Shown here piece by piece: positions 1 through 64,000 of a stretch of 64,000 nt of DNA. Origin of the DNA: an uncultured Candidatus Saccharibacteria bacterium (GTDB lineage Bacteria > Patescibacteriota > Minisyncoccia > Phycocordibacterales > UBA6899). Position numbers and translations under genes: made by a program. The notes beneath the pieces were generated by a model, which saw nothing but the letters and a program-made list of their open reading frames with translations, had not been told where the DNA came from and made no database searches. The stretch lies in contig CAZERF010000004.1 of NCBI GenBank assembly GCA_964515375.1, positions 22,012 through 86,011 of the forward strand. Direction: 5' to 3'. Position 1 is the stretch's first letter; every line of letters starts with the position of its first letter.

Positions 1-150
1 ATGTTTCCCCACGATGTGGGATTGCGAAAGATGTCCCCATGCCACCTCGTTGGTGTTCGAGAGAAGATATTTCGGCACCTTCACTGACTGAAGTATGCCG
101 TAGATCTTCTCGTTCTCTTTGCCGAAGACACTCGTCCACATTGAGACGAA

Positions 151-441
151 ATGTTCGTACCTGACAATGTCCTTCCGTTCGAGTACACAGAGAAGTTCAT
201 GGAGAAATTCTTTCCCCGTCATGACCCCCCGTTCAAATTTTTGGAAGAGGTGGCTGTAGCTCTTGCCGTCTTCTTGCCCGCCGAAGAGCGCGCGTTCGAC
301 CTGTGCTTCGGTCGTCCCAGTCGCGTCGGCGAAGGCTTTCGTGAATCGGCGCATTTGGAAGGGAACGCAGACGTTTCCCATATCTACGAAGAGTGCCCTT
401 TTGGTGCGCATGATCGTGTGCTCCTTTGTGATCGTTGTTGA
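151..441 (+). CDS. hypothetical small Cys-containing protein (may be non-coding)
   Basis: Only open frame of 60 aa or more upstream of the large gene. No recognisable motif and no clear SD. Confidence 0.2.
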   Translation: MFVPDNVLPFEYTEKFMEKFFPRHDPPFKFLEEVAVALAVFLPAEERAFDLCFGRPSRVGEGFRESAHLEGNADVSHIYEECPFGAHDRVLLCDRC

Positions 442-581
442 GTGTACAGATACTCCTATAATTGAAGCACGTTTATATATTGCTGTCAATTTTCCGTCCT
501 GTTTCAATACCTTTGCGTCATCGATCACCTCTCGCTTCACTCCTCCGCCCGTATCCACTTAATACCGTGCAATGACCCACA

Positions 582-600
582 TACAAGGGCGGCCCTTGTA
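582..600. promoter_or_regulatory. palindrome TACAAGGGC-g-GCCCTTGTA, copy 1 of 2 (see 5329-5349)
   Basis: Perfect inverted repeat read directly. It lies ~50 bp upstream of the ATG at 653. The same sequence is found at 5329-5349. Confidence 0.4.
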
Positions 601-652
601 CAAAACTTTTTCTTGCCTTTTTGAAATGTTGCCCATAGTATGCAAGGCACCT

Positions 653-3600
653 ATGCAATACCACAAACTCCTTCTTGGCGCACTCTTGGGCCTTTTCCAG
701 TTTGCTTTCTTCCCCCTCCTCGCCTCCGCGGCTACTTCCATTTCCGGCACCCTTTTCTTCGACACCACATGGACTTCCTTCGGAAGCCCGTATGTTATCG
801 ACGGACAATTCATCATTCCCAAAGGGGTCACCCTCACGATCGAACCCGGTGTGGTCGTGAAGATGGGACAACCTTCTTGTAACTGTTATGCCAATATTTG
901 GGTTTTCGGGACGCTCCACGGGGGAGACCTTGCCGCGTCCGAACGGGTACTCTTCACTTCGATCCACGACGATACGGGAGGAGATACCGACGATGTCTCC
1001 GTCCCTCCGCAACCGGGAGACTGGCGTATGATCAACGTGGGTCCCGGAGGTGTGCTTGTCCTTCACGGTACCGACCTTCGCTATGGTGGTCGCGCCTCCA
1101 CTCCCGGCACATACTTCAACCCCGACAACGTCCGCATGGTGAACAATTCGAGCGGGACGGCCACGCTCCATGATGTCGAGATGTCCTTCGCGTTCGGAAG
1201 CGCCGCATATCGTGACCGATACATGGGCACCACTACGATTGTCGCATCACGATTCCATGACAATCCGATCGGGGTCGAGATTGGACTCGCGGGATCGACC
1301 ACGATCACCGATGCGACCTTTACGCACAACACGGTGGGAATCGTGATCCAAGGAGGAACGACGACGATCGCGCATACCACCTTTTCCGCGAATGGTACCG
1401 GGGTGCAGATGACCTCCCCCGGCGGATCGGTGACGATCCGAGACTCTTCGTTCTCCGAGCATGTGGGGTATGCGGTTTCCAATACGGTCATTGGTACGAT
1501 CGTTGACGCCTCCATGAACTGGTGGGGAAGCACGTCGGGCCCGCGTCATTCGAGCAATCCGACGGGAGTGGGCGACCTCGTCTCCGACCGTGTCCGCTTC
1601 GACTCATGGCTCGGGGAAGTGCCCGGAGCACGCTGTACGGTGAACTGTCATTCGAATGTGTTGTTCCTGCCGGGGATTGAAGCGAGTCGTCTTTATCGTC
1701 CTAGTTATGACGGAAACGGGGGAGAGGATCAGCTGTGGGAACCGAACACACCATCTGATGTGTCGGACCTCTATCTTGATATGTTTGGAAAAAGTCTTCG
1801 CAACGATATTTACACAAGGGATGTGATTGATGAAGCGAACGTCCTTCCTGTGCCGCGACCCAATCTTTACAAATCATTTCTCAAAGAGCTCGAAAAGTGG
1901 CGAGACGAAGAGAATATCATCGAGGATTTTGGAATTGCGCCATATGATTGGCGATTAAGTATGATGGACGTACTCTCCTCGGGGAATCAGGTTTCTGATG
2001 GGCGCATATACTATTCTGGAACATTCGAATCGACCGAAACACCGTTCATTATTCAAGAGTTGCATCGACTTGCTTCGACTTCTCGGACAGGGAAGGTGAC
2101 CATTGTCGCCCACTCAAATGGTGGGCTTGTTGCCAAGGCATTGGTCAATATCCTTGGTTCGGAAGCGGAGAACGTGGTCGACCGGATCATTCTTGTTGCT
2201 GTCCCTCAACTTGGTACACCTCAAGCCGCAGGTGCCCTGCTTCATGGTTATGAGCAAGGTCTCCCCAAAGACAGCATCCCTCTTTTTCTTGATCCGGCAA
2301 CTGCTCGTACGTTTGCGAGCACGTCTCCGATGGTCTACCACCTCCTTCCTTCGTCGGCATATTTCCGTTCAGATGGGGTGCGAACAGTTACGTCGGTCGT
2401 GCGGTTTCGCGGAGGCACCTCGACACAGGGTTTTGTCGATACATACGGTCAAGTAATCGGAAATCCCCTTGAGTTCAAGAGATTTTTAATGGGCGAAGAA
2501 GGTCGCTCCGCCCCACTTCTTGATGACGTGCGTTCACCAAGCGTTCTGTATGCGCATTTCCTTGAATACGCTGAAGAGTTGCACCAATTGCTTGATGAAG
2601 ATTGGTCTCCGTCGTCACCGATCCACATTCATCAAATTGCAGGCATTGGGAGAGAAACGCTCGCAGGGATTGAGTATTGGACGGGGAAGAAATGTGTCCG
2701 CATTGCTCCGCGTGGAGGAGCGTGCCTCAAATATGTTCCGCAGTTGGAGTACACCCCGTACAAGGTGCTCGACGGAGACGGAACTGTGATTATTTCGAGC
2801 GCGTTGGCTATGAGTACAAGCTCGCCGAATGTGTCGCGATGGTGGTTGGATTTGAAGGAGTATAACGAAGAGAATACCGACCGCAAGCACGCCGATATTC
2901 TCGAGGTCTCTCAGCTCCACCAGTTCATCAAGGGGACTATTTTGCTCGGAGGAAAGGGTGACCTCCCTGTGTACATTTCTGACATACCTCCGAATCTCCC
3001 AGAAGAACATCGACTCCTCTTTGTCTTGCATTCCCCACTTCATCTCAGAGTACATGACGCCGTGTCGGGTGAAGTGAGTGCAAGGGTGTCTTCGATACCT
3101 GGAGGGTATTTCGAGCGTATGGGTGAAGTCCAGTATATTTCTGTCCCCGCATCGAGCACCCCCACTCTTGTACTCGAAGGATACACGGAAGGATCTTTTT
3201 CCCTCGAAGTGAAAGAAATGCAAGGGGACACCCTTTTGGCCTCGACGACATTCATGGGAATTCCTTCGTATCAACAGACGAAGGTCACAATGGTGTTCCC
3301 CAGCGGTCGTATCGCTGATGCCTCATTGCTTTCAATTGATCTGGATGGAGATGGGGCTACCGACACAACGATTACTCCTGTTCCTGGCGGAGTGGTCACG
3401 GCACCTCTTGGGAAGATGCCCCTCACCCTCACCGCCGACACCCTCACGCTCACCCTCGGAAGCCCCATTCCTCCACTTTCCGGAACCTTCTTTGGGTTCA
3501 TTGGAGAGGACACCACAGCAACACATACGACCGGCTCTCCGGAGTGTGTGACGACCGCAACCGCCCAGAGTCCTGCGGGAGTTTATCCGATCACCTGTAC

Positions 3601-4024
3601 GATCGGTACCTTTGCTTCCGATGCGTATGAGATCACTACGTTCATTCCCGGTACACTCACGATCCGTTACGCATGGTCCGGTTTCGCTCCACCGCTCAGC
3701 ATCACTCCCACACCCCGCATCTTTAAGCACGGAAGCACGATTCCGCTCACCTTCACGCTCAAGGATGGAGAGGGTCACCCCGTGGAAGCACCGACCCCGC
3801 CACAGCTCCTTCCTCCGGAGCAGGGGAGTCTTCTCCGTGAACCTCTCTCGACGCTTCCCACCACCGACAACCTCCCCGATGGCTCTTTGTTCCGTTTTGA
3901 CCCTCAGGAACAACACTACCGATACAACTTAAGTACCAAGGGTCTCACACCTGGGTATTGGTACACACTCCGAGTGGTACTTGATGATGGGGAGGTCTAT
4001 GAGACAGTCGTGGGGATACGGTAA
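653..4024 (+). CDS. large secreted multidomain protein: parallel beta-helix (PbH1-like) repeats, alpha/beta-hydrolase (lipase-like GxSxG, 'AHSNGG'), MBG-like segment, C-terminal beta-sandwich domain
   Basis: Long ORF, with the frame open from 572. The signal-peptide-like N-terminus MQYHKLLLGALLGLFQFAFFPLLASAA starts at 653; 626 or 572 are alternatives. Gly/Thr/Asn-rich repeats with IxxGxT-type periodicity are typical of beta-helix folds. 'VTIVAHSNGGLVA' is a nucleophile-elbow motif. 'GVYPITCTIGTFASDAYEITTFIPGTLTI' resembles MBG domains. Confidence 0.75.
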   Translation: MQYHKLLLGALLGLFQFAFFPLLASAATSISGTLFFDTTWTSFGSPYVIDGQFIIPKGVTLTIEPGVVVKMGQPSCNCYANIWVFGTLHGGDLAASERVLFTSIHDDTGGDTDDVSVPPQPGDWRMINVGPGGVLVLHGTDLRYGGRASTPGTYFNPDNVRMVNNSSGTATLHDVEMSFAFGSAAYRDRYMGTTTIVASRFHDNPIGVEIGLAGSTTITDATFTHNTVGIVIQGGTTTIAHTTFSANGTGVQMTSPGGSVTIRDSSFSEHVGYAVSNTVIGTIVDASMNWWGSTSGPRHSSNPTGVGDLVSDRVRFDSWLGEVPGARCTVNCHSNVLFLPGIEASRLYRPSYDGNGGEDQLWEPNTPSDVSDLYLDMFGKSLRNDIYTRDVIDEANVLPVPRPNLYKSFLKELEKWRDEENIIEDFGIAPYDWRLSMMDVLSSGNQVSDGRIYYSGTFESTETPFIIQELHRLASTSRTGKVTIVAHSNGGLVAKALVNILGSEAENVVDRIILVAVPQLGTPQAAGALLHGYEQGLPKDSIPLFLDPATARTFASTSPMVYHLLPSSAYFRSDGVRTVTSVVRFRGGTSTQGFVDTYGQVIGNPLEFKRFLMGEEGRSAPLLDDVRSPSVLYAHFLEYAEELHQLLDEDWSPSSPIHIHQIAGIGRETLAGIEYWTGKKCVRIAPRGGACLKYVPQLEYTPYKVLDGDGTVIISSALAMSTSSPNVSRWWLDLKEYNEENTDRKHADILEVSQLHQFIKGTILLGGKGDLPVYISDIPPNLPEEHRLLFVLHSPLHLRVHDAVSGEVSARVSSIPGGYFERMGEVQYISVPASSTPTLVLEGYTEGSFSLEVKEMQGDTLLASTTFMGIPSYQQTKVTMVFPSGRIADASLLSIDLDGDGATDTTITPVPGGVVTAPLGKMPLTLTADTLTLTLGSPIPPLSGTFFGFIGEDTTATHTTGSPECVTTATAQSPAGVYPITCTIGTFASDAYEITTFIPGTLTIRYAWSGFAPPLSITPTPRIFKHGSTIPLTFTLKDGEGHPVEAPTPPQLLPPEQGSLLREPLSTLPTTDNLPDGSLFRFDPQEQHYRYNLSTKGLTPGYWYTLRVVLDDGEVYETVVGIR
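3715..4019 (+). repeat. direct repeat copy A (305 bp), C-terminal domain coding sequence
   Basis: Identical to 4505-4809 except for one mismatch (acgatt vs actatt). The flanks are unrelated. Confidence 0.9.
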
Positions 4025-4055
4025 TAAAAAGAAGAAGATGATATGATGTGTTGAT

Positions 4056-4487
4056 ATGCATAAAGTTGTAACAAAAAAAAATGTACTCATAATCAGTCTG
4101 ATGGGAACTACTCTTGTTTCTTCTCAGTTTTTTTTTGATTCCGATAGTTGTGGAAGTAGTAGTTTTTGTCACGCGATTGGAGGAATACTGAATCAAGAGA
4201 ACATGCTGGTCTTTTCGATTGCGCCATTATTGTTTTTTCTCTCCCTCCTCACCTACCGTCTCCCTCGAACCGTCTTCGGGCACTGGATGGGTTTCGCGAT
4301 CTGGTCCACACCCCTCCTTATGCTCCTCACCTTCCTCATCAATAAAGGAGGACAGAACGGGCTCGGTATGTCCGGCATCATGGGTGGGGCGTTCGACACG
4401 CTTCTCCTTGGACTCTTGTATGGTGCATATATCTTTATCTCCCTCTTCCGTATCGTGAAGGCATGGCGCGCGGAGAGGAGAGGGTGA
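4056..4487 (+). CDS. small multi-pass membrane protein (paralogue of 4859-5269)
   Basis: N-terminal hydrophobic segment, a Cys pair (CGSSSFC), three predicted TM helices and shared motifs with the downstream paralogue (LLSLLTYRLPRTVFGHW vs ILSLVTYRMHETIFRAW). Confidence 0.55.
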   Translation: MHKVVTKKNVLIISLMGTTLVSSQFFFDSDSCGSSSFCHAIGGILNQENMLVFSIAPLLFFLSLLTYRLPRTVFGHWMGFAIWSTPLLMLLTFLINKGGQNGLGMSGIMGGAFDTLLLGLLYGAYIFISLFRIVKAWRAERRG

Positions 4488-4831
4488 TCGCACGCCACGG
4501 TGCTCCTCGTGGGGGCACACCCCGCATCTTTAAGCACGGAAGCACTATTCCGCTCACCTTCACGCTCAAGGATGGAGAGGGTCACCCCGTGGAAGCACCG
4601 ACCCCGCCACAGCTCCTTCCTCCGGAGCAGGGGAGTCTTCTCCGTGAACCTCTCTCGACGCTTCCCACCACCGACAACCTCCCCGATGGCTCTTTGTTCC
4701 GTTTTGACCCTCAGGAACAACACTACCGATACAACTTAAGTACCAAGGGTCTCACACCTGGGTATTGGTACACACTCCGAGTGGTACTTGATGATGGGGA
4801 GGTCTATGAGACAGTCGTGGGGATACGATAG
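4463..4831 (+). pseudogene. orphan copy of the C-terminal beta-sandwich domain of the large protein (stand-alone ORF or gene fragment/cassette)
   Basis: The 122-aa ORF has its last ~105 aa identical to residues ~1048-1150 of the 653-4024 protein. The 15-aa N-terminal lead is unique, has no convincing SD and overlaps the end of the upstream gene. Confidence 0.35.
4505..4809 (+). repeat. direct repeat copy B (305 bp)
   Basis: See 3715-4019. Confidence 0.9.
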
Positions 4832-4858
4832 AAAGGGGTGGTGTGAAGAAGTGATATA

Positions 4859-5269
4859 ATGAAACACATGAATACGATGATGACGAAAAGGAGTGTGTTA
4901 TTTATTTCCTCAATCTATGTCATTTGCATTATTGGGGTGCTTGTTTTAAGTAAGTGTTATGGAGACAGATGGTGTCCGTTAAATATAAATCATCTCGACA
5001 AGGTGCCCGTGCTGATTCTCCTCCCTCTCCTCCCGGCATTCATCCTCTCTCTTGTGACCTATCGTATGCACGAAACAATATTTCGCGCATGGGTCACCTT
5101 CGCGCAGTGGTGGGTCCCACTCTCGGCATTGGCGGTGTTCCTTACGCCGAATGCACGCGGTTTCATTATTATCCCGTACCAGTCGATCCTTGCTGTGACG
5201 AGCGCCCTTCTCTTTTTGGTTATCTCACTCGGTATTATTGTGTGGAAATGGAGAGCACTCAAGAAGTGA
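4859..5269 (+). CDS. small multi-pass membrane protein (paralogue of 4056-4487)
   Basis: Same architecture: TM anchor, Cys pair (CYGDRWC) and three TM helices. Confidence 0.55.
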   Translation: MKHMNTMMTKRSVLFISSIYVICIIGVLVLSKCYGDRWCPLNINHLDKVPVLILLPLLPAFILSLVTYRMHETIFRAWVTFAQWWVPLSALAVFLTPNARGFIIIPYQSILAVTSALLFLVISLGIIVWKWRALKK

Positions 5270-5328
5270 CGCTCTGTGGAGATTGCAATGCAGTAAGGGG
5301 GATATGAGGGTGCGAAGCGGATATTCGC

Positions 5329-5349
5329 GTACAAGGGCGGCCCTTGTAC
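5329..5349. promoter_or_regulatory. palindrome GTACAAGGGC-g-GCCCTTGTAC, copy 2 of 2
   Basis: Perfect 10-1-10 inverted repeat, 62 bp upstream of the ATG at 5411. Confidence 0.4.
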
Positions 5350-5410
5350 TAGAAACACAAGAACTTCCGGCATGCTACTCGAACCGTAGCGTGAGTGTTA
5401 CAATTTGTGC

Positions 5411-6530
5411 TATGAAGATTGTGATCGCGACTCCACTTTATCCACCCGATGTGGGCGGTCCTGCAACATACGCGAAGGCGCTCGAGGACGCGCTTCCCTC
5501 TCATGGAGTTGAAGTCGTTCTTGTCTCCTTTCATGCGGTACGACATCTGCCGAAGGGTATTGCGCATCTCGTGTATGCTTTCAAATTATTTCGCGCGTCA
5601 CGCGGGTGCGACGCGATTCTCGCGCTTGACCCTGCGTCGGTCGGACTTCCCGCGGCGATCATCGCACGTCTCACTCGGACCCCTTTTGTTGTGAAGATCG
5701 TCGGTGATTATGCATGGGAGCAGGGGAGACAACGTTTCGGTGTCGCGCAAGGTCTTGATGAATTTGTCGCGACGGACGCGACACACTTTGCTCGTCCTGT
5801 CCGGATCCTTCGCACGGTGCAAACCTTCGTCGCAAGAAGCGCGCGCCAGATCATTGTTCCGAGCGAATACCTGAAGCGCATTGTTTTGGCGTGGGGGATA
5901 TCGAGCGGAGTGATCACTGTCGTCTACAACACCTATAATGGTGTCGGCCCATTGCCGTCTCGCGACATGCTCCGCGAAGCGCTGGGACTCTCGGGGACGA
6001 TCATCCTCTCGGCGGGACGATTGGTCCCGTGGAAAGGTTTTGGCACGCTCATCGGACTCATGAGGGAGGTGCGACAAACGATTCCCGACGCGCAACTGAT
6101 CATCGCCGGTGGTGGTCCGCTCGAAGGGGAACTTCGCGCGCAGGTTGTGAAAGAGGGCGCAGAGGAGTTTGTGACGCTTCTTGGCAATATTCCACATGAT
6201 GATCTGTTGCGCTATGTTGGTGCCGCAGATCTCTTTGTGCTGAATACGGGGTACGAAGGCCTCTCACACCAGCTGCTCGAAGTCTTGGCGATCGGGACTC
6301 CGATCGTGACCACGAACGTGGGAGGAAATCCGGAGCTGATCGAGGATGGCGTGACGGGACTCCTTGTGCCCTATGATGACAACAACCGCTTGTATACCGC
6401 GATCACGACGCTTCTTCTCGACAAGGAGCTGGGTCACCGGTGCACAGAAAACGGAAAACAATTCGTTGCGCAGTTCTCAAAAGAACGTATGATAAGTGGA
6501 ACATTATCGACTCTACGACACCTTTCATGA
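5411..6530 (+). CDS. glycosyltransferase family 4 (GT-B)
   Basis: Start MKIVIATPLYPPDVGGPATYAK. C-terminal EX7E-type region 'EGLSHQLLEVLAIGTPIVTTNVGGNPELIEDGVTGLLVP'. Confidence 0.8.
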
Positions 6531-7633
6531 ACATCCTTTCCCTTGGACTTGATCGTAAGCTGGCGGATCCTCAGTCGGTGGGCGCGTGGCGTCAGGTCGC
6601 CTACTATCGCGGACACCAAGCGAAAGTCTATATCCTCGAAACCGGCACTCCTGCGCATCTGTGGATCGAGAATGTGGAGACGGTCATTCCCGGCGGCGCA
6701 AATAAGATAGTGGTTGGGTTTCGCACACTTGCGCGGCTGCTTTTTTCAGACACGAAATTCGATCTTGTGATCGCGCAGGATGTGCTCGTCATCGGGCTCT
6801 TGGGCTACCTCATTGCGCGCCGACATGGTGCGCGACTGGTGACACAAGTACACGGCGATTATCTCGACAATCCGCGCTGGCTTTCCGAACGCAAGGGAAA
6901 CTACGTACGCAATGCGATAGGGAAGTTCGTCCTCAAGCACTCCGATGGTATCCGTTGTGTGAGCAAGAAGATCGTCGATGATCTCCATGAGCGATTGCAT
7001 GTTCCGAGTGAGAAGTTACTTTCCGCTCCGATTGGGACCGATCTTTCCATGTTCACCCCCGAGGGTGAGCATGCCGATGTCGGCGGACCTTTTGTGCTCT
7101 TTGTTGGACGATTACTTCCGGAAAAATCTCCATTTCTCTATTGCGATGTAATGATTGAACTCATGCGTGAACATGTGACACTCCGTGCGGTCTTCGCCGG
7201 AGACGGACCCCTGCGCGAGGAACTGGAGAAGCGTTTTGTTGATGCGGGGTTTGGTGCTCGCGTACATTTTCTTGGGCATATCGGAGGCGCGGAGCTTGCG
7301 AAGTATTACCGTTCGGCGCGTGTCATGCTCCACACCGCGGGGTGGGAAGGGTGGGGGATGCCCATGGTGGAGTCCCTTGCTTGTGGATGCCCCGTGGTGA
7401 CCACCGACACAGGGTGCGCGGGAGAAGCGGTTCTTCACGACGTGAACGGACTCATTGTGCCCATTGATGACGTGGAAGGGATGTCTCGCGAAACAAAACG
7501 GATTTTGGAGGATGATACGCTCCACGCACGACTCTCTGTGGCGGGTCCGACTGAGGCCGCAAAGTGGTCGTTTGATGCACTTTCTGCTCGGATCAGGAGT
7601 TGGTATGAGACCATTGCCGCGAAAGAGAAGTAA
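6527..7633 (+). CDS. glycosyltransferase family 4
   Basis: 'EGWGMPMVESLACGCPVVTTDTGCAGEAVLHDVNGLIVP'. Start MNILSLGLDRK overlaps the upstream stop by 4 nt. Confidence 0.8.
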   Translation: MNILSLGLDRKLADPQSVGAWRQVAYYRGHQAKVYILETGTPAHLWIENVETVIPGGANKIVVGFRTLARLLFSDTKFDLVIAQDVLVIGLLGYLIARRHGARLVTQVHGDYLDNPRWLSERKGNYVRNAIGKFVLKHSDGIRCVSKKIVDDLHERLHVPSEKLLSAPIGTDLSMFTPEGEHADVGGPFVLFVGRLLPEKSPFLYCDVMIELMREHVTLRAVFAGDGPLREELEKRFVDAGFGARVHFLGHIGGAELAKYYRSARVMLHTAGWEGWGMPMVESLACGCPVVTTDTGCAGEAVLHDVNGLIVPIDDVEGMSRETKRILEDDTLHARLSVAGPTEAAKWSFDALSARIRSWYETIAAKEK

Positions 7634-7644
7634 TAGATAGTGAA

Positions 7645-8604
7645 ATGAAAAACGAGGACTCGCAACAATGGAATGTTTTGGTGACTGCGGCGGGAGGGCC
7701 GGCGGGAGTGAACGCTTTGCGCCTTCTTCGTGCACACCCGGAATTACGTCTTTTTGGCGTGGATATTGACCCCGAATCTTTAGGGAGAGAGATCGCACAT
7801 GAATTCGCGGTGGTGGCTCCATTTGTTGAGCGTGAACGCTATCGTGAGGACCTTCGACGCATGGTCACTGAATGGAAGATCCATGTCGTCATCCCGACGC
7901 TTGCGGATGAACTCCACGAGATCGAGGAGGCACTCGCGGGGCTTTCGGTGCACGTCTTGGTATCACCCCGCGAGACTGCGCGTATCTGTTCCGATAAGCG
8001 ACTGCTGTATACGTGGATGGAGGAGTATCTTCCTGAATATACCGCGCAGTGGCAGACGCTTGATCATCCGCTTGCGTGGGACGCTCCGGAGTATTTTGTG
8101 AAGCCCGCGGTCGGTCGCGGCGCGCGCGGGTGCCGACTCGTAAAAAAGGAAGATCTCCCGGCGCTTATCGCGGATCTTGAGCATCCCGAAGAATGGGTAG
8201 CGATGGATGTCCTTCCCGGAAAGGAGTGGACGGTTGATGCGTATGTTGCCCGCGACGGAGAGCCTGTCTTCATCGTGCCTCGCGAGCGGATGGAGGTGGT
8301 GGGGGGTATTTCGCGTCGCGGTCGCACGGAGCGTCATGCGCAGGTGATCGCGCAGACACGTGCGGTTCTCGATGTGCTTTCTTTTGTCGGCCCTGTTTGC
8401 GTGCAATGGAAGGAGGATGGTATGGGTGGGGTGAAATTGGTGGAGATCAACGCACGACTCTCCGGCGGGCTCATGATCACGGTCGCCGCAGGTGCAGATC
8501 CGATGAAGATATTTGCCGATGAATTGCTCGGGCGCCCGTTGGTGCCGCCGGAATGGCAGGAGGGAGAATTCACGGGGTTTACCGATTTTACCAGAGCAAG
8601 GTAA
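7645..8604 (+). CDS. ATP-grasp domain protein
   Basis: N-terminal Rossmann-like 'VLVTAAGGPAGVNALR'. The C-terminus has the ATP-grasp pattern '...VEINARLSGG'. Confidence 0.7.
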   Translation: MKNEDSQQWNVLVTAAGGPAGVNALRLLRAHPELRLFGVDIDPESLGREIAHEFAVVAPFVERERYREDLRRMVTEWKIHVVIPTLADELHEIEEALAGLSVHVLVSPRETARICSDKRLLYTWMEEYLPEYTAQWQTLDHPLAWDAPEYFVKPAVGRGARGCRLVKKEDLPALIADLEHPEEWVAMDVLPGKEWTVDAYVARDGEPVFIVPRERMEVVGGISRRGRTERHAQVIAQTRAVLDVLSFVGPVCVQWKEDGMGGVKLVEINARLSGGLMITVAAGADPMKIFADELLGRPLVPPEWQEGEFTGFTDFTRAR

Positions 8605-8610
8605 TATGAA

Positions 8611-9219
8611 TTGCATATGAATGTCATTGCATTCGGGGCACATCCTGACGATATCGAGATCGGAGCCGGAGGCACACTTGCTCGGCATGTGGCGGAAGGT
8701 GATAGGGTTATGATGGTTGTGTTGACGGGCGGAGAGCGCGGCGGAGCGGACACGACGACTCGCGTACAAGAACTCAAGGATTCCGCCAAGATATTAGGTG
8801 TGCAGGAGGTGGTCTGTCTTGATTTTCCCGATACGGATATTCCCGAGTCACCGGCTGTTGTTGATCAGCTCGATGCCCTTGTTGCAAAGTGGAAACCGAA
8901 GCGCGCATATATTCCTTTTACGCGCGAGATCCACCAGGATCATCGGCGGACATCCGAGCAAGCGCTTGTCGCTTGTCGGAATATGCCCCAGATATTGATG
9001 TATGAAGGTCCGAGCACGTTCCCCGATTTTGAGGTGAACTACTGGGTTGATATTACAACTACGATCGACAAGAAGAGTGTGGCGATCGCCGCATACGGAA
9101 GTCAAGGTGAGAAAGAGATATTAAAGATCGACGCGATCCGTAGTCTCAATCGCTTCCGCGGTTTCCAGGCGCGCGGAACGTATGCCGAAGGTTTTCATGT
9201 TTTTCGTTTCATCGAGTGA
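8611..9219 (+). CDS. PIG-L/LmbE family N-acetylglucosaminyl deacetylase
   Basis: 'NVIAFGAHPDDIEIGAGGTLA' is the family signature (AHPDDE-like), followed by conserved His/Asp positions. Confidence 0.8.
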   Translation: MHMNVIAFGAHPDDIEIGAGGTLARHVAEGDRVMMVVLTGGERGGADTTTRVQELKDSAKILGVQEVVCLDFPDTDIPESPAVVDQLDALVAKWKPKRAYIPFTREIHQDHRRTSEQALVACRNMPQILMYEGPSTFPDFEVNYWVDITTTIDKKSVAIAAYGSQGEKEILKIDAIRSLNRFRGFQARGTYAEGFHVFRFIE

Positions 9220-9222
9220 CCG

Positions 9223-10350
9223 ATGCGGATGCGTCCTATGCAGCACAAGAAAAAAAAACTCTGTTTTGTTCTTCCTGAGTACGCATCCGCGACACACTTC
9301 ACTTATGTCGCGGAGTTTATTGAAGCGCTTGCGGAGGAGTTCGATATATTTTTGATCGTTGAGAAGGGGATGCTTCCCGCGACATCACGCGTTTCTCGTC
9401 GGTATCGGGTACGCTCTCGTTTCGCACCTTTGCGCGTTCTTGAGACCATGTTCCTTCTTTTGCGCGCACGATCGCTCGGTTTTCGCATACAATACATTCA
9501 CTATTCATTCGTTGGTGCGATCGGAAGCGGGCTGATCACGCGTCTCTTTGGAGGAAGAACATTGTACTGGAATTGCGGGATGCCGTGGAAGTATACGCGT
9601 CCGCGCATCCAAGAATGGTATGAACATCTTGCTTTTCGTTTCATTCATATATTGGTGACGGGGGCCGACGCGCTCGTTTCGGGATATGCGAGATACTTCG
9701 GTATTTCCGCCGAGTCCATTGTTGTCATTCCGAACTGGATCGACGTTGCCGCTACTGACCGCACCGTCGCTCACCATGACAACGCTTCGCTTCGGCAAGA
9801 ACTTGCTATCCCTCTTGATGCGCCGATCCTCCTTTTTGTGCATCGGCTCGCGCGGCGCAAGGGGGCACACCTTCTTCCTGACATCCTCGCGCGGATAGAG
9901 CACCCGCATGCAGTCCTTGTCGTTGTTGGGGACGGTCCCGAGCGTGCTCTCCTTTCGGAGCGTTTTCGTTCGGAGGGGCTTTTCGAACGGGTGCGCATGG
10001 TGGGCGCGATCCCGCAGCATGAGGTCTTTCGGTATCTTTCCGCGGCGAATATCTTTCTTCTACCCTCAGAGGAGGAGGGGTTTCCTCATGTCCTCACCGA
10101 AGCAATGACGCTTCGTGTGCCGTATGTCGCAAGCGATGTCGGCGGAGTGCGCGAGATGACTCCTCCTGAGGCCCGTTCATTCATTGTTCCGTTTGGCGAT
10201 GTTCCTCACTTCGCGCGGGCGGTTGACCGGTTGATCGCAGACACGACGCTCCGCTCTCATGTTGGAGATACTCTACGGCAATGGGTTGTTCGTTATGATA
10301 AGAAACTTATTCTCGAACGATTCTCCTCGCTTATTCGGGGAATTTCATGA
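9223..10350 (+). CDS. glycosyltransferase family 4
   Basis: 'EEEGFPHVLTEAMTLRVPYVASDVGGVREM'. Confidence 0.8.
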   Translation: MRMRPMQHKKKKLCFVLPEYASATHFTYVAEFIEALAEEFDIFLIVEKGMLPATSRVSRRYRVRSRFAPLRVLETMFLLLRARSLGFRIQYIHYSFVGAIGSGLITRLFGGRTLYWNCGMPWKYTRPRIQEWYEHLAFRFIHILVTGADALVSGYARYFGISAESIVVIPNWIDVAATDRTVAHHDNASLRQELAIPLDAPILLFVHRLARRKGAHLLPDILARIEHPHAVLVVVGDGPERALLSERFRSEGLFERVRMVGAIPQHEVFRYLSAANIFLLPSEEEGFPHVLTEAMTLRVPYVASDVGGVREMTPPEARSFIVPFGDVPHFARAVDRLIADTTLRSHVGDTLRQWVVRYDKKLILERFSSLIRGIS

Positions 10351-10392
10351 CAGGGGCTTCTTTTTTCGGGAAGAAGTCTTGGATCACGAAAA

Positions 10393-10430
10393 AGAAAAAC
10401 AGCACATGAGAGGTCATGTGCTGTTTTTTT
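10393..10430. terminator. bidirectional rho-independent terminator
   Basis: 'cagcacatgagaggtcatgtgctg' hairpin with an A-run before and a T-run after, between convergent genes. Confidence 0.6.
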
Positions 10431-10433
10431 GTT

Positions 10434-10988
10434 TTAGACGATGAGCTCGCGCCAATTCTGCCAATTGATGCGACGTTTTTCCGGCGCGGTTGTGTTGTAT
10501 GTACGTTCAAAGACGAGGTGTTCCCACGAGGGTGTTCGTATTCCCTTGACGCTCTCCGCGTCGTCGATAAGGAAGTCACCGTGGACAAGCGTTTTGTCTC
10601 GCGCGGTATAGATCCGCATGGTCCAATCGCGACCAAGGTGTTCCTCGACCCATGCAAACTTTTCGGGTACACAAAACTGATATTCCCAGATCGGCGCGGT
10701 GCAGATGTACACCTCATGACCTTCACTCTGCATTGCGGTCAATGCTTCCTTTGCGCCGGGGATGAGGGGGAGTGAACGGAAGAACCCCTCTTGATTGCGG
10801 AGTGATTTGATCAGTGTGTGGTGTTCCTCGGGAAAATTTCGCTCAAACTCATAGTGCTTATCCGCTCCCGAATAGGTAGTGAACACGTTGGGGTAGTCTC
10901 GCTCGAGTATTGCAAGAAATCTCGCGTGCTGGTCGGCGATCACGCCGTCCATGTCGACAAGTATCGTTCGTGGTGTAGTCATGGTCAA
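10434..10988 (-). CDS. 5'(3')-deoxyribonucleotidase (HAD superfamily, NT5C family)
   Basis: 'ILVDMDGVIAD' aspartyl-phosphate motif, 'ICTAPIWEYQFCVPEKFAWVEEHLG', 'RDKTLVHGDFLIDD' and 'TPSWEHLVF' track the NT5C/dNT family along the whole length. Confidence 0.85.
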   Translation of the reverse strand: MTMTTPRTILVDMDGVIADQHARFLAILERDYPNVFTTYSGADKHYEFERNFPEEHHTLIKSLRNQEGFFRSLPLIPGAKEALTAMQSEGHEVYICTAPIWEYQFCVPEKFAWVEEHLGRDWTMRIYTARDKTLVHGDFLIDDAESVKGIRTPSWEHLVFERTYNTTAPEKRRINWQNWRELIV

Positions 10989-11053
10989 ATAGTACCTCCC
11001 AAGTGACGAGAGGACAATATTTCCCTTTATTCAAACTTTGCTACACTGAATTC

Positions 11054-12196
11054 ATGAGTATCCATCTTCTCATGTTGCATGACGACGCCGCTATTCTTGA
11101 CACCGATTCTCCTCTCCGCGCACGTTTGCGTGAACAAGCCGAATCGCTCATCGAGCTTCACGTGCTTGTGCCGTCGAGCAAAAGAGGGGATCACGAGCTG
11201 GTGAGGGATGGAAACATGTTCATCTACCCGATCGACACGTCGAAGAAGTGGGCGTTTTTTTCGGAGATGCGACGTGTCGGAGGCGAGATCTTGAGGGAAC
11301 GCGATAGAGCTGCGCGTTGGCTCGTGACCGCGCAGGATCCCTTCATGGTCGGCGCCGTCGCGTACCTCCTTGCCCGTCGTTTTCGTCTTCCGCTTCATCT
11401 CCAGGTGCACACCGATCCGTTCAGCCCTCGGTGGAGAACCGCTTCCTTGCGACATCGGATCGAATACGTGCTCTCACTTTTTCTTCTCACGCACGCCGAT
11501 GCGATACGCGTTGTATCGGAGCGAGTTCAAAGTGGGGTTCGCGCGCTCGGTGTTCCGAGTTCAAAGATCACCAAGGTCCCCATTTGGGTTGACGTTGATC
11601 ATTTTCGCGCCACCCCCGCATCGTTTGACCTTCATCGTTCATATCCGATCTACGCGAAGATCATCCTTTGCATCGGACGATTGGAACCCGAGAAGAACGT
11701 CAACGGTCTCATTCGCGCATTCGCGCGCGTGCACAAGGCTCACAGGGATACGATGTTGCTTATTGTCGGAAGCGGTTCCGAGAAGGAACGTCTCGTCACA
11801 CTTGCACGCTCTCTTGATCTCAAAAATTCCGTTGTTGTTGCTCCGTGGGCGCGAGACCTCGTCTCGTACTATAAGACCTGTGATATCTACGTGCAGCCTT
11901 CACATTATGAAGGGTGGGGGATGGCCGTTGTCGAAGCGCTTGCATCGGGAGCGCCGGTCATTATGACCGACGTCGGGTGCGCGGGAGAGATCGTGCGCAA
12001 TGAAGACACAGGGCTTGTTGTGCGTGTCGGAAGCGAGGACGAACTCACCCACGCCCTCATGCGTCTCGTTGAGAACAATTCCTTGCGGCTCGCGCTTTCT
12101 GCCGCCGGTTCGCGCGCGGTCGAACATTGTGCGACCAAAGAGGAGACCCTCGAGTTGTATAAGGCGAGTTGGGAGCGCGCCTTCACGCGGAACTGA
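11054..12196 (+). CDS. glycosyltransferase family 4
   Basis: 'EGWGMAVVEALASGAPVIMTDVGCAGEIVRNEDTGLVV'. The ORF is open from 11003; the start is taken at MSIHLLML. Confidence 0.8.
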   Translation: MSIHLLMLHDDAAILDTDSPLRARLREQAESLIELHVLVPSSKRGDHELVRDGNMFIYPIDTSKKWAFFSEMRRVGGEILRERDRAARWLVTAQDPFMVGAVAYLLARRFRLPLHLQVHTDPFSPRWRTASLRHRIEYVLSLFLLTHADAIRVVSERVQSGVRALGVPSSKITKVPIWVDVDHFRATPASFDLHRSYPIYAKIILCIGRLEPEKNVNGLIRAFARVHKAHRDTMLLIVGSGSEKERLVTLARSLDLKNSVVVAPWARDLVSYYKTCDIYVQPSHYEGWGMAVVEALASGAPVIMTDVGCAGEIVRNEDTGLVVRVGSEDELTHALMRLVENNSLRLALSAAGSRAVEHCATKEETLELYKASWERAFTRN

Positions 12197-12206
12197 CGAG
12201 AATATC

Positions 12207-13223
12207 ATGCCGAGCAAAAGATCCGCGACACCGCAAAAACCAAAAAAGATCGTCGTTATTGGAGGAGGAACGGGAACCTTTACCGTCCTCTCCGGACTCA
12301 AACACTATCCGGTCGAACTCTCCGCGATCGTCGCGATGTCCGACGACGGTGGTTCGACCGGGCGATTGCGTGACGAATTTGGCGTCCTCCCTCCCGGCGA
12401 CCTTCGCCAGTGTCTCGTCGCGCTTTCGGAGGCGGATGTTGTCATGCGCAAACTCTTTACTCATCGCTTTGATCGCGGAGACCTTGCGGGTCATAGTTTT
12501 GGCAATATCTTCATCTCCACCCTCGAGCAGGTCACCGGATCGCTTGGGCACGCGCTTGATGTCGCGGGGAAGATCCTAAACATTCGCGGGCGTGTGATCC
12601 CTGTCACCTTCTCAAAAGTTGAACTTATCGCGGAACTCCGGAATGGAAAGGTGTTGAAAGGTGAGCATTCCATCACCGATTATCAGCTTGTATCACGCTT
12701 TGGGATCAAGCGTCTCCGTCTCGCGCCCCGCCCAACGCTCAATCCCGACGCGCGCAAAGCAATCCGCGAAGCCGATATGGTCATTGTTGGACCGGGTAAT
12801 CTTTATTGCTCCCTCATCCCCAACTTTCTTGTTCCCGGACTTGGTCGCGCGCTTGCCGCGTCGTCCGCGCAAAAGGTTTATGTCGCGAATTTGATGAACA
12901 AACACGGACACACGGATGATTTCTCCGTGCGTGAATACGTTGCAGTGCTTGAAGGTGCGATCGGTCGACGTGGAGTCTTTGATGTGGTTATCGAGAACAC
13001 GCAAGCACCTCCACCCGCCTTGGTGCGGAAATACGCCGACGAAGGAAGCCCCCTCACTCCTTTTGTCGTGAAGCGTGGAGACACCTTTCGTCGTGTCGGT
13101 GCGGACCTCCTCGCGGGGCGCCTTCCAAAAGCAAAGAACAAAGACCCGATCCGTCGCACACTCATTCGCCACGACCCCGACAAGCTCGCGCGCGTACTGA
13201 TGCGGATATTAGAAACAACATAA
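12207..13223 (+). CDS. YvcK/CofD-like (UPF0052) gluconeogenesis-factor family protein
   Basis: 'IVVIGGGTGTFTVLSGLKHYPVELSAIVAMSDDGGSTGRLR' is the hallmark N-terminus. Confidence 0.8.
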   Translation: MPSKRSATPQKPKKIVVIGGGTGTFTVLSGLKHYPVELSAIVAMSDDGGSTGRLRDEFGVLPPGDLRQCLVALSEADVVMRKLFTHRFDRGDLAGHSFGNIFISTLEQVTGSLGHALDVAGKILNIRGRVIPVTFSKVELIAELRNGKVLKGEHSITDYQLVSRFGIKRLRLAPRPTLNPDARKAIREADMVIVGPGNLYCSLIPNFLVPGLGRALAASSAQKVYVANLMNKHGHTDDFSVREYVAVLEGAIGRRGVFDVVIENTQAPPPALVRKYADEGSPLTPFVVKRGDTFRRVGADLLAGRLPKAKNKDPIRRTLIRHDPDKLARVLMRILETT

Positions 13224-13236
13224 TCATTCACACATC

Positions 13237-14103
13237 ATGAAACTTGGATTTATTGGGCAGGGATGGATCGGAAAGAATTTCTCGGATCACTTTGAAGAGC
13301 GCGGTTTTGATATGGTGCGATATGCGAAGATGCCGGAATATGAAATGAACAAGGATGCCATCGCGACATGCGATATCGTTTTTATCGCTGTCCCGACACC
13401 GACAACCCCGCAAGGATTCGACGACAGTATTTTGCGTTCGGTCATCGGTATCGTAGGGAAGGGGAAGACTGCGGTGATCAAGTCGACGATCCTTCCGGGA
13501 ACGACCAACGCAATTGCCGCTCTTCATCCCGATATCTTTCTCATGCACTCCCCCGAGTTCTTGCGTGAGGCATCCGTTCGTCATGATATCGACGAGCCGG
13601 ATCGCAACATCATCGGTATCCCGGATGCATATGTGAATGATCCGGAATGGATCCGTCGCGCCGAAGAGGTCATGAGCGTACTCCCGGATGCTCCGTACGA
13701 GCGTATCTGTTCCAGCACTGAGGCCGAATTCACGAAGTATGGAGGGAATGACTTTTTGTATACCAAGGTGGTCTTTATGAATCTGCTGTATGATCTTGTG
13801 TCTCGTCGTGGCGGACGCTGGGACGTCGTCGCCGAGAACATGATGGCGGATCCGCGTATCGGCACTTCTCACATGCAGCCGGTGCATCAGTATGGACACA
13901 TGGGAGATCGCCCCGGTCGCGGTGCGGGAGGGCACTGCTTCATCAAAGATTTCGCCGCACTGCGCGAGCTGTATGAACAAGAGATCCCCGAAGACAAGGA
14001 AGCGATCGCGCTCTTGCGTGCGTTCGAAGCAAAAAACAACAAGATGCTTCGTGATTCAGGCAAGGATCTCGATCTTCTTGAAGGGGTGTATGGTAAAGCG
14101 TAG
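13237..14103 (+). CDS. UDP-glucose/GDP-mannose dehydrogenase family protein, short form lacking the C-terminal UDP-binding domain
   Basis: 'GFIGQGWIGKN' NAD-binding, 'IFIAVPTPTT', 'IKSTILPGTT', and 'GGHCFIKDF' matching the catalytic-Cys GGxCxxKD motif. Confidence 0.6.
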   Translation: MKLGFIGQGWIGKNFSDHFEERGFDMVRYAKMPEYEMNKDAIATCDIVFIAVPTPTTPQGFDDSILRSVIGIVGKGKTAVIKSTILPGTTNAIAALHPDIFLMHSPEFLREASVRHDIDEPDRNIIGIPDAYVNDPEWIRRAEEVMSVLPDAPYERICSSTEAEFTKYGGNDFLYTKVVFMNLLYDLVSRRGGRWDVVAENMMADPRIGTSHMQPVHQYGHMGDRPGRGAGGHCFIKDFAALRELYEQEIPEDKEAIALLRAFEAKNNKMLRDSGKDLDLLEGVYGKA

Positions 14104-14113
14104 CGCTCCTCGC

Positions 14114-14836
14114 TCACTTCTTTCGCGCGACGATGAGGATGTTGCGCTGTGTCGGCTTGCTGCTCACTCTATTCTTTTCGTGGATCGTGCGTGCGACGAT
14201 GTCGCTCCCCACGACTTCGAATCCGTTCGCCTTGAGTAGTCGCGTGAGTTCGCGCACGGTGAAGGCGTGGAGGTATCGGGGATGCTTCGTTTTGCCGAAC
14301 GTGAGCCATGTGTCGCCAAGATCAAGTTTCGAGAGCCCGATCAAACGTCGGAGCGCGTTTAAGAGTACGTGTCTACGGTAGGGAGGTTCAAAGAGATACC
14401 ATGCGGTCACAATGAACACGCTTCCCGGCTTGAGCACGCGAGCGGCCTCCTTGACGAAGGCGTGACGCAGCGCCTTGCTCGGGATGTGATGGATCGTCGC
14501 AAAGGAGAAGGCGATATCAAATGAGCGATCGGGGAAGGGGAGGGCGGTCGCATCTCCTTCCATGAAGGTTACTCCGGGGAATTGTTTGCGCGCCTCCTCG
14601 AGAAGTCCCTTCGAGTTATCGAGGCCGACATAGGCAATATGTCGATCGCGAAGGACAGGGAAGAATCTTCCGTTCCCGCATCCGATATCAAGCACGGTCA
14701 TGCCTGGCATTGCGTGTTCGGCAAGAAAAGTAAGTTCTTCCCAAAATCTCGCTCGCGTCATCGCGAATTCCGGCGCCATGTTGTCGTAGGATGCTTTGCT
14801 TTCGGTCAAGATGCGTTGTGCGACATCGCGCTTCAT
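14114..14836 (-). CDS. class I SAM-dependent methyltransferase
   Basis: 'VLDIGCGNGRF' motif I. The start is taken at MKRDVAQR; the frame is open further upstream, to 15007. Confidence 0.75.
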   Translation of the reverse strand: MKRDVAQRILTESKASYDNMAPEFAMTRARFWEELTFLAEHAMPGMTVLDIGCGNGRFFPVLRDRHIAYVGLDNSKGLLEEARKQFPGVTFMEGDATALPFPDRSFDIAFSFATIHHIPSKALRHAFVKEAARVLKPGSVFIVTAWYLFEPPYRRHVLLNALRRLIGLSKLDLGDTWLTFGKTKHPRYLHAFTVRELTRLLKANGFEVVGSDIVARTIHEKNRVSSKPTQRNILIVARKK

Positions 14837-14854
14837 AGTAGTGTTAATCCTACA

Positions 14855-16546
14855 ATGCTGTTCGCAAATATCAAAACCGACGAGGACGTGACGCGACTCA
14901 AAAAGCGGATCGTGAAGGATCCGGAACTTTCGCGCGCGCTCGCTGTGATCCGTGAGCGGATGACCTACCCCAAGGATGGAGTGCTTCATCCCAAAGGCGC
15001 ACGCCAAGGACTCCCGACCAAGGCGGAACTCTTGATCATGTATCGTGACTTGGTCGCTCGGGGCGAAGAGAAAGAGGACGACCGCGTGCTCCAGCTCTTG
15101 CGCAAGATCAAGACCAAGTCAAATTCGGGCATTGCCGTTGTCTCACTTCTCACGAAGCCATTTCCGTGCCCCGGCCGCTGTACGTATTGCCCGACTGAGG
15201 AAAACATGCCGAAGAGTTATCTCTCCAAGGAGCCCGCCGCCGCCCGTGCACTCTTAAACGATTTTGATCCGTACCTCCAGATCATGAATCGTTTGAAGGC
15301 GCTTCAAATGAATGGCCATCCGATCGACAAGATCGAGATGATCGTGATCGGCGGTACGTGGAGCTTCTATCATCCCGCGTACCAGGAAGAATTTTTGATC
15401 GGTTGCTATCGCGCGTGCAATGACTACGGGAAAAAGAACGGGAACGAGGAAGAGAAGGAGCGCACACCGGAGCCGATGCCACAGACTGCGGACGGACGAC
15501 GTGCGCTCCTTGAGGAACTCCAGAATGAGAACGAACTCGCCGCATGTCGCATCATCGGACTCTCGATCGAGACGCGCCCCGACTATATCACCGACTTCGA
15601 GGTCGCCCGTCTGCGCGCGCTCGGTGTGACCAAGGTCGAGATCGGTGTTCAGCATGTGGACGACGATATTCTTCGTCGCACGAAACGTGACATGTCGATC
15701 GCGCGCGTGAAGGACGCGACGGAGAAGTTGCGCAATGCCGGATTCAAGGTGGTCTACCATATGATGCCGAATCTTCCCGGATCGACCATTGAGCGCGATA
15801 TTGCCATGTTCGGCGAACTCTTCGCGGGTGAGGATTTTCAGCCCGACATGCTCAAGATCTATCCGTGTATGGTGCTCGACCACAGTGAATTGCATGAAAC
15901 ATGGCAGGCAGGCGGATTTACCCCGTACACCGACGAAGAATTGATCAGGGTCCTTCGGGGCGCAAAGCAATTTGTACCCCCGTACGTGCGCATTTTGCGC
16001 GTCATACGCGACATTCCCGCTTCCTATATCAAAGCGGGGAGTACCCTCTCGAATCTGCGCCAAGCGATGGATGACGACATGAAAAAGAACGGTTGGCAAT
16101 GTCGCTGTATCCGTTGTCGCGAGATCCGTGAAGAAGAGGTCCACCCTGAAGCATTTGCGCTCGAGCGGATCACCTATCGCACAACAACGGGAACCGAGCA
16201 TTTCTTGAGTTTCGAGAAAGAGGGCGAGGACGGACACAAACGGCTTGCATCCTTCACCCGCCTACGCCTTCCTGATGACCATGGAGAAGCGGCGCTTCTC
16301 CCGGTCCTCCGCGGTGCGGCACTTATTCGTGAACTTCACACCTACGGTCGCCATACGAAGATCGGCGGGGCAGGGGAGCAAGGACAGCACGTCGGTTTCG
16401 GCCGACGACTCATTGCCGAGGCGGAGTGCATCGCGCGCGACGCGGGCTACACGAAACTCGCGATCATCTCCGGAATCGGTGTCCGCGAATACTATCGCAA
16501 GCTCGGCTACCACCTCGAAGGGACGTACATGGTGAAGGAGCTTTAG
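14855..16546 (+). CDS. elp3: Elp3-like radical SAM / GNAT acetyltransferase (tRNA U34 carboxymethyl-modification family)
   Basis: Radical-SAM cluster region 'CPGRCTYCP', core Elp3-like 'IIGLSIETRPDYIT...LGVTKVEIGVQHVDDDILRRTKR', and a C-terminal GNAT fold 'GFGRRLIAEAE...GIGVREYYRKLGY'. Confidence 0.8.
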   Translation: MLFANIKTDEDVTRLKKRIVKDPELSRALAVIRERMTYPKDGVLHPKGARQGLPTKAELLIMYRDLVARGEEKEDDRVLQLLRKIKTKSNSGIAVVSLLTKPFPCPGRCTYCPTEENMPKSYLSKEPAAARALLNDFDPYLQIMNRLKALQMNGHPIDKIEMIVIGGTWSFYHPAYQEEFLIGCYRACNDYGKKNGNEEEKERTPEPMPQTADGRRALLEELQNENELAACRIIGLSIETRPDYITDFEVARLRALGVTKVEIGVQHVDDDILRRTKRDMSIARVKDATEKLRNAGFKVVYHMMPNLPGSTIERDIAMFGELFAGEDFQPDMLKIYPCMVLDHSELHETWQAGGFTPYTDEELIRVLRGAKQFVPPYVRILRVIRDIPASYIKAGSTLSNLRQAMDDDMKKNGWQCRCIRCREIREEEVHPEAFALERITYRTTTGTEHFLSFEKEGEDGHKRLASFTRLRLPDDHGEAALLPVLRGAALIRELHTYGRHTKIGGAGEQGQHVGFGRRLIAEAECIARDAGYTKLAIISGIGVREYYRKLGYHLEGTYMVKEL

Positions 16547-16584
16547 GCTGCACACCGAAACCTGAAGTGATTACCCTCCCCCCC

Positions 16585-16602
16585 CTTTTTTTTGACTGAC
16601 GA
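16585..16602. repeat. homopolymeric C8-T9 tract
   Basis: 'cccccccc ttttttttt' immediately 3' of elp3-like, in the intergenic region before gtrA-like. Confidence 0.8.
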
Positions 16603-16631
16603 GATTTCCTCCTCATGTTAGAATCAGAGTC

Positions 16632-17075
16632 ATGATCGCGACGGCTTCGGAATTTTTTTCTCGTCACGCGCAGCTCGTGCGATTCCTTATTTCAGGAAGT
16701 ACGGCGACGGCGACCAATCTTGTTGTTGCATACGTCGCGACGGATATCTTCGGACTCTACTACCTTCTCTCCTCCGGAATCGCGTTTGTGTTGAGCTTTC
16801 TCGTCAGTTTTTCGCTTCAAAAATTCTGGACATTTGAAAGCCGCGAGATCTCGCGCATCCCTCGACAGGCGGTGATCGCGCTTGGTGTCGCGGGTGGGAA
16901 TCTCGTGTTGAACACCTTTCTCGTCTTCTGTTTTGTCGAGTGTGCGGGCCTCCACTACCTCGTCGGGCAATTTCTCGCGAGTGCGATCATTGCATGCGAG
17001 ACATTCTTTCTCTTCAAATTTGTGGTATTTGTTCCGGCAAGAGTGTCGCAAAAAGAAACACCGCCATCCTTGTAG
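16632..17075 (+). CDS. GtrA family membrane protein
   Basis: 'FLISGSTATATNLVVAYV' plus a four-TM small protein; typical GtrA. Confidence 0.75.
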   Translation: MIATASEFFSRHAQLVRFLISGSTATATNLVVAYVATDIFGLYYLLSSGIAFVLSFLVSFSLQKFWTFESREISRIPRQAVIALGVAGGNLVLNTFLVFCFVECAGLHYLVGQFLASAIIACETFFLFKFVVFVPARVSQKETPPSL

Positions 17076-17105
17076 ATGACGGCGTGTTGGTGAACCCGAA
17101 AAATT

Positions 17106-17567
17106 TCAGATCCAGCCCTTCCATGAGTACTGCATGGTAAGGAATTTTTCGCGGAGCAAAAACGCGAACGCGCTTCGTCTCCACCACTTCTTGGACTTCG
17201 GATCAAAGACCCCGCGCTTCATGTTTGCCAGCAAGATGGGGAGCTTCATCTTCCTTGCGCACTTCTCCGCGCGCGGTGCCTCCATGGCGTGGACCACAAG
17301 GAAGACTCGCTCGATCTTCTCTCTTGCGACCCGTTCCTTGACCTCGAGCAGCGCGTCGTGAAGCCCGGTGTGCGCGATGACTCGCTCCGCCTTCATCGGG
17401 TAGGGGAGAATGTCGGCGATCTCGGGACTTGCCCAGATGGGGTCACTCATGATGCTTGCGTATTTTGCCGCACGCCGAGCGATCGTTTCGTCGATGGGGT
17501 CTTCCGATCTGTCGGAGGGTTCTCGTTCTGAAGATGAAAGTGCGATGACAACCTGTTTCGTGACCAT
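17106..17567 (-). CDS. hypothetical protein, tentatively DUF218/YdcF-like
   Basis: 'FLVVHAMEAPRA' loosely resembles the DUF218 'TSxxHMPRA' motif. Weak. Confidence 0.35.
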   Translation of the reverse strand: MVTKQVVIALSSSEREPSDRSEDPIDETIARRAAKYASIMSDPIWASPEIADILPYPMKAERVIAHTGLHDALLEVKERVAREKIERVFLVVHAMEAPRAEKCARKMKLPILLANMKRGVFDPKSKKWWRRSAFAFLLREKFLTMQYSWKGWI

Positions 17568-17742
17568 ACGTCCTCCTTGCGCGTAACAGATATCCTTCTT
17601 AAATTATATCACGAAAATACAATTTGTGCAATACTCTGCTCCGAAGCTTTATGTCTCATGAAGTATGGTAGAATGGACCTCGGCACAAGATGAGTCGGGT
17701 TTCCTTTTGCATTTGTGCTGATTTATTCAAAAGTGAGAATCT

Positions 17743-18363
17743 ATGCCTTCATCATTTTCTTTTGCGATCGATCTTTTTTCAATATGGATGCGCAGGAAGG
17801 ACCCCGTGTATGAACTTCTTTTAAAAGGGAAGCGTGTGCTGGACATGGGGTGCGGGGAAGGAAAACTGCTCAAAAAAGACCCTGCGCTCATTTGCGGTAT
17901 CGATATCAATGATTCCGCACTTGTGCGTCTTGCCAAGGAGGGATTGCAGGCGAAGAGGGGGAGTGTGACCGATATTCCCTACGAAGATGCAACGTTTGAC
18001 GCAGTGCATTGTAGTAATATCATCGAGCATCTCGATCCGATCGCCGCACGAGCAATGCTCCTTGAGGCAAAGCGAGTGCTCAAAAAGGGAGGTATCGCTA
18101 TTATCATTACGCCGATGCCTAAGACGGTGTGGAACACCTTCGGACACATTCGTCCGTATCCACCCATGGCCATCAAAAAGCTCTTCCGCGAGGTGAGTCT
18201 CGAGGCATTCGACTCGGTATCCGGGCTTGAGGTTGAGCGGGTCTTTTATTACGGCGTGTGGGGGCGCAACAAATTCGCATTTCTCCTTTCGACTATCATC
18301 GCGCAGGTCACCCCATTTCTCCGCGGTTCGTATTTGATGGTCATTCGAAAGAAAGGTGATTAG
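17743..18363 (+). CDS. class I SAM-dependent methyltransferase (Methyltransf_11-like)
   Basis: 'VLDMGCGEGKLL', 'AVHCSNIIEHL', 'LKKGGIAIII'. Confidence 0.75.
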   Translation: MPSSFSFAIDLFSIWMRRKDPVYELLLKGKRVLDMGCGEGKLLKKDPALICGIDINDSALVRLAKEGLQAKRGSVTDIPYEDATFDAVHCSNIIEHLDPIAARAMLLEAKRVLKKGGIAIIITPMPKTVWNTFGHIRPYPPMAIKKLFREVSLEAFDSVSGLEVERVFYYGVWGRNKFAFLLSTIIAQVTPFLRGSYLMVIRKKGD

Positions 18364-18381
18364 TATGGTGCGCATGAGATC

Positions 18382-19146
18382 ATGATCTGGTTGAAACGAA
18401 CATTTCTTGCATTTCTTTTTCTTCTCCGAACTCTCTACCGCGGAATATTTCGCGCTCCTGAAGTGTCCGTGCTCGTGTATCACTCGGTTGCGCGGGGTGA
18501 TCGGGATATTGCTGTCGACCCCGACACATTCGACGCGCATCTTGCCGCTCTCATGCGGTGGGGATATCGTTTTGTGACGGTGGAGGAAGTGGTCTCGTGG
18601 ACGAAAGGGGAAGGAGAGATCCCTGCAAAGGCGGTCGCGATCACTTTTGACGACGGGTATGCCGACAATGCGACCAATGCGCTCCCTATTCTTGAAAAGT
18701 ATCGTGCCCCCGCGATGATCTTTCTTGTTGAAAACGGAATAGGTGAATGGAATAGCGACGGGATACCCCTTCTCGATGAAGAGGGAAGGAAAGCCCTTCT
18801 GGAATCGGGATTGATCTCCTTCGGCTCCCATTCTCGTTCGCACCTCATGCTCGATCGCGTCTCCGCTTCGGTGCTTGAGCGAGAGATCGCACGCGGGGAC
18901 TATCGCTTCTTTGCATATCCGGGCGGGCATGGCAACAGCGAGGTCTATCGGGCGGTCGAGCGAGCGGGGTATGATGCTGCTTTTTCGATCAAGCCGGGGT
19001 TATTACGAAGAGGTGACCACCTGTTCACCTTGCGTCGCAATGTGATCACGCGCGGTATGCCCCTTTTTGACCTTCGCATGCGTGTGTCCTATGCAATGCA
19101 TTGGTACGGACGTATTACTGTCGCGTGGAAGAGAAAGAAAATATGA
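18382..19146 (+). CDS. polysaccharide deacetylase (NodB / CE4 family), membrane anchored
   Basis: N-terminal TM; 'ITFDDGYADN' is the NodB motif 1, followed by 'SHSRSH'. Confidence 0.8.
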   Translation: MIWLKRTFLAFLFLLRTLYRGIFRAPEVSVLVYHSVARGDRDIAVDPDTFDAHLAALMRWGYRFVTVEEVVSWTKGEGEIPAKAVAITFDDGYADNATNALPILEKYRAPAMIFLVENGIGEWNSDGIPLLDEEGRKALLESGLISFGSHSRSHLMLDRVSASVLEREIARGDYRFFAYPGGHGNSEVYRAVERAGYDAAFSIKPGLLRRGDHLFTLRRNVITRGMPLFDLRMRVSYAMHWYGRITVAWKRKKI

Positions 19147-19772
19147 ATACGCTCAAAGATCAAAAATTACAACTCCAAAAAGAGTATTGCAAAGCGGGGA
19201 ACGTACTTGATATCGGTTTTTCCGCAAATCCGAATCGTTACCTTTCCGACGCGGTCGGGGTCGACATTGCATTACCAAAAACGATCCCATCAAATTATTT
19301 GCGCGCGGTGACGTGCAACCTGAATCACGAATCGCTCCCGCTTCCCGACGCGCAGTTCGACAATGTCATTGCCGGAGATGTTATCGAGCATGTCGAGAAT
19401 CCCTCCTTCTTTTTGCGCGAAATGAATCGTGTGTTAAGGCAGGATGGTCGTCTTATTATTTCCACTCCTCAAGCAAATGATTGGTGGACGACGCTTCATA
19501 ATTGGTTCTTTCGCGGAATCATTAACGATCCCGATCCGGGAGAACACCTTTCAAACTGGACATTTCTCGACATGACCCGGCTGCTCAAGAAGAATGGTTT
19601 TGTTGTTGAGAAGATCGAGGGGTTTTATATGGGTTTTCCAAAGATCTCTTTACGCATTCGCGTGCGGCGTTTCCCCGCACTTTCGTGGCAGGTCTTCTAT
19701 ATCGCGCGGAAGGTCGAAGAACCGAACCGATCTATCCTTGTGTGTATTGACGGTGAATTCAAACGTGTATGA
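19143..19772 (+). CDS. class I SAM-dependent methyltransferase
   Basis: 'VLDIGFSANP', 'GDVIEHVENP', 'LRQDGRLIISTP'. Confidence 0.7.
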   Translation: MNTLKDQKLQLQKEYCKAGNVLDIGFSANPNRYLSDAVGVDIALPKTIPSNYLRAVTCNLNHESLPLPDAQFDNVIAGDVIEHVENPSFFLREMNRVLRQDGRLIISTPQANDWWTTLHNWFFRGIINDPDPGEHLSNWTFLDMTRLLKKNGFVVEKIEGFYMGFPKISLRIRVRRFPALSWQVFYIARKVEEPNRSILVCIDGEFKRV

Positions 19773-20620
19773 CGATGACACGCGGCACAACTCCTTGTTC
19801 GGTCGGTATCCTCACTTTCAATTCGGGGAAGACACTGCGTCGTGCGCTTGACTCGGTTGCTTCGCTTGCGGAGGTGGTGATCTGCGATGGTGAGAGTACG
19901 GATGATACGCTCGCGATCGCGCGCGAGTACGGGTGTGTCATCATCGCGCAGAATTCCGAATATAAATACCCGAACAACAGGATCAAAGATTTCTCCGGGG
20001 TTCGCAATCAGTGCCTCGACGCGGCGACGTACGATTGGTTTCTCTATATTGATTCGGACGAGGAGGCGTCTCCCGAACTTATTGCCGATATCACACGTAT
20101 CGTTACCGCGGACACGGAGCCGTATATTTATAAGGTTCCGATCCGAAATTTTGTGGAAGGACGACAGATCAAATATTCATCAAATTATCCGGGCTATCAG
20201 CACCGCTTCTTTTGTCGTCGGAGTGGCGCGCGCTTCATTAAGAATGTTCACGAACGTATTGATTTCGACAAAACGGTTCATGTCCCTGTTCCGCTCACGA
20301 GTCCTTGGTATGTGTATCTTTCCCAAGATGAGGTTGATCACTACGTGAAGAACACCGTCGAGTATGTTCATCGCGAGGTCGAGCGAAGTAAGAACATTAC
20401 CTTTCGTGGTTATGTGTATTGGGTTCTTGGGGTCAACACGCTCACGGCAGCAAAGATCGCCGTGCGTGCCGCGCGGGTTTATTTGCTGCATGGGTTCCGC
20501 GATTCAATGCCGATCCGCATGGAGCTGGGTCGTATTGCGTATGTGCTCACCCTGATGTGGCACATCACGAAGTATCAATCGCGGAGGGTGTGGCGCTCCA
20601 TTTTTTCCTCCCACTCATGA
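19769..20620 (+). CDS. glycosyltransferase family 2
   Basis: 'VGILTFNSGKTLRRALDSV...VVICDGESTDDT' GT-A fold with DxD 'IDSDEE'. Confidence 0.8.
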   Translation: MTMTRGTTPCSVGILTFNSGKTLRRALDSVASLAEVVICDGESTDDTLAIAREYGCVIIAQNSEYKYPNNRIKDFSGVRNQCLDAATYDWFLYIDSDEEASPELIADITRIVTADTEPYIYKVPIRNFVEGRQIKYSSNYPGYQHRFFCRRSGARFIKNVHERIDFDKTVHVPVPLTSPWYVYLSQDEVDHYVKNTVEYVHREVERSKNITFRGYVYWVLGVNTLTAAKIAVRAARVYLLHGFRDSMPIRMELGRIAYVLTLMWHITKYQSRRVWRSIFSSHS

Positions 20621-21801
20621 AGATCGCCTATCTTGCCAACATCAGGATCCCTACTGAAAAGGCGCATGGTATACAGATCACCAAGATGTGCGAGTCCTTT
20701 GCCTTGCTTGGACACGACGTGACACTGATCGTTCCCGACCGGAGGAGTCCCATCACCGAATCGGTTTTCTCGTATTATGGTATACGCGAGAACTTTACTA
20801 TCAAAGGACTTCCGACATGGAACCCGAGGCGCATCACGAAATTCTCCTTTCGCGTTCAATCGTGGTGGTATATTCTTTGTGTTTCCATTGTGGCGATCAT
20901 GCGCCGTGACGATCTTGTTTATTCTCGTGAGGTCGCGCCGCTCCTTCTTCTCGCATTCTTTGGGCGATCGTTTGTGTGGGAAGTGCACACACGAAAAGAT
21001 TCTTTTGTGACACGCTCTCTTGCATCACGAGCGCGCCGCGTTATCGCGATCTCTTCCGGACTTGCCGATGAGCTTGTCTCTTTTGGCACTCCCTTGGAGC
21101 GGATCACTGTTGCGCACGATGCGATCGACCCGGATGAATTTCCTTCCATGGTCGAGAAAAACATACTTCGCGAGACGCTCGCGCTCCCATTCTCGCGTCC
21201 GATCGTCGGTTATGTCGGGAAGTATCGCACCGCCGGTCTTCCTAAGGGTGTTGACGGCGGAAAGGGTGTGGACGAACTCATGGATGCGTTTGTCGTCATG
21301 CGCGCTCGCGTACCCGACGCATTGCTTCTTATTGTCGGACTCAATTCCGACGAATTGCCCGCGGTCCGTCTCCGTGCCGATCTCTTGGGGATAGCGGAGC
21401 ATGATCGAGTACTGGTCGAACATGTTCCGCATGCACGCGCGCTTATGTATATGAGCGCGGCGGATGTGCTCATCATGAATTATCCCAATATTCTCCATTA
21501 CGCGCGGTTCATGTCCCCGCTTAAGCTTTTTGAGTATATGGCAAGTGGAACCCCGATCGTCTCGTCTGATCTTCCGAGTGTGCGCGAGGTACTTGATGAA
21601 ACGTGCGCCCGTCTCGTCCCACCGGGCGACACTCCCGCGCTCGCCGACGGCATCGCGGAGCTCCTTTCTGATGCAGAGCAACGACATATCCTTGCGCGCG
21701 CTGCGGGAGAGCGTGTCCGCGCGCGCCACACGTGGCTCGGTCGAGCGAAAGAGATCCTTGGTGCGCTTGCCGTCGAAGATAAACATCGGCATAATCAATG
21801 A
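20617..21801 (+). CDS. glycosyltransferase family 4
   Basis: Start MKIAYLANIRIPTEKAHGIQITKM overlaps the upstream stop (ATGA). C-terminal GT-B domain. Confidence 0.8.
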   Translation: MKIAYLANIRIPTEKAHGIQITKMCESFALLGHDVTLIVPDRRSPITESVFSYYGIRENFTIKGLPTWNPRRITKFSFRVQSWWYILCVSIVAIMRRDDLVYSREVAPLLLLAFFGRSFVWEVHTRKDSFVTRSLASRARRVIAISSGLADELVSFGTPLERITVAHDAIDPDEFPSMVEKNILRETLALPFSRPIVGYVGKYRTAGLPKGVDGGKGVDELMDAFVVMRARVPDALLLIVGLNSDELPAVRLRADLLGIAEHDRVLVEHVPHARALMYMSAADVLIMNYPNILHYARFMSPLKLFEYMASGTPIVSSDLPSVREVLDETCARLVPPGDTPALADGIAELLSDAEQRHILARAAGERVRARHTWLGRAKEILGALAVEDKHRHNQ

Positions 21802-21805
21802 ATAT

Positions 21806-23683
21806 ATGTGTGGTATTGCAGGGATCATAGATAAGACGGGTAGGCCAGTCGGATCGAGCACTGTTTTGGAGATGCTTGAGACCATGCCTTATCGTGGTCC
21901 GAATGACCGTGGTACCTTTTGCGACGGTCCGATCGGGCTTGGTCATTTGCGTTTGAGTATTCTCGATCTTTCTCAAAATGGTCATCAGCCGATGAAAGAC
22001 AATACCGGCGACTTGACGATCGTCTTTAATGGCGAGATCTTCAATTATCTCGAGATCAAAGAAGAGCTCGAGAGGACCGGGCATACTTTTCATACGCATT
22101 CTGACACGGAGGTCATTCTCGCGGCGTACCGGGCGTGGGGAAGTGCGTGTGTTTCGCGATTCAATGGGATGTGGTCGTTTGCGTTGTGGGATCGCGCCAA
22201 GCAAACGCTTTTTTGTTCGCGTGATCGTTTTGGAGTAAAGCCGTTCTTTTATCATGACGCTCCCGAGCATTTCTTTTTCGCGTCAGAAATGAAGGCGATC
22301 CTTTCGGCACTCCCGCAAAAACCCGAAATGAATGGCGCGTATCTCTATCAATATCTTGATCGCAATGTGTCGGAGGATCCAACTGATACGGTTTTCCAGG
22401 GCATCAAGATGCTCCCTCCCGGGCATAATTTGATCGTGAGTGAAGGGAAGCTTTCGGTCGAGCAATACTGGCGGGTCGATCTCGCGCGTTTTCGCGCTTC
22501 CTACGACTACACCGATCCGGTCGCAACATTTCGCGAACTCCTTGTTGATGCGGTCCGTCTGCGCTTGCGCTCTGATGTTCCCGTCGGAGTCTGTCTTTCG
22601 GGCGGTCTTGATTCGAGCACGATCGTCGGCATCATCTCCGGAATACTCGGACAAAAGATCAGTGTCTTTTCTTCGGTCTACGCCGATCCAAAATACAATG
22701 AAGAAGAATTTCTTGATGCTGTCCTTGAAAGGTATCCCAACACGGTCCACAAGATCACTCCCGACCCCAAGCGATTCTTTGCTGTCATGGATCAAGTTGT
22801 TGCGCATCATGACGAACCGATCCGCATGCCGTCGACTTTTTCGCAGTGGCACATCTTTCAGTGTGTACATGATCACAAGATCACGGTGACGCTCGACGGG
22901 CAAGGGGCGGACGAGTTGCTTGGCGGATACCGCGAATATTATCCGTCATATCTCGCGACACTTTTCCGGGATGCGTTGCGCACCGTGAGTTTCAAAAAGC
23001 TCCATACATTTTTTCGGACTCGTAAGGATATCAAGACTTATCTTGGCCGCAATTTCGACAAGGATGTTCTCAAACTCCTTTTGCCTAAAAAAGTTCTCGC
23101 GATGAAGCGCAGGTTCGCTCCGGTCAAGCGATGGCAGGACACGATCCTTGCGGAGGAGTTCATTGCTCGCTATCGCGGCACTTCGGTCGCCGAGAAAGAG
23201 AACGTGTCTCCGTTTAGAGACCCGCTTAGCCGCCATCTTTTTGAGACTTTCTCGCACACGAATCTTCCCATGGTCCTCGACTTTGAGGATCGGATCAGCA
23301 TGGCGTTCTCGGTCGAAGCGCGAACTCCATTTCTTGATTACCGTATTGTTGAATTTTGCATGGCACTTCCGTATGAGTATAAAATGGACGGGTATCGCAA
23401 CAAGGCGATCCTTCGCGATGCGTTCAAGGATGTGCTCCCCGAGAAGGTCTTTGCGCGCAAGGACAAGAAGGGATTTCCGACACCGAATGAGCATTGGTTT
23501 CGCGATGAAGTGCGAGAGGAATTGCGCGCGATCGTGTATTCCGACTCCTTGGTTCGTCATGGCGTGTTTGACCCAAAAAAGGTGCGTGATCTCTTCGAAC
23601 GTCACCAAAAGGGGGAGAATCACGAGCGCCTCCTGGTGCGTGTTGCCAGCACCGAGTTGTGGATGAGAAAATATTTTGATTGA
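21806..23683 (+). CDS. asnB: asparagine synthetase B-type glutamine amidotransferase (glycan amidotransferase candidate)
   Basis: 'MCGIAGIIDK' class-II GATase N-terminal Cys, and the 'CLSGGLDSS' PP-loop. Confidence 0.85.
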   Translation: MCGIAGIIDKTGRPVGSSTVLEMLETMPYRGPNDRGTFCDGPIGLGHLRLSILDLSQNGHQPMKDNTGDLTIVFNGEIFNYLEIKEELERTGHTFHTHSDTEVILAAYRAWGSACVSRFNGMWSFALWDRAKQTLFCSRDRFGVKPFFYHDAPEHFFFASEMKAILSALPQKPEMNGAYLYQYLDRNVSEDPTDTVFQGIKMLPPGHNLIVSEGKLSVEQYWRVDLARFRASYDYTDPVATFRELLVDAVRLRLRSDVPVGVCLSGGLDSSTIVGIISGILGQKISVFSSVYADPKYNEEEFLDAVLERYPNTVHKITPDPKRFFAVMDQVVAHHDEPIRMPSTFSQWHIFQCVHDHKITVTLDGQGADELLGGYREYYPSYLATLFRDALRTVSFKKLHTFFRTRKDIKTYLGRNFDKDVLKLLLPKKVLAMKRRFAPVKRWQDTILAEEFIARYRGTSVAEKENVSPFRDPLSRHLFETFSHTNLPMVLDFEDRISMAFSVEARTPFLDYRIVEFCMALPYEYKMDGYRNKAILRDAFKDVLPEKVFARKDKKGFPTPNEHWFRDEVREELRAIVYSDSLVRHGVFDPKKVRDLFERHQKGENHERLLVRVASTELWMRKYFD

Positions 23684-24770
23684 TATGAAGGTCTTTATTG
23701 TTACGATCAATTTTCCCGTGGACGAACTCGTTGGAGGAGCGGAACTCCAAGCGTATTTTTTGGCCAAGCATCTTCCCGCACAAGGGGCGAAGACGACCTT
23801 TGTCGCTCTACGCAATCATGCGGGTGATGCATACGTGACGGAACGCGATGGCTTCCTTGTGCGCGCGATGTCGGGAAAGAATGAGCCGATGTGGCGGGCT
23901 TTGGTGCGACTTTTTAAGCTTTTCCGTACGGAGAGACCCGACGTGTGTTACCTCCGTGAGTTCCGAGTGCTTTTCCCGATGTTTGTTGTGTGTCGCCTCG
24001 CGGGAGTTCCGCTCGTTTTCAATACAACGCACGAGAAGAATCTGTATCTCTATTATGGATGGCAGGGGGTGAAGGGGACGCTTTTTCACGCGCTCAGTTT
24101 TTTGACCTTGCGTTTTGTCGACCGGATCGTGACCAACAATACCGCACATGCCGCGTTCCTTTCTGGTCGTTATTATATTTCAGCAACCCCGATCTTGAAT
24201 AGCATGGAAGATCATTACGAGCCGGGCACCGTGAAAGCAAAGCGCGTCTTGTGGGTTGCGAACGTGAAAACACGCAAGCGACCCGAGATCTTTATTGAGC
24301 TTGCGGACCGTTTTCGTGATTCGGGATATGAATTTGTCATGGTCGGACACTTGTATGGGGAGAGCGGCCGTTATCACGATATGATCGCGCGGGCAACGAA
24401 AGAAAATCCCTCTTTCCGCTTCGTGGGAGGAAAGACTCCGCGTGAGGTTGATGATCTCCTCGCCTCTTCGGAGATCTTTGTTTCCACCTGTAAACCAGAA
24501 GGATTTCCCAACAATATCATCCAGGCGTGCATGGCGGAATGTGCGATCGTGAGCTTTGATTACGATCCTGACGGTATTTTTGCTCGCGAGCATATCGGCT
24601 TTGTCCCAACCACTCTTGATGGTACAATGCTCATCATCCGAAAAATCATGGAGGATGAAGCAATGCGAAAGGAGTTCGGTTTGCGTGCTCGTGCATACGC
24701 CCTCAAGCATCACTCCCTCGACCGAAATATGGAGACATTTTATAATTTATTTTTGTCACTCACGAAGTGA
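23676..24770 (+). CDS. glycosyltransferase (GT-B, GT4/GT1-like)
   Basis: N-terminal Glyco_trans_4-like region; C-terminal 'CKPEGFPNNIIQACMAECAIVSF'. Confidence 0.65.
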   Translation: MIDMKVFIVTINFPVDELVGGAELQAYFLAKHLPAQGAKTTFVALRNHAGDAYVTERDGFLVRAMSGKNEPMWRALVRLFKLFRTERPDVCYLREFRVLFPMFVVCRLAGVPLVFNTTHEKNLYLYYGWQGVKGTLFHALSFLTLRFVDRIVTNNTAHAAFLSGRYYISATPILNSMEDHYEPGTVKAKRVLWVANVKTRKRPEIFIELADRFRDSGYEFVMVGHLYGESGRYHDMIARATKENPSFRFVGGKTPREVDDLLASSEIFVSTCKPEGFPNNIIQACMAECAIVSFDYDPDGIFAREHIGFVPTTLDGTMLIIRKIMEDEAMRKEFGLRARAYALKHHSLDRNMETFYNLFLSLTK

Positions 24771-24782
24771 CGAGAAAACGAT

Positions 24783-25511
24783 ATGAAAGATTTTGAAAGA
24801 CACGAAGTCACCTGGACAGAAGAAAAACTTGCTCGGTTCTGGGATTTTTTCTCGTCGCTTGGAATGGCATACGAGGATGAATATTTTTCGAACATATGGG
24901 GTGACGATATTTTGGATTATGTGGAGAAGACGGGTGTGCTCAATGGCAAGGTCGTCGATTTTGGCTGTGGGCCCGGACATTTGATGGCAAAGTTGTTCCG
25001 TCGCGGTGTCGCGTGTGAGGGCTTAGACTTTTCTGAGCATTCTATCGATGAGGTCAAAAAACGTTTCGCGAATGAACCACTTTTCCGTGGAGGTCATGTT
25101 GTGCAATCGTTACCATCTGATATTCCCGATGCGTCTGTTGATGTTCTCTTTTTTATCGAGACGATCGAGCATGTGCTTCCTGAACAAATGGAAGCGACGC
25201 TCAAGGAATTTGAGCGAATTGTGAGGAAGGGGGGGCGTATCGTCGTGACCACTCCTCATGCGGAGAAGCTCGATCGCAAGAAGGTGTGTTGTCCCGATTG
25301 TGGCGCGGTTTTTCATCGCGTGCAGCATATTCGTTCCTCCACGGTGGATTCTCTGAATACACTGTTTGCGCAGTATGGTTTCGAGCCCGCATTCTCAAAG
25401 GCGGTGACATTCTATCCGCACTCATTCCTCAATCTCTTGCGCAAATTCCGCGACGAGAAGATCAACAAGCACAAGCCGCACCACCTTATTTATATCGGAC
25501 AGAAGAAATAG
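24783..25511 (+). CDS. class I SAM-dependent methyltransferase with CxxC zinc-ribbon insertion
   Basis: 'VVDFGCGPGHL', 'IETIEHV', 'RKGGRIVVTTP', 'CCPDCGAVFH'. Confidence 0.75.
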   Translation: MKDFERHEVTWTEEKLARFWDFFSSLGMAYEDEYFSNIWGDDILDYVEKTGVLNGKVVDFGCGPGHLMAKLFRRGVACEGLDFSEHSIDEVKKRFANEPLFRGGHVVQSLPSDIPDASVDVLFFIETIEHVLPEQMEATLKEFERIVRKGGRIVVTTPHAEKLDRKKVCCPDCGAVFHRVQHIRSSTVDSLNTLFAQYGFEPAFSKAVTFYPHSFLNLLRKFRDEKINKHKPHHLIYIGQKK

Positions 25512-25521
25512 TATTTCCTTC

Positions 25522-26388
25522 ATGCGCTTGAGAGCGGATTGGACAACTCATCTTCATAATTTCCGGAAACGGGAGATTGATATCATTTTTCGCGATTGCC
25601 CTCCCGGTCATTTTGAGTCCGCTCTTGAGCTGGGTGCGGGTGACGGATTCCAAAGTCGCATACTTGCTTCGTACGCGCGAAGACTTGTTGCGACTGAGTA
25701 CAATGAAGCGCGCCTGGAGCGTCGCGAAGTTCCCGGTGTTTTCTACGAGGTGTGCGATGCGGAACGTGTCGATGAATATTTTCCAGCACATGCATTTGAT
25801 CTTGTTTTTGCGTCAAATCTTTTCGAACATCTCCCTCATCCGGAGCAGGCGTTACAGGGGGTACGGCACGTGCTTCGCGACGACGGGGTCGTCATTCTCG
25901 TTATGCCGAGCGTATTCTGGAAATGCACACATCTTGCTTTCTTTTATCCCAACCTCATCCTTTCTTTTTTTGAGAAGGTCCTGGTCCCGGGGAAGATCGC
26001 GGAGTGGTGGGGGCGGTATGCTCTTCGTCGGAGGGAGGCACCTCCGGTGATCGAGGTTGCGGGTACCGTGAGTTCTTTCGGAAACAATCAAAAAGGGAGG
26101 GTCGGACATGTTTCTTCGCGTGGAATATTTTTTCCTGCGCCACATGGAGTTTCATCCGGAAACATCGCGGAGTTTGCGGCGTTTCGCGCGAAGCGATGGA
26201 CGGCGCTGTTTGCGGCGGAGGGATTTTCTGTGTGTGCCATCCTTCGCGGTCCTGTTGCGTCAGGGTATGGATTTGGGCTTGATCGGATCCGTACGCTCCT
26301 TGAGCGTCTTGGATTTGCATCTGAGTACGTCTATGTACTCAAAAAGACTAGCGCGACGGAGGTAAAGTATCCTTTCATACGATCATGA
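25522..26388 (+). CDS. class I SAM-dependent methyltransferase
   Basis: 'ALELGAGDGFQS', 'FASNLFEHLPHPEQAL', 'DDGVVILVMP'. Confidence 0.75.
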   Translation: MRLRADWTTHLHNFRKREIDIIFRDCPPGHFESALELGAGDGFQSRILASYARRLVATEYNEARLERREVPGVFYEVCDAERVDEYFPAHAFDLVFASNLFEHLPHPEQALQGVRHVLRDDGVVILVMPSVFWKCTHLAFFYPNLILSFFEKVLVPGKIAEWWGRYALRRREAPPVIEVAGTVSSFGNNQKGRVGHVSSRGIFFPAPHGVSSGNIAEFAAFRAKRWTALFAAEGFSVCAILRGPVASGYGFGLDRIRTLLERLGFASEYVYVLKKTSATEVKYPFIRS

Positions 26389-27041
26389 TCCGTACCTTGC
26401 TCAATATTCTTCCGCGGCCACTTGTGCGGCCACTTGTCATACTCTTTGACCGCAAGAAGAAAGAAGATATGGAGCGACTCTATGCCACGGAGGGTGATCA
26501 TTGGGGTCGCACGGAAAGCATGGCGCAGATCAAAGACGCACTGGGGCTTCTCGGCGCTCGCCGATATCGCCATGTGCTTGATGCGGGTGCGGGGGAGGGG
26601 TATGTCGCGGAGGCGCTTGCGTCGCGCGCCGAGTGTGTCACTGCGATCGATATTTCTGAGCATGCGATCACGGCGGCGCGCATTCGATGTGCGCACCTTG
26701 CGCATGTGCATTTTATTTCCGCGAATATTCGCACGTGGAAGAGTGAAGAGCGGTTTGACCTCATTGTGCTTGCCGATGTTTTGTATTATCTCGGGGACGC
26801 ACTCTTTCCCGGCATCTTTATGGAGACGATCGCGCATATCGGCGCTCTTGCGGCGGAAGACGGAGAGATCCTCGTTACCCATTTTATTGCTCCGTGGCGA
26901 GACGGAGATATTGTGGAGATGTATATTCGTGCATTCACAGAAGCGGGATTTGTTTTGATGCGCGATACGATCTATCGGAGCGAGGAGAAAGAGTGGAGAC
27001 ACCTCTTGCTCAAGAAGGAGTCTCGTCCGGCATCCGTCTGA
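26385..27041 (+). CDS. SAM-dependent methyltransferase (NodS-like)
   Basis: 'HVLDAGAGEGYVAEALASR...VTAIDISEHAI'. Confidence 0.7.
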   Translation: MIRTLLNILPRPLVRPLVILFDRKKKEDMERLYATEGDHWGRTESMAQIKDALGLLGARRYRHVLDAGAGEGYVAEALASRAECVTAIDISEHAITAARIRCAHLAHVHFISANIRTWKSEERFDLIVLADVLYYLGDALFPGIFMETIAHIGALAAEDGEILVTHFIAPWRDGDIVEMYIRAFTEAGFVLMRDTIYRSEEKEWRHLLLKKESRPASV

Positions 27042-28272
27042 CGAGTGCAAGTGCGGTGAAAAGCCCCATAAAGCGGTTGACGATCCGTGCGATGATGAGT
27101 CCAAGCAGTCCGCCGAGATACATGAAGACAAAGAGGATGACGACCGAGAGGATCGCGATCCATGTGTTCAAGAAATAAAGCTCCTTCTGTGCTTTCTTTG
27201 CTTGGAGTGCGGAGAGGGGGACTGCAGAAGAGGTTGCGATGAGCGAGATCGCGAAGAGTTGTGAGTAAATGACGGCTTCCATGTATTTAGGAAAAAGGAT
27301 CGAAAAGAGAAATGGTGCGGCGATGATATAGAGCCCGACACCAACCGCGATGACCGCCGAGAAGCGCAGGCTCTTTGAGAGAACCGTTTTTTTGATGTCT
27401 TCAGTTTTTGCATCGCTCAGTTTGGGGAGTGCCAGTGTGTTCGCTCCCTTGAGTACGGCACCCATGTTGTCGGGTCCGGCGAGTGCAATGGAATAGATCG
27501 CCATTTCGACCGCACCGAGAAAGTGGAAGACGAGCAATCGATCGGCATATCCCGCAACGGTACCAAGAACGCCCATCAAGCTTAAGTGTTTTCCATACGG
27601 TATTGTGCCCGGGTCGATCATGTCGTTGGGTCGTTGCGTGCGGAGAGTAACAAGGAGTCCTCCGATGCGACCGATCGTCCACGGCAGGAAGTAAGCAAGG
27701 ATGATCGCAAGAATGTTGTCGGTCACGAAGATGGTCACGCCCATAATGATGGCCGCGACAGTCTGTGTGATGAGGAAGTAATTCGTCAATCTCTTGAAAT
27801 CTTTGCGCCCGGTAAGGATCGATTCGTAGACCGTGAGTGAATCAAAGAATGGGGTAAAGATGGCAACAACGAGCATAGAAGCGGTCAAGATCGGATCGTG
27901 CTCGATGAAATGGTAGTATCCGGCAAGAAGAAGACTCGCGAGTGCCCCCAGTGTTCCCCACGAGATGCGCGTGCGGAGTGCCGGCTTGATCGTTCCTTCA
28001 TATCCGCGCGCGACGGCTTGTGTCAGTGCTGTGTTGATTCCCATGAGACTCGGGAGCGCGACGATGCTCGCGATCGTGAGGATGTATTTGTATGTTCCGT
28101 AGGTCTCTTTCGGGGCAAAATTCGCAAAGAGTATCACGAGGAGGAAGCTTGACCCCGACGCAATAACTTGTCCAAAAGTAAGCCAAAAACCCCCTTTGGC
28201 GATATAGAGCATGTCGGTCTTGAAATAGCGCTCGCTTTTACGGAGGAGGGAATAGAGAAGATTTTTCATCAT
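27010..28272 (-). CDS. wzx: polysaccharide biosynthesis protein / Wzx-type flippase (MOP superfamily)
   Basis: ~420 aa with ~12 TM helices and an N-terminal 'MKNLLYSLLRKSERYFKTDMLYIAKGGFWLTFGQVIAS' typical of the Polysacc_synt family. Confidence 0.75.
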   Translation of the reverse strand: MMKNLLYSLLRKSERYFKTDMLYIAKGGFWLTFGQVIASGSSFLLVILFANFAPKETYGTYKYILTIASIVALPSLMGINTALTQAVARGYEGTIKPALRTRISWGTLGALASLLLAGYYHFIEHDPILTASMLVVAIFTPFFDSLTVYESILTGRKDFKRLTNYFLITQTVAAIIMGVTIFVTDNILAIILAYFLPWTIGRIGGLLVTLRTQRPNDMIDPGTIPYGKHLSLMGVLGTVAGYADRLLVFHFLGAVEMAIYSIALAGPDNMGAVLKGANTLALPKLSDAKTEDIKKTVLSKSLRFSAVIAVGVGLYIIAAPFLFSILFPKYMEAVIYSQLFAISLIATSSAVPLSALQAKKAQKELYFLNTWIAILSVVILFVFMYLGGLLGLIIARIVNRFMGLFTALALVRRMPDETPS

Positions 28273-28390
28273 GGTCGCTCGGACATGTGTATTTTGTGTC
28301 CGCTCGGTGTTCATAGTATACAACATCGCGGGAGGGAAAAGGTCATTTTCCACGTTGCGTGAGCGTTTGTTCCCCTATATAGTAGTATCC

Positions 28391-30586
28391 ATGACATTAC
28401 GCGAACTTTTGCGTTTCACCATACTCGCATGTGTGTTTGTGACGCCTTTTATCGGCCTTATCGTTGCGGAAAGCATGTTCTTTCCCTTTATTACCGGAAA
28501 GAATTTCACCTTCCGCATCCTCGTTGAAGTGATGCTTGGCGCGTGGGCGCTCCTCATGCTGCTCGATAGCACCTATCGTCCCAAGTTCTCATGGGTCCTT
28601 GCCGCCGCGGGAACATTTCTCGCGGTCATTGCGGTCGCGGACTTCACGGGTGTGAACCCATACAAGAGTTTTTGGTCCAACTACGAGCGCATGGAAGGAC
28701 TCATTACCCTCGCGCATCTTTTCCTCTATTTCATCATTGCCGGGACGGTAGTACGCGCGGAGGAGGTGTGGAAGTGGCTCTGGCGCACATCGCTCGCGGT
28801 GTCTTTCTATGTCGCGGGGTATGCCTTCTCGCAGAAGTTCGGCGATACCGCCATCCATCAGAGTGCGACACGTCTCGACGCGACCTTTGGCAATGCGGCC
28901 TATCTCGGTATCTACGCGCTCTTCCATTTCTTCCTCGCGGTATTTCTTTATGCGCGCTCCAAGAGAGAAAGTGGACTCCATTTCATCTATCCGATCATTG
29001 CCGGAGCGAACCTCTTCACGCTCTACTTTACACAGACGCGCGGTTCGATGCTCGGTCTTCTTGGCGGAATGTTTCTGGTCGCCCTCCTCGTCGCGGTCTT
29101 TGAGCGCGAGCGCCCCTCTTTGCGCAAGTGGGCGATAGGGGGGATCGTCGGGGTGGTCGCCCTTGTCGGACTCTTCATTACATTTAAGGACACGAGTTTC
29201 ATTCAGTCGAGCGAGACCTTGCGTCGTATGGCGTCGATCTCGCTTTCCGACACGACGACCAAGTCGCGCTTCATGGTTTGGGAGATGTCGTGGGAAGGAT
29301 TCAAGGAACGCCCGATCCTCGGCTGGGGACAGGAGAACTTCCTCTATGTCTTCGCCAAGCACTACAACCCGGGCATGTATGCGCAAGAGCCGTGGTTCGA
29401 TCGTTCGCACAACGTCTTTCTTGATTGGATGATCGCGGGAGGTATCCTTGGTATCCTTTCGTATCTCTCCATGTTCGCGGCACTTCTGTACTATCTTTGG
29501 TTCACGAAGCGTCACGGTTTCTCGGTGCTTGAGAAAAGTCTCTTGACCGGAATGCTTGGCGGATACTTCATTCACAACATTTTTGTCTTCGACAATCTGA
29601 CGAGTTACATCGTCTTCTTCACGATCTTGGCCTACGTCCACGCACACGTGAGTGCGACGAGCGAATCGGAGGCGAAGGAGGCGCGCAAGAAGAAGGGCGA
29701 AGAACTCGAGACGGGAGATATCGCGGTAGCATCTGTCGTCATTGTTGCCCTTACTATTGCGATGGTCTACTTCGTGAATATTCGCAATATCAACGCAAAC
29801 CTCGCGCTCATCAGCGCCATTCGTCCCGAGACGGTCTTGGTAGACGACGGAAGAGGGGGCAAGCGTATCGCAATGGAGGACGTGCTTGCGCTCGGACTTT
29901 TCGGAAGCGACGAAGCGCGTGAGCAGCTTGTGCAATTCGCGGTGCAAACGCTTGACCCCCGTATCCCCGTTGAGATCCGTCAGCAGTTCTACGATCTGAC
30001 GGCGCGCGAGTTCGACGCGGAGATGGTGAGCGACCCCCTAAATGTTCGCACGCTTTCATTCGCGGCATCCTTCTATGCGCGTTTTGGTCAATACGATCGA
30101 GCGCTCCCGCTCTTTGAGAAGGCGATCGAACTTTCCCCCGGTCGTCAGTCGACGTATCTTGATCTCGCGATGATGCTCGTGTCGCTTCAGCGTTTTGCGG
30201 AGGCACAAGAGATCGCCAAGACCGCGTACGAGCTCGAAAAAGCGAACACACAAGCGGGCATCACCTATGTGATGACGCTCATCTACAACAATCAGACCGA
30301 CTTGGCCTATACCATCGCAAGCGAGATCGGTGACGCGGGTTATGACACGCGCATCGTGAATGCGTACGGAAACACCGGCAACTACAACAAGGTCGTGCAG
30401 CTGGTGAACGAAAAGGTCGCGCGCGGTCTCGCGACGGGACGTGACCACTTCTCGCTCGCGGGAGCACTCTATTCGCTCGACAACAAAGAAGAGGCGTTGC
30501 TTGCGCTCGATCGCGCGGTTGCGCTCGACACGTCACTTTCCGCCGAAGCCGAGAACTTGAAAAAGCAGATCGAAGGAGCAAAGTAA
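28391..30586 (+). CDS. O-antigen ligase / Wzy_C-like membrane protein with C-terminal TPR repeats
   Basis: Multi-TM N-terminal half containing 'TQTRGSMLGLLGG' (Wzy_C-type loop). The C-terminal ~250 aa are helical TPR-like repeats. Confidence 0.7.
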   Translation: MTLRELLRFTILACVFVTPFIGLIVAESMFFPFITGKNFTFRILVEVMLGAWALLMLLDSTYRPKFSWVLAAAGTFLAVIAVADFTGVNPYKSFWSNYERMEGLITLAHLFLYFIIAGTVVRAEEVWKWLWRTSLAVSFYVAGYAFSQKFGDTAIHQSATRLDATFGNAAYLGIYALFHFFLAVFLYARSKRESGLHFIYPIIAGANLFTLYFTQTRGSMLGLLGGMFLVALLVAVFERERPSLRKWAIGGIVGVVALVGLFITFKDTSFIQSSETLRRMASISLSDTTTKSRFMVWEMSWEGFKERPILGWGQENFLYVFAKHYNPGMYAQEPWFDRSHNVFLDWMIAGGILGILSYLSMFAALLYYLWFTKRHGFSVLEKSLLTGMLGGYFIHNIFVFDNLTSYIVFFTILAYVHAHVSATSESEAKEARKKKGEELETGDIAVASVVIVALTIAMVYFVNIRNINANLALISAIRPETVLVDDGRGGKRIAMEDVLALGLFGSDEAREQLVQFAVQTLDPRIPVEIRQQFYDLTAREFDAEMVSDPLNVRTLSFAASFYARFGQYDRALPLFEKAIELSPGRQSTYLDLAMMLVSLQRFAEAQEIAKTAYELEKANTQAGITYVMTLIYNNQTDLAYTIASEIGDAGYDTRIVNAYGNTGNYNKVVQLVNEKVARGLATGRDHFSLAGALYSLDNKEEALLALDRAVALDTSLSAEAENLKKQIEGAK

Positions 30587-30668
30587 CGCCCTATTGATCG
30601 AAACAGAAAAAGAACGCCCCAAGAAAGCGAGGGGTGTTCTTTTTTGTTTTCGCGCATACAATGATGGA

Positions 30669-31703
30669 ATGATGATCGAAGAGCATGTTCCACTTGCGCC
30701 CCTCACGACATTTCGCATCGGTGGTGCTGCGCGTTACTTTGCTCGAGTGCATAATGCCTCGGAATTGCGCGAAGCATTCGCGTTCGCGCGCCAACGCGGA
30801 CTCCCTACTTTTGTGCTCGGTGCGGGGTCCAATGTTCTTGTCGCTGATCAGGGATTTCCGGGGCTAGTGCTTCATGTTGAGGATGCGACGATCGAATTCG
30901 AGGAAGTTGACTCAATGCGGGTACGTGTTGCCGCGGGTGCGGGGTGCGACTGGGATATGCTCGTTGCCGAGACGGTCGCACGCGGATATGCGGGATTTGA
31001 GAATCTTTCCGGCATACCAAGTTCGGTCGGCGCCACCCCCGTGCAAAACATCGGTGCGTATGGTTGCGAGGTGGGAAACACGATTGAGTGGGTCGAGGTC
31101 TATGACCCCAAGCGTGATACCGTGCGAAGACTCGGGGGCGCGGAGTGCGCCTTCGGATATCGCGACAGTATATTCAAGAAGTCGGAAGGCGCGCATTTCG
31201 TCGTTCTCCGTGTCGCATATCTCCTTCGTCGTACGGGCAAGCCGGACATTGCGTATAAGGATATTGCGGAGTACGCGCGCACGGTTGCGCCGATCGTGAC
31301 GACGCAGGATATGCGCGACGCGGTGCTTTCTGTTCGCGCAAAAAAATTCCCGACGCAGGAAGAAGCGGGAACCGCGGGCTCTTTTTTTATGAATCCGATC
31401 GTGCCGATCCCTCTTGCGAATGACATCGGTTCGCGTTTCCCCGACATGCCCATGTACGACGCGGGGGAGGGAATGAAGAAACTTTCCGCGGCGTGGATCA
31501 TCGATCGTGTGCTTTCTTTGCGTGGAGTGCGTGAGGGTGACGTGGGGACGTGGCCCGCGCAGGCGCTCATCGTGGTGAACTATGGCAATGCGTCCGCGCA
31601 CGATGTACGCGCGTTCACCGATATGATCGTCACACGTGCACAACAAGAGCTCGGCATCACACTTACGCGCGAAGTGATCAATATTGGTGACGAGAAAAAA
31701 TGA
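30669..31703 (+). CDS. murB: UDP-N-acetylenolpyruvoylglucosamine reductase MurB
   Basis: 'LAPLTTFRIGGAARYF', 'TFVLGAGSNVLVAD'. Confidence 0.85.
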   Translation: MMIEEHVPLAPLTTFRIGGAARYFARVHNASELREAFAFARQRGLPTFVLGAGSNVLVADQGFPGLVLHVEDATIEFEEVDSMRVRVAAGAGCDWDMLVAETVARGYAGFENLSGIPSSVGATPVQNIGAYGCEVGNTIEWVEVYDPKRDTVRRLGGAECAFGYRDSIFKKSEGAHFVVLRVAYLLRRTGKPDIAYKDIAEYARTVAPIVTTQDMRDAVLSVRAKKFPTQEEAGTAGSFFMNPIVPIPLANDIGSRFPDMPMYDAGEGMKKLSAAWIIDRVLSLRGVREGDVGTWPAQALIVVNYGNASAHDVRAFTDMIVTRAQQELGITLTREVINIGDEKK

Positions 31704-31720
31704 TATGCGTTTGTGTGTGA

Positions 31721-31830
31721 TGTGTAAAAAAATTTCTTTCACAAAAAATTTCTTGCATCATAAAAAAATTTTTACAAAATATTTTTTCAAAAAATATTTT
31801 TTTTTAAAAAATAAAAAAGTTATCCACATC
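31721..31830. other. phased A-tract region (AAAAAATTTCTT-type repeats), predicted intrinsically bent upstream DNA
   Basis: Repeated 'aaaaaatttctt/ttt' units at ~10-11-bp spacing in a 290-bp AT-rich gap. Confidence 0.5.
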
Positions 31831-31993
31831 TTTTTTTAAAAATGAGTTGAGTGTGTGATGAATGAGAGAGATAATAGTAGTAGGAGTGTTCATTGTTTGA
31901 ATTTGAAATTCTTTCTCGAGGAACACTCGTATCAACATTGAGATGCTTTCAGGTCGAAGCATACTATTATCAGCCGCTAATCTTTCACTACTA

Positions 31994-32107
31994 TGGTGGT
32001 AAAGAAGAAGGCAGCAAAGAAGGCAGTCAAGAAGGTTGCCAAGAAGGCTGCACCGAAGAAGAAGGTGGCGAAGAAGGTAGCCAAGAAGAAGGTTGCCAAG
32101 AAGAAGT
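31994..32107 (+). CDS. lysine/alanine-rich histone-H1-like small basic protein (37 aa)
   Basis: Read by eye in a frame the ORF track does not report: MVVKKKAAKKAVKKVAKKAAPKKKVAKKVAKKKVAKKK. A candidate promoter TTGAGA-17-ATACTAT lies upstream and a strong terminator lies downstream. Confidence 0.5.
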
Positions 32108-32130
32108 AACATTCTTTCTTCCACAAAATA

Positions 32131-32160
32131 AAAACCCCGCGTTTGCGGGGTTTTTATTTT
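32131..32160 (+). terminator. rho-independent terminator
   Basis: 'aaaaaccccgcgtttgcggggtttttatttt'. Confidence 0.8.
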
Positions 32161-32349
32161 GTGCATTTTCTTTCATTTTTGAACTATGATGGAGCATGAA
32201 CCTCGCTTGTGGTGTGATAGCGATATGTGTTGGATAATTCCCCCCGTCTGCGTTATAGTAGTGTCACGTTGCGGAAACCGCTTTTGTCCCGATTTATCAG
32301 TCCGTTCGGAGCGAACAAAGGACCGCATCATAACGAAACAAGGAATACT

Positions 32350-34836
32350 ATGGAATTACTCAAGAAATGGTTCGGGAGCGACGAAGAGCGCGAGGTCAAA
32401 AAACTCCTTCCGCTCGTCGCGAAGGTCAATAGTTTCAGTGAGGAGTATGCCGCGCTTGCGGACGACGCCCTTGCCGCAAAGACACTCGAGTTTCGCGAGC
32501 GGCTCACAAAAGGGGAGACACTCGATGATCTCCTTCCGGAAGCGTTTTCCGCTGTGCGCGAAGCGGCACGTCGTACTCTCGGACAGTATCACTACGACGA
32601 ACAGATCATCGGTGGTATCATCTTGCATCGCGGCATGATTCCCGAGATGAAGACGGGAGAAGGGAAGACGTTGGTCGCGACGCTCCCGACGTATCTGAAC
32701 GCGCTCTCGGGAAAGGGTGTGCATGTCGTCACGGTGAACGATTATCTCTCACGACGCGATGCGGTGTGGATGGGGCAGATCCATTCTTTCTTGGGACTCT
32801 CGGTTGCGGTCATCAATCACGAATCATCATACCTCTACGATCCGACACAGCGCGCGCTTGATGAAGAGCGCGATGAGACGGGCTCCTTCCGCGTCTTTTA
32901 TGAGTTCCTTCGTCCGTGCACTCGACGCGAGGCGTACCATGCCGACATTACGTATGGAACCAACAACGAGTTCGGATTTGATTATCTTCGCGACAACATT
33001 TCCTACGACGCGCGCGATTTACGCCAGCGTGAGTTCAATTATGCGATCGTTGACGAGATCGATTCGATCTTGATCGACGAAGCGCGCACGCCGCTCATTA
33101 TTTCCGCTCCGGCGCGGGAGTCCGAGTCGCTCTACGCTACCTTTGCCACGATCGCATCGAAGTTGAATGAAACGGAAGACTATACGATCGACGAAAAATT
33201 GAAGGCGGTCCAGGTCACCGATGCCGGTATCACCAAGGCCGAACAGCTCTTGGGTATCGACAACATCTATACCGAGAAAGGGGTCAAGTATGTGCATCAT
33301 CTTGAGACCGCGGTGCGCGCGAAGGCGCTCTTCGTGCGTGATCGTGAGTATGTCGTGCGGGACGACGAGGTGGTGATCGTCGACGAGTTCACCGGACGTC
33401 TCCAGCCGGGGCGACGCTGGTCGGAGGGCCTGCATCAGGCGATCGAAGCCAAGGAGGGAGTGCGCGTCCAACAGGAGTCTCGTACAATGGCGTCCGTCAC
33501 TTTCCAGAACTACTTCAAGCTCTATGCAAAGCTTTCGGGGATGACGGGGACCGCGGCGACTTCTTCGGAGGAGTTCTTCAAGATCTACGGTCTTGAGGTG
33601 CTCCCCGTTCCGCCTCATCGTCCCTCCGCCCGCCTCGACAAGAATGATCTTATTTTTCAGACCGAGAAAGGCAAGTTCACCGCGATCGCGCGTCGTGTGA
33701 AGGAGGCGCACCAGAAGGGGCAGCCGGTCTTGATCGGTACGGTCTCGATCGAGAAGAACGAACTCCTCTCCGCCTTCCTCGAGCGCGAAGGTGTTCCGCA
33801 TGAAGTATTGAACGCCAAGAACCACGAACGCGAAGGAGAGATCATCGCGCAATCCGGACGCAAGGGCTCCGTGGTCATCGCGACCAACATGGCCGGTCGT
33901 GGTGTCGACATCAAACTGGGAGGCAATCCTTCTACTCCCGAAGTATATGAGGAAGTGAAGGCACTCGGAGGACTCTTGGTCATCGGAACGGAACGTCACG
34001 ATGCGCGTCGTATTGACAATCAGCTCCGCGGACGCGCGGGACGTCAGGGTGATCCCGGTGAGACACAGTTCTTTGTATCGCTCGAGGATTCGCTCATGCG
34101 CATCTTTGCATCCGATGCGATCAAGACGATGATGGGACGCTTTGGTATCCCGGAAGATGAGCCGATCGAGAACCGCATGATCACCAAGTCTCTTGAGACC
34201 GCGCAGGAAAAGATCGAAGGATTCAATTTTGACGCCCGCAAGCACGTGCTCCAGTATGACAATGTCATCAACCTTCATCGCCAGACGATGTATGCGCGTC
34301 GCCGCAAACTCTTGCTCGGTGCGACACCGGAGGTGAGAGAATACCTCGAGACTATCGCGGGTGAGGTGTCCGAAGGCGGGGAAGAGGCACTGCGTATTGC
34401 TGCCGTGCGTGCTTCCGAGATCGGCGAAGAGGGATTCTACGACATCGTGCGTCGCTTGGCACTTCAGACCAACGATATGTTTTGGGTCGACCATCTCGAG
34501 CTTATGGATTACGCGCGTTCGTCGGTAAATCTTCGTGCGTACGGACAGCGAGAACCGCTTGTTGAATACAAGCGCGAGGCACTTCGTCTCTACAAAGAAA
34601 TGGAAGAAGGGATCCGCGCACAGATCGTCGAAATGATCCCGCGTATCGAGATCACGGCCGCCGCTCCGCAAACGATCGAGCTCAAACGTGTCGAATCGCA
34701 AATGACGCTTGCCGGAGGATCAAATACGACCGGCGAAACTCCCGCTCCTGCAGTGAAGGATCCCCACGAGGTCGGGCGCAACGATCCGTGTTGGTGTGGG
34801 TCGGGCAAGAAATTCAAGAAGTGTCACGGCGCGTGA
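32350..34836 (+). CDS. secA: preprotein translocase ATPase SecA
   Basis: 'MELLKKWFGS', the Walker A region 'MKTGEGKT', DEAD-like motifs and a C-terminal zinc motif 'CWCGSGKKFKKCHG'. Confidence 0.95.
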   Translation: MELLKKWFGSDEEREVKKLLPLVAKVNSFSEEYAALADDALAAKTLEFRERLTKGETLDDLLPEAFSAVREAARRTLGQYHYDEQIIGGIILHRGMIPEMKTGEGKTLVATLPTYLNALSGKGVHVVTVNDYLSRRDAVWMGQIHSFLGLSVAVINHESSYLYDPTQRALDEERDETGSFRVFYEFLRPCTRREAYHADITYGTNNEFGFDYLRDNISYDARDLRQREFNYAIVDEIDSILIDEARTPLIISAPARESESLYATFATIASKLNETEDYTIDEKLKAVQVTDAGITKAEQLLGIDNIYTEKGVKYVHHLETAVRAKALFVRDREYVVRDDEVVIVDEFTGRLQPGRRWSEGLHQAIEAKEGVRVQQESRTMASVTFQNYFKLYAKLSGMTGTAATSSEEFFKIYGLEVLPVPPHRPSARLDKNDLIFQTEKGKFTAIARRVKEAHQKGQPVLIGTVSIEKNELLSAFLEREGVPHEVLNAKNHEREGEIIAQSGRKGSVVIATNMAGRGVDIKLGGNPSTPEVYEEVKALGGLLVIGTERHDARRIDNQLRGRAGRQGDPGETQFFVSLEDSLMRIFASDAIKTMMGRFGIPEDEPIENRMITKSLETAQEKIEGFNFDARKHVLQYDNVINLHRQTMYARRRKLLLGATPEVREYLETIAGEVSEGGEEALRIAAVRASEIGEEGFYDIVRRLALQTNDMFWVDHLELMDYARSSVNLRAYGQREPLVEYKREALRLYKEMEEGIRAQIVEMIPRIEITAAAPQTIELKRVESQMTLAGGSNTTGETPAPAVKDPHEVGRNDPCWCGSGKKFKKCHGA

Positions 34837-34942
34837 GTGTCGGAAGTGACTGATGTGTGGTCGTTCGATGTCGCGCACGCTCTCTTTCTGTGGATAGGGC
34901 ACGCCTCCACAATTCGCGCAATACATGAGAAAATAGAGGTCT

Positions 34943-35149
34943 ATGGAAACAGGTGATTTTTGGTCTCAATTCTGGCCTCAGTTTTGGGGTGGTGTCGCAT
35001 CGGGGCTTTTTTTGGCTTTCCTGACCGCGCTCTTTGCGTACGTGACACGTTTGCACATCGCGCGCTTTGTGTTGCGTTTGTTTGAACATTCGATGCGCAC
35101 GGTTCGCGAAGTGGAACACGTCGTGACCTCTCACAAAAACCCCCTATGA
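34943..35149 (+). CDS. small hypothetical membrane protein
   Basis: One TM helix, Trp-rich N-terminus. Confidence 0.3.
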   Translation: METGDFWSQFWPQFWGGVASGLFLAFLTALFAYVTRLHIARFVLRLFEHSMRTVREVEHVVTSHKNPL

Positions 35150-35604
35150 ACAAAGAGGACAACGAAACAAGTGCGAAGGAGGATCACCTTCACGATCAAG
35201 ACTCGGGTCTTGTTGCCGAGGTGAGAAAGGACGGGGTTGTCTTTCTTTCTGTTGCCGGGAAATTCGGTCATGATGAACTTTTTTCTGTTATTGCGTGGAC
35301 CGAGAAAGTGAAACGTATCTTGCGCGAGGAGTCCGCAAAGCATGAAGGTGAGATCCCGCTCTTGTGTGACCTTGCGGGACTCCGTTTCTTTGACCGTTCG
35401 ATGATCGCCCCTTTACGGGAACTTCTCGCCTATGATGCGCAATTTCGCTTGCGAAGTGCGATCTCGGGATGTTCGCCCATTGTTGACGCCATGATCCGTG
35501 CTCTGCTTTCCATCACCAAGCGTACCAACGTGAGACTTTTTGCGACCGAAAAGGAAGCGCTTGCATGGCTTTCTGGTAAAGAGGAACGCGGTCGAATCAA
35601 CTGA
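35146..35604 (+). CDS. hypothetical protein, possibly STAS-like
   Basis: Size and a loose SpoIIAA-like pattern only. Confidence 0.35.
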   Translation: MNKEDNETSAKEDHLHDQDSGLVAEVRKDGVVFLSVAGKFGHDELFSVIAWTEKVKRILREESAKHEGEIPLLCDLAGLRFFDRSMIAPLRELLAYDAQFRLRSAISGCSPIVDAMIRALLSITKRTNVRLFATEKEALAWLSGKEERGRIN

Positions 35605-35618
35605 GTTGCACCTCATTT

Positions 35619-36422
35619 GTGCGAGGGTACAATGAAAGAATGGATCCCCGCGCAATCCCCATCCCCGACATGACACTCCTTCGTGTGAAGCGGCGTGGCG
35701 CGCGTGAGCACCCTGTCGATATTTCCGCTTCTGAGAATTTTGAGCGGGCCGTCGATGTTCGCACGGTTGGTATCGCCGGAGAGAATTATTACCACCGTGA
35801 GTCGGGGAATCCTCCTTATGAACATCGCGCACCTTGTTCGATTCCTGAGCTCTATGTGCGAGAGGGATTGGTTGAGCGTCTCCTTCATGCGAACGAACTC
35901 CTTGCTTCTTATGGATACGAGGTCTTTCTTTTTGACGCGTATCGTCCCGTTGAAGTACAGAATTATTTTTTTGACGAATGGGTTCCTTCGACCTTGCGCG
36001 CGGAGCATCCCGATTGGACGGAAGAAGAGATCGATCGTGAGCGTCGCCGATATTGGGCAAAGGGTGCCCCCTCTTCGAATGAGGTTGACCCGCTTTCACC
36101 TCCTCCGCATGCGACCGGGGGAGTCCTCGACCTCTCACTCCGTTTTCTCGAAACCGAAGAACTCCTTTTTATGGGCTCACCCTTTGATGCGATCGATGAA
36201 TCTTCGTACGCGGATCATTTCGAACGCATCGCCATGGCGCGCACCCTTTTGGCGAGCGAAGAAGAAGCATTGCGCAACCGCCGACTCCTCTATTGGACGA
36301 TGCGTGAAGCGGGCCTCGTGGCAAACCCGAATGAATGGTGGCACTACGGATACGGCGATCAGCTCTCGTCGATCCTCTCGGGTGTGGAGAGCGCTGTGTA
36401 TTCAAAAATGGATATTATATAA
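35619..36422 (+). CDS. D-alanyl-D-alanine dipeptidase family (VanX/DdpX-like, peptidase M15D)
   Basis: 'FLFDAYRPVEVQ' and 'NEWWHYGYGD' match the DdpX 'YDAYRP'/'EWWHF' signatures. Confidence 0.7.
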   Translation: MRGYNERMDPRAIPIPDMTLLRVKRRGAREHPVDISASENFERAVDVRTVGIAGENYYHRESGNPPYEHRAPCSIPELYVREGLVERLLHANELLASYGYEVFLFDAYRPVEVQNYFFDEWVPSTLRAEHPDWTEEEIDRERRRYWAKGAPSSNEVDPLSPPPHATGGVLDLSLRFLETEELLFMGSPFDAIDESSYADHFERIAMARTLLASEEEALRNRRLLYWTMREAGLVANPNEWWHYGYGDQLSSILSGVESAVYSKMDII

Positions 36423-36457
36423 TAGAAGTATTATCAGAAAACTCATTCATCATTCAT

Positions 36458-36523
36458 ATGGCAAAAGGAAGCGACAAGCAGAAGAAGGAAGCAAAGAAGC
36501 CCAAGAAGGCGGCAAAGAAGTAA
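36458..36523 (+). CDS. tiny lysine-rich peptide (21 aa)
   Basis: MAKGSDKQKKEAKKPKKAAKK, followed by the hairpin 'gaacggcaccccgccgttc'. No SD. Confidence 0.25.
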   Translation: MAKGSDKQKKEAKKPKKAAKK

Positions 36524-36584
36524 CGCGCAAGAAGAACGGCACCCCGCCGTTCTTTCTTTTTTGCGTCATGATACACTTGAGAGA

Positions 36585-36980
36585 ATGACCGATGAAGAAT
36601 TTGAAGCGTATGTTGCCGAAGGGATCGACGCGATACCGGAACGTTTCTTGTCTCGTCTCAAAAATGTCGCGATCGTGACCGCTGACCGTCCGACCGACAC
36701 ACAACGCGACGCGCACGACCTCGGTCCCGGGGACACATTGCTCGGACTCTACGAAGGAGTACCCCTCACGGCACGGGGAGACTATTACGGAGTGGGAGAG
36801 TTCCTTCCCGACAAGATCACGATCTTTAAGGAGCCGATCTTGGATGAAGCGGAAGGGGATAGAGAAGCAGTGCGACGTATCGTGCGTGAGACGGTGTGGC
36901 ACGAGGTCGCGCATTATTTCGGCTATGACGATCCGTCGATCGAAGAGCGGGAAGATGAGGGGAAGAATTTTTCTGTTTGA
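36585..36980 (+). CDS. zincin-like metallopeptidase family protein (DUF1025-like)
   Basis: 'MTDEEFEAYVAEGIDAIPERFLSRLKNVAIVTADRP' plus a C-terminal HExxH 'HEVAHYFG'. Confidence 0.65.
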   Translation: MTDEEFEAYVAEGIDAIPERFLSRLKNVAIVTADRPTDTQRDAHDLGPGDTLLGLYEGVPLTARGDYYGVGEFLPDKITIFKEPILDEAEGDREAVRRIVRETVWHEVAHYFGYDDPSIEEREDEGKNFSV

Positions 36981-37033
36981 CATTCGTTATTGCTCACACA
37001 AATGAAAACCCCGCGACGCATTGTGCGTGGCGG

Positions 37034-37340
37034 GGCAGGCCGAAAGAAGAGAATGAGGTCGTACACTACGGCCAGTGCATGGAGGGGTCCTCCTGGCGTT
37101 GACATTTTGTTGGCGGTGGTTGCCGGCGGGGTCCACGCTGACCCCGCCGGCAGTTCGGCGCCGATCAGGCGCCGTGGTGCGCGCGCCGGGGGCGGATCAA
37201 ACGGCAGGGCCGTTTCCGTGCCCGGAGCGCGATCGGTGCAGTGTGTTTCCTTCAGTGGGCGGGGCAGGCATCGTTGCCTTCCGTCCGTGCCGGCGGCCGC
37301 GTATCAATTTTTCTCTTGTTGGCTGAATTTCTTCATCCTC
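37034..37340. other. ~70%-GC structured non-coding block (possible ncRNA, class unassigned)
   Basis: No credible ORF on either strand. Multiple perfect hairpins (gccggcggggtc-cacgct-gaccccgccggc; ggcgcc-gatca-ggcgcc; aacggc-agg-gccgtt). Hairpin 37003-37033 is followed by TTTT on the minus strand. The motif 'ggcggggcaggc' occurs at both ends. Confidence 0.3.
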
Positions 37341-37358
37341 TTCTCCTTGTAAAGGTTC

Positions 37359-37388
37359 AAAAAAGTCGGAAGGGGCGCCCCTTCCGAC
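37359..37388 (-). terminator. rho-independent terminator (minus strand)
   Basis: On the minus strand: GUCGGAAGGGGCGCCCCUUCCGAC followed by UUUUUU. Confidence 0.75.
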
Positions 37389-37497
37389 AAGAAGGCGCCA
37401 ACATGCGCGAGGGCAAGAAATTCTTGCCGAGAGGGAGCGGTGCCTTTCCTAAAGAATAGGTCAGGCGACCCTCATGCGAGGCACAAGCGACTTCTAG
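37365..37497 (-). ncRNA. candidate small RNA (~130 nt) bounded by a sigma70 promoter and an intrinsic terminator; class unknown
   Basis: Promoter TTGACA-16-TAAACT upstream and terminator downstream on the minus strand. No ORF. Internal perfect hairpin GGCAAGAAUUUCUUGCC. Confidence 0.35.
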
Positions 37498-37501
37498 AGA
37501 C

Positions 37502-37529
37502 AGTTTAGCATATTCATAAATATTGTCAA
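37502..37529 (-). promoter_or_regulatory. sigma70-type promoter (minus strand) TTGACA-16-TAAACT
   Basis: rc of 37524-37529 is TTGACA; rc of 37502-37507 is TAAACT. Confidence 0.55.
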
Positions 37530-37701
37530 GTATTTTTTGCGTGGCGTGGGGATAGTGTTAAAAATCTTCATAGAGAGTCATATTTCCTCAGATTTCTCGA
37601 TGAGTGAGGGGTAAACTGTCGGTATTGCCCTTGCCTCGAGGTACACCTTCTTCCTTGTTTGCCTATCGACGCTCGCCCGTCTTTTGCGGTATAACGGTGG
37701 T

Positions 37702-38877
37702 ATGGAACCGCTTGCCGCATCGCTTCGCCCCGAGACGCTTGATGATTTTGTCGGGCAGGAACATCTCACGGGGGAGGGGAAACCTCTTCGTATTGCCATT
37801 GAACACGGCGAGCTTTTCTCTTTTTTGCTCTGGGGTCCGCCGGGTGTGGGGAAGACGACGCTTGCGCGGATCTACGCGCGCGCGGTCGGTGCGCAATTCT
37901 TCGAACTCTCCGCGGTCTCCGCAGGCAAGGCAGATATCACCGCGATCGTGCGCGGGGAACCCGAGTATGACGAGAAGACCGGCGCGCCGAAACAGAAGAT
38001 CCTCTTTCTCGACGAGATCCATCGTTTCAACAAGGCGCAACAAGATTACCTCCTTCCCTTCGTGGAAAGTGGAGCGCTCGCGCTTGTGGGTGCGACAACG
38101 GAAAACCCAAGTTTCGAGGTTATCCCCGCGCTTCTTTCGCGCACACGCGTCTTTGTGCTTGAGTCGCACACCGAGGAGGGGATGAAGAAGATCATCGCGC
38201 GTAGCGGTATTGATATTTCTGAAGACGCGCTCGACTATCTCATCCGCATGGCCGATGGTGACGCGCGTCAAGCGCTCTCGGTCCTCGACGCGACCACACG
38301 ACTCTATGGAGCCGTCACCTTGGAGCATTTGAAGGAGGCGTTGCAGTCAAAACATCTGCGTTATGACAAACTCGGCGAAGAACATTTCAACACAGTGAGC
38401 GCCTTCATTAAGTCCATGCGCGCGGGGCAGCCCGACGCCACGCTTTACTATCTCGCGCGTATGGTCGCTGCGGGGGAGGACCCCAAGTTCATTGCGAGAC
38501 GTATGGTGATCTTTGCGTCGGAGGATGTTGGGCTCGCGCAACCGACAGCACTTGTGGTCGCCAATGAGGTCTTCCGCGCGGTGGAGACGATCGGATACCC
38601 CGAGTGTCGGATCAATCTCGCTCACGGGGCGGTGTACCTCGCGCAGTGCAAGAAAGATCGTCGCGCGTACGACGGATTGAACGCGGCGTTTGCCGACGTG
38701 GAGCGAATGGGCAACCTTCCTGTCCCACTTGCGATCCGCAACGCGCCCACGGGACTCATGAAAGACCTTGGCTACGGGGCGGGGTACGAGAAATACACGA
38801 AGGAGGATCTGCTTCCTGAAAAACTGAAAGGAAAGACCTACCTTCGAAAGGACGACGATGGAAAGGAGCATGTATGA
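37702..38877 (+). CDS. rarA: replication-associated recombination protein A (RarA/MgsA, AAA+)
   Basis: '[15 protein letters not shown]' and the Walker A '[13 protein letters not shown]'. Confidence 0.9.
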
Positions 38878-39021
38878 CCCCTGTGGATAACTCTCTTGGC
38901 AGAGTTTGTTTCTCAGGGTACAATGAATCTATTGGAGGGCATCGCGCCCTTATTTTATTGGCCCGGCCCTTCAAGGTCGTGCCATTTTGTTTGGCCGACA
39001 TTATCGGTTAACAGGACTTAT

Positions 39022-39141
39022 ATGAGAGCACTCTCAAAAGAGCTTACGTCGGATTATGGAAATGTCGCGCTTGTCATCTCTACGATGGCCACCACGTTCC
39101 TCTGGAGCGTTGTTGCAACGGCATATCCTCTCGTCGCATAG
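39022..39141 (+). CDS. small hypothetical membrane peptide
   Basis: 39-aa hydrophobic ORF before a terminator; weak SD. Confidence 0.2.
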   Translation: MRALSKELTSDYGNVALVISTMATTFLWSVVATAYPLVA

Positions 39142-39169
39142 CTCGGTCACTGTAAAAACCATTTTTCAC

Positions 39170-39198
39170 GCCCCTCTTTTTGCGGGGCGTTTTTTTTG
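39170..39198 (+). terminator. rho-independent terminator
   Basis: 'cgcccctctttttgcggggcgtttttttt'. Confidence 0.7.
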
Positions 39199-39285
39199 TA
39201 CATTTTCCACATGTCACGTTTTCACGGCTTGACTGTTACACTATTTAGCACTCGAGTTCTCTTGATATTTCAGGTAGAATAGAAG

Positions 39286-39846
39286 GTGATGGAGAGGAAA
39301 AGCACAGAACCTTCACTTTCGGATGTCATTGCCCGCGCGCAGGGGGGAGAGAAGGAGGCCTTTGAGGTCCTCTATCACCTCTACTATACTCCGCTGTACC
39401 GCTATGTCTTTCTTCGCGTACGCAACATCCAGGAGACCGAGGACGTGGTCGCCGAGACCTTCCTCAAGGCATATCGCGCGCTTCCCGAGTATCGTCACGA
39501 ACGCGAGACAATGCTCCCATATCTCTTCACGATCGCCCGAAATATTCTGATCAACCAAGGCAAGAAGAAACGACCGGATCTTTTTCTCCCGGAGGATATC
39601 GACCGATATTCCGGGGACGAGGATGCGGCCAAGGGTGCGTTGCATCGCGAGCGGGTCGAAGATCTCAAGAGGGCAATGGAAGTATTGACCGAGACCGAAC
39701 GCGATGTGATCGAACTTCGTTTCTTTGCCGAGCAGACCTATCAAGAGATCGCCAATGCGATGGAAAAGAAAGAAGACGCGATACGGCAGCATGTGACGCG
39801 TGCGATGAAAAAGATGCGCGCTGTCCTCGAAAGACCGACCGCATGA
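39286..39846 (+). CDS. ECF (sigma-24-like) RNA polymerase sigma factor
   Basis: Region 2 'ETFLKAYRALPEY' and region 4 'YQEIANAMEKKEDAIRQHVTRAMKKMR'. Confidence 0.85.
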   Translation: MMERKSTEPSLSDVIARAQGGEKEAFEVLYHLYYTPLYRYVFLRVRNIQETEDVVAETFLKAYRALPEYRHERETMLPYLFTIARNILINQGKKKRPDLFLPEDIDRYSGDEDAAKGALHRERVEDLKRAMEVLTETERDVIELRFFAEQTYQEIANAMEKKEDAIRQHVTRAMKKMRAVLERPTA

Positions 39847-40610
39847 ATCCATATATGAACACCAACCAACCGAAAACACACTCACACAACATCACCGCCG
39901 AACAGCGTCTTGCCTTCATTGACGCGATCGCGGGCGGGGTTCCGTTCCGCGAGGCGCTCGTGCTCTCCGGCATTGCCGAGCCGCTTTCGCCTGTGGCCGA
40001 GACCGAGCTCGAAGAGATCGTGCGGACGGTCGGGATTTTTGATGAAGTGCGGCAGTCGATCATACCTCGTCGCGAAGGACTTGAGCGCATCATTGCTGAG
40101 CTTTCGGTAAGCACTCCTGTTGTCGCGTCGAGTACTTCCGTTCCGTCCCCGTTCACTCCATCGTTCTTGATGGCACCGCGCGACAAGAACGCGATACTTT
40201 CCCGTTTCCTTCTTCCTGTTGGTGCTCCACTCTTTGCCTTTCTTGTGGTGACGACGATCTTGCTTTCCGCGGATCATAACGTGCCCGTCCTTTCACCGTC
40301 CTCGCTTTCTGTTGTGCCGATGAGCGCGACGTCAAACGACGGAGCAGCGCCCGAACTTGCGATGATGCGGACTGCTCCCGCAAGCGACGCACCGATGGCA
40401 ATGAAGGCGGTCGAGCCAATGATGATGGCAATGACAGCTGCTCCTCTTCCTTCTCTTGATACGGTTGATGGTGTCGAAGAGTTCGTGTTGCGCGAGGCGG
40501 ACATGGAGCTTGCAATCGCCGATCAGGACATTGCGCTCGCTCCTTCCCATACCTCGAACAAGGATTTACTCGATAAGCTTTCCTCGGCATATGATGCGAT
40601 CGATCGTTAG
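39843..40610 (+). CDS. putative anti-sigma factor (single-pass membrane protein)
   Basis: Overlaps the sigma-factor stop (ATGA). The cytoplasmic N-terminus is followed by one TM helix (LLPVGAPLFAFLVVTTILL). Confidence 0.45.
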   Translation: MNPYMNTNQPKTHSHNITAEQRLAFIDAIAGGVPFREALVLSGIAEPLSPVAETELEEIVRTVGIFDEVRQSIIPRREGLERIIAELSVSTPVVASSTSVPSPFTPSFLMAPRDKNAILSRFLLPVGAPLFAFLVVTTILLSADHNVPVLSPSSLSVVPMSATSNDGAAPELAMMRTAPASDAPMAMKAVEPMMMAMTAAPLPSLDTVDGVEEFVLREADMELAIADQDIALAPSHTSNKDLLDKLSSAYDAIDR

Positions 40611-41346
40611 TCATTTCCTGCTTGCACTTGTTTTCGTCTTTGGCGGGTTTGTGCCTTCTTTTGTCTTCGCGCAGAATGCTCCTGTTTTGATTCCCGCGAC
40701 CGACAACTTCTGCATGGAGGTTGCGAGCCGTGCCGCTTCGATCCGCAGAGACATCACCCCGCATCAAGACGCTTTTTATGATGCGATCTCCACTCGCATG
40801 GAATTGTTGTTCAAGGAGCGTGACGCGCGCAAGGCGGAGATCGAGGCATTGGGACGCACATGGGATGACGCGAGCAGGGAAGTCCCCGCGCGGTTGCTCG
40901 GAGAACAAACCTTGATCGAACGCGGGACTCAGGTTGTGAGTCTTGTGAACCAGCTTGACACCGCGATCCTTGCGCGTCGTGAGCGTGTCGCCCGCGCGAT
41001 GATGGTCTATGAGCGTGATATTCGCAACCTGATCTCCTATCAAGACGATGATGTCCGTCGCGCGACCACTCGCTTTGACGCCGGAATCGCGGAGGCAAAA
41101 GCGCTCGCGGAGAATGCGTGCGCCAAGGGGGTTTCTTCCGAGGTGGTACGCAAGGACTTCAATGTTGCCGTTCGGAACGCGAAGGAAGGCATGTTGAATG
41201 AGCTTGATCGCGTGCGTGCGTATGACGTTGAATTCGTGCGTGTCGCCAACACGGAGCAGGTCTTTGTTTCTGAAGCAACAACTGATTTTCGTTCAAAGGT
41301 CAAGGAGATCACGTCTTCATTGCGCGCATCGCTTGTTGCGGAGTGA
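40591..41346 (+). CDS. hypothetical secreted coiled-coil protein
   Basis: Signal peptide MMRSIVSHFLLALVFVFGGFVPSFVFA followed by a charged helical region. Confidence 0.45.
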   Translation: MMRSIVSHFLLALVFVFGGFVPSFVFAQNAPVLIPATDNFCMEVASRAASIRRDITPHQDAFYDAISTRMELLFKERDARKAEIEALGRTWDDASREVPARLLGEQTLIERGTQVVSLVNQLDTAILARRERVARAMMVYERDIRNLISYQDDDVRRATTRFDAGIAEAKALAENACAKGVSSEVVRKDFNVAVRNAKEGMLNELDRVRAYDVEFVRVANTEQVFVSEATTDFRSKVKEITSSLRASLVAE

Positions 41347-41423
41347 TCCGCGAGGAGTTTTGACGATAACGAAGCGCCCTGTGCTATAATGGGCGCACTT
41401 TAATTTACGCTATCACCAGAGAT

Positions 41424-42590
41424 ATGAACTACGACAAACGTTCCATTGCTGCACACAAAAAACATCAGGGGAAGATCGAGATCCGCTCACGGGTTCCTTT
41501 GCGCAACAAAGAAGACCTTTCTATTGCTTATACGCCCGGCGTCGGTGCTGTCTCAAAGGCGATCGCGGCGGACAAACGTTTGGCGCGAACGCTTACCATG
41601 AAGGGAAGGACGGTTGCGGTCGTTTCGGATGGCTCTGCAGTACTTGGACTCGGAGACCTCGGTCCCGAAGCGGCGCTTCCGGTCATGGAAGGGAAGGCGG
41701 CACTCTTCAAGGTTTTTGCCGATGTTGACGCGATTCCCGTCGTGCTCTCGGTGCGAGATGTTGATGATATTGTGCGCGCGGTCAAGGCGATCGCTCCGAC
41801 ATTTGGAGGGATCAACCTTGAGGATATTTCCGCTCCGCGCTGTTTTGAGATCGAAGAGCGATTGCGCGCTGAACTCAATATTCCTGTCTTTCATGACGAT
41901 CAGCATGGCACCGCGATCGTGGTGCTTGCCGCGCTCATCAACGCACTCAAGCTGACGAAAAGGAAGCCACAGTACACCCGCGTGGTCATAAACGGCGCAG
42001 GGGCAGCCGCTGTCGCGATCTACCGTATGCTTGTCGCGTCGGGAATCATGCGTGAGAATGTCATCATGCTTGATTCAAAAGGTATCCTTCATCCTGATCG
42101 CGGAGGTATTCGCGGATACAAACAGACCATCGCGCTTGAAACGAACAGAAAACTCCGCAAAGGCGATCTTTCCGCGGCACTTCCCGGTGCGGATGTTTTC
42201 ATTGGTACATCAGTCGCCAACGTCTTGCGTCCCGAGTGGGTGGAATTGATGGCAGAGCAACCGATCGTTTTTGCTCTTGCGAACCCCGATCCGGAGATCT
42301 CGTATGTTGCCGCAAAGAAGACCAAGATCGCAGTGCTTGGTACCGGACGTTCCGACTATCCCAACCAGATCAATAATGTTCTTGCTTTTCCCGGAGTGTT
42401 TCGCGGAGCGCTTGATTCCGGGGCGACACAGATCACCGAAGAAATGAAGCTTGCCGCCGCCAGCGCGATCGCAAAGCTCGTTTCCGCGAAGGAACTCGAC
42501 GCGGAGTATATTCTCCCCAAGCCTTTCGACAAGCGTGTTGCTCCCGCGGTGGCGCGTGCCGTCTCATCCGTGATCAAAAAGAAGAAGTGA
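41424..42590 (+). CDS. NAD(P)-dependent malic enzyme (short form)
   Basis: 'LSIAYTPGVGAVSKAI', 'VAVVSDGSAVLGLGDLG', 'VLAFPGVFRGALD'. Confidence 0.85.
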   Translation: MNYDKRSIAAHKKHQGKIEIRSRVPLRNKEDLSIAYTPGVGAVSKAIAADKRLARTLTMKGRTVAVVSDGSAVLGLGDLGPEAALPVMEGKAALFKVFADVDAIPVVLSVRDVDDIVRAVKAIAPTFGGINLEDISAPRCFEIEERLRAELNIPVFHDDQHGTAIVVLAALINALKLTKRKPQYTRVVINGAGAAAVAIYRMLVASGIMRENVIMLDSKGILHPDRGGIRGYKQTIALETNRKLRKGDLSAALPGADVFIGTSVANVLRPEWVELMAEQPIVFALANPDPEISYVAAKKTKIAVLGTGRSDYPNQINNVLAFPGVFRGALDSGATQITEEMKLAAASAIAKLVSAKELDAEYILPKPFDKRVAPAVARAVSSVIKKKK

Positions 42591-42629
42591 CCCGCTTTCT
42601 TTTGACGAAGCGTGTCATATAATGGAAAC

Positions 42630-42824
42630 ATGAACAAAGAGGAAGTGGCGCGTTTTATACGGATGGTCGGCATTGTGTATATTCCGATCGCATTCCTCGT
42701 ACTGATCATCTTTGTCCTCGTTAATCATTATCTGGGAGTGATCGAAGAGGAGCGTGACGCGACGGGTCGCGGTGACCCGCCTTCGCTCATTGTTCCCGTA
42801 CCTCCTGATCTTCCCGTAGAATAA
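42630..42824 (+). CDS. small hypothetical membrane protein
   Basis: One TM helix (IVYIPIAFLVLIIFVLV); a terminator follows. Confidence 0.3.
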   Translation: MNKEEVARFIRMVGIVYIPIAFLVLIIFVLVNHYLGVIEEERDATGRGDPPSLIVPVPPDLPVE

Positions 42825-42831
42825 AAGAACC

Positions 42832-42862
42832 CCGTCCATGTGTGGACGGGGTCGGTGTTTTA
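42832..42862 (+). terminator. rho-independent terminator
   Basis: 'ccccgtccatgtgtggacggggtcggtgtttt'. Confidence 0.65.
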
Positions 42863-43213
42863 GCAGGGGACGCCTCTTTCGAGCGCCCGCTCGATGTCGG
42901 GCAAGAATGGATGCAGTGCTCGTGCGAGGGCTTTTGTGTGCGGCTCTCCTTCAGAAAAGAGCGCATCGTAGCAGGTGACCATGACGTTGTAGAGGAGCTG
43001 CCCCGTCGCGGAGTGGATCGCCTTTCGCGCTTTTGTGGTGGTCCATACGCGCAAGGACTTTGTTCCGTTGCACTTCGTGACGAGCGTGATGATGATACGA
43101 CGCTCGCTCTTTCTGTTTGCGACCTCGATCGCGCGTGCTCCTCCGGGAAGCACGATACATGACCCCGTTCCTTCTTGGAAGTGGCACAAGGTCTCGTGGG
43201 TGTCGGTATGCAT
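42860..43213 (-). CDS. hypothetical protein
   Basis: Start MHTDTHETLCHF is preceded by an AGGAGG SD. No recognised family. Confidence 0.4.
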   Translation of the reverse strand: MHTDTHETLCHFQEGTGSCIVLPGGARAIEVANRKSERRIIITLVTKCNGTKSLRVWTTTKARKAIHSATGQLLYNVMVTCYDALFSEGEPHTKALARALHPFLPDIERALERGVPC

Positions 43214-43307
43214 GATGTCTCCTCCTTCGTTGTTTTTGAAAGGTGCCCCCTTATTCTTTCGTATCACAAAAATCCTTCTTTTGCCAGTGCGACGCGTCGT
43301 GTGATGC

Positions 43308-44249
43308 TCAGGCGACAACGTTGGTCATTGCCGCTTCTTTGATCACCTTGCGAGACTTTGCAAAGAAGTATCCGATCACCGCGAAGGTGACGATCGGGGA
43401 GACGTATTCGGGAATGTGGATGCCAAAGGCGTGACCCAGCATGACGATCGAAAGCGCGAGGACTGAATACATCGCACCGTGCTTCAAGAAGACATATTTC
43501 TTGATGTTGTCGATGTTGGAGACCGTCATTTGTCGAACGATCAAGGCGCCGATACCGTTACCGATCAAGATAAGCGGGATCGAGAGGGTGAAGGCGAAGG
43601 CACCAAGGACCCCGTCGACCGAGAAAGCCATATCGATCATTTCAAGATAGACGATCTTGCTCACGTCAGAGTGTCCACCACGTCCTTCTTGCATTTCGAT
43701 CTCTGCCTTTTCCGCGTAGTCTTTGAATCCGTTCACAATGAAGAATGCGGAGGAGCCGATGACCGCACCGAAGGCGATCATGGGGTCGATCTTGAGCGCA
43801 AACCAGACGATCGTCGAAAGAAAGATCGACGCGGTCGCAAAGAACCACACACCGTTCTTGAGGAAGAATTTTTCGTGGGAAAGACCAAAGACCTTCGGCT
43901 CAAGAAAGAGCCAATGAAGGAAGATGAAGAGGAGGAAGACACCAGCCCCCATAAGGAGCATCGGCGAAGAACTCTCGATCGCCTTCAGCGCCGCTTCATC
44001 TCCGGTAAACATTGCCGAGAAGGATTGCCAGAAGGAGAGGTCGGCACTGGCAAGCCAAATAATAAGAAGGGGAAGAAGGCCGCGCACGATAAAGACCGCG
44101 AAAAAGATACCCCACGTGAGGAACCATCGTCGTGCTCGCGGACCGACCTTTCCGAGTACGTCAGCGTTAATGACGGCATTGTCGATCGAGTTGACGGATT
44201 CGAAGACAACAAGACCGAGAATGATAAGGAGGGCACTAAAAAGATCCAT
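43308..44249 (-). CDS. TerC family integral membrane protein
   Basis: 'FESVNSIDNAVINA' matches the TerC signature (E-x-SxDN-a); multi-TM. Confidence 0.8.
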   Translation of the reverse strand: MDLFSALLIILGLVVFESVNSIDNAVINADVLGKVGPRARRWFLTWGIFFAVFIVRGLLPLLIIWLASADLSFWQSFSAMFTGDEAALKAIESSSPMLLMGAGVFLLFIFLHWLFLEPKVFGLSHEKFFLKNGVWFFATASIFLSTIVWFALKIDPMIAFGAVIGSSAFFIVNGFKDYAEKAEIEMQEGRGGHSDVSKIVYLEMIDMAFSVDGVLGAFAFTLSIPLILIGNGIGALIVRQMTVSNIDNIKKYVFLKHGAMYSVLALSIVMLGHAFGIHIPEYVSPIVTFAVIGYFFAKSRKVIKEAAMTNVVA

Positions 44250-44353
44250 GTGCGTTATTATACTGATATTTTAAATAAATTCATCTCGGTGTGAGTAATA
44301 TCTTTTGCGGTAAAGAAAACCGCCCCGATGTATTGGGGCGGCGGAATGAACTA

Positions 44354-45940
44354 CTATTTCTGAACTTGAGTGACCGGGGCACCTGTTGTGACGGCCCACG
44401 GTTCGGGGCGCGGCATTGCGGCGACGGTCCCCATGAAGGCACCGATGTCGATCGTGCGCGCTTCGGCGGCAGGCGTGTCATCCATGGAGCCGACGATCAC
44501 GTAGGTGAAGCCGACGATCGGGTAGTCGGTGGTGTACCCACGCGACGAACCCCATGCCGGAGTCGCCATTGCGACCGCTTTGTCCGCTCCGCCAAACACG
44601 GAGGAAACCGCCGCGCCGATGCCCTTTGAGGAGGCATAGGCGGCGGTACCCTTCTGCGCCGTTTTGCTCTGGTCGTTGCTATAGACCAGCTGAATCAATC
44701 GGTACCCACGAAGATTTTCGCGAGCCCACTTGCCGGCAGCGGCGTGGATGGTTTGGAAGTTTCCGTCACGCGCAAGCTCCGGATCGATTCGTGCTTCGAC
44801 CTGGACAGTGCCCAGGCAGTAGCAGCTTCCGGAACCACTCTCCACACGTTGAAGCGGTACGGTACGGATGGTCGGTGTTTGCCCGCCCGGCCTCCGTGCC
44901 TGGTCGTCAAGGGTCGCGATGATGCTTTCGTGATCCGTTTTCACGCGAACCACGTTGTCATCACCGGACATCTGCGTGATGCAGAAGTCCTCGTAGACCG
45001 CAACGAATCCGGCGGCACCTACGGAGTTCGGTTGTCCGATCGCGTAGTTGGAGGTCGGAGCTGTCGGATTGACCATCATCGCATTCGGCGTTGTGGCGAT
45101 CGCGCGGACGGGTTTTGGTGCTTCAAAATGCACCTGGACCGCGCCTGTTGCGATATTGCCCGCGTTCTCGACCGACGCACCGGACTCGGAACGGCTGTTG
45201 CCGGAACCCGAGTTATTTACGCTCGCACCGGACGTGGAGGACGAGGCAGAATTGCCAGAGTCCTTCACTGTTCCGCCCGTGGCACTCGATGTCGCATGTG
45301 AGGTGTTCGTGTTTCGCACCGCGCCATCTTCGATCCGTGCCGTTCCTCCGGTGAGGGTGTTTTGTACCGCACCCTTTTCAATCGTTGCGGAACCGCCCGC
45401 ACCACCTGCTCCTCCGGCGCCACCTTCGACCGCACCTTTTTGCAGGGTGAGGTTTGCGTTTGCTCCCGAGGTTGAGCCACTTGTCGCGCCGGACGTCGAG
45501 CCGCTGAGTGCGGTTGGGTTGGCTGTCACGGTATTTGTATTCGTTCCCGTGACAGTTCCGTTCAGGTTTGCGGTGTTGGTTGCGTTACCTCCGAGCGCGG
45601 TCGTATCTCCGACCGAGCCGCCCGTTGCCGTCGGACTGGCGGTCATGTTTTGGATTGGATTGGCGGTGGCCGTTCCAGTTCCTGTCGCATTACCACCTGT
45701 TGCCGTCGGGCTGGCGGTGAGGGTGGGACTGATGTTTCCCACTGTCGCCGTTGATCCAGAGGTGTTGACCGGAGCGATGTTGCCTAGAGTCACCCCCGAA
45801 GTCGAGCTTGCGCTCGGATCGGAGTTGACTGTGGTCCCGCACGTCGTGCAGGGGGTCGGCGCCGGATCGTAGTCACCGGCGACACTTGTTCCCGCGAGCA
45901 TCATGAGGGCGATCGCGAGGGCGGTCATTTTCGTTTTCAT
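44354..45940 (-). CDS. secreted Thr/Gly/Asn/Ser-rich repeat protein with conserved C-terminal domain
   Basis: Signal peptide MKTKMTALAIALMMLAGTSVAG, ~250 aa of degenerate TxGNxT-type low-complexity repeats, then a ~270-aa globular region. Confidence 0.6.
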   Translation of the reverse strand: MKTKMTALAIALMMLAGTSVAGDYDPAPTPCTTCGTTVNSDPSASSTSGVTLGNIAPVNTSGSTATVGNISPTLTASPTATGGNATGTGTATANPIQNMTASPTATGGSVGDTTALGGNATNTANLNGTVTGTNTNTVTANPTALSGSTSGATSGSTSGANANLTLQKGAVEGGAGGAGGAGGSATIEKGAVQNTLTGGTARIEDGAVRNTNTSHATSSATGGTVKDSGNSASSSTSGASVNNSGSGNSRSESGASVENAGNIATGAVQVHFEAPKPVRAIATTPNAMMVNPTAPTSNYAIGQPNSVGAAGFVAVYEDFCITQMSGDDNVVRVKTDHESIIATLDDQARRPGGQTPTIRTVPLQRVESGSGSCYCLGTVQVEARIDPELARDGNFQTIHAAAGKWARENLRGYRLIQLVYSNDQSKTAQKGTAAYASSKGIGAAVSSVFGGADKAVAMATPAWGSSRGYTTDYPIVGFTYVIVGSMDDTPAAEARTIDIGAFMGTVAAMPRPEPWAVTTGAPVTQVQK

Positions 45941-45973
45941 GCTTTTCTCCTTACCTTTGAACGAGAGAAAGAT

Positions 45974-47203
45974 TTAGGGATCGATCCCCGACCCAAAGGC
46001 CGAGTACGGGTTGGGTGTTACCGCCGGCACGTCGTTTGTCGTTGTGGTGACATGAGACGTGTTTGGTGCGACTCCATAGAACTTGACCATTTCTTCATCT
46101 TTGACCGGGGTCCCTTCAGGGAGTGCCGGGAAGACATAAGAGGGTCGGAGTTCAGGGCAGGTTGCGCACAGCACTTCTTCCTTTTTGGTGTCGCGTATCG
46201 GGGTTGTCATTTGCACGGTATTAACCGTACGACTTGCCCAATTTCCACAAACCTCAGGCCAGATGAGGAGGTACGTGTACCGGTTTTTTGTGACCGCGTA
46301 CGCTCGTGCTCGCTCTTCCTTGCCGTTCTTCCATGCCGCAACAGTGTTCGTGCGGGTCTTGTTTGTTCCGAAGAGCATGGCGTCGAAACGGTCATGCTCT
46401 TTGATATTGATCATCTCGAAGTCATCGTTGCGCACTTTTTGGTTGAGCGCGCGAGCAACATCTCCGGGGTAATGTTCAGTCAAGAACTTCCCGAGGTCAC
46501 ACTTAACGCACTTGTCGGCGCCGGGGCGTTTCCAGAGGAAGTCGTTGGAGGTTTGGCTCGTCTCGCGGTTCGCTTCTTCCCATAGGTCAGGGATCCGCGC
46601 GCGAGGGTTTGTGATCGGGTTGTCTCCCGCGCGACGTCGCGCCGCGATGCCTTCCGGCATGCTTCCGGGCGTGATCGTTCGTTCGGCAACATTGAATACG
46701 CAGGTTTCCGTATAGGAAAACACATAACGCGTATCCGCCGTCGTGACAACAAATTCGTTGAAGCGCTCGTCTTTCGTCGCATCACGCAGAAGGTTGGCCA
46801 CATGAACAGGGAGGCCGGACTTCGCGATGGCGGTCTGTGTGTCGCAGGAGGGCATCGGGGGCAGTGTTGCCGCGTTTGCCGGTGCGAGAGGCCGCGTTGT
46901 CGATCGAGTTGACGGACGGGGATTTTTGCGGACGATGCTTTCGACCGCGGGGGTCGAGGCAGGTTCGTTCGCGGTGACCTCGCTCTCAGCACTCGTCGTG
47001 ATCACTTGGCCGATGTAGATGCGGTCGGGGTTGGTGATCTTCGAGTTGAGGGCAACAAGTTGCTTCACGGTCGTTTTGTGGGCGACCGCGATGGCGGAGA
47101 GGGTATCTCCGCGCTTGACCGTGTATGAGGCCGCTTCCGCGATGCTCATACCGGCAAGCATCATGAGCATGACGCTCACGATGATGCGGAAAAGTTTGTT
47201 CAC
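45974..47203 (-). CDS. LysM domain-containing secreted protein
   Basis: GTG start with an AAAGGAG SD; signal peptide; the LysM 'YTVKRGDTLSAIAVAHKTTVKQLVALN'; Cys-containing C-terminal domain. Confidence 0.7.
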   Translation of the reverse strand: MNKLFRIIVSVMLMMLAGMSIAEAASYTVKRGDTLSAIAVAHKTTVKQLVALNSKITNPDRIYIGQVITTSAESEVTANEPASTPAVESIVRKNPRPSTRSTTRPLAPANAATLPPMPSCDTQTAIAKSGLPVHVANLLRDATKDERFNEFVVTTADTRYVFSYTETCVFNVAERTITPGSMPEGIAARRRAGDNPITNPRARIPDLWEEANRETSQTSNDFLWKRPGADKCVKCDLGKFLTEHYPGDVARALNQKVRNDDFEMINIKEHDRFDAMLFGTNKTRTNTVAAWKNGKEERARAYAVTKNRYTYLLIWPEVCGNWASRTVNTVQMTTPIRDTKKEEVLCATCPELRPSYVFPALPEGTPVKDEEMVKFYGVAPNTSHVTTTTNDVPAVTPNPYSAFGSGIDP

Positions 47204-47304
47204 GGAATTGTCTCCTTTTTCAGAAATTGTGAATGAGCCGAAACACACGAAGCGCATCGCGCACCGTCTTTTGAGCGTTGTGTTTCGAGACTACTCTACC
47301 TTTT

Positions 47305-47333
47305 AGTATATTCTATTTTTTGGAAAATGTCAA
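47305..47333 (-). promoter_or_regulatory. sigma70-type promoter (minus strand) TTGACA-17-TATACT
   Basis: Reverse complement of 47328-47333 and 47305-47310; ~95-nt leader to the LysM gene. Confidence 0.55.
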
Positions 47334-47401
47334 GTTTCCCCCGGGTGTTCTCCCGGCGTGCTGATGGGGAAAATATCCTTATTTTAGAACCTTATTCCAC
47401 G

Positions 47402-48265
47402 TTATTCCGGAGTCGCCTCACGAAAATTTGTTTTAGCGTCCTCTCGTGCGCTCATGATGCGCGGAGCAAGGATATCCTCGATCGCTTTTCCTTCGTATGT
47501 ATCAGAGAAGGGAAGGAAAACCTCAACTGTTCCGCGCGCGTAAGGAGCGACCTGGTAGGGGTTGAAAATGAGTAAGAGTCCTTCCGGAGTGAGTCCGACC
47601 TCGCGAAAATTCTCATACGTTGGTGCGCTTCCCGGGATGATGTGAGTTTGAACATATTCTTCACCGTCATCATGAAAACGTTCCTTGAGAATGCGACGTG
47701 CGGACTCCGAAAGATGGAGTATTGCCGGTGTGCTTGAGGCAAAGAGGTCAATGGTCCCGAGGAGGAGGTGGCGCTCCGTGTCATAATTCACGATGCGGGT
47801 TTCGTTGTTGGGGTGCGCCGCTCCCGCGATATATTCGGACGAATCAAAGCGAAGCGAAAGGAAGGTGGGTGACACAAGGAGGACATGATAGCGCAATGTC
47901 AGGTCGCTCCCTATCGCACCTTCGCGCAGTGCGGCCGGGACATCTTGCGCGTGTTCCTGAAACCGGGCGATGCGGTCGTCGATGTATGAGGCGATAAGCG
48001 CGTTCGCATCCGCGGCGCGCACGGGGTCGCTTGCGATCGCAACGAAGGGGTATTCAATGTTGACCGTCGCATTCTCCTTTGCAAAGGACTCTCGCCGTGT
48101 CTTTGTGGTGATCGTGGGGACTTCGACGGAGGAAAGAGTAAGTTCTGGATCTGATCCCGAGCCAATATCCTCCGCTTGCGACCCGGTATGTCGTGCGTTG
48201 AGCAGGAGGTATCCGCCCCAAGAAAGCACGGCGAACAGGAGCACGAGGATGAGTGACTGTTTCAT
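47402..48265 (-). CDS. membrane-anchored DUF3298/DUF4163-like (RsiV-type) domain protein
   Basis: N-terminal TM helix; general resemblance to RsiV C-terminal domains. Moderate. Confidence 0.45.
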   Translation of the reverse strand: MKQSLILVLLFAVLSWGGYLLLNARHTGSQAEDIGSGSDPELTLSSVEVPTITTKTRRESFAKENATVNIEYPFVAIASDPVRAADANALIASYIDDRIARFQEHAQDVPAALREGAIGSDLTLRYHVLLVSPTFLSLRFDSSEYIAGAAHPNNETRIVNYDTERHLLLGTIDLFASSTPAILHLSESARRILKERFHDDGEEYVQTHIIPGSAPTYENFREVGLTPEGLLLIFNPYQVAPYARGTVEVFLPFSDTYEGKAIEDILAPRIMSAREDAKTNFREATPE

Positions 48266-48313
48266 GTGTTCAGTATACCTCTTGCGGTGAGGTGTTCAAT
48301 CTCGTGTCTCTCT

Positions 48314-48709
48314 TCAGTATCCTTTTTTCTTCGGCAACTTGTCGAAGCGCTCGCGTGCCGAAAGAACTTCATCGAAATGGCTCTCTGCCCATGATGAAAG
48401 GGGTGTCAGCGCGTTGATCAGCGTGCGTCCGATCGGGGAGAGCGCGTACTCGACCTTCGGCGGAACAACGGGGTAGACGGTGCGAGTGATGATCCCGTTG
48501 CGCTCAAGCTTGCGTAGACCTTGAGTGAGGACCTTCTGTGAAATGTCTCCGAGTTCGCGTGCGAGTTCATTGTGGCGGAGGGTGCGCTTGGTAAGCGCGT
48601 GGATGATAAGGACGGTCCATTTGTCGGCAATGAGCGCGAGGACCTCGCGCGAGGGGCACCCCGTCTTCGAGACGTCTCCTTTTGTCTGGTGTTTGCTTTT
48701 AGTATCCAT
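48314..48709 (-). CDS. HxlR family transcriptional regulator
   Basis: 'CPSREVLALIADKWTVLIIHAL...ELARELGDISQKVLTQGLRKLERNGII'. Confidence 0.8.
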   Translation of the reverse strand: MDTKSKHQTKGDVSKTGCPSREVLALIADKWTVLIIHALTKRTLRHNELARELGDISQKVLTQGLRKLERNGIITRTVYPVVPPKVEYALSPIGRTLINALTPLSSWAESHFDEVLSARERFDKLPKKKGY

Positions 48710-48737
48710 AGGGTATGTATACCACAAAAGGGTACAT

Positions 48738-48747
48738 ACTTGCAAGT
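48738..48747. promoter_or_regulatory. palindrome ACTTGCAAGT with downstream half-site repeat TACTTGCATAT (48765-48774); candidate HxlR operator
   Basis: Perfect 10-bp palindrome in the hxlR/nitroreductase divergent gap. Confidence 0.35.
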
Positions 48748-48805
48748 TTTTCTGTACTAACTATACTTGCATATACAAGGATTAATAAGTTCATTGTTTA
48801 ACGAT

Positions 48806-49444
48806 ATGCATGACACAATAAAGAACGCCCTCATGTGGCGCTATGCCGTACAGGCTTTTGATAGTACAAAGAAGCTCTCTGCGACGGAGCTCGAGACCAT
48901 TCTCGAAAGCGGACGATTGTCCCCGAGTTCGATCGGACTTGAGCCGTGGAAGTTCGTTGTTGTCGAGAATCCGGAATTGCGCGCACAGATCCGCGCCGCA
49001 AGCTGGGATCAGTCGAAGGTTACGGACGCGAGTCATCTCATTGTGATCGCGCGCCGCACGAATACACGCTCGACGCTTGCCGATGAGCTCATTGCACGTG
49101 CGAGTGTTGCACAGGGTGTCCCCGCGACCGCACTCGACGGATTGAAGCAAATGGCGGACGGCGGCATTGGAATGCGCGACGATGCGACCCTCGATGCGTG
49201 GAACGCCTCACAGACCTATATTCCGCTCGGTATGATGCTCGCGACGGCGGCCATTCTTGGTATTGATGCCGCTCCGATGGAAGGATTTGATGCCGCGAAG
49301 GTTGATGCAATCTTGGGACTCAAGGAAAAGAACCTTACCGTAACGACCATGCTGACGCTCGGATATCGTAGCGCGGACGACCGTGCCGCGGCGCGTCCCA
49401 AGACCCGCCGCGCGAAGGAGGACGCGATCGAGTACGTGAAGTAA
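48806..49444 (+). CDS. NAD(P)H nitroreductase family protein
   Basis: 'RYAVQAFD', 'GLEPWKFVVV'. Confidence 0.8.
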   Translation: MHDTIKNALMWRYAVQAFDSTKKLSATELETILESGRLSPSSIGLEPWKFVVVENPELRAQIRAASWDQSKVTDASHLIVIARRTNTRSTLADELIARASVAQGVPATALDGLKQMADGGIGMRDDATLDAWNASQTYIPLGMMLATAAILGIDAAPMEGFDAAKVDAILGLKEKNLTVTTMLTLGYRSADDRAAARPKTRRAKEDAIEYVK

Positions 49445-49515
49445 TTCGCTTGCCTTGCCCCGATGGCTGTGGCATTGTGAGATGAGATGTTATGAGGTAA
49501 TCAAAGGAGACGAAC

Positions 49516-50313
49516 ATGACGCATGAACAAACGCATACACGCGGTCCGCTTTCCGGACATGCGTTAGTGCTCGGAGGAAGTGGTGGTATCGGTGTTCCAA
49601 CGGTCATTGCACTCGCGGAGCGAGGAGTATCCGCGTTTACCATCACCTACGGACGCAACAAGGTCGCTGCGGAGGAATTGGCGGAACGGCTGTCGCGGGA
49701 GTTTGGCGTTGAAAAGGTCTTCATTGCGCCACTTCAGGTCCCGATGACGGATGATGACATTGTACACTTTGATCGACTCTTGGAAGACGCGGTGCATCAT
49801 GTCGGCGAAGAGATCACAATTGCGGTCAATACGATCGGCATATCACCGAATACTGAATTGAACATCCAGCGAGTTGATGAATGGCAACACGTCTTCAATG
49901 TCAACGTCATGAGTTCCTTCGCGACGACTCGAGTGATCGCGGAGCGTATGGGGGCAAAGGGGGTTAGAGGCGCGATCACACTCATCACTTCGACCAACGG
50001 GATCAATTCTCAAGCGGAATATTCGGCACATTATGATGCCTCAAAAGCCGCTCAGGCACATATGCTGAAGACTCTTGCCGAACCTTATGCGAAGCGCTAC
50101 GGTATTCGTCTCAACGGCGTCGCTCCCGGCTGGGTTGATACTTCGATGAACAACACGCTTCCTCCGGGAGAGCGAGAGTCTGAAGAAGCAAAGATCTGGC
50201 TCGGAAGATTTGCAGCCCCCGAGGAGATCGCACGAGTCATTGCCTTTCTTTCCGGACCGGACGCATCGTACATCGTCGGTCAGAACATCATGGTTGACGG
50301 AGGATATCGATAA
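49516..50313 (+). CDS. SDR family oxidoreductase
   Basis: 'LVLGGSGGIGV' and the active site 'YDASKAA'. Confidence 0.85.
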   Translation: MTHEQTHTRGPLSGHALVLGGSGGIGVPTVIALAERGVSAFTITYGRNKVAAEELAERLSREFGVEKVFIAPLQVPMTDDDIVHFDRLLEDAVHHVGEEITIAVNTIGISPNTELNIQRVDEWQHVFNVNVMSSFATTRVIAERMGAKGVRGAITLITSTNGINSQAEYSAHYDASKAAQAHMLKTLAEPYAKRYGIRLNGVAPGWVDTSMNNTLPPGERESEEAKIWLGRFAAPEEIARVIAFLSGPDASYIVGQNIMVDGGYR

Positions 50314-50319
50314 TCGTTC

Positions 50320-50350
50320 TTTGAAAAGGACCTCTTGTGAAAGGGGTCTT
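50320..50350 (+). terminator. rho-independent terminator
   Basis: 'gacctcttgtgaaaggggtctttttt'. Confidence 0.55.
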
Positions 50351-50415
50351 TTTTGTGCAAAAAAAACGGCGTCCGAAGACGCCGTGTGGTCACAAAGACC
50401 AAGGAGGTACCGTAC

Positions 50416-50928
50416 TTAACCACGTTCGACGATGTGAAGTTCGACAGGGACATGACCTGGTTCGATCACGTCAAGATCTTCGGCGATCCGCTTTGACAGG
50501 TCGACGATACGACCTTTTGCAAAGGGGCCTCGGTCAGTCACGGTCGCGAGGATCGTTTTGCCGTTTTCCTTGTTCACAATGCAGACCCGCGTTCCGAAGG
50601 GGAGGTGCGGGTGCGCGACGGTGTAGTCGTGCATGTTGTACGGGCGTTGGTTTGCCATCAGTCGCCCATGAAAACGGGGACCATACCATGACGCGTTGCC
50701 GATCTGATATGGCTCGGTTTTTGGGTTGCACGCACGGGCATTGCCTTGTGTATTGTGGATACCATGGTTGTGTGCGTGGGCGACGGAGACGCCGATCGTG
50801 AGGCGGTTGAGTGGTCCGAAAATAGAGATGTCCTTGGTTCTTTCTTCCTGGCTGACGCCGAAAAAAGGACCAAAAATACCTGCCAAAATGACAAGAGGAA
50901 CGAGAAGATATGTTCGGATGAAGGTCAC
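50416..50928 (-). CDS. rlpA: RlpA-like double-psi beta-barrel protein
   Basis: 'GNASWYGPRFHGRLMANQ...TVAHPHLPFGTRVCIVN...ATVTDRGPF'. GTG start with an AAGGAG SD; an alternative ATG is at 50982. Confidence 0.7.
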   Translation of the reverse strand: MTFIRTYLLVPLVILAGIFGPFFGVSQEERTKDISIFGPLNRLTIGVSVAHAHNHGIHNTQGNARACNPKTEPYQIGNASWYGPRFHGRLMANQRPYNMHDYTVAHPHLPFGTRVCIVNKENGKTILATVTDRGPFAKGRIVDLSKRIAEDLDVIEPGHVPVELHIVERG

Positions 50929-51111
50929 TGATGTACTCCTTGAGATTGTTGAAGGAACAGAATGCTCTTTCTTGTATAGCATATCAATACTTAGCTAGTC
51001 AAGTGTTGATACTGTATCATGTCTTCTTGGCTTGTTTCTTGGAATGGCTTTGCTACAATGGTGACCTGATCGCCTTGCGCGGTCTTCTTATTTCACACGC
51101 TCACTACTTTC

Positions 51112-51555
51112 ATGATCGAAGAACGAAAAGAAACGAATATGCAGTATCGCGTCCGTGCGGGACGTTCGAGCGCCGGGCTCGGACTCTTTGCCGAAGAGGC
51201 GATCCCGAAGGGGAAACGGATCATCGAATATGTCGGCAATATCTTGACCGATGTTTCCGATGAGGATACGCCCAACAATCTCTATATCTTCAATATCAGC
51301 AAACATATTGATATCGACGGGTCACCGCGGTGGAACATCGCACGATACGCGAATCATTCCTGTCGCCCCAACGCCGAGAGTGAGATCAAGAAGGGACACG
51401 TATGGCTTGTTGCCAAGCGCAACATCGCTCCCGGCGAGGAGATCTGCTATGACTACGGCAAGGAATATTGGAACGAATATATCAAGCCGAAAGGATGCCG
51501 TTGCGTGAAGTGCGCGGAGAAGAAGGAAAAGCAAAAGGAAAAGACGGGGGAATGA
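51112..51555 (+). CDS. SET domain protein (putative protein-lysine methyltransferase) with post-SET Cys cluster
   Basis: 'GLGLFAEE', 'ARYANHSCRPNAE' (NHSC-PN), 'GEEICYDYG' (ELxxDY) and 'GCRCVKC'. Confidence 0.75.
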   Translation: MIEERKETNMQYRVRAGRSSAGLGLFAEEAIPKGKRIIEYVGNILTDVSDEDTPNNLYIFNISKHIDIDGSPRWNIARYANHSCRPNAESEIKKGHVWLVAKRNIAPGEEICYDYGKEYWNEYIKPKGCRCVKCAEKKEKQKEKTGE

Positions 51556-51590
51556 ACCCTCGTCTTTTTTTTGTTTGAGTTTTGTCGTGT

Positions 51591-53012
51591 TTACGCGTCT
51601 TGGATCGAGAGCGTGTTCGTCTCGCCGTGGATTCCAAAGGGTACTCCAACCACGAGAATGAACGGATCTCCCTTTTTGGTGAAGTGTTCGGCGGCGAGTG
51701 CTTTGCGTGAGCGTGCGAGCGCGTCCTTCATTGTTCTGATCGGAGAGGGGATGCGTGTGGGATAGCAACCGTAGGAGAGGACGAGTTTGCGGTAGGTGTC
51801 CTCGACGGGGGTGAGGACGAGGATGGGAACGATCGGCTTGTGACGTGAGACCATGCGCGCGGTAAAGCCGGACTCGGTGAGTGCAACGATCGCGGTCAAC
51901 TTTTCGTTTCGGACGATGCGCGCCACGGAGGAGCTGACCGCGTCGACAGTTCCACTGGGAAGGGTTTCCATGCGCATGATGTCGCTCTGATAGAGCTCGC
52001 TTCCTTCAATGCGGAGTGCGATGTCGGACATGGTCGTGATCGCGAGGTGGGGATGGATACCGATGGCGGACTCCCCCGAGAGCATGACTGCGTCAGTCCC
52101 GTCAAAGATCGCGTTTGCAACATCGTTCACTTCCGCGCGGGTGGGAGTCGTGTGCGTTGCCATCGAGTCGAGCATTTGTGTCGCGGTAATGACCGGTTTT
52201 CCTGCGGCGTTGCATTTTCTGATGATCGTCTTTTGGATGAGCGGGACCTCTTCTTTGGGGACTTCCACCGCAAGGTCACCGCGCGCGACCATGATCCCGT
52301 CGGCGGAGGCAATGATCGCGTCGAGGTCGTCGACCGCTTGTTGGGTCTCGATCTTGGCGATGATCCCCGCCTCTGCATGATGCGCGGCGATAAGTTCACG
52401 GAGCTTCACGATATCCTTCGCGGTGCGCACGAACGAGAGTGCGATGTAGTCAACCTTGATATCGGTGCCAAAAGTGATATCTTCACGGTCTTTTGGGGTG
52501 ATCGTGTCGGTTGAAAGGAATGCTCCGGGGATGTTGACCCCTCTGCGTGAGCGGATCTCTCCTCCCGTCTCCACGGTCGTAAAGATCTCCTTCGCGGAAG
52601 CGGCAACAACCGAAAGCACGATCTTGCCGTCGTCGAGAAGGATCTTCATTCCCGGTTTTGCCTCCTTGGGAAGTTTGGGGTAGTCGACAAAGACGCCGTG
52701 CTCGTCACCCGGAACTTTTACGGTCGTGAGCGTGAATGGCTTGCCTTCTTCGAGGACGACCTTTCCTCCGGTAAATTCTCCGATACGGATCTTGACCCCG
52801 CTTAGGTCAAGCAGGATCGCGACAGGGAGCTTTAATTTTTTTGAGACCTTTCTGATCCGCTCGATAACAGTGCGATATTCTTCACGATTGCCGTGGGAGC
52901 AGTTGATCCGCGCGACGTTCATTCCGGCTGTGATCATCTTGGTGAGCATGCGTTCGTCTGACGACGCGGGTCCGATCGTCGCAACGATCTTTGTTTTGCG
53001 TAATGTATTCAT
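51591..53012 (-). CDS. pyk: pyruvate kinase
   Basis: 'KIVATIGPAS...MNVARINCSHG'. Confidence 0.9.
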   Translation of the reverse strand: MNTLRKTKIVATIGPASSDERMLTKMITAGMNVARINCSHGNREEYRTVIERIRKVSKKLKLPVAILLDLSGVKIRIGEFTGGKVVLEEGKPFTLTTVKVPGDEHGVFVDYPKLPKEAKPGMKILLDDGKIVLSVVAASAKEIFTTVETGGEIRSRRGVNIPGAFLSTDTITPKDREDITFGTDIKVDYIALSFVRTAKDIVKLRELIAAHHAEAGIIAKIETQQAVDDLDAIIASADGIMVARGDLAVEVPKEEVPLIQKTIIRKCNAAGKPVITATQMLDSMATHTTPTRAEVNDVANAIFDGTDAVMLSGESAIGIHPHLAITTMSDIALRIEGSELYQSDIMRMETLPSGTVDAVSSSVARIVRNEKLTAIVALTESGFTARMVSRHKPIVPILVLTPVEDTYRKLVLSYGCYPTRIPSPIRTMKDALARSRKALAAEHFTKKGDPFILVVGVPFGIHGETNTLSIQDA

Positions 53013-53158
53013 GGGGTGATGATACCATTCCCTCGTGTGTTGACAAAGCGCGGATGCATCGGTCGTTTCTTTGTGAGACTTGTTTTTCTTTATGTTTACG
53101 GATAGTCTTCATTCTTGGAATTTGTTTTTTCAACCACAGCGACAAAAGGAGCTGTATC

Positions 53159-54343
53159 ATGACGCAACAGAAGCAGGTGTATTTGGTGGATGGTGTGCGT
53201 ACCCCGATCGGCGCGTTCAATCGCTCGCTTGCGAGTATGAGCGCGGTCGACCTCGGTGTCATCGCCGCAAAAGCGCTTTTTGCGCGGACGGGGGTTTCTC
53301 CCGAGTTCATCGACGAGATGATGCTCGGTTGTATCCTTCAAACCGGGCAAGGTCAAGGTGTCGCGCGACAGGTCGCCGTCAAGTCGGGGATGCCGATCGA
53401 AACCACGGCCGTCACGATGAACATGCTGTGTGGCTCAGGTCTGCGTGCCGTTGCCGACGCGATGCGATCGATACTTTGCGGTGACGCCGGCATGGTAGTC
53501 GCCGGTGGCGTGGAAAGTATGTCCCAGGCGCCACATTTCGCGCATCTGCGGAGTGCGACGGCGATGGGAGCAAAGTCCTTCGAAGACACGATGATCAAGG
53601 ACGGTCTCACCGAAGCGTTCAGTGGTGTGCACATGGGTATTACCGCAGAGAACCTTGCCGCGAAGTATGGACTCACTCGTGAAGCGCAAGACGCTTTCGC
53701 TTTCGCCTCTCAGGAAAAGGCAGCCAAGGCCATCGCGGCGGGTCGTTTCGTCGACGAGATTGCGCCGGTCCTCCTTCCGCAGAAGAAGGGAGACCCGATT
53801 GCCTTCGCAACCGACGAGCATCCCAAGCTCTCGCCACTCGATGCGCTCGCCAAGATGCGCCCCGCCTTCAAGAAGGATGGGACGGTCACGGCGGGCAACG
53901 CCTCAGGCGTTAACGACGGCGCGGCAGTGCTCTTGGTCGCAAGCGATGAGAAGGTCCGTGAACACGGACTTTCCCCCATGGCGCGTATCGTTTCCTATGC
54001 GTGGGCGGGTGTCGATCCGCAGTTGATGGGGATCGGCCCTGTTCCGGCGACGCAAAAAGCCCTCGCGCGCGCGGGTTGGATGCTTTCTGATCTCGACGTG
54101 ATCGAGGCCAACGAAGCGTTCGCGGCGCAGTCGCTTGCCGTCGGCAAGGAACTCGGCTGGAACTCCGACATCGTCAACGTGAACGGCGGCGCGATCGCGC
54201 TCGGCCACCCCATTGGCGCATCCGGCGCGCGTATCCTGGTCACTCTCATGCACGAAATGAAGAAGCGCGGCGGGAAACGCGGTCTCGCGACACTCTGCAT
54301 CGGTGGCGGTATGGGCATCGCCATGTGTATCGAAGCAGTCTGA
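53159..54343 (+). CDS. acetyl-CoA C-acetyltransferase (thiolase II)
   Basis: AAAGGAG SD; 'VYLVDGVRTPIG', 'NMLCGSGL', 'CIGGGMGIAM'. Confidence 0.9.
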   Translation: MTQQKQVYLVDGVRTPIGAFNRSLASMSAVDLGVIAAKALFARTGVSPEFIDEMMLGCILQTGQGQGVARQVAVKSGMPIETTAVTMNMLCGSGLRAVADAMRSILCGDAGMVVAGGVESMSQAPHFAHLRSATAMGAKSFEDTMIKDGLTEAFSGVHMGITAENLAAKYGLTREAQDAFAFASQEKAAKAIAAGRFVDEIAPVLLPQKKGDPIAFATDEHPKLSPLDALAKMRPAFKKDGTVTAGNASGVNDGAAVLLVASDEKVREHGLSPMARIVSYAWAGVDPQLMGIGPVPATQKALARAGWMLSDLDVIEANEAFAAQSLAVGKELGWNSDIVNVNGGAIALGHPIGASGARILVTLMHEMKKRGGKRGLATLCIGGGMGIAMCIEAV

Positions 54344-54376
54344 TCTTTCTCGCTGTTACTTTTCCCGAATAGGGAA

Positions 54377-54405
54377 CACACCCGTCCTTGTGGCGGGTGT
54401 TTTTT
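54377..54405 (+). terminator. rho-independent terminator
   Basis: 'acacccgtccttgtggcgggtgtttttt'; a second hairpin is at 54411-54440. Confidence 0.75.
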
Positions 54406-54446
54406 AACAACGCCCGTTATGATAACGGGCGTTTTTCTTGTGAGAA

Positions 54447-54728
54447 CTAAAAGTGGACGAAGTTTCCACCTTCTTGTTTCGCGCGATGCACTTCATTCAA
54501 GTACCTCTTGATGAAGCGTAGCGGTGCGCGATGGGCGAGCAATTCCGCTTCTTCGGTGAGGAGTGGCGGTAGATAGGGAAGATCGGCCGCCTCCGCACAT
54601 TCCCGGAGTGTCGATTCAAGTTCTTGAGGAGAATCGATCACCTCCTGTGTTTCAGGGTAGAAACACAAGAGAATGGGGAACATAAAGCGGGGTCGCATAT
54701 AGACAACGAACAATGCAATAGAGCACAT
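54447..54728 (-). CDS. hypothetical protein
   Basis: ORF only. Confidence 0.25.
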   Translation of the reverse strand: MCSIALFVVYMRPRFMFPILLCFYPETQEVIDSPQELESTLRECAEAADLPYLPPLLTEEAELLAHRAPLRFIKRYLNEVHRAKQEGGNFVHF

Positions 54729-54874
54729 GACGCTTCTCCTGGGAACAAAATGGTATTTTTATATTTTAACAAATTTTTTAGTTTTGTCAACTTTTCTCAT
54801 TCTATCCACCTTTGCTTTTTTCTTGTTTTTTGCTACTATGTCTTTCGTGCATGACTCATGCACATGAAAATATT

Positions 54875-54897
54875 CTGGTGTAGTAGAGTGGTGGAGT
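54875..54897 (+). other. degenerate tRNA 5'-half-like fragment
   Basis: 'ctGGTGTAGtagAGTGGTgGAG' compared with the tRNA-Asn 5' half 'ccGGTGTAGctcAGTGGTaGAG'. Confidence 0.3.
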
Positions 54898-55072
54898 GAG
54901 GAGAGGGTAGGGACCCGCTCCGCAAGACCTTTTGACGTCGCAGTGAGTCCGTTCGCGGACGAAGCGAGACACAAAAGGTGTACAGCCTCTGTAAGAGGGT
55001 GCGCGGCAAGCGTACTGCTCGCAGAAAGGTTTCACTCTGTGCTAATGGAGATGCACGAGAATAAATACACAT

Positions 55073-55146
55073 TCCGGTGTAGCTCAGTGGTAGAGCAGTG
55101 CGCTGTTAACGCATTGGTCGCAGGTTCGAATCCTGCCGCCGGAGCC
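55073..55146 (+). tRNA. tRNA-Asn (anticodon GUU)
   Basis: 7-bp acceptor stem (UCCGGUG/CGCCGGA with one G-U), D-loop AGCUCAGUGGUAGAGC, anticodon loop CUGUUAA, T-arm GGUUCGAAUCC, discriminator G; CC is encoded. Confidence 0.85.
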
Positions 55147-55154
55147 GCTAAAGA

Positions 55155-55185
55155 AAACGACCTCGTAAGAGGTCGTTTTCTTTAT
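55155..55185 (+). terminator. rho-independent terminator after tRNA
   Basis: 'aaaacgacctcgtaagaggtcgttttcttt'. Confidence 0.75.
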
Positions 55186-55304
55186 TGCGGCTCCGTGCGG
55201 AGCAATGTGCCTGCGCACATTGCGTCAGGATTCGAAGACCCCGCCGATGTTTTGCTTTGCAAAACCGCCGGGGTGTACCGTCCATGTAATGGAAGAATCC
55301 TGCC

Positions 55305-55361
55305 GCCCCGAGAGCCACAAGAAAACGACCTCGCAAGAGATGGTTTTCTTTGTTTGTATGG
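55305..55361 (+). repeat. degenerate duplicate of tRNA-Asn 3' end plus terminator
   Basis: 'gaatcctgccgcc..aagaaaacgacctcg.aagag...gttttcttt' compared with 55128-55185. Confidence 0.6.
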
Positions 55362-55477
55362 CTCCAAGGTGTGTTAAGGTATTATTGAAGTTGTTCGGTT
55401 GAGAACTTGAATTCGCTCTCTATCTAATTGAGATTATGCTAGATTTCTCAACATCGATTTTACAATTTCGACCTTTA

Positions 55478-56173
55478 TCACTTTTCATTCTCCAAAGCCA
55501 AACGAAGCAAAAAAATCGTATCTTTTTTTAGTTTCGCCCGCGCCCAATCTTTTTGCGAATCGGTAAGCATTTCGCCGAGGCCGTCAAGCATTTTTTTATC
55601 GCTCATTTTTTCAAGCAACTCGATACATTTTTCAAGCGTTTGAGCGAAGGGCATACCGGATCTCATTTCAACAATTTTCCTATTTATCTCCCAAGTATGT
55701 TTTGCAAAAAAATACACATCATACACGTCGCGACTGGTTTTGCCGATGCGCTCGTATAATGTCATCAGTTTATTGGCGTACATATCTTCTTTTGCCATCA
55801 CAAGCATTGAAATTCCAAGAATAGTTTTCAATTCATATTTTGAACCGAAATTTCGGTGGTTTACTTCAATTTTGATATTTTGCGATTTTTCGTTGTAAGA
55901 AAGAACGGTCACCTGTCCAAATCGTTTTATTTTTATATCAACTATTTTTCCGTATCTCTCGGCGATTTTTTGAATTTTAGCAAAAACTTCCTTCTCTTTG
56001 TTTTCATCTAAAAGATCAAGATCAATATCCACGGAATTTCTATCAAGTCCGTAAAAAAGTAAAGCCGCTGTACCGCCTTTAAAACCCAAAAACGGCGCAA
56101 TTGAAGTATCCGAAAAAACATCTTTCAAAATCTGCAACAGTATTGTTTTGTGTTTAGGATAATCCAATGTCAT
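55478..56173 (-). CDS. nucleotidyltransferase AbiEii/AbiGii toxin family protein
   Basis: 'GFKGGTAALLFYGLDRNSVDIDLDL' matches the AbiEii N-terminal GGTAL...R.S.DID motif. Overlaps the upstream partner by ATGA. Confidence 0.8.
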   Translation of the reverse strand: MTLDYPKHKTILLQILKDVFSDTSIAPFLGFKGGTAALLFYGLDRNSVDIDLDLLDENKEKEVFAKIQKIAERYGKIVDIKIKRFGQVTVLSYNEKSQNIKIEVNHRNFGSKYELKTILGISMLVMAKEDMYANKLMTLYERIGKTSRDVYDVYFFAKHTWEINRKIVEMRSGMPFAQTLEKCIELLEKMSDKKMLDGLGEMLTDSQKDWARAKLKKDTIFLLRLALENEK

Positions 56174-56811
56174 ATAGTTTTATCTGACTTATTCGCCTCA
56201 TAATATTTAAAATACTCTTTTACTTTTTTCTCCATTCTTTTGTTTCTGTAAATCGGCAAAATTTCAAAAACCTTTTCCCAATCCAAAATATCCAAATAGT
56301 CAAAATGATAATCTTTGCTGACATATATTCTGTCCAAAAAAGCCCGTTCTTTTGTCGCGATTGAAACGTCGTTTGTCTGTTCAATTCCTACCGTATTGCT
56401 CAACACAAAATCTTTCATTCTCACAAAAGAAATTTTCTGTCCATCGGCTACAATTTCTCGGGTTACATACGAAGCGACGAAAATATTTCCATAATATTGA
56501 AAATTCACCCCTGCGCGAGTTAAGACGGTTTCAAAACTAACATATGATGGCGTATAAATCCGTGTCGCCAACTCAAAACGATTGTAATTTTTGTCTTTGG
56601 CGTATATTCCCCGATGTACCCGAATCAATTTTCCGTTTTTTACATAACTGCTCAATCTGACTTGTATTGCGTTTTCCGCTTCTTGCCCCCAGAGCAAGGC
56701 AATATCTTTTACAGAAAAGACTGTTTTAGGAGATCTCAATACAACCTCCACATATTCACCTTTTTTTAACTTTGTTTCCATAATTATATTGGTTGTGAGG
56801 ATAAAGCTCAT
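56170..56811 (-). CDS. AbiEi antitoxin-like transcriptional regulator (type IV TA partner)
   Basis: 'LIRVHRGIYA' is the AbiEi_4 hallmark; the C-terminal domain is typical. Confidence 0.75.
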   Translation of the reverse strand: MSFILTTNIIMETKLKKGEYVEVVLRSPKTVFSVKDIALLWGQEAENAIQVRLSSYVKNGKLIRVHRGIYAKDKNYNRFELATRIYTPSYVSFETVLTRAGVNFQYYGNIFVASYVTREIVADGQKISFVRMKDFVLSNTVGIEQTNDVSIATKERAFLDRIYVSKDYHFDYLDILDWEKVFEILPIYRNKRMEKKVKEYFKYYEANKSDKTI

Positions 56812-56993
56812 AACCAGTATAATTATATACTATTTTAGAATTTACGCAAGATGCGCTGTGAATATCCTCTTCCCCTCAGATTGCTAACCGCACGTCATCC
56901 CAAGCTCGGATTCGATGCTGTTCTCCCGTATTTGTGAACAATTCCCATCGTGAACAAATCGGAAACTGGTACTGCGGCTGTAAGCCGAGAAAC

Positions 56994-57008
56994 TCCTGCC
57001 GCCGGAGC
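56994..57008 (+). repeat. 15-nt exact copy of tRNA-Asn 3' end (att-like right boundary)
   Basis: 'tcctgccgccggagc' is identical to 55131-55145. Confidence 0.55.
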
Positions 57009-57013
57009 ATTGC

Positions 57014-57042
57014 TTGACACAATGCTAAAAGTATGCTAACAT
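57014..57042 (+). promoter_or_regulatory. sigma70-type promoter TTGACA-17-TAACAT
   Basis: Read directly; ~40 bp upstream of the SD/ATG of the 57082 ORF. Confidence 0.5.
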
Positions 57043-57081
57043 TTGAACTGGATCACGAAATAGTCAACCAAGAGGTGAAAA

Positions 57082-57399
57082 ATGCCGGAAAGCACACGGA
57101 ACTATGATTGCCCTGTGTACGGAACGCAGGGCGGAGGACTCGTTCGCTATGTGGACGGTCGCTATGTTTTCGTCGAGAAGCCTGATTGCGAAGGCCTCGA
57201 CGTTGGGGATGAAATGCCCCAAGAGTGGGGTGTCGTTCCTGCCAATGAGGCCGCTCGGTGCGAAGAGGAGAACGCTCGCGACTTAGAGAGAGCTTTTGAT
57301 GAGTTTTTCGACCTCGCGTTCAAGAAGGTCGACGCGGGTGAGCTGTCTCTTGAGCAGGTGGGACGTTTCTTCCCACAGGATATCCGTGACCGCAATTAG
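57082..57399 (+). CDS. hypothetical acidic protein
   Basis: Promoter, SD (agaggtga) and a terminator hairpin at 57423-57456. Confidence 0.45.
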   Translation: MPESTRNYDCPVYGTQGGGLVRYVDGRYVFVEKPDCEGLDVGDEMPQEWGVVPANEAARCEEENARDLERAFDEFFDLAFKKVDAGELSLEQVGRFFPQDIRDRN

Positions 57400-57683
57400 T
57401 TAGTGGTCACTCACCGTCTGTACGAAGCCGTTTGCTTCTGCAGGCGGTTTCTTTTTGTAAAATTAGTTCTGAAGTTGTTTGATTCCCGAACAACTTCAAA
57501 ATCCCTGAAGCATCAATTTTTTTTTTGAACAGCAACCCAGTTCAGAGTTCTGAACTTGTCTAGGATAGGGAGTCAAGTTGAACAGACCGAGGCAAAAACC
57601 TCGGTTTTGTCTTTGTTGTCTTGCAGGTTCTTGTGTGCTAGAACGAGTGAGGCTATTTCTGATCCTCAATAAGGAGGTGTGTC

Positions 57684-57971
57684 ATGGTGATCGTTCTTTT
57701 GTACTTGTTTGGGTTTTCCCTTGGGGTCACGCTGGGGTTATTGATTTCCGAGTTTGTCTCGTGGTCGCTCTTTTTTGCTGGAATCTTCGTGATCGTGCTC
57801 GTGACGGAGGTCATCGGGTCTTGGGGGTTTGGGTCACACTGGAGGAAGTATCGTCGCGATGTGTACATTCTTTATTCTGGACCTTTTGTGCTCATTCTTG
57901 CCGGAGCTCTTTTGAGTGGAGGGAAGATCGGCGCGCTACTGGTGTCGATCGCGACACTGTTGAGTCGTTGA
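57684..57971 (+). CDS. small hypothetical membrane protein (3 TM)
   Basis: Strong SD (taAGGAGGtgtgtcATG). Confidence 0.5.
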   Translation: MVIVLLYLFGFSLGVTLGLLISEFVSWSLFFAGIFVIVLVTEVIGSWGFGSHWRKYRRDVYILYSGPFVLILAGALLSGGKIGALLVSIATLLSR

Positions 57972-58065
57972 AGGTGTAATACAGATAATACGGAAAAGGG
58001 TCATCGCGTTGGTGGCCCTTTTTTATATCCTTCACGTTCGCATTCCTTTTGCTATACTTTATTGT

Positions 58066-58290
58066 ATGGAATCAAAAGAATACTATGACCCGAATGGGTC
58101 GCGCACGGAAGGAGAGATGCCCGGGATCAATCCCAATGACCCCTTTTCTCAAACTCCCGACGCGGTGCCGCAGCCGTTTGTGCCTGAGGTGGAGCGCACG
58201 CCGATTGCGGTGATCGATGGCGCGCTGCTTGACTTGGACGAGGATGAGGACGAAGAAGAACTTCCTCCTCGGAAGCCGACCATTCACTGA
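58066..58290 (+). CDS. hypothetical acidic protein
   Basis: ORF only; start uncertain (open from 58009). Confidence 0.25.
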   Translation: MESKEYYDPNGSRTEGEMPGINPNDPFSQTPDAVPQPFVPEVERTPIAVIDGALLDLDEDEDEEELPPRKPTIH

Positions 58291-58409
58291 ACACCGTGAT
58301 CGAATTGCGGTTATTCGCCCGTCATTTTTGGGCGGGGATGTTGTTGCGAAAGAGAGCGCGGTGTCTCGTGTGAATGACACGAGCGTCACCTTGCTTGATC
58401 CGTGGTACG

Positions 58410-59516
58410 ATGAAGTTTATGAAGGATATTTCTTGTGAAGATCTCGGGTACGACGAATTCTTTGATGTTCAGGTCACTGAGGATCTTCGCTCATTTTCCG
58501 TCGCTCGTGTGACCGGGGAACAAAAGGGATCGTATACGGTAAAAAATAGTGAGGGGGAATTTCGCGCGACGATCACCGGGAAGCAGATCTTTTCCGCGAC
58601 GGGAAGGGGAGATTATCCCGCCGTCGGGGACTGGGTCATGATCGAACCTCTTGAGGATCAAAAGGCCGTCATTCGTTCGGTGCTTGCGAGGAAGACGGTC
58701 ATGAAGAGGAAGCGGAGCGGAAGTGATGAGATCCAGATCATTGGGGCAAATATTGACGTTGCGTTCGTGGTTGAGTCGTTCGATCGTGATTACAATCTGA
58801 ATCGTATCGAGCGCTATTTTGCGATCGCGCGGGACGGGGGAATACAGCCGGCGATCCTTATGACTAAGATCGATCTTCTTTCGGCTCCTGAACTTTCCGA
58901 ACGTTTGGCCGAACTTACCACACGGTTCCCCGATGTTGATATCATTGCGGTGAGTACGATCACGAACACGGGAATTGATACGTTGGAGCGATATATGGTG
59001 AAAGGGAAGACATACTGCTTCCTCGGTTCTTCGGGTGTAGGGAAGTCATCGCTTGTGAACGCACTCCTCGGAGAAGAACGCATAAAGGTCGGAAGCATCG
59101 GGGAGCATTCCGAACGAGGAAAACATACGACGACCGCACGATCACTATATGTTCTTGGCGGAGGTGGGATCGTCATTGATAATCCCGGGATGCGCGAGGT
59201 CGGTATTGCCGATACAGAGGAGGGGGTGGTGGACCTTTTTGACGATATCGTTCTTCTCGCTTTGGACTGCAAGTTTGCGGACTGCACGCACCTCAAGGAG
59301 CCCGGTTGTCGCGTGCGTGCGGCGGTGGAGCAAGGGGTGTTAGATGAGGCGCGGTACCAACACTTCATTGCGCTCCAGCGAGAAGCGGAATTCTTCACAT
59401 TGAGTGAGCGTGACAAAAAGGAGAAGGAGAGGAATTTTGGCAAGTTCATCAAGAAGGCGAAACAGAGCCTGAAAAGGAGCGGTCATAAGGGATTCGGGGT
59501 CTTTGAGGGAGAGTAG
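58410..59516 (+). CDS. rsgA: ribosome small-subunit-dependent GTPase A (RsgA/YjeQ)
   Basis: 'GSSGVGKSSLVNAL', 'DNPGMRE', and the C-terminal zinc knuckle 'CKFADCTHLKEPGC'. Confidence 0.85.
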   Translation: MKFMKDISCEDLGYDEFFDVQVTEDLRSFSVARVTGEQKGSYTVKNSEGEFRATITGKQIFSATGRGDYPAVGDWVMIEPLEDQKAVIRSVLARKTVMKRKRSGSDEIQIIGANIDVAFVVESFDRDYNLNRIERYFAIARDGGIQPAILMTKIDLLSAPELSERLAELTTRFPDVDIIAVSTITNTGIDTLERYMVKGKTYCFLGSSGVGKSSLVNALLGEERIKVGSIGEHSERGKHTTTARSLYVLGGGGIVIDNPGMREVGIADTEEGVVDLFDDIVLLALDCKFADCTHLKEPGCRVRAAVEQGVLDEARYQHFIALQREAEFFTLSERDKKEKERNFGKFIKKAKQSLKRSGHKGFGVFEGE

Positions 59517-59550
59517 CATTTTCGGCGCTACTTCCTTTCTTTGTGTTATC

Positions 59551-59826
59551 ATGCTCACAATGATCATGCGTAATTTTTTCTACACACTTGTTGTCAATGA
59601 GGAACGACGCGCGCTTGCAAAGACGGCAACGTGGCGCGTTATCGCAACGGTCGTCACCGGTATCGTCGTCTACCTCTTTACGGGAGAGTTCGCGGAGGCG
59701 AGTAAGGCAACATTGGTTGCAGCGGTGGTGCTGACCATTCTGTATTATTTTCACGAAGAGTTTTGGGTCCGAATTCTCGCGCACGCAGTGCGCCGGGAAG
59801 GTCACCCACCCGCGGACGTGGTATGA
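59551..59826 (+). CDS. DUF2061-like small membrane protein
   Basis: 'RALAKTATWRVIATVVTGIVVY' pattern; start uncertain (59551 or 59560). Confidence 0.45.
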   Translation: MLTMIMRNFFYTLVVNEERRALAKTATWRVIATVVTGIVVYLFTGEFAEASKATLVAAVVLTILYYFHEEFWVRILAHAVRREGHPPADVV

Positions 59827-60314
59827 TGAGGTCCATGCTCCACGTCACACATCCGCGCGCGTTCGTGGTCGCGCTTCTTGTTCCGCAGTTGGCCGGGATC
59901 ATCGGCTCATTCTTTACCTTTCCCGCGATCAACGAATGGTATCGGGGTCTTCAAATGCCTTCGCTTGCGCCGCCGAATTGGGTCTTTGGTCCCGTGTGGA
60001 CGACCCTCTTTTTGCTTATGGGAATTGCACTCTATCTCGTGTGGAAGTCGGGCGGATCGCGAAGGGAAGTGCACCTCGCACTGTCGATCTTTGGTGTGCA
60101 GCTCGTTCTGAACTCCCTCTGGTCGATACTCTTTTTTGGAATGAGGAATCCCGGTGTCGCGTTTGCCGAGATCGTACTCCTTTGGGTTGCGATCGTTGCG
60201 ACGATCATCATGTTCGGGCGCATTACGCGCGTCGCCGCGTGGCTCCTTGTCCCATATCTCGCGTGGGTGAGTTTTGCCGCATATTTGAATTTTATGATCT
60301 GGCAACTCAATTAG
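59823..60314 (+). CDS. tspO: TspO/MBR family tryptophan-rich sensory protein
   Basis: 'NEWYRGLQMPSLAPPNWVFGPVWTTLF', Trp-rich five-TM protein. Confidence 0.85.
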   Translation: MMRSMLHVTHPRAFVVALLVPQLAGIIGSFFTFPAINEWYRGLQMPSLAPPNWVFGPVWTTLFLLMGIALYLVWKSGGSRREVHLALSIFGVQLVLNSLWSILFFGMRNPGVAFAEIVLLWVAIVATIIMFGRITRVAAWLLVPYLAWVSFAAYLNFMIWQLN

Positions 60315-60339
60315 ATCGACGCAATTCAAAAAATAAAAA

Positions 60340-60372
60340 AGAAAAGGACGGCCGAAGCCGTCCTTTGTAAAA
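60340..60372. terminator. bidirectional terminator
   Basis: 'aaaaggacggccgaagccgtcctttt'. Confidence 0.65.
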
Positions 60373-60382
60373 GATCAGGAAC

Positions 60383-61681
60383 TTAGAACGAGTAGCGGAT
60401 CTCGCCAAAGGCGCGATCGTTGTCGCCCCATCGTCCGAAATACCCCGTCCGATCACCCATGTACACTTCCGCTCCGACCGTGGCGCGCACGTTCCCCGTC
60501 ACGTCGTAGGAGATCTGCGAAGAGAAGAAACGATCTCCGCGGTTCAGCCCATAGACGGCGAGTGCCTGCACTTCGACCTTCGGGGCGACGCGAGCACTCA
60601 CGAGGACGCTCGCCGCGGTCTCCACTTGGTCTTGGTAAAGTGAGGCGTCGTGGTCGGTGAGCACGCTTTGGAGCACTTGCAGGTTGACGCGTCCTTCCGA
60701 TTCGGTGAAGGGGATGTCGACGCCGAGCGCGTAGTCCAGAGCGCCGCTTTCTTGAAGTCCGAGCGGGGCGTTCGGAGCGGCGCTTTGGAAGCGACGGCCG
60801 TTCGTGTACACCGCCTCACCCTTGAGCACGAAAGTTTCCAAGTCCTTCGTAAATGTCCCGCCCACTTGCGTGATGCGGTCGTGCGCTTCACGGAAGACAA
60901 CTCCGCGCGTGGTGAGGTGGCGTTCGAGGACTGGCGCGACCGAGGTGCTACGGTACGCGAAGGCCGAGAGATCCCATCCGTCGACGAGCGTGCCGAGACG
61001 AAAGCCGGTGTTCATGCCGTCCGCTTTGTCTTTCTCGACACTTGTCACGCCAAGCGGAGTGTAGGGCGAGAAGGCGGCACCGGGCCTTCCGACCTTGTCC
61101 ACCGTTGCCCTAGGAATCCAAACGAAGTCGGCATGGACGTCGCCGACATCACGTTCGACGCGTACCGCCCATTGCGGGAGGCGCAGTCGTGCGATGTCGG
61201 AACGGACGTATCCGTCTCGAAGGTCTCTTGGTGAGATGGTGTCACCGATGAAGGTGCCGACCATCTCGCCCCAGACGATGTATTGGTTGCCGATACGGCC
61301 GACCCAATCGTCGTTCTCGAGGTCAAGATACGCTTCGCAGAGCGCGAGGTCGTTTCGTTCGTCGCGACGCGCCAGAGGGGAGAGGTGGTCGGAGTGCGCG
61401 ATCACGGGGTCCGTGTATCCGCGCGCGCAGACCTTGTAGCGGACGGAGGGCGAGAGCGCTCCTGCCGTGGAGAGTTCCAGCCCGACGCGACCTTTCGACC
61501 AGTGTGCGGGGGAGCCGAAGGTGTACGCGGTCTCTCCCGTGAGTACGCCGCGTACGGAACGCGACGAAGACTCTTGTTTTGCCGGAGCAAGGTCGCCGAA
61601 GAGTTCGTCTTCGAGTTCTCCTGCGTGCACTGGAAAAACTGCCGCAGCGAGAAGTGTGGTGATTGCAAAGAACCGTTTCAT
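60383..61681 (-). CDS. putative outer-membrane beta-barrel protein
   Basis: Signal peptide MKRFFAITTLLAAAVFPVHA; alternating amphipathic beta-strand pattern; C-terminal '...GEIRYSF' aromatic terminus. Confidence 0.5.
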   Translation of the reverse strand: MKRFFAITTLLAAAVFPVHAGELEDELFGDLAPAKQESSSRSVRGVLTGETAYTFGSPAHWSKGRVGLELSTAGALSPSVRYKVCARGYTDPVIAHSDHLSPLARRDERNDLALCEAYLDLENDDWVGRIGNQYIVWGEMVGTFIGDTISPRDLRDGYVRSDIARLRLPQWAVRVERDVGDVHADFVWIPRATVDKVGRPGAAFSPYTPLGVTSVEKDKADGMNTGFRLGTLVDGWDLSAFAYRSTSVAPVLERHLTTRGVVFREAHDRITQVGGTFTKDLETFVLKGEAVYTNGRRFQSAAPNAPLGLQESGALDYALGVDIPFTESEGRVNLQVLQSVLTDHDASLYQDQVETAASVLVSARVAPKVEVQALAVYGLNRGDRFFSSQISYDVTGNVRATVGAEVYMGDRTGYFGRWGDNDRAFGEIRYSF

Positions 61682-61861
61682 CGGTTTCTCCCGAGAAATT
61701 GTCCCACAGAGCCTATCTCTGTAAGTAAGCTTATTATATCATAGAATAACAATTCTGTAAATATTTTTGATAGTTCATAAAAACATTGAAAATTGACTTT
61801 TCTTGCTTTATTTCCAGAATGAGGAGAGGTCATCTTGTCCTATTAGGAATGGAGGTGTGTC

Positions 61862-62305
61862 ATGCGTACGTTCTACTCTTTTTGTTTTTCATTTTTTCTT
61901 GTGTTCTTCAGTTGCCAAGTGGGGGCGGAAGGACCGTTTCGGGTGTTTTATGCTGACGAGGAACATCCGATCGTCGCCCTTTTCGTCGATCAACCTCGGA
62001 ACGAGGTCGACGGTGTGACACTCCTGATGCTTGGGAATATCGTGCGCTCTTTTTCGGAACGCGGATGGACGACTGAAAACGAGGAACTCGTTTCCGACAC
62101 GGTTTGCTCTCTCGAGTTGCTTTCTTGGGAACGGATACAGGCGTCGTGTGGGCCGATTCGAGATCCGGGCAATGGCATTGTGATCCGCCGTTCTCTCTCG
62201 ATGTCACAGCATGGCGGTGCGCTTCCTGCTGAGATGGACCGCCTTTATCGTGACTATGTTCTCGTGCGCAATATCGTTGTATGGGATAAGTCCTTGCTTG
62301 ACTGA
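61862..62305 (+). CDS. hypothetical secreted protein
   Basis: Signal peptide; SD ggaGGAGGtgtgtcATG; terminator at 62316-62350. Confidence 0.4.
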   Translation: MRTFYSFCFSFFLVFFSCQVGAEGPFRVFYADEEHPIVALFVDQPRNEVDGVTLLMLGNIVRSFSERGWTTENEELVSDTVCSLELLSWERIQASCGPIRDPGNGIVIRRSLSMSQHGGALPAEMDRLYRDYVLVRNIVVWDKSLLD

Positions 62306-62392
62306 AGGATAGAGGGCTCTCGTGAGTATGAGAGCCCTTTCTTTTTTTAAATAAAAACCGCCGGTCATGGACAGGCGGTCAAGTCGACCCTT

Positions 62393-62740
62393 TTACGAGA
62401 GTTGGCGCAGAAGTCGGCGATAGAGACCGTATGCGGAGTGGCCTGATGGTTGATCAAAAACCCACTCGAGAAGACAAGACCCTGAAGGCGCAATGACCTT
62501 TGCGGTGACATCTCTGGAATTCGGATCTTGCTCGAGGTACAACCGGGAATTCTCCGGAAATCCGTTCAGGGCGAGAAGCGGCGTCTTGCATTGTTTGGGC
62601 GGGATCTCCTCCTTTGTACTGTCATGCGGATCGCCAACACAATACGGACCCGGAAAGAGGATCATCGCGGCGTTTGTTCCGGGGAAACCTGACCGTTCCG
62701 TCGTGAAGGTGACACAAATATTTGCTTTTGTTTTGAACAT
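62393..62740 (-). CDS. hypothetical protein
   Basis: ORF with a downstream minus-strand terminator hairpin. Confidence 0.3.
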   Translation of the reverse strand: MFKTKANICVTFTTERSGFPGTNAAMILFPGPYCVGDPHDSTKEEIPPKQCKTPLLALNGFPENSRLYLEQDPNSRDVTAKVIAPSGSCLLEWVFDQPSGHSAYGLYRRLLRQLS

Positions 62741-62862
62741 GCTCGATCTCCTTTTGATTGAACGTGGAAGGAACGTTATTTCAATGTGTTACCACGAGAA
62801 CAAAGTCGAGTCAACGGTCGCTCGGTTCTTGGTGATGCTATACTACTCTTTATACTTCGTTT

Positions 62863-63795
62863 ATGATGCTCGATAATATCTTCATATTCTTTGGGTCTCT
62901 TTTTCTCGTTGCAAAAGGGGCGGATGTCGCCACGCGTTTCGCGGGGCTGCTTGCCGAGTCGTTCCGTCTTTCGCGATATACGGTCGGATTCATCATTGTT
63001 GCGGTCATCTCCATTCTCCCTGAAACCTTCATCGCAGTGAACGCCTCGCTCGCGGGGATGCCTTCTTTTGGGCTCGGAACGTTATTCGGTTCCAATATTG
63101 CCGATCTCACACTCATCTTCGCACTGCTTACCTTTGTTGCGCGTCGCGGTATCACGATCGAAACACACATCCTGAAGACCAACAGAGCGTATCCCTTCCT
63201 TCTGCTTCTCCCGCTCCTTCTCGGCGCGGACGGGTATTATTCGTTCACAGACGGTTTGGTTCTTATTTTGACCGGTGCTGTATTTTACGCCTATGCATTT
63301 CGGAGCGGGGCGGATGAGATCTTGCCCGACTCCTCGCGGAAGGAACGTTGGAAATATCTCCTCGGTCTCTTTGGAGGGATGATCATGCTCCTTTCCGGCG
63401 CGCATTTCATTGTGACCTCCGCGTCCGCGATCGCGATGGATATCGGCGTCAGTCCGATCTTGATCGGCATGCTTGTCGTGGGGCTCGGAACGACGATACC
63501 CGAACTTATCTTTGGAGTGAAGGCTCTTCGACGCAAGGAGGATGATGTCGCGGTCGGAGATATTTTGGGGACGGTCCTTGCCGACGCGACGATCGTGGTG
63601 GGTATTCTCGCGCTCGTCCATCCCTTCGCCTTTCCCGAACGGATCGTTTTTGTGACGGGGGGATTCATGCTTGTCGCATCGCTTGTCCTTCTTTATTTTA
63701 TGCACACCGGGAAAACGCTCACTCGCAAGGAGTCGATCTTCCTCGTTTTCTTTTGGGTGCTTTTCGTGACCGTTGAATTCTTTGTGAGCAGATGA
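62863..63795 (+). CDS. Ca2+/Na+ antiporter family (CaCA, YrbG-like)
   Basis: Two alpha-repeats 'GTLFGSNIADLTLIFAL' and 'GDILGTVLADATIVVGILAL'. Confidence 0.8.
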   Translation: MMLDNIFIFFGSLFLVAKGADVATRFAGLLAESFRLSRYTVGFIIVAVISILPETFIAVNASLAGMPSFGLGTLFGSNIADLTLIFALLTFVARRGITIETHILKTNRAYPFLLLLPLLLGADGYYSFTDGLVLILTGAVFYAYAFRSGADEILPDSSRKERWKYLLGLFGGMIMLLSGAHFIVTSASAIAMDIGVSPILIGMLVVGLGTTIPELIFGVKALRRKEDDVAVGDILGTVLADATIVVGILALVHPFAFPERIVFVTGGFMLVASLVLLYFMHTGKTLTRKESIFLVFFWVLFVTVEFFVSR

Positions 63796-63842
63796 AAAAA
63801 CACCCCGGCGTACCGGGGTGTGGATGCTTTCTTTTGAAAGCT

Positions 63843-64000
63843 AGTGTTTCATTGCGTTTTGTATTCGCTTTGCTTCATTGAGGATCACCGTGATGAGCGC
63901 CTCCATGTCGAAGGTGGGGTAGAAGGCAAGCCCGTCTTCGTCCACACCGATCTGTACTCCGACAAAGATGATCTCGTCTGGAAGTTCCCATGCGACGCGC
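63843..64000 (-). CDS. hypothetical protein, C-terminal fragment (gene continues beyond window)
   Basis: The open frame ends ...ITVILNEAKRIQNAMKH* at 63843. Confidence 0.3.

What the first reader, a model, noticed from the sequence alone, without database searches (positions are those of the whole stretch)
55073..57044. tRNA-Asn-anchored miniature islet carrying an AbiEi/AbiEii module, with several decayed copies of the tRNA 3' end
Seen in sequence: the 74-nt tRNA-Asn(GUU) is followed by a terminator. A degenerate ~60-nt copy of the tRNA 3' end plus terminator lies at 55305-55361. A T-arm-like fragment lies at 55226-55246. An exact 15-nt copy of the tRNA 3' end (tcctgccgccggagc) lies at 56994-57008. 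The enclosed ~1.9 kb is much more AT-rich than the flanks. It encodes two overlapping (ATGA) minus-strand genes whose motifs match AbiEi ('IRVHRGIY') and AbiEii ('GGTAALLFYGLDRNSVDIDL'). Established knowledge: site-specific integrases target tRNA 3' ends and leave direct repeats, and AbiEi/AbiEii is a type IV toxin-antitoxin / abortive-infection module. Inference: an integrase-less remnant of an integrative element was captured at tRNA-Asn. The multiple partial tRNA copies suggest repeated insertion and excision at this site. A sigma70 promoter at 57014-57042 sits exactly at the right boundary.
Basis: partly seen in the sequence, partly recalled or inferred. Interest (0 to 1): 0.6.

Follow-up and report, generated by a model that had tools for sequence, protein, structure and literature searches.

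The report
Integrase-less AbiE islet at tRNA-Asn hotspot
A 1.9-kb piece of foreign DNA carrying a toxin-antitoxin/anti-phage gene pair sits just behind a tRNA-Asn gene, bounded by copies of the tRNA's end; it has no recombinase gene of its own, yet it spread recently between diverged bacteria.

Summary
tRNA-Asn(GUU) (55073-55146) is followed by a 1,863-bp insertion (55146-57008) that ends in an exact 15-nt copy of the tRNA 3' end.

Inside the insertion are:
- a decayed second copy of the tRNA end plus terminator (55295-55366);
- an inverted, not direct, copy (55187-55236);
- an intact low-GC abiEi/abiEii operon (PADLOC E 1.8e-57 and 4.6e-75; Pfam AbiEii 6.6e-17).

Syntenic relatives from public assemblies show that the space between tRNA-Asn and a conserved flank (from 57576) is a hypervariable hotspot. 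It holds 2.4 kb here, but 8.6 kb and more than 10 kb of unrelated genes in two relatives whose flanks are closer to the window's.

The same islet occurs in a lineage whose flank is only 79% identical. It is 1,782/1,782 nt identical there, and identity ends exactly at the 15-nt repeat. A gene-less 176-nt relative of the islet's two ends is present in one contig and absent from a 94-97% identical empty site.

So this is a non-autonomous, att-bounded integrative islet (CIME-like) carrying a defence/addiction module. It moved recently; the recombinase is unidentified. It is a known kind in an unusually miniature variant, of moderate interest.

The parts
55073..55146 (+). tRNA-Asn(GUU) gene. Its last 18 nt (55128-55145, GAATCCTGCCGCCGGAGC) are the left attachment-site copy (copy A).
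   Evidence: ARAGORN; Rfam 73.7 bits; repeat families D2/D4
55149..55184 (+). Terminator hairpin A (16-bp perfect stem), supplied by the inserted element rather than the ancestral locus.
   Evidence: I6. The closest relative L041 diverges from the window 6 nt after the tRNA, at 55152.
55187..55236 (-). Inverted copy of the tRNA 3' end (55187-55195 and 55222-55236), split by a 9-bp hairpin with a CTGC loop (55202-55223). This is the left arm of the element.
   Evidence: (I8, I9). The hairpin keeps perfect pairing through 4 compensatory changes in L044.
55295..55366 (+). Copy B: a decayed copy of the tRNA 3' end (13 nt exact) plus a decayed copy of terminator A (55319-55351). On the minus strand the hairpin can serve as terminator of the abiE operon.
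   Evidence: (D1, D4, I15)
55478..56173 (-). abiEii: DUF1814 nucleotidyltransferase toxin, 231 aa. Motifs: KGG32-34, R45, D49xD51, K135LMTLYER142, R148DVYD152.
   Evidence: Pfam PF08843 6.6e-17; PADLOC 4.6e-75; PDB 4o8s 4.4e-8; motifs
56170..56811 (-). abiEi: antitoxin/autorepressor. It overlaps abiEii by ATGA. The likely true start is the ATG at 56781 (203 aa, matching the ~198-205 aa homologues).
   Evidence: PADLOC AbiEi 1.8e-57; NCBIfam 3.9e-9; Pfam AbiEi_4 sub-threshold, but 25/31 family members hit it; partner ORF found in 59 loci
56780..56826 (.). Inverted repeat with 20-nt arms (90% complementary, 7-nt spacer). It overlaps a perfect -10 box (TATAAT, 56827-56822, minus strand) and the abiEi start. 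Candidate AbiEi operator.
   Evidence: (I5). The operator role is inferred from Dy et al. 2014 (PMC3985639).
55465..56910 (-). Core abiE module (operon plus promoter). It is 78-79% nt-identical to modules in unrelated low-GC contigs, with the same sharp ends.
   Evidence: blastn against L045-L049
56908..56993 (+). Right arm of the element. It is non-coding, structured, and 86% identical to the right part of the gene-less 176-nt element in L044.
56994..57008 (+). Copy C: exact 15-nt copy of the tRNA 3' end, marking the right boundary of the islet.
   Evidence: Identity to L001/L036 ends here; the only 3 mismatches are at 56979, 57002 and 57003.
57009..57575 (+). A separate variable cassette: promoter 57014-57042, 105-aa gene 57082-57399, terminator 57424-57451. 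It is absent from all the relatives.
   Evidence: The 105-aa protein belongs to a real family (283 representatives at E<=1e-3).
57553..57607 (+). Ancient right edge of the hotspot: a decayed tRNA-end remnant (...GGGAGTC), followed by conserved flank and the ancestral terminator (57584-57607).
   Evidence: Alignment of junctions in L041, L042, L001, L044 and L131. The remnant is significant in L042 (p<0.002), L001 (p=0.014) and L044 (exact), but not on its own in the window.

Best explanation
Window 55146-57008 (1,863 bp) is a non-autonomous, attachment-site-bounded integrative islet inserted at the extreme 3' end of tRNA-Asn(GUU).

Its conserved backbone has four parts:
- a replacement terminator for the tRNA;
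- a structured left arm containing an inverted tRNA-end copy;
- a structured right arm;
- a terminal 15-18-nt mimic of the tRNA 3' end.

If the element were circularised, right end joined to left end would read 'tRNA-Asn 3' end + terminator', which is the classical design of an attP.

The cargo between the arms (about 55238-56907) is an older low-GC cassette. It consists of a decayed tRNA-end/terminator unit plus a complete abiEi-abiEii operon.

The islet lies in a hotspot (55146-57575) where successive insertions pushed earlier ones, and the original tRNA end plus terminator, rightwards.

Movement is by site-specific recombination at or near GGAGC, catalysed by a recombinase supplied in trans. 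That recombinase is most likely a tyrosine integrase of a co-resident or co-transferred element. This step is inferred, not shown.

Once in place, the operon most likely works as described for AbiE/MenAT. AbiEii is a nucleotidyltransferase toxin that arrests growth. AbiEi neutralises it and represses the promoter through the inverted repeat over the -10 box. The result is abortive phage defence, stabilisation of the islet, or both. This too is inferred from homology.
For: Shown by tool results:
- Anatomy and the non-chance repeats.
- Family assignment of both proteins, with intact catalytic motifs.
- GC of 0.366 against 0.53 in the flanks.
- L041 flanks are 95% identical. L041 carries 8.6 kb of different genes between tRNA-Asn and the same right flank. 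L042 carries more than 10 kb of defence-like genes.
- L001 and L036 come from two independent samples. They carry the islet 100% identical over 55197-56978 and diverge immediately after copy C. Their homologous flank is only 78.7% identical.
- The only 3 differences lie within 30 nt of the junction, two of them inside the att copy. Hybrid att sites would be expected to show this.
- L044 has a 176-nt gene-less insertion bounded by GGAGC. Its right 101 nt are 86% identical to window 56908-57008. Its left part has the same terminator, hairpin and inverted T-loop layout. L131 is the matching empty site, with flanks 94% and 97% identical.
- The arms of the two versions share 56 predicted pairs. Twelve are kept through compensatory changes and none is broken.
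- Phage-like contigs carry a tyrosine integrase next to 38-48 nt identical to this tRNA-Asn 3' half. So this sequence is a used integrase target.

From the literature:
- CIMEs keep attL/attR without integration genes and arise or accrete in tandem (PMC5704250).
- Tandem arrays separated by partial tRNAs are described for Prochlorococcus islands (bioRxiv 10.1101/2020.12.28.424599).
- AbiE mechanism (PMC3985639, PMC7450476).
Against: - No recombinase was identified. None is in the islet. None was detectable in the 64-kb window by tblastn with two tRNA-Asn phage integrases or by a motif screen. Both tests are weak.
- No empty tRNA-Asn site for this particular islet was found.
- The left end of the islet in L001 is unknown because that contig stops at window position 55197.
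- In the L044/L131 pair the shared sequence at the junction is only 5 nt (GGAGC), which is short for a typical tRNA-type att identity block.
- The arm comparison rests on only two distinct sequences.
- Other abiE loci next to tRNA genes (L101, L091, L094, L097, L080, L095) show no flanking repeats. The att-bounded design is therefore not a general property of this abiE subfamily.
- AbiE activity is untested.
Confidence: 0.6

Rival explanations
1. Inert scar. The islet is what deletion left of a larger integrase-bearing element. It no longer moves, and the tRNA-end copies are fossils.
For: There is no integrase. Copy B and the 57553-57575 remnant are decayed. The hotspot in relatives contains broken recombinase genes: L041 has a 239-aa 'Recombinase'-domain-only ORF.
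Against: The islet is 1,782/1,782 nt identical in a host whose flank is 79% identical, with the same right boundary. It is absent from relatives whose flanks are closer to the window's. A gene-less relative has a filled/empty pair. The ORFs and motifs are intact.
Confidence: 0.15
2. Single-strand or hairpin-guided mobility. In this reading the elements are moved as folded single strands. The enzyme would be a HUH/Y1 transposase (an IS200/IS605-type miniature element inserting 3' of GGAGC), or an integron-integrase-like enzyme acting on a folded palindromic site. A classical duplex attP x attB reaction would not be involved.
For: The junction identity in L044/L131 is only the pentanucleotide GGAGC. 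The arms are dominated by hairpins kept through 12 compensatory changes. The tRNA end, terminator and inverted copy form a long imperfect palindrome (z = -11.3). Y1_Tnp genes lie in the same loci of relatives: two in L044 and one in L041.
Against: The right end carries 15-18 nt of exact tRNA sequence, and right end plus left end reconstitutes 'tRNA end + terminator'. An IS200/IS605-type element has no need for that. The left and right hairpins are unlike each other. No Y1 transposase was detectable in the window by tblastn. No other copies of the arms occur in the 64-kb window or in the other loci, so the element is not multi-copy like miniature transposons.
Confidence: 0.15
3. No site-specific step. 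The abiE DNA entered by homologous or illegitimate recombination into a variable intergenic region, and the short tRNA-like repeats are incidental.
For: The core abiE module (55465-56910) occurs with the same sharp ends in contexts without tRNA genes. Most abiE loci show no repeats.
Against: The exact 15-mer is far beyond chance. Identity with L001/L036 ends precisely at it. Junctions in five relatives all carry tRNA-end remnants at the same flank position. Fifteen nucleotides is too short to anchor RecA-type exchange (established knowledge).
Confidence: 0.05

Closest known systems
CIMEs (cis-mobilizable elements) and tandem accretion at tRNA genes, e.g. ICESt1-related elements of Streptococcus thermophilus (reviewed in PMC5704250)
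   Same: It is bounded by attL/attR derived from the 3' end of the target gene. It has no integration or transfer genes. It sits in tandem with other att-bounded segments. Its cargo includes a toxin-antitoxin module.
   Different: It is far smaller: 1.86 kb, with a 176-nt gene-less relative. Its arms are structured and include an inverted copy of the target. No partner ICE or IME was identified. The host is an uncultivated lineage. Mobilisation was not demonstrated.
tRNA-anchored island arrays of Prochlorococcus (tycheposons; bioRxiv 10.1101/2020.12.28.424599)
   Same: The hotspot lies next to a tRNA. Successive integrations are separated by partial tRNA copies, and older elements are pushed inwards and degenerate.
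   Different: Tycheposons carry their own tyrosine recombinase and replication genes. Here no segment carries a recombinase.
AbiE of Streptococcus agalactiae / Lactococcus lactis (type IV TA and abortive infection; Dy et al. 2014, PMC3985639)
   Same: It is a bicistronic abiEi-abiEii operon with overlapping genes. The toxin is a DUF1814 NTase with motifs I-IV. There is an inverted repeat over the promoter. The module is found on mobile DNA.
   Different: The AbiEi subfamily is distant: a profile of 31 members finds no solved structure, and Pfam AbiEi_4 is just below threshold. Motif I-II spacing is 14 residues rather than 15. There is a single 20-nt-arm inverted repeat with a 7-nt spacer. Function is untested.
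MenAT nucleotidyltransferase TA systems of Mycobacterium tuberculosis (PMC7450476, PMC10435456)
   Same: Same DUF1814 toxin superfamily. They give the best-understood mechanism, which is modification of tRNA acceptor ends that blocks translation.
   Different: Different antitoxin types. The substrate of the present toxin is unknown.
Asparagine tDNA integration hotspots of Klebsiella pneumoniae (PMC4891358), and phage attP sites in tRNA-Asn (L037, L038 here)
   Same: The same gene type is used as an integration target, with direct repeats of the tRNA 3' end.
   Different: Those islands and phages are tens of kb long and encode their own integrase.

Membership tests
AbiEii / DUF1814 nucleotidyltransferase toxin | Match to Pfam PF08843 above the gathering score | tested here: met
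   62.7 bits against a cut-off of 22.5, E 6.6e-17. PADLOC AbiEii 250 bits, full length. PDB 4o8s 4.4e-8.
AbiEii / DUF1814 nucleotidyltransferase toxin | NTase motifs I/II (hG[GS]x~15DhD with an Arg in motif II), III (KLxAaxxR) and IV (+DxxD), as defined in PMC3985639 | tested here: met
   KGG32-34, R45, D49-I-D51 (spacing 14), K135LMTLYER142, R148DVYD152. Motif III is a loose match (T and L where the consensus has A and an aromatic).
AbiEii / DUF1814 nucleotidyltransferase toxin | Toxicity and GTP (nucleotide) binding or transfer | not testable with these tools
   Needs expression and biochemical assays.
AbiEi antitoxin | Gene immediately upstream of abiEii, co-directional, translationally coupled | tested here: met
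   ATGA overlap at 56170-56173. A ~190-217-aa partner ORF ends at the abiEii start in 59 related loci.
AbiEi antitoxin | N-terminal winged-helix domain (Pfam AbiEi_4 PF13338) | tested here: inconclusive
   21.8 bits against a cut-off of 25. 25 of 31 family members match at E<=0.01, best 2.3e-6. PADLOC AbiEi 1.8e-57. NCBIfam TAA_AbiEi 36 bits against a cut-off of 150. No PDB relative found by profile.
AbiEi antitoxin | Inverted repeats in the promoter, bound for autorepression | tested here: inconclusive
   A 20-nt-arm inverted repeat at 56780-56826 overlaps the -10 TATAAT and the start codon. Binding was not tested.
tRNA-integrated genomic islet | Intact tRNA gene at one end and a direct repeat of its 3' end at the other | tested here: met
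tRNA-integrated genomic islet | Patchy distribution among relatives, with a boundary coinciding with the repeat | tested here: met
   Absent from L041 and L042. Present and identical in L001/L036, with the break at 57008/9.
tRNA-integrated genomic islet | Own integrase gene | tested here: not met
   The only ORFs are abiEi and abiEii. The islet is therefore non-autonomous.
tRNA-integrated genomic islet | Empty site in a related genome | tested here: inconclusive
   Not found for this islet. Found for the homologous gene-less 176-nt element (L131 empty against L044 filled).
CIME (cis-mobilizable element) | Retains attL and attR but lacks integration and transfer genes | tested here: met
CIME (cis-mobilizable element) | Derived from an ICE/IME by decay and mobilised by accretion with a related ICE/IME | not testable with these tools
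   No autonomous relative was recovered. The metagenome and viral DNA pattern scans found nothing.
IS200/IS605-type miniature element | Insertion 3' of a fixed 4-5-nt target, no target duplication, similar subterminal hairpins at both ends, cognate Y1 transposase | tested here: inconclusive
   A GGAGC target-like pentamer and subterminal hairpins are present. The two hairpins are dissimilar. No Y1 transposase is in the window. The right end carries 15-18 nt of tRNA sequence.

The most novel reading that the evidence does not exclude
The conserved part of this element is not a gene. It is a roughly 180-nt structured DNA module made of a tRNA-Asn end mimic, a replacement terminator, an inverted copy of the target and covarying hairpins.

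Such modules would be miniature, non-autonomous integration vehicles, the site-specific counterpart of miniature transposons. They would exist empty (176 nt) or loaded with defence cargo, and would build a cassette array behind tRNA-Asn. They would possibly be recombined as folded single strands, in the manner of integron attC sites or HUH-transposase substrates, by an enzyme encoded elsewhere.
Probability: 0.2. Interest if true: 0.7.

Novelty: new variant of a known kind. Interest (0 to 1): 0.4.

Why it matters
The case shows in sequence detail how a defence/addiction module travels between diverged, uncultivated bacteria without carrying any mobility gene. A backbone of under 200 nt that mimics the end of a tRNA gene and supplies a spare terminator appears sufficient.

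If such empty and loaded mini-elements are common, many 'orphan' defence genes next to tRNA genes would be mobile units rather than decayed islands. Partial tRNA fragments would then mark cassette boundaries that can be used to mine defence cargo.

On the ordinary side, the abiE operon itself is a standard member of a very abundant subfamily (3,672 homologues at E<=1e-20).

Tried and rejected
- The genome-collection scan with RsgA found only 55% relatives, without synteny or tRNA genes. The source genome appears to be masked.
- The thiolase homologue search found close relatives only on very short contigs.
- The DNA pattern for the right arm found nothing in metagenome contigs or viral contigs.
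- tblastn of AbiEii against plasmids gave no match.
- The AbiEi single sequence and a 31-member profile found no solved structure.
- A search for an integrase or Y1 transposase in the window, by tblastn and by motif screen, found nothing. Both tests are weak.
- Flanking tRNA-end repeats around eight other tRNA-adjacent abiE loci: none found, apart from an inverted tRNA-Ala copy in L053.
- A tandem tRNA gene duplication as the origin of copy B was rejected. Only the last ~18 nt plus the terminator are similar, not the tRNA body.
- The window's own remnant at 57553-57575 is not significant alone (p = 0.39). It is accepted only through its position in the multi-genome junction alignment.
- Structure prediction was not run. 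AbiEi homologues from loci cannot be submitted, and family assignment was already adequate.
Full report
**1. What is in the sequence**

ARAGORN and Rfam find one tRNA in the window, tRNA-Asn(GTT), at 55073-55146 on the + strand. A perfect 16-bp hairpin follows it at 55149-55184.

The last 13-18 nt of the tRNA recur twice downstream in direct orientation.
- Copy B starts at 55295. It has 13 nt exact, then after a 1-nt indel a 36-nt stretch 89% identical to the terminator. Similarity runs to about 55366.
- Copy C is the exact 15-mer TCCTGCCGCCGGAGC at 56994-57008. It is the only other exact copy in 64 kb, and 0 of 100 shuffles gave as many near-matches.

A local-alignment scan with block-shuffled controls puts copy C (score 15) above every shuffle. 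Copy B (score 13, before counting its terminator) is at the top of the null range.

On the other strand, 55222-55236 (14/15) and 55187-55195 (9/9) form an inverted copy of the tRNA 3' end. A 9-bp hairpin with a CTGC loop (55202-55223) interrupts it. With the tRNA end and the terminator this makes a long imperfect palindrome (fold z = -11.3).

GC falls to 0.366 over 55313-56993, against 0.53-0.54 in the flanks. The first 150 nt after the tRNA are not AT-rich.

**2. The two genes**

The ORFs at 55478-56173 and 56170-56811 (minus strand) overlap by ATGA.

The downstream protein is an AbiEii/DUF1814 nucleotidyltransferase.
- Pfam gives 62.7 bits against a cut-off of 22.5.
- PADLOC gives 4.6e-75 over the full length.
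- The solved DUF1814 protein 4o8s matches at 4.4e-8.
- The motifs that Dy et al. showed to be needed for toxicity and GTP binding are present: GG33-34, R45, D49xD51, K135...R142, R148DxxD152 (PMC3985639).

The upstream protein matches a PADLOC AbiEi model at 1.8e-57 and NCBIfam TAA_AbiEi at 3.9e-9. It falls just below the Pfam AbiEi_4 threshold. A same-sized partner ORF ends at the abiEii start in 59 related loci. Of 31 such partners, 25 hit AbiEi_4. A profile of them finds no solved structure, so this is a distant AbiEi subfamily. The homologues' lengths suggest the true start is the ATG at 56781.

A 20-nt-arm inverted repeat (56780-56826) overlaps a perfect -10 box and the start codon. By analogy with the S. 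agalactiae operator it is a candidate autorepression site. That is an inference.

The abiEii subfamily is very abundant in uncultivated bacteria (3,672 homologues at E<=1e-20).

**3. Related genomes: the locus is a hotspot**

The source genome is not retrievable, and representative genomes are too distant. Homologues of the small membrane protein just right of the region (57684-57971) led to syntenic contigs.

- L041 has flanks 95% identical. Its order is thiolase, tRNA-Asn, 8.6 kb of unrelated genes, then the membrane protein and RsgA. It diverges from the window 6 nt after the tRNA and rejoins at window 57576. The unrelated genes include a truncated serine-recombinase ORF, a Y1 transposase, a trypsin-like protein and a collagen-like protein.
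- L042 is 86% identical. It has more than 10 kb of defence-like genes (helicase, methyltransferase, Z1, DUF2779) and rejoins at the same point.

At that point the relatives read ...GGAGC|AGAGTTGGAC(G/A)AACCGAGGCAAAAACCTCGGTTTTG. This is a tRNA-end remnant followed by a terminator. The remnant is recognisable in L042 (p<0.002) and L001 (p=0.014), exact in L044, and decayed beyond recognition in L041 and the window.

So the ancestral arrangement was tRNA-Asn followed by the terminator now at 57584-57607. Everything from 55146 to 57575 is inserted DNA.

The stretch 57009-57575 is a separate cassette. It has its own promoter (57014-57042), a 105-aa gene of a real but uncharacterised family (283 representatives) and a terminator (57424-57451). 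None of the relatives has it.

**4. The islet has moved recently**

Exact-protein look-ups found the abiE pair on Logan contigs from several runs. L001 and L036 come from two different samples. They match the window without a single difference over 55197-56978. They then show three mismatches (56979, 57002, 57003), two of them inside copy C, and diverge completely after 57008.

Their downstream DNA is a different small cassette (a 52-aa ORF), then a tRNA-end remnant, then the conserved flank. That flank is only 78.7% identical to the window.

So a 1.8-kb block is identical in lineages about 20% apart. It is absent from two relatives whose flanks are much closer to the window's (95% and 86%). 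It ends exactly at the att copy. That pattern fits recent horizontal transfer with site-specific insertion, and not an old scar.

**5. A gene-less relative with an empty site**

In L044 the exact 15-mer directly abuts the ancestral flank. The 101 nt before it are 86% identical to window 56908-57008. Further left lie a terminator, a 9-bp CTGC-loop hairpin and CAGGATTCGAAG, the same layout as window 55147-55237.

L131 has the same left flank (94%) and right flank (97%) but lacks this 176-nt segment. The two flanks meet at a single GGAGC.

This is a filled/empty pair for an element with no genes at all. The window islet therefore equals the same two arms plus about 1.67 kb of cargo. The cargo sits between GGATTCGAAG (55228-55237) and GGATTCGATG (56908-56917).

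Joining the right end to the left end gives 'tRNA-Asn 3' end (+CCA in L044) + terminator', as expected of an attP that restores the tRNA on integration.

The arms of the two versions share 56 predicted pairs. Twelve are maintained by double changes and none is broken. Only two distinct sequences are available, so this is suggestive.

**6. The cargo is itself a travelling module**

Window 55465-56910 (operon plus promoter) is 78-79% identical at DNA level to abiE modules on low-GC contigs with unrelated neighbours. The end points are identical in three contexts.

In L047 the module lies between ...CGCGGAGCCA plus a hairpin and ...GCTCGGAGC plus a hairpin. These look like tRNA-Asn-type acceptor ends, but that is a resemblance only.

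Among 85 abiE loci, three have tRNA-Asn within 2.5 kb and four have some tRNA within 600 nt upstream. No flanking repeats were found there. I therefore do not claim that the subfamily as a whole is tRNA-targeted.

**7. Who catalyses it**

The recombinase is unknown. Nothing in the islet, and nothing detectable in the window, looks like a recombinase, though the tests were weak.

Two phage-like contigs place a tyrosine integrase 80-150 nt from a 38-48-nt copy of exactly this tRNA-Asn 3' half. So integrases with this target exist.

I favour a trans-acting tyrosine integrase, or cis-mobilisation after accretion, as described for CIMEs (PMC5704250). I keep open a single-strand or hairpin-guided mechanism. 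The reasons are the 5-nt junction identity, the hairpin-rich arms, and Y1 transposase genes in the relatives' loci.

**8. Comparison and verdict**

The abiE operon is an ordinary member of a known family.

The islet is CIME-like, and the hotspot resembles tRNA-anchored arrays such as those of Prochlorococcus (bioRxiv 10.1101/2020.12.28.424599) or the asn tDNA islands of Klebsiella (PMC4891358).

What is unusual is the scale. The backbone is below 200 nt, exists empty or loaded, and was evidently mobile recently.

Confidence in each claim:
- It is an abiE operon: about 0.95.
- It is a horizontally acquired, att-bounded islet in a tRNA-Asn hotspot: about 0.9.
- It is non-autonomous and recently mobile: about 0.75.
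- It is moved by a trans-acting tyrosine integrase: about 0.5.

Interest is moderate.

Noticed in passing
L041 1054-1265: In the closest relative, the tRNA-Asn gene is split right after the anticodon by a 212-nt insertion. It matches the group I intron model (Rfam RF00028, 44.1 bits, E 5e-10, below the gathering score of 50). The window's tRNA-Asn has no intron.
   Followed up: partly
window 54845-55072: A 228-nt G+C-rich segment lies between a promoter-like region and the tRNA. It is absent from L041 and folds far better than shuffles (z = -5.4, 0/200). It has no Rfam family. It may be a structured leader or small RNA co-transcribed with the tRNA, or another insertion.
   Followed up: partly
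window 57082-57399: The 105-aa ORF of the neighbouring cassette has a conserved ~60-aa N-terminal domain. The domain is found in 283 cluster representatives. Most are small proteins, but it is also repeated 18-20 times in giant proteins of 4,188 and 6,424 aa. There is no Pfam, NCBIfam or PADLOC match.
   Followed up: partly
L053 40-182: A tRNA-Ala gene is followed about 50 nt downstream by a perfect 20-nt inverted copy of its own 3' end. This is the same 'tRNA end - hairpin - inverted tRNA end' design as in the window, in an unrelated contig that also carries an abiE module.
   Followed up: no
L044 1656-1818 and 2144-2725: A 163-nt insertion lies in the upstream region of the membrane-protein gene and is absent from all other relatives. 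An IS200-type Y1 transposase gene lies directly downstream of that gene, and a second Y1 gene is at 5954-6517.
   Followed up: no
L037 3979-4033 and L038 2918-2965: High-GC viral contigs carry 38-48 nt identical to the 3' half of this tRNA-Asn, 80-150 nt from a tyrosine integrase gene. These are classical attP-int modules. An inovirus-like contig (L039) has an 18-nt match next to its replication gene.
   Followed up: partly
L042 591-9792: In this relative the hotspot holds a defence-like gene set: ResIII helicase, N6/N4 DNA methyltransferase, Z1-domain protein, DUF2779 protein, and an FtsK-gamma protein at the edge. Its left end was out of reach.
   Followed up: no
L101 100-170: Another abiE module sits 237 nt downstream of a tRNA-Asn. 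Between them lie a terminator and an 11-nt T-arm fragment (GCAGGTTCGAA). The fragment matches the window's tRNA rather than L101's own tRNA.
   Followed up: no
window 54406-54809 vs L041 609-968: The space between the thiolase gene and the tRNA also differs between the window and its 95% relative. The window has a 93-aa minus-strand ORF there. L041 has a 74-aa zinc-ribbon-like ORF. Both sides of the tRNA are therefore variable.
   Followed up: no
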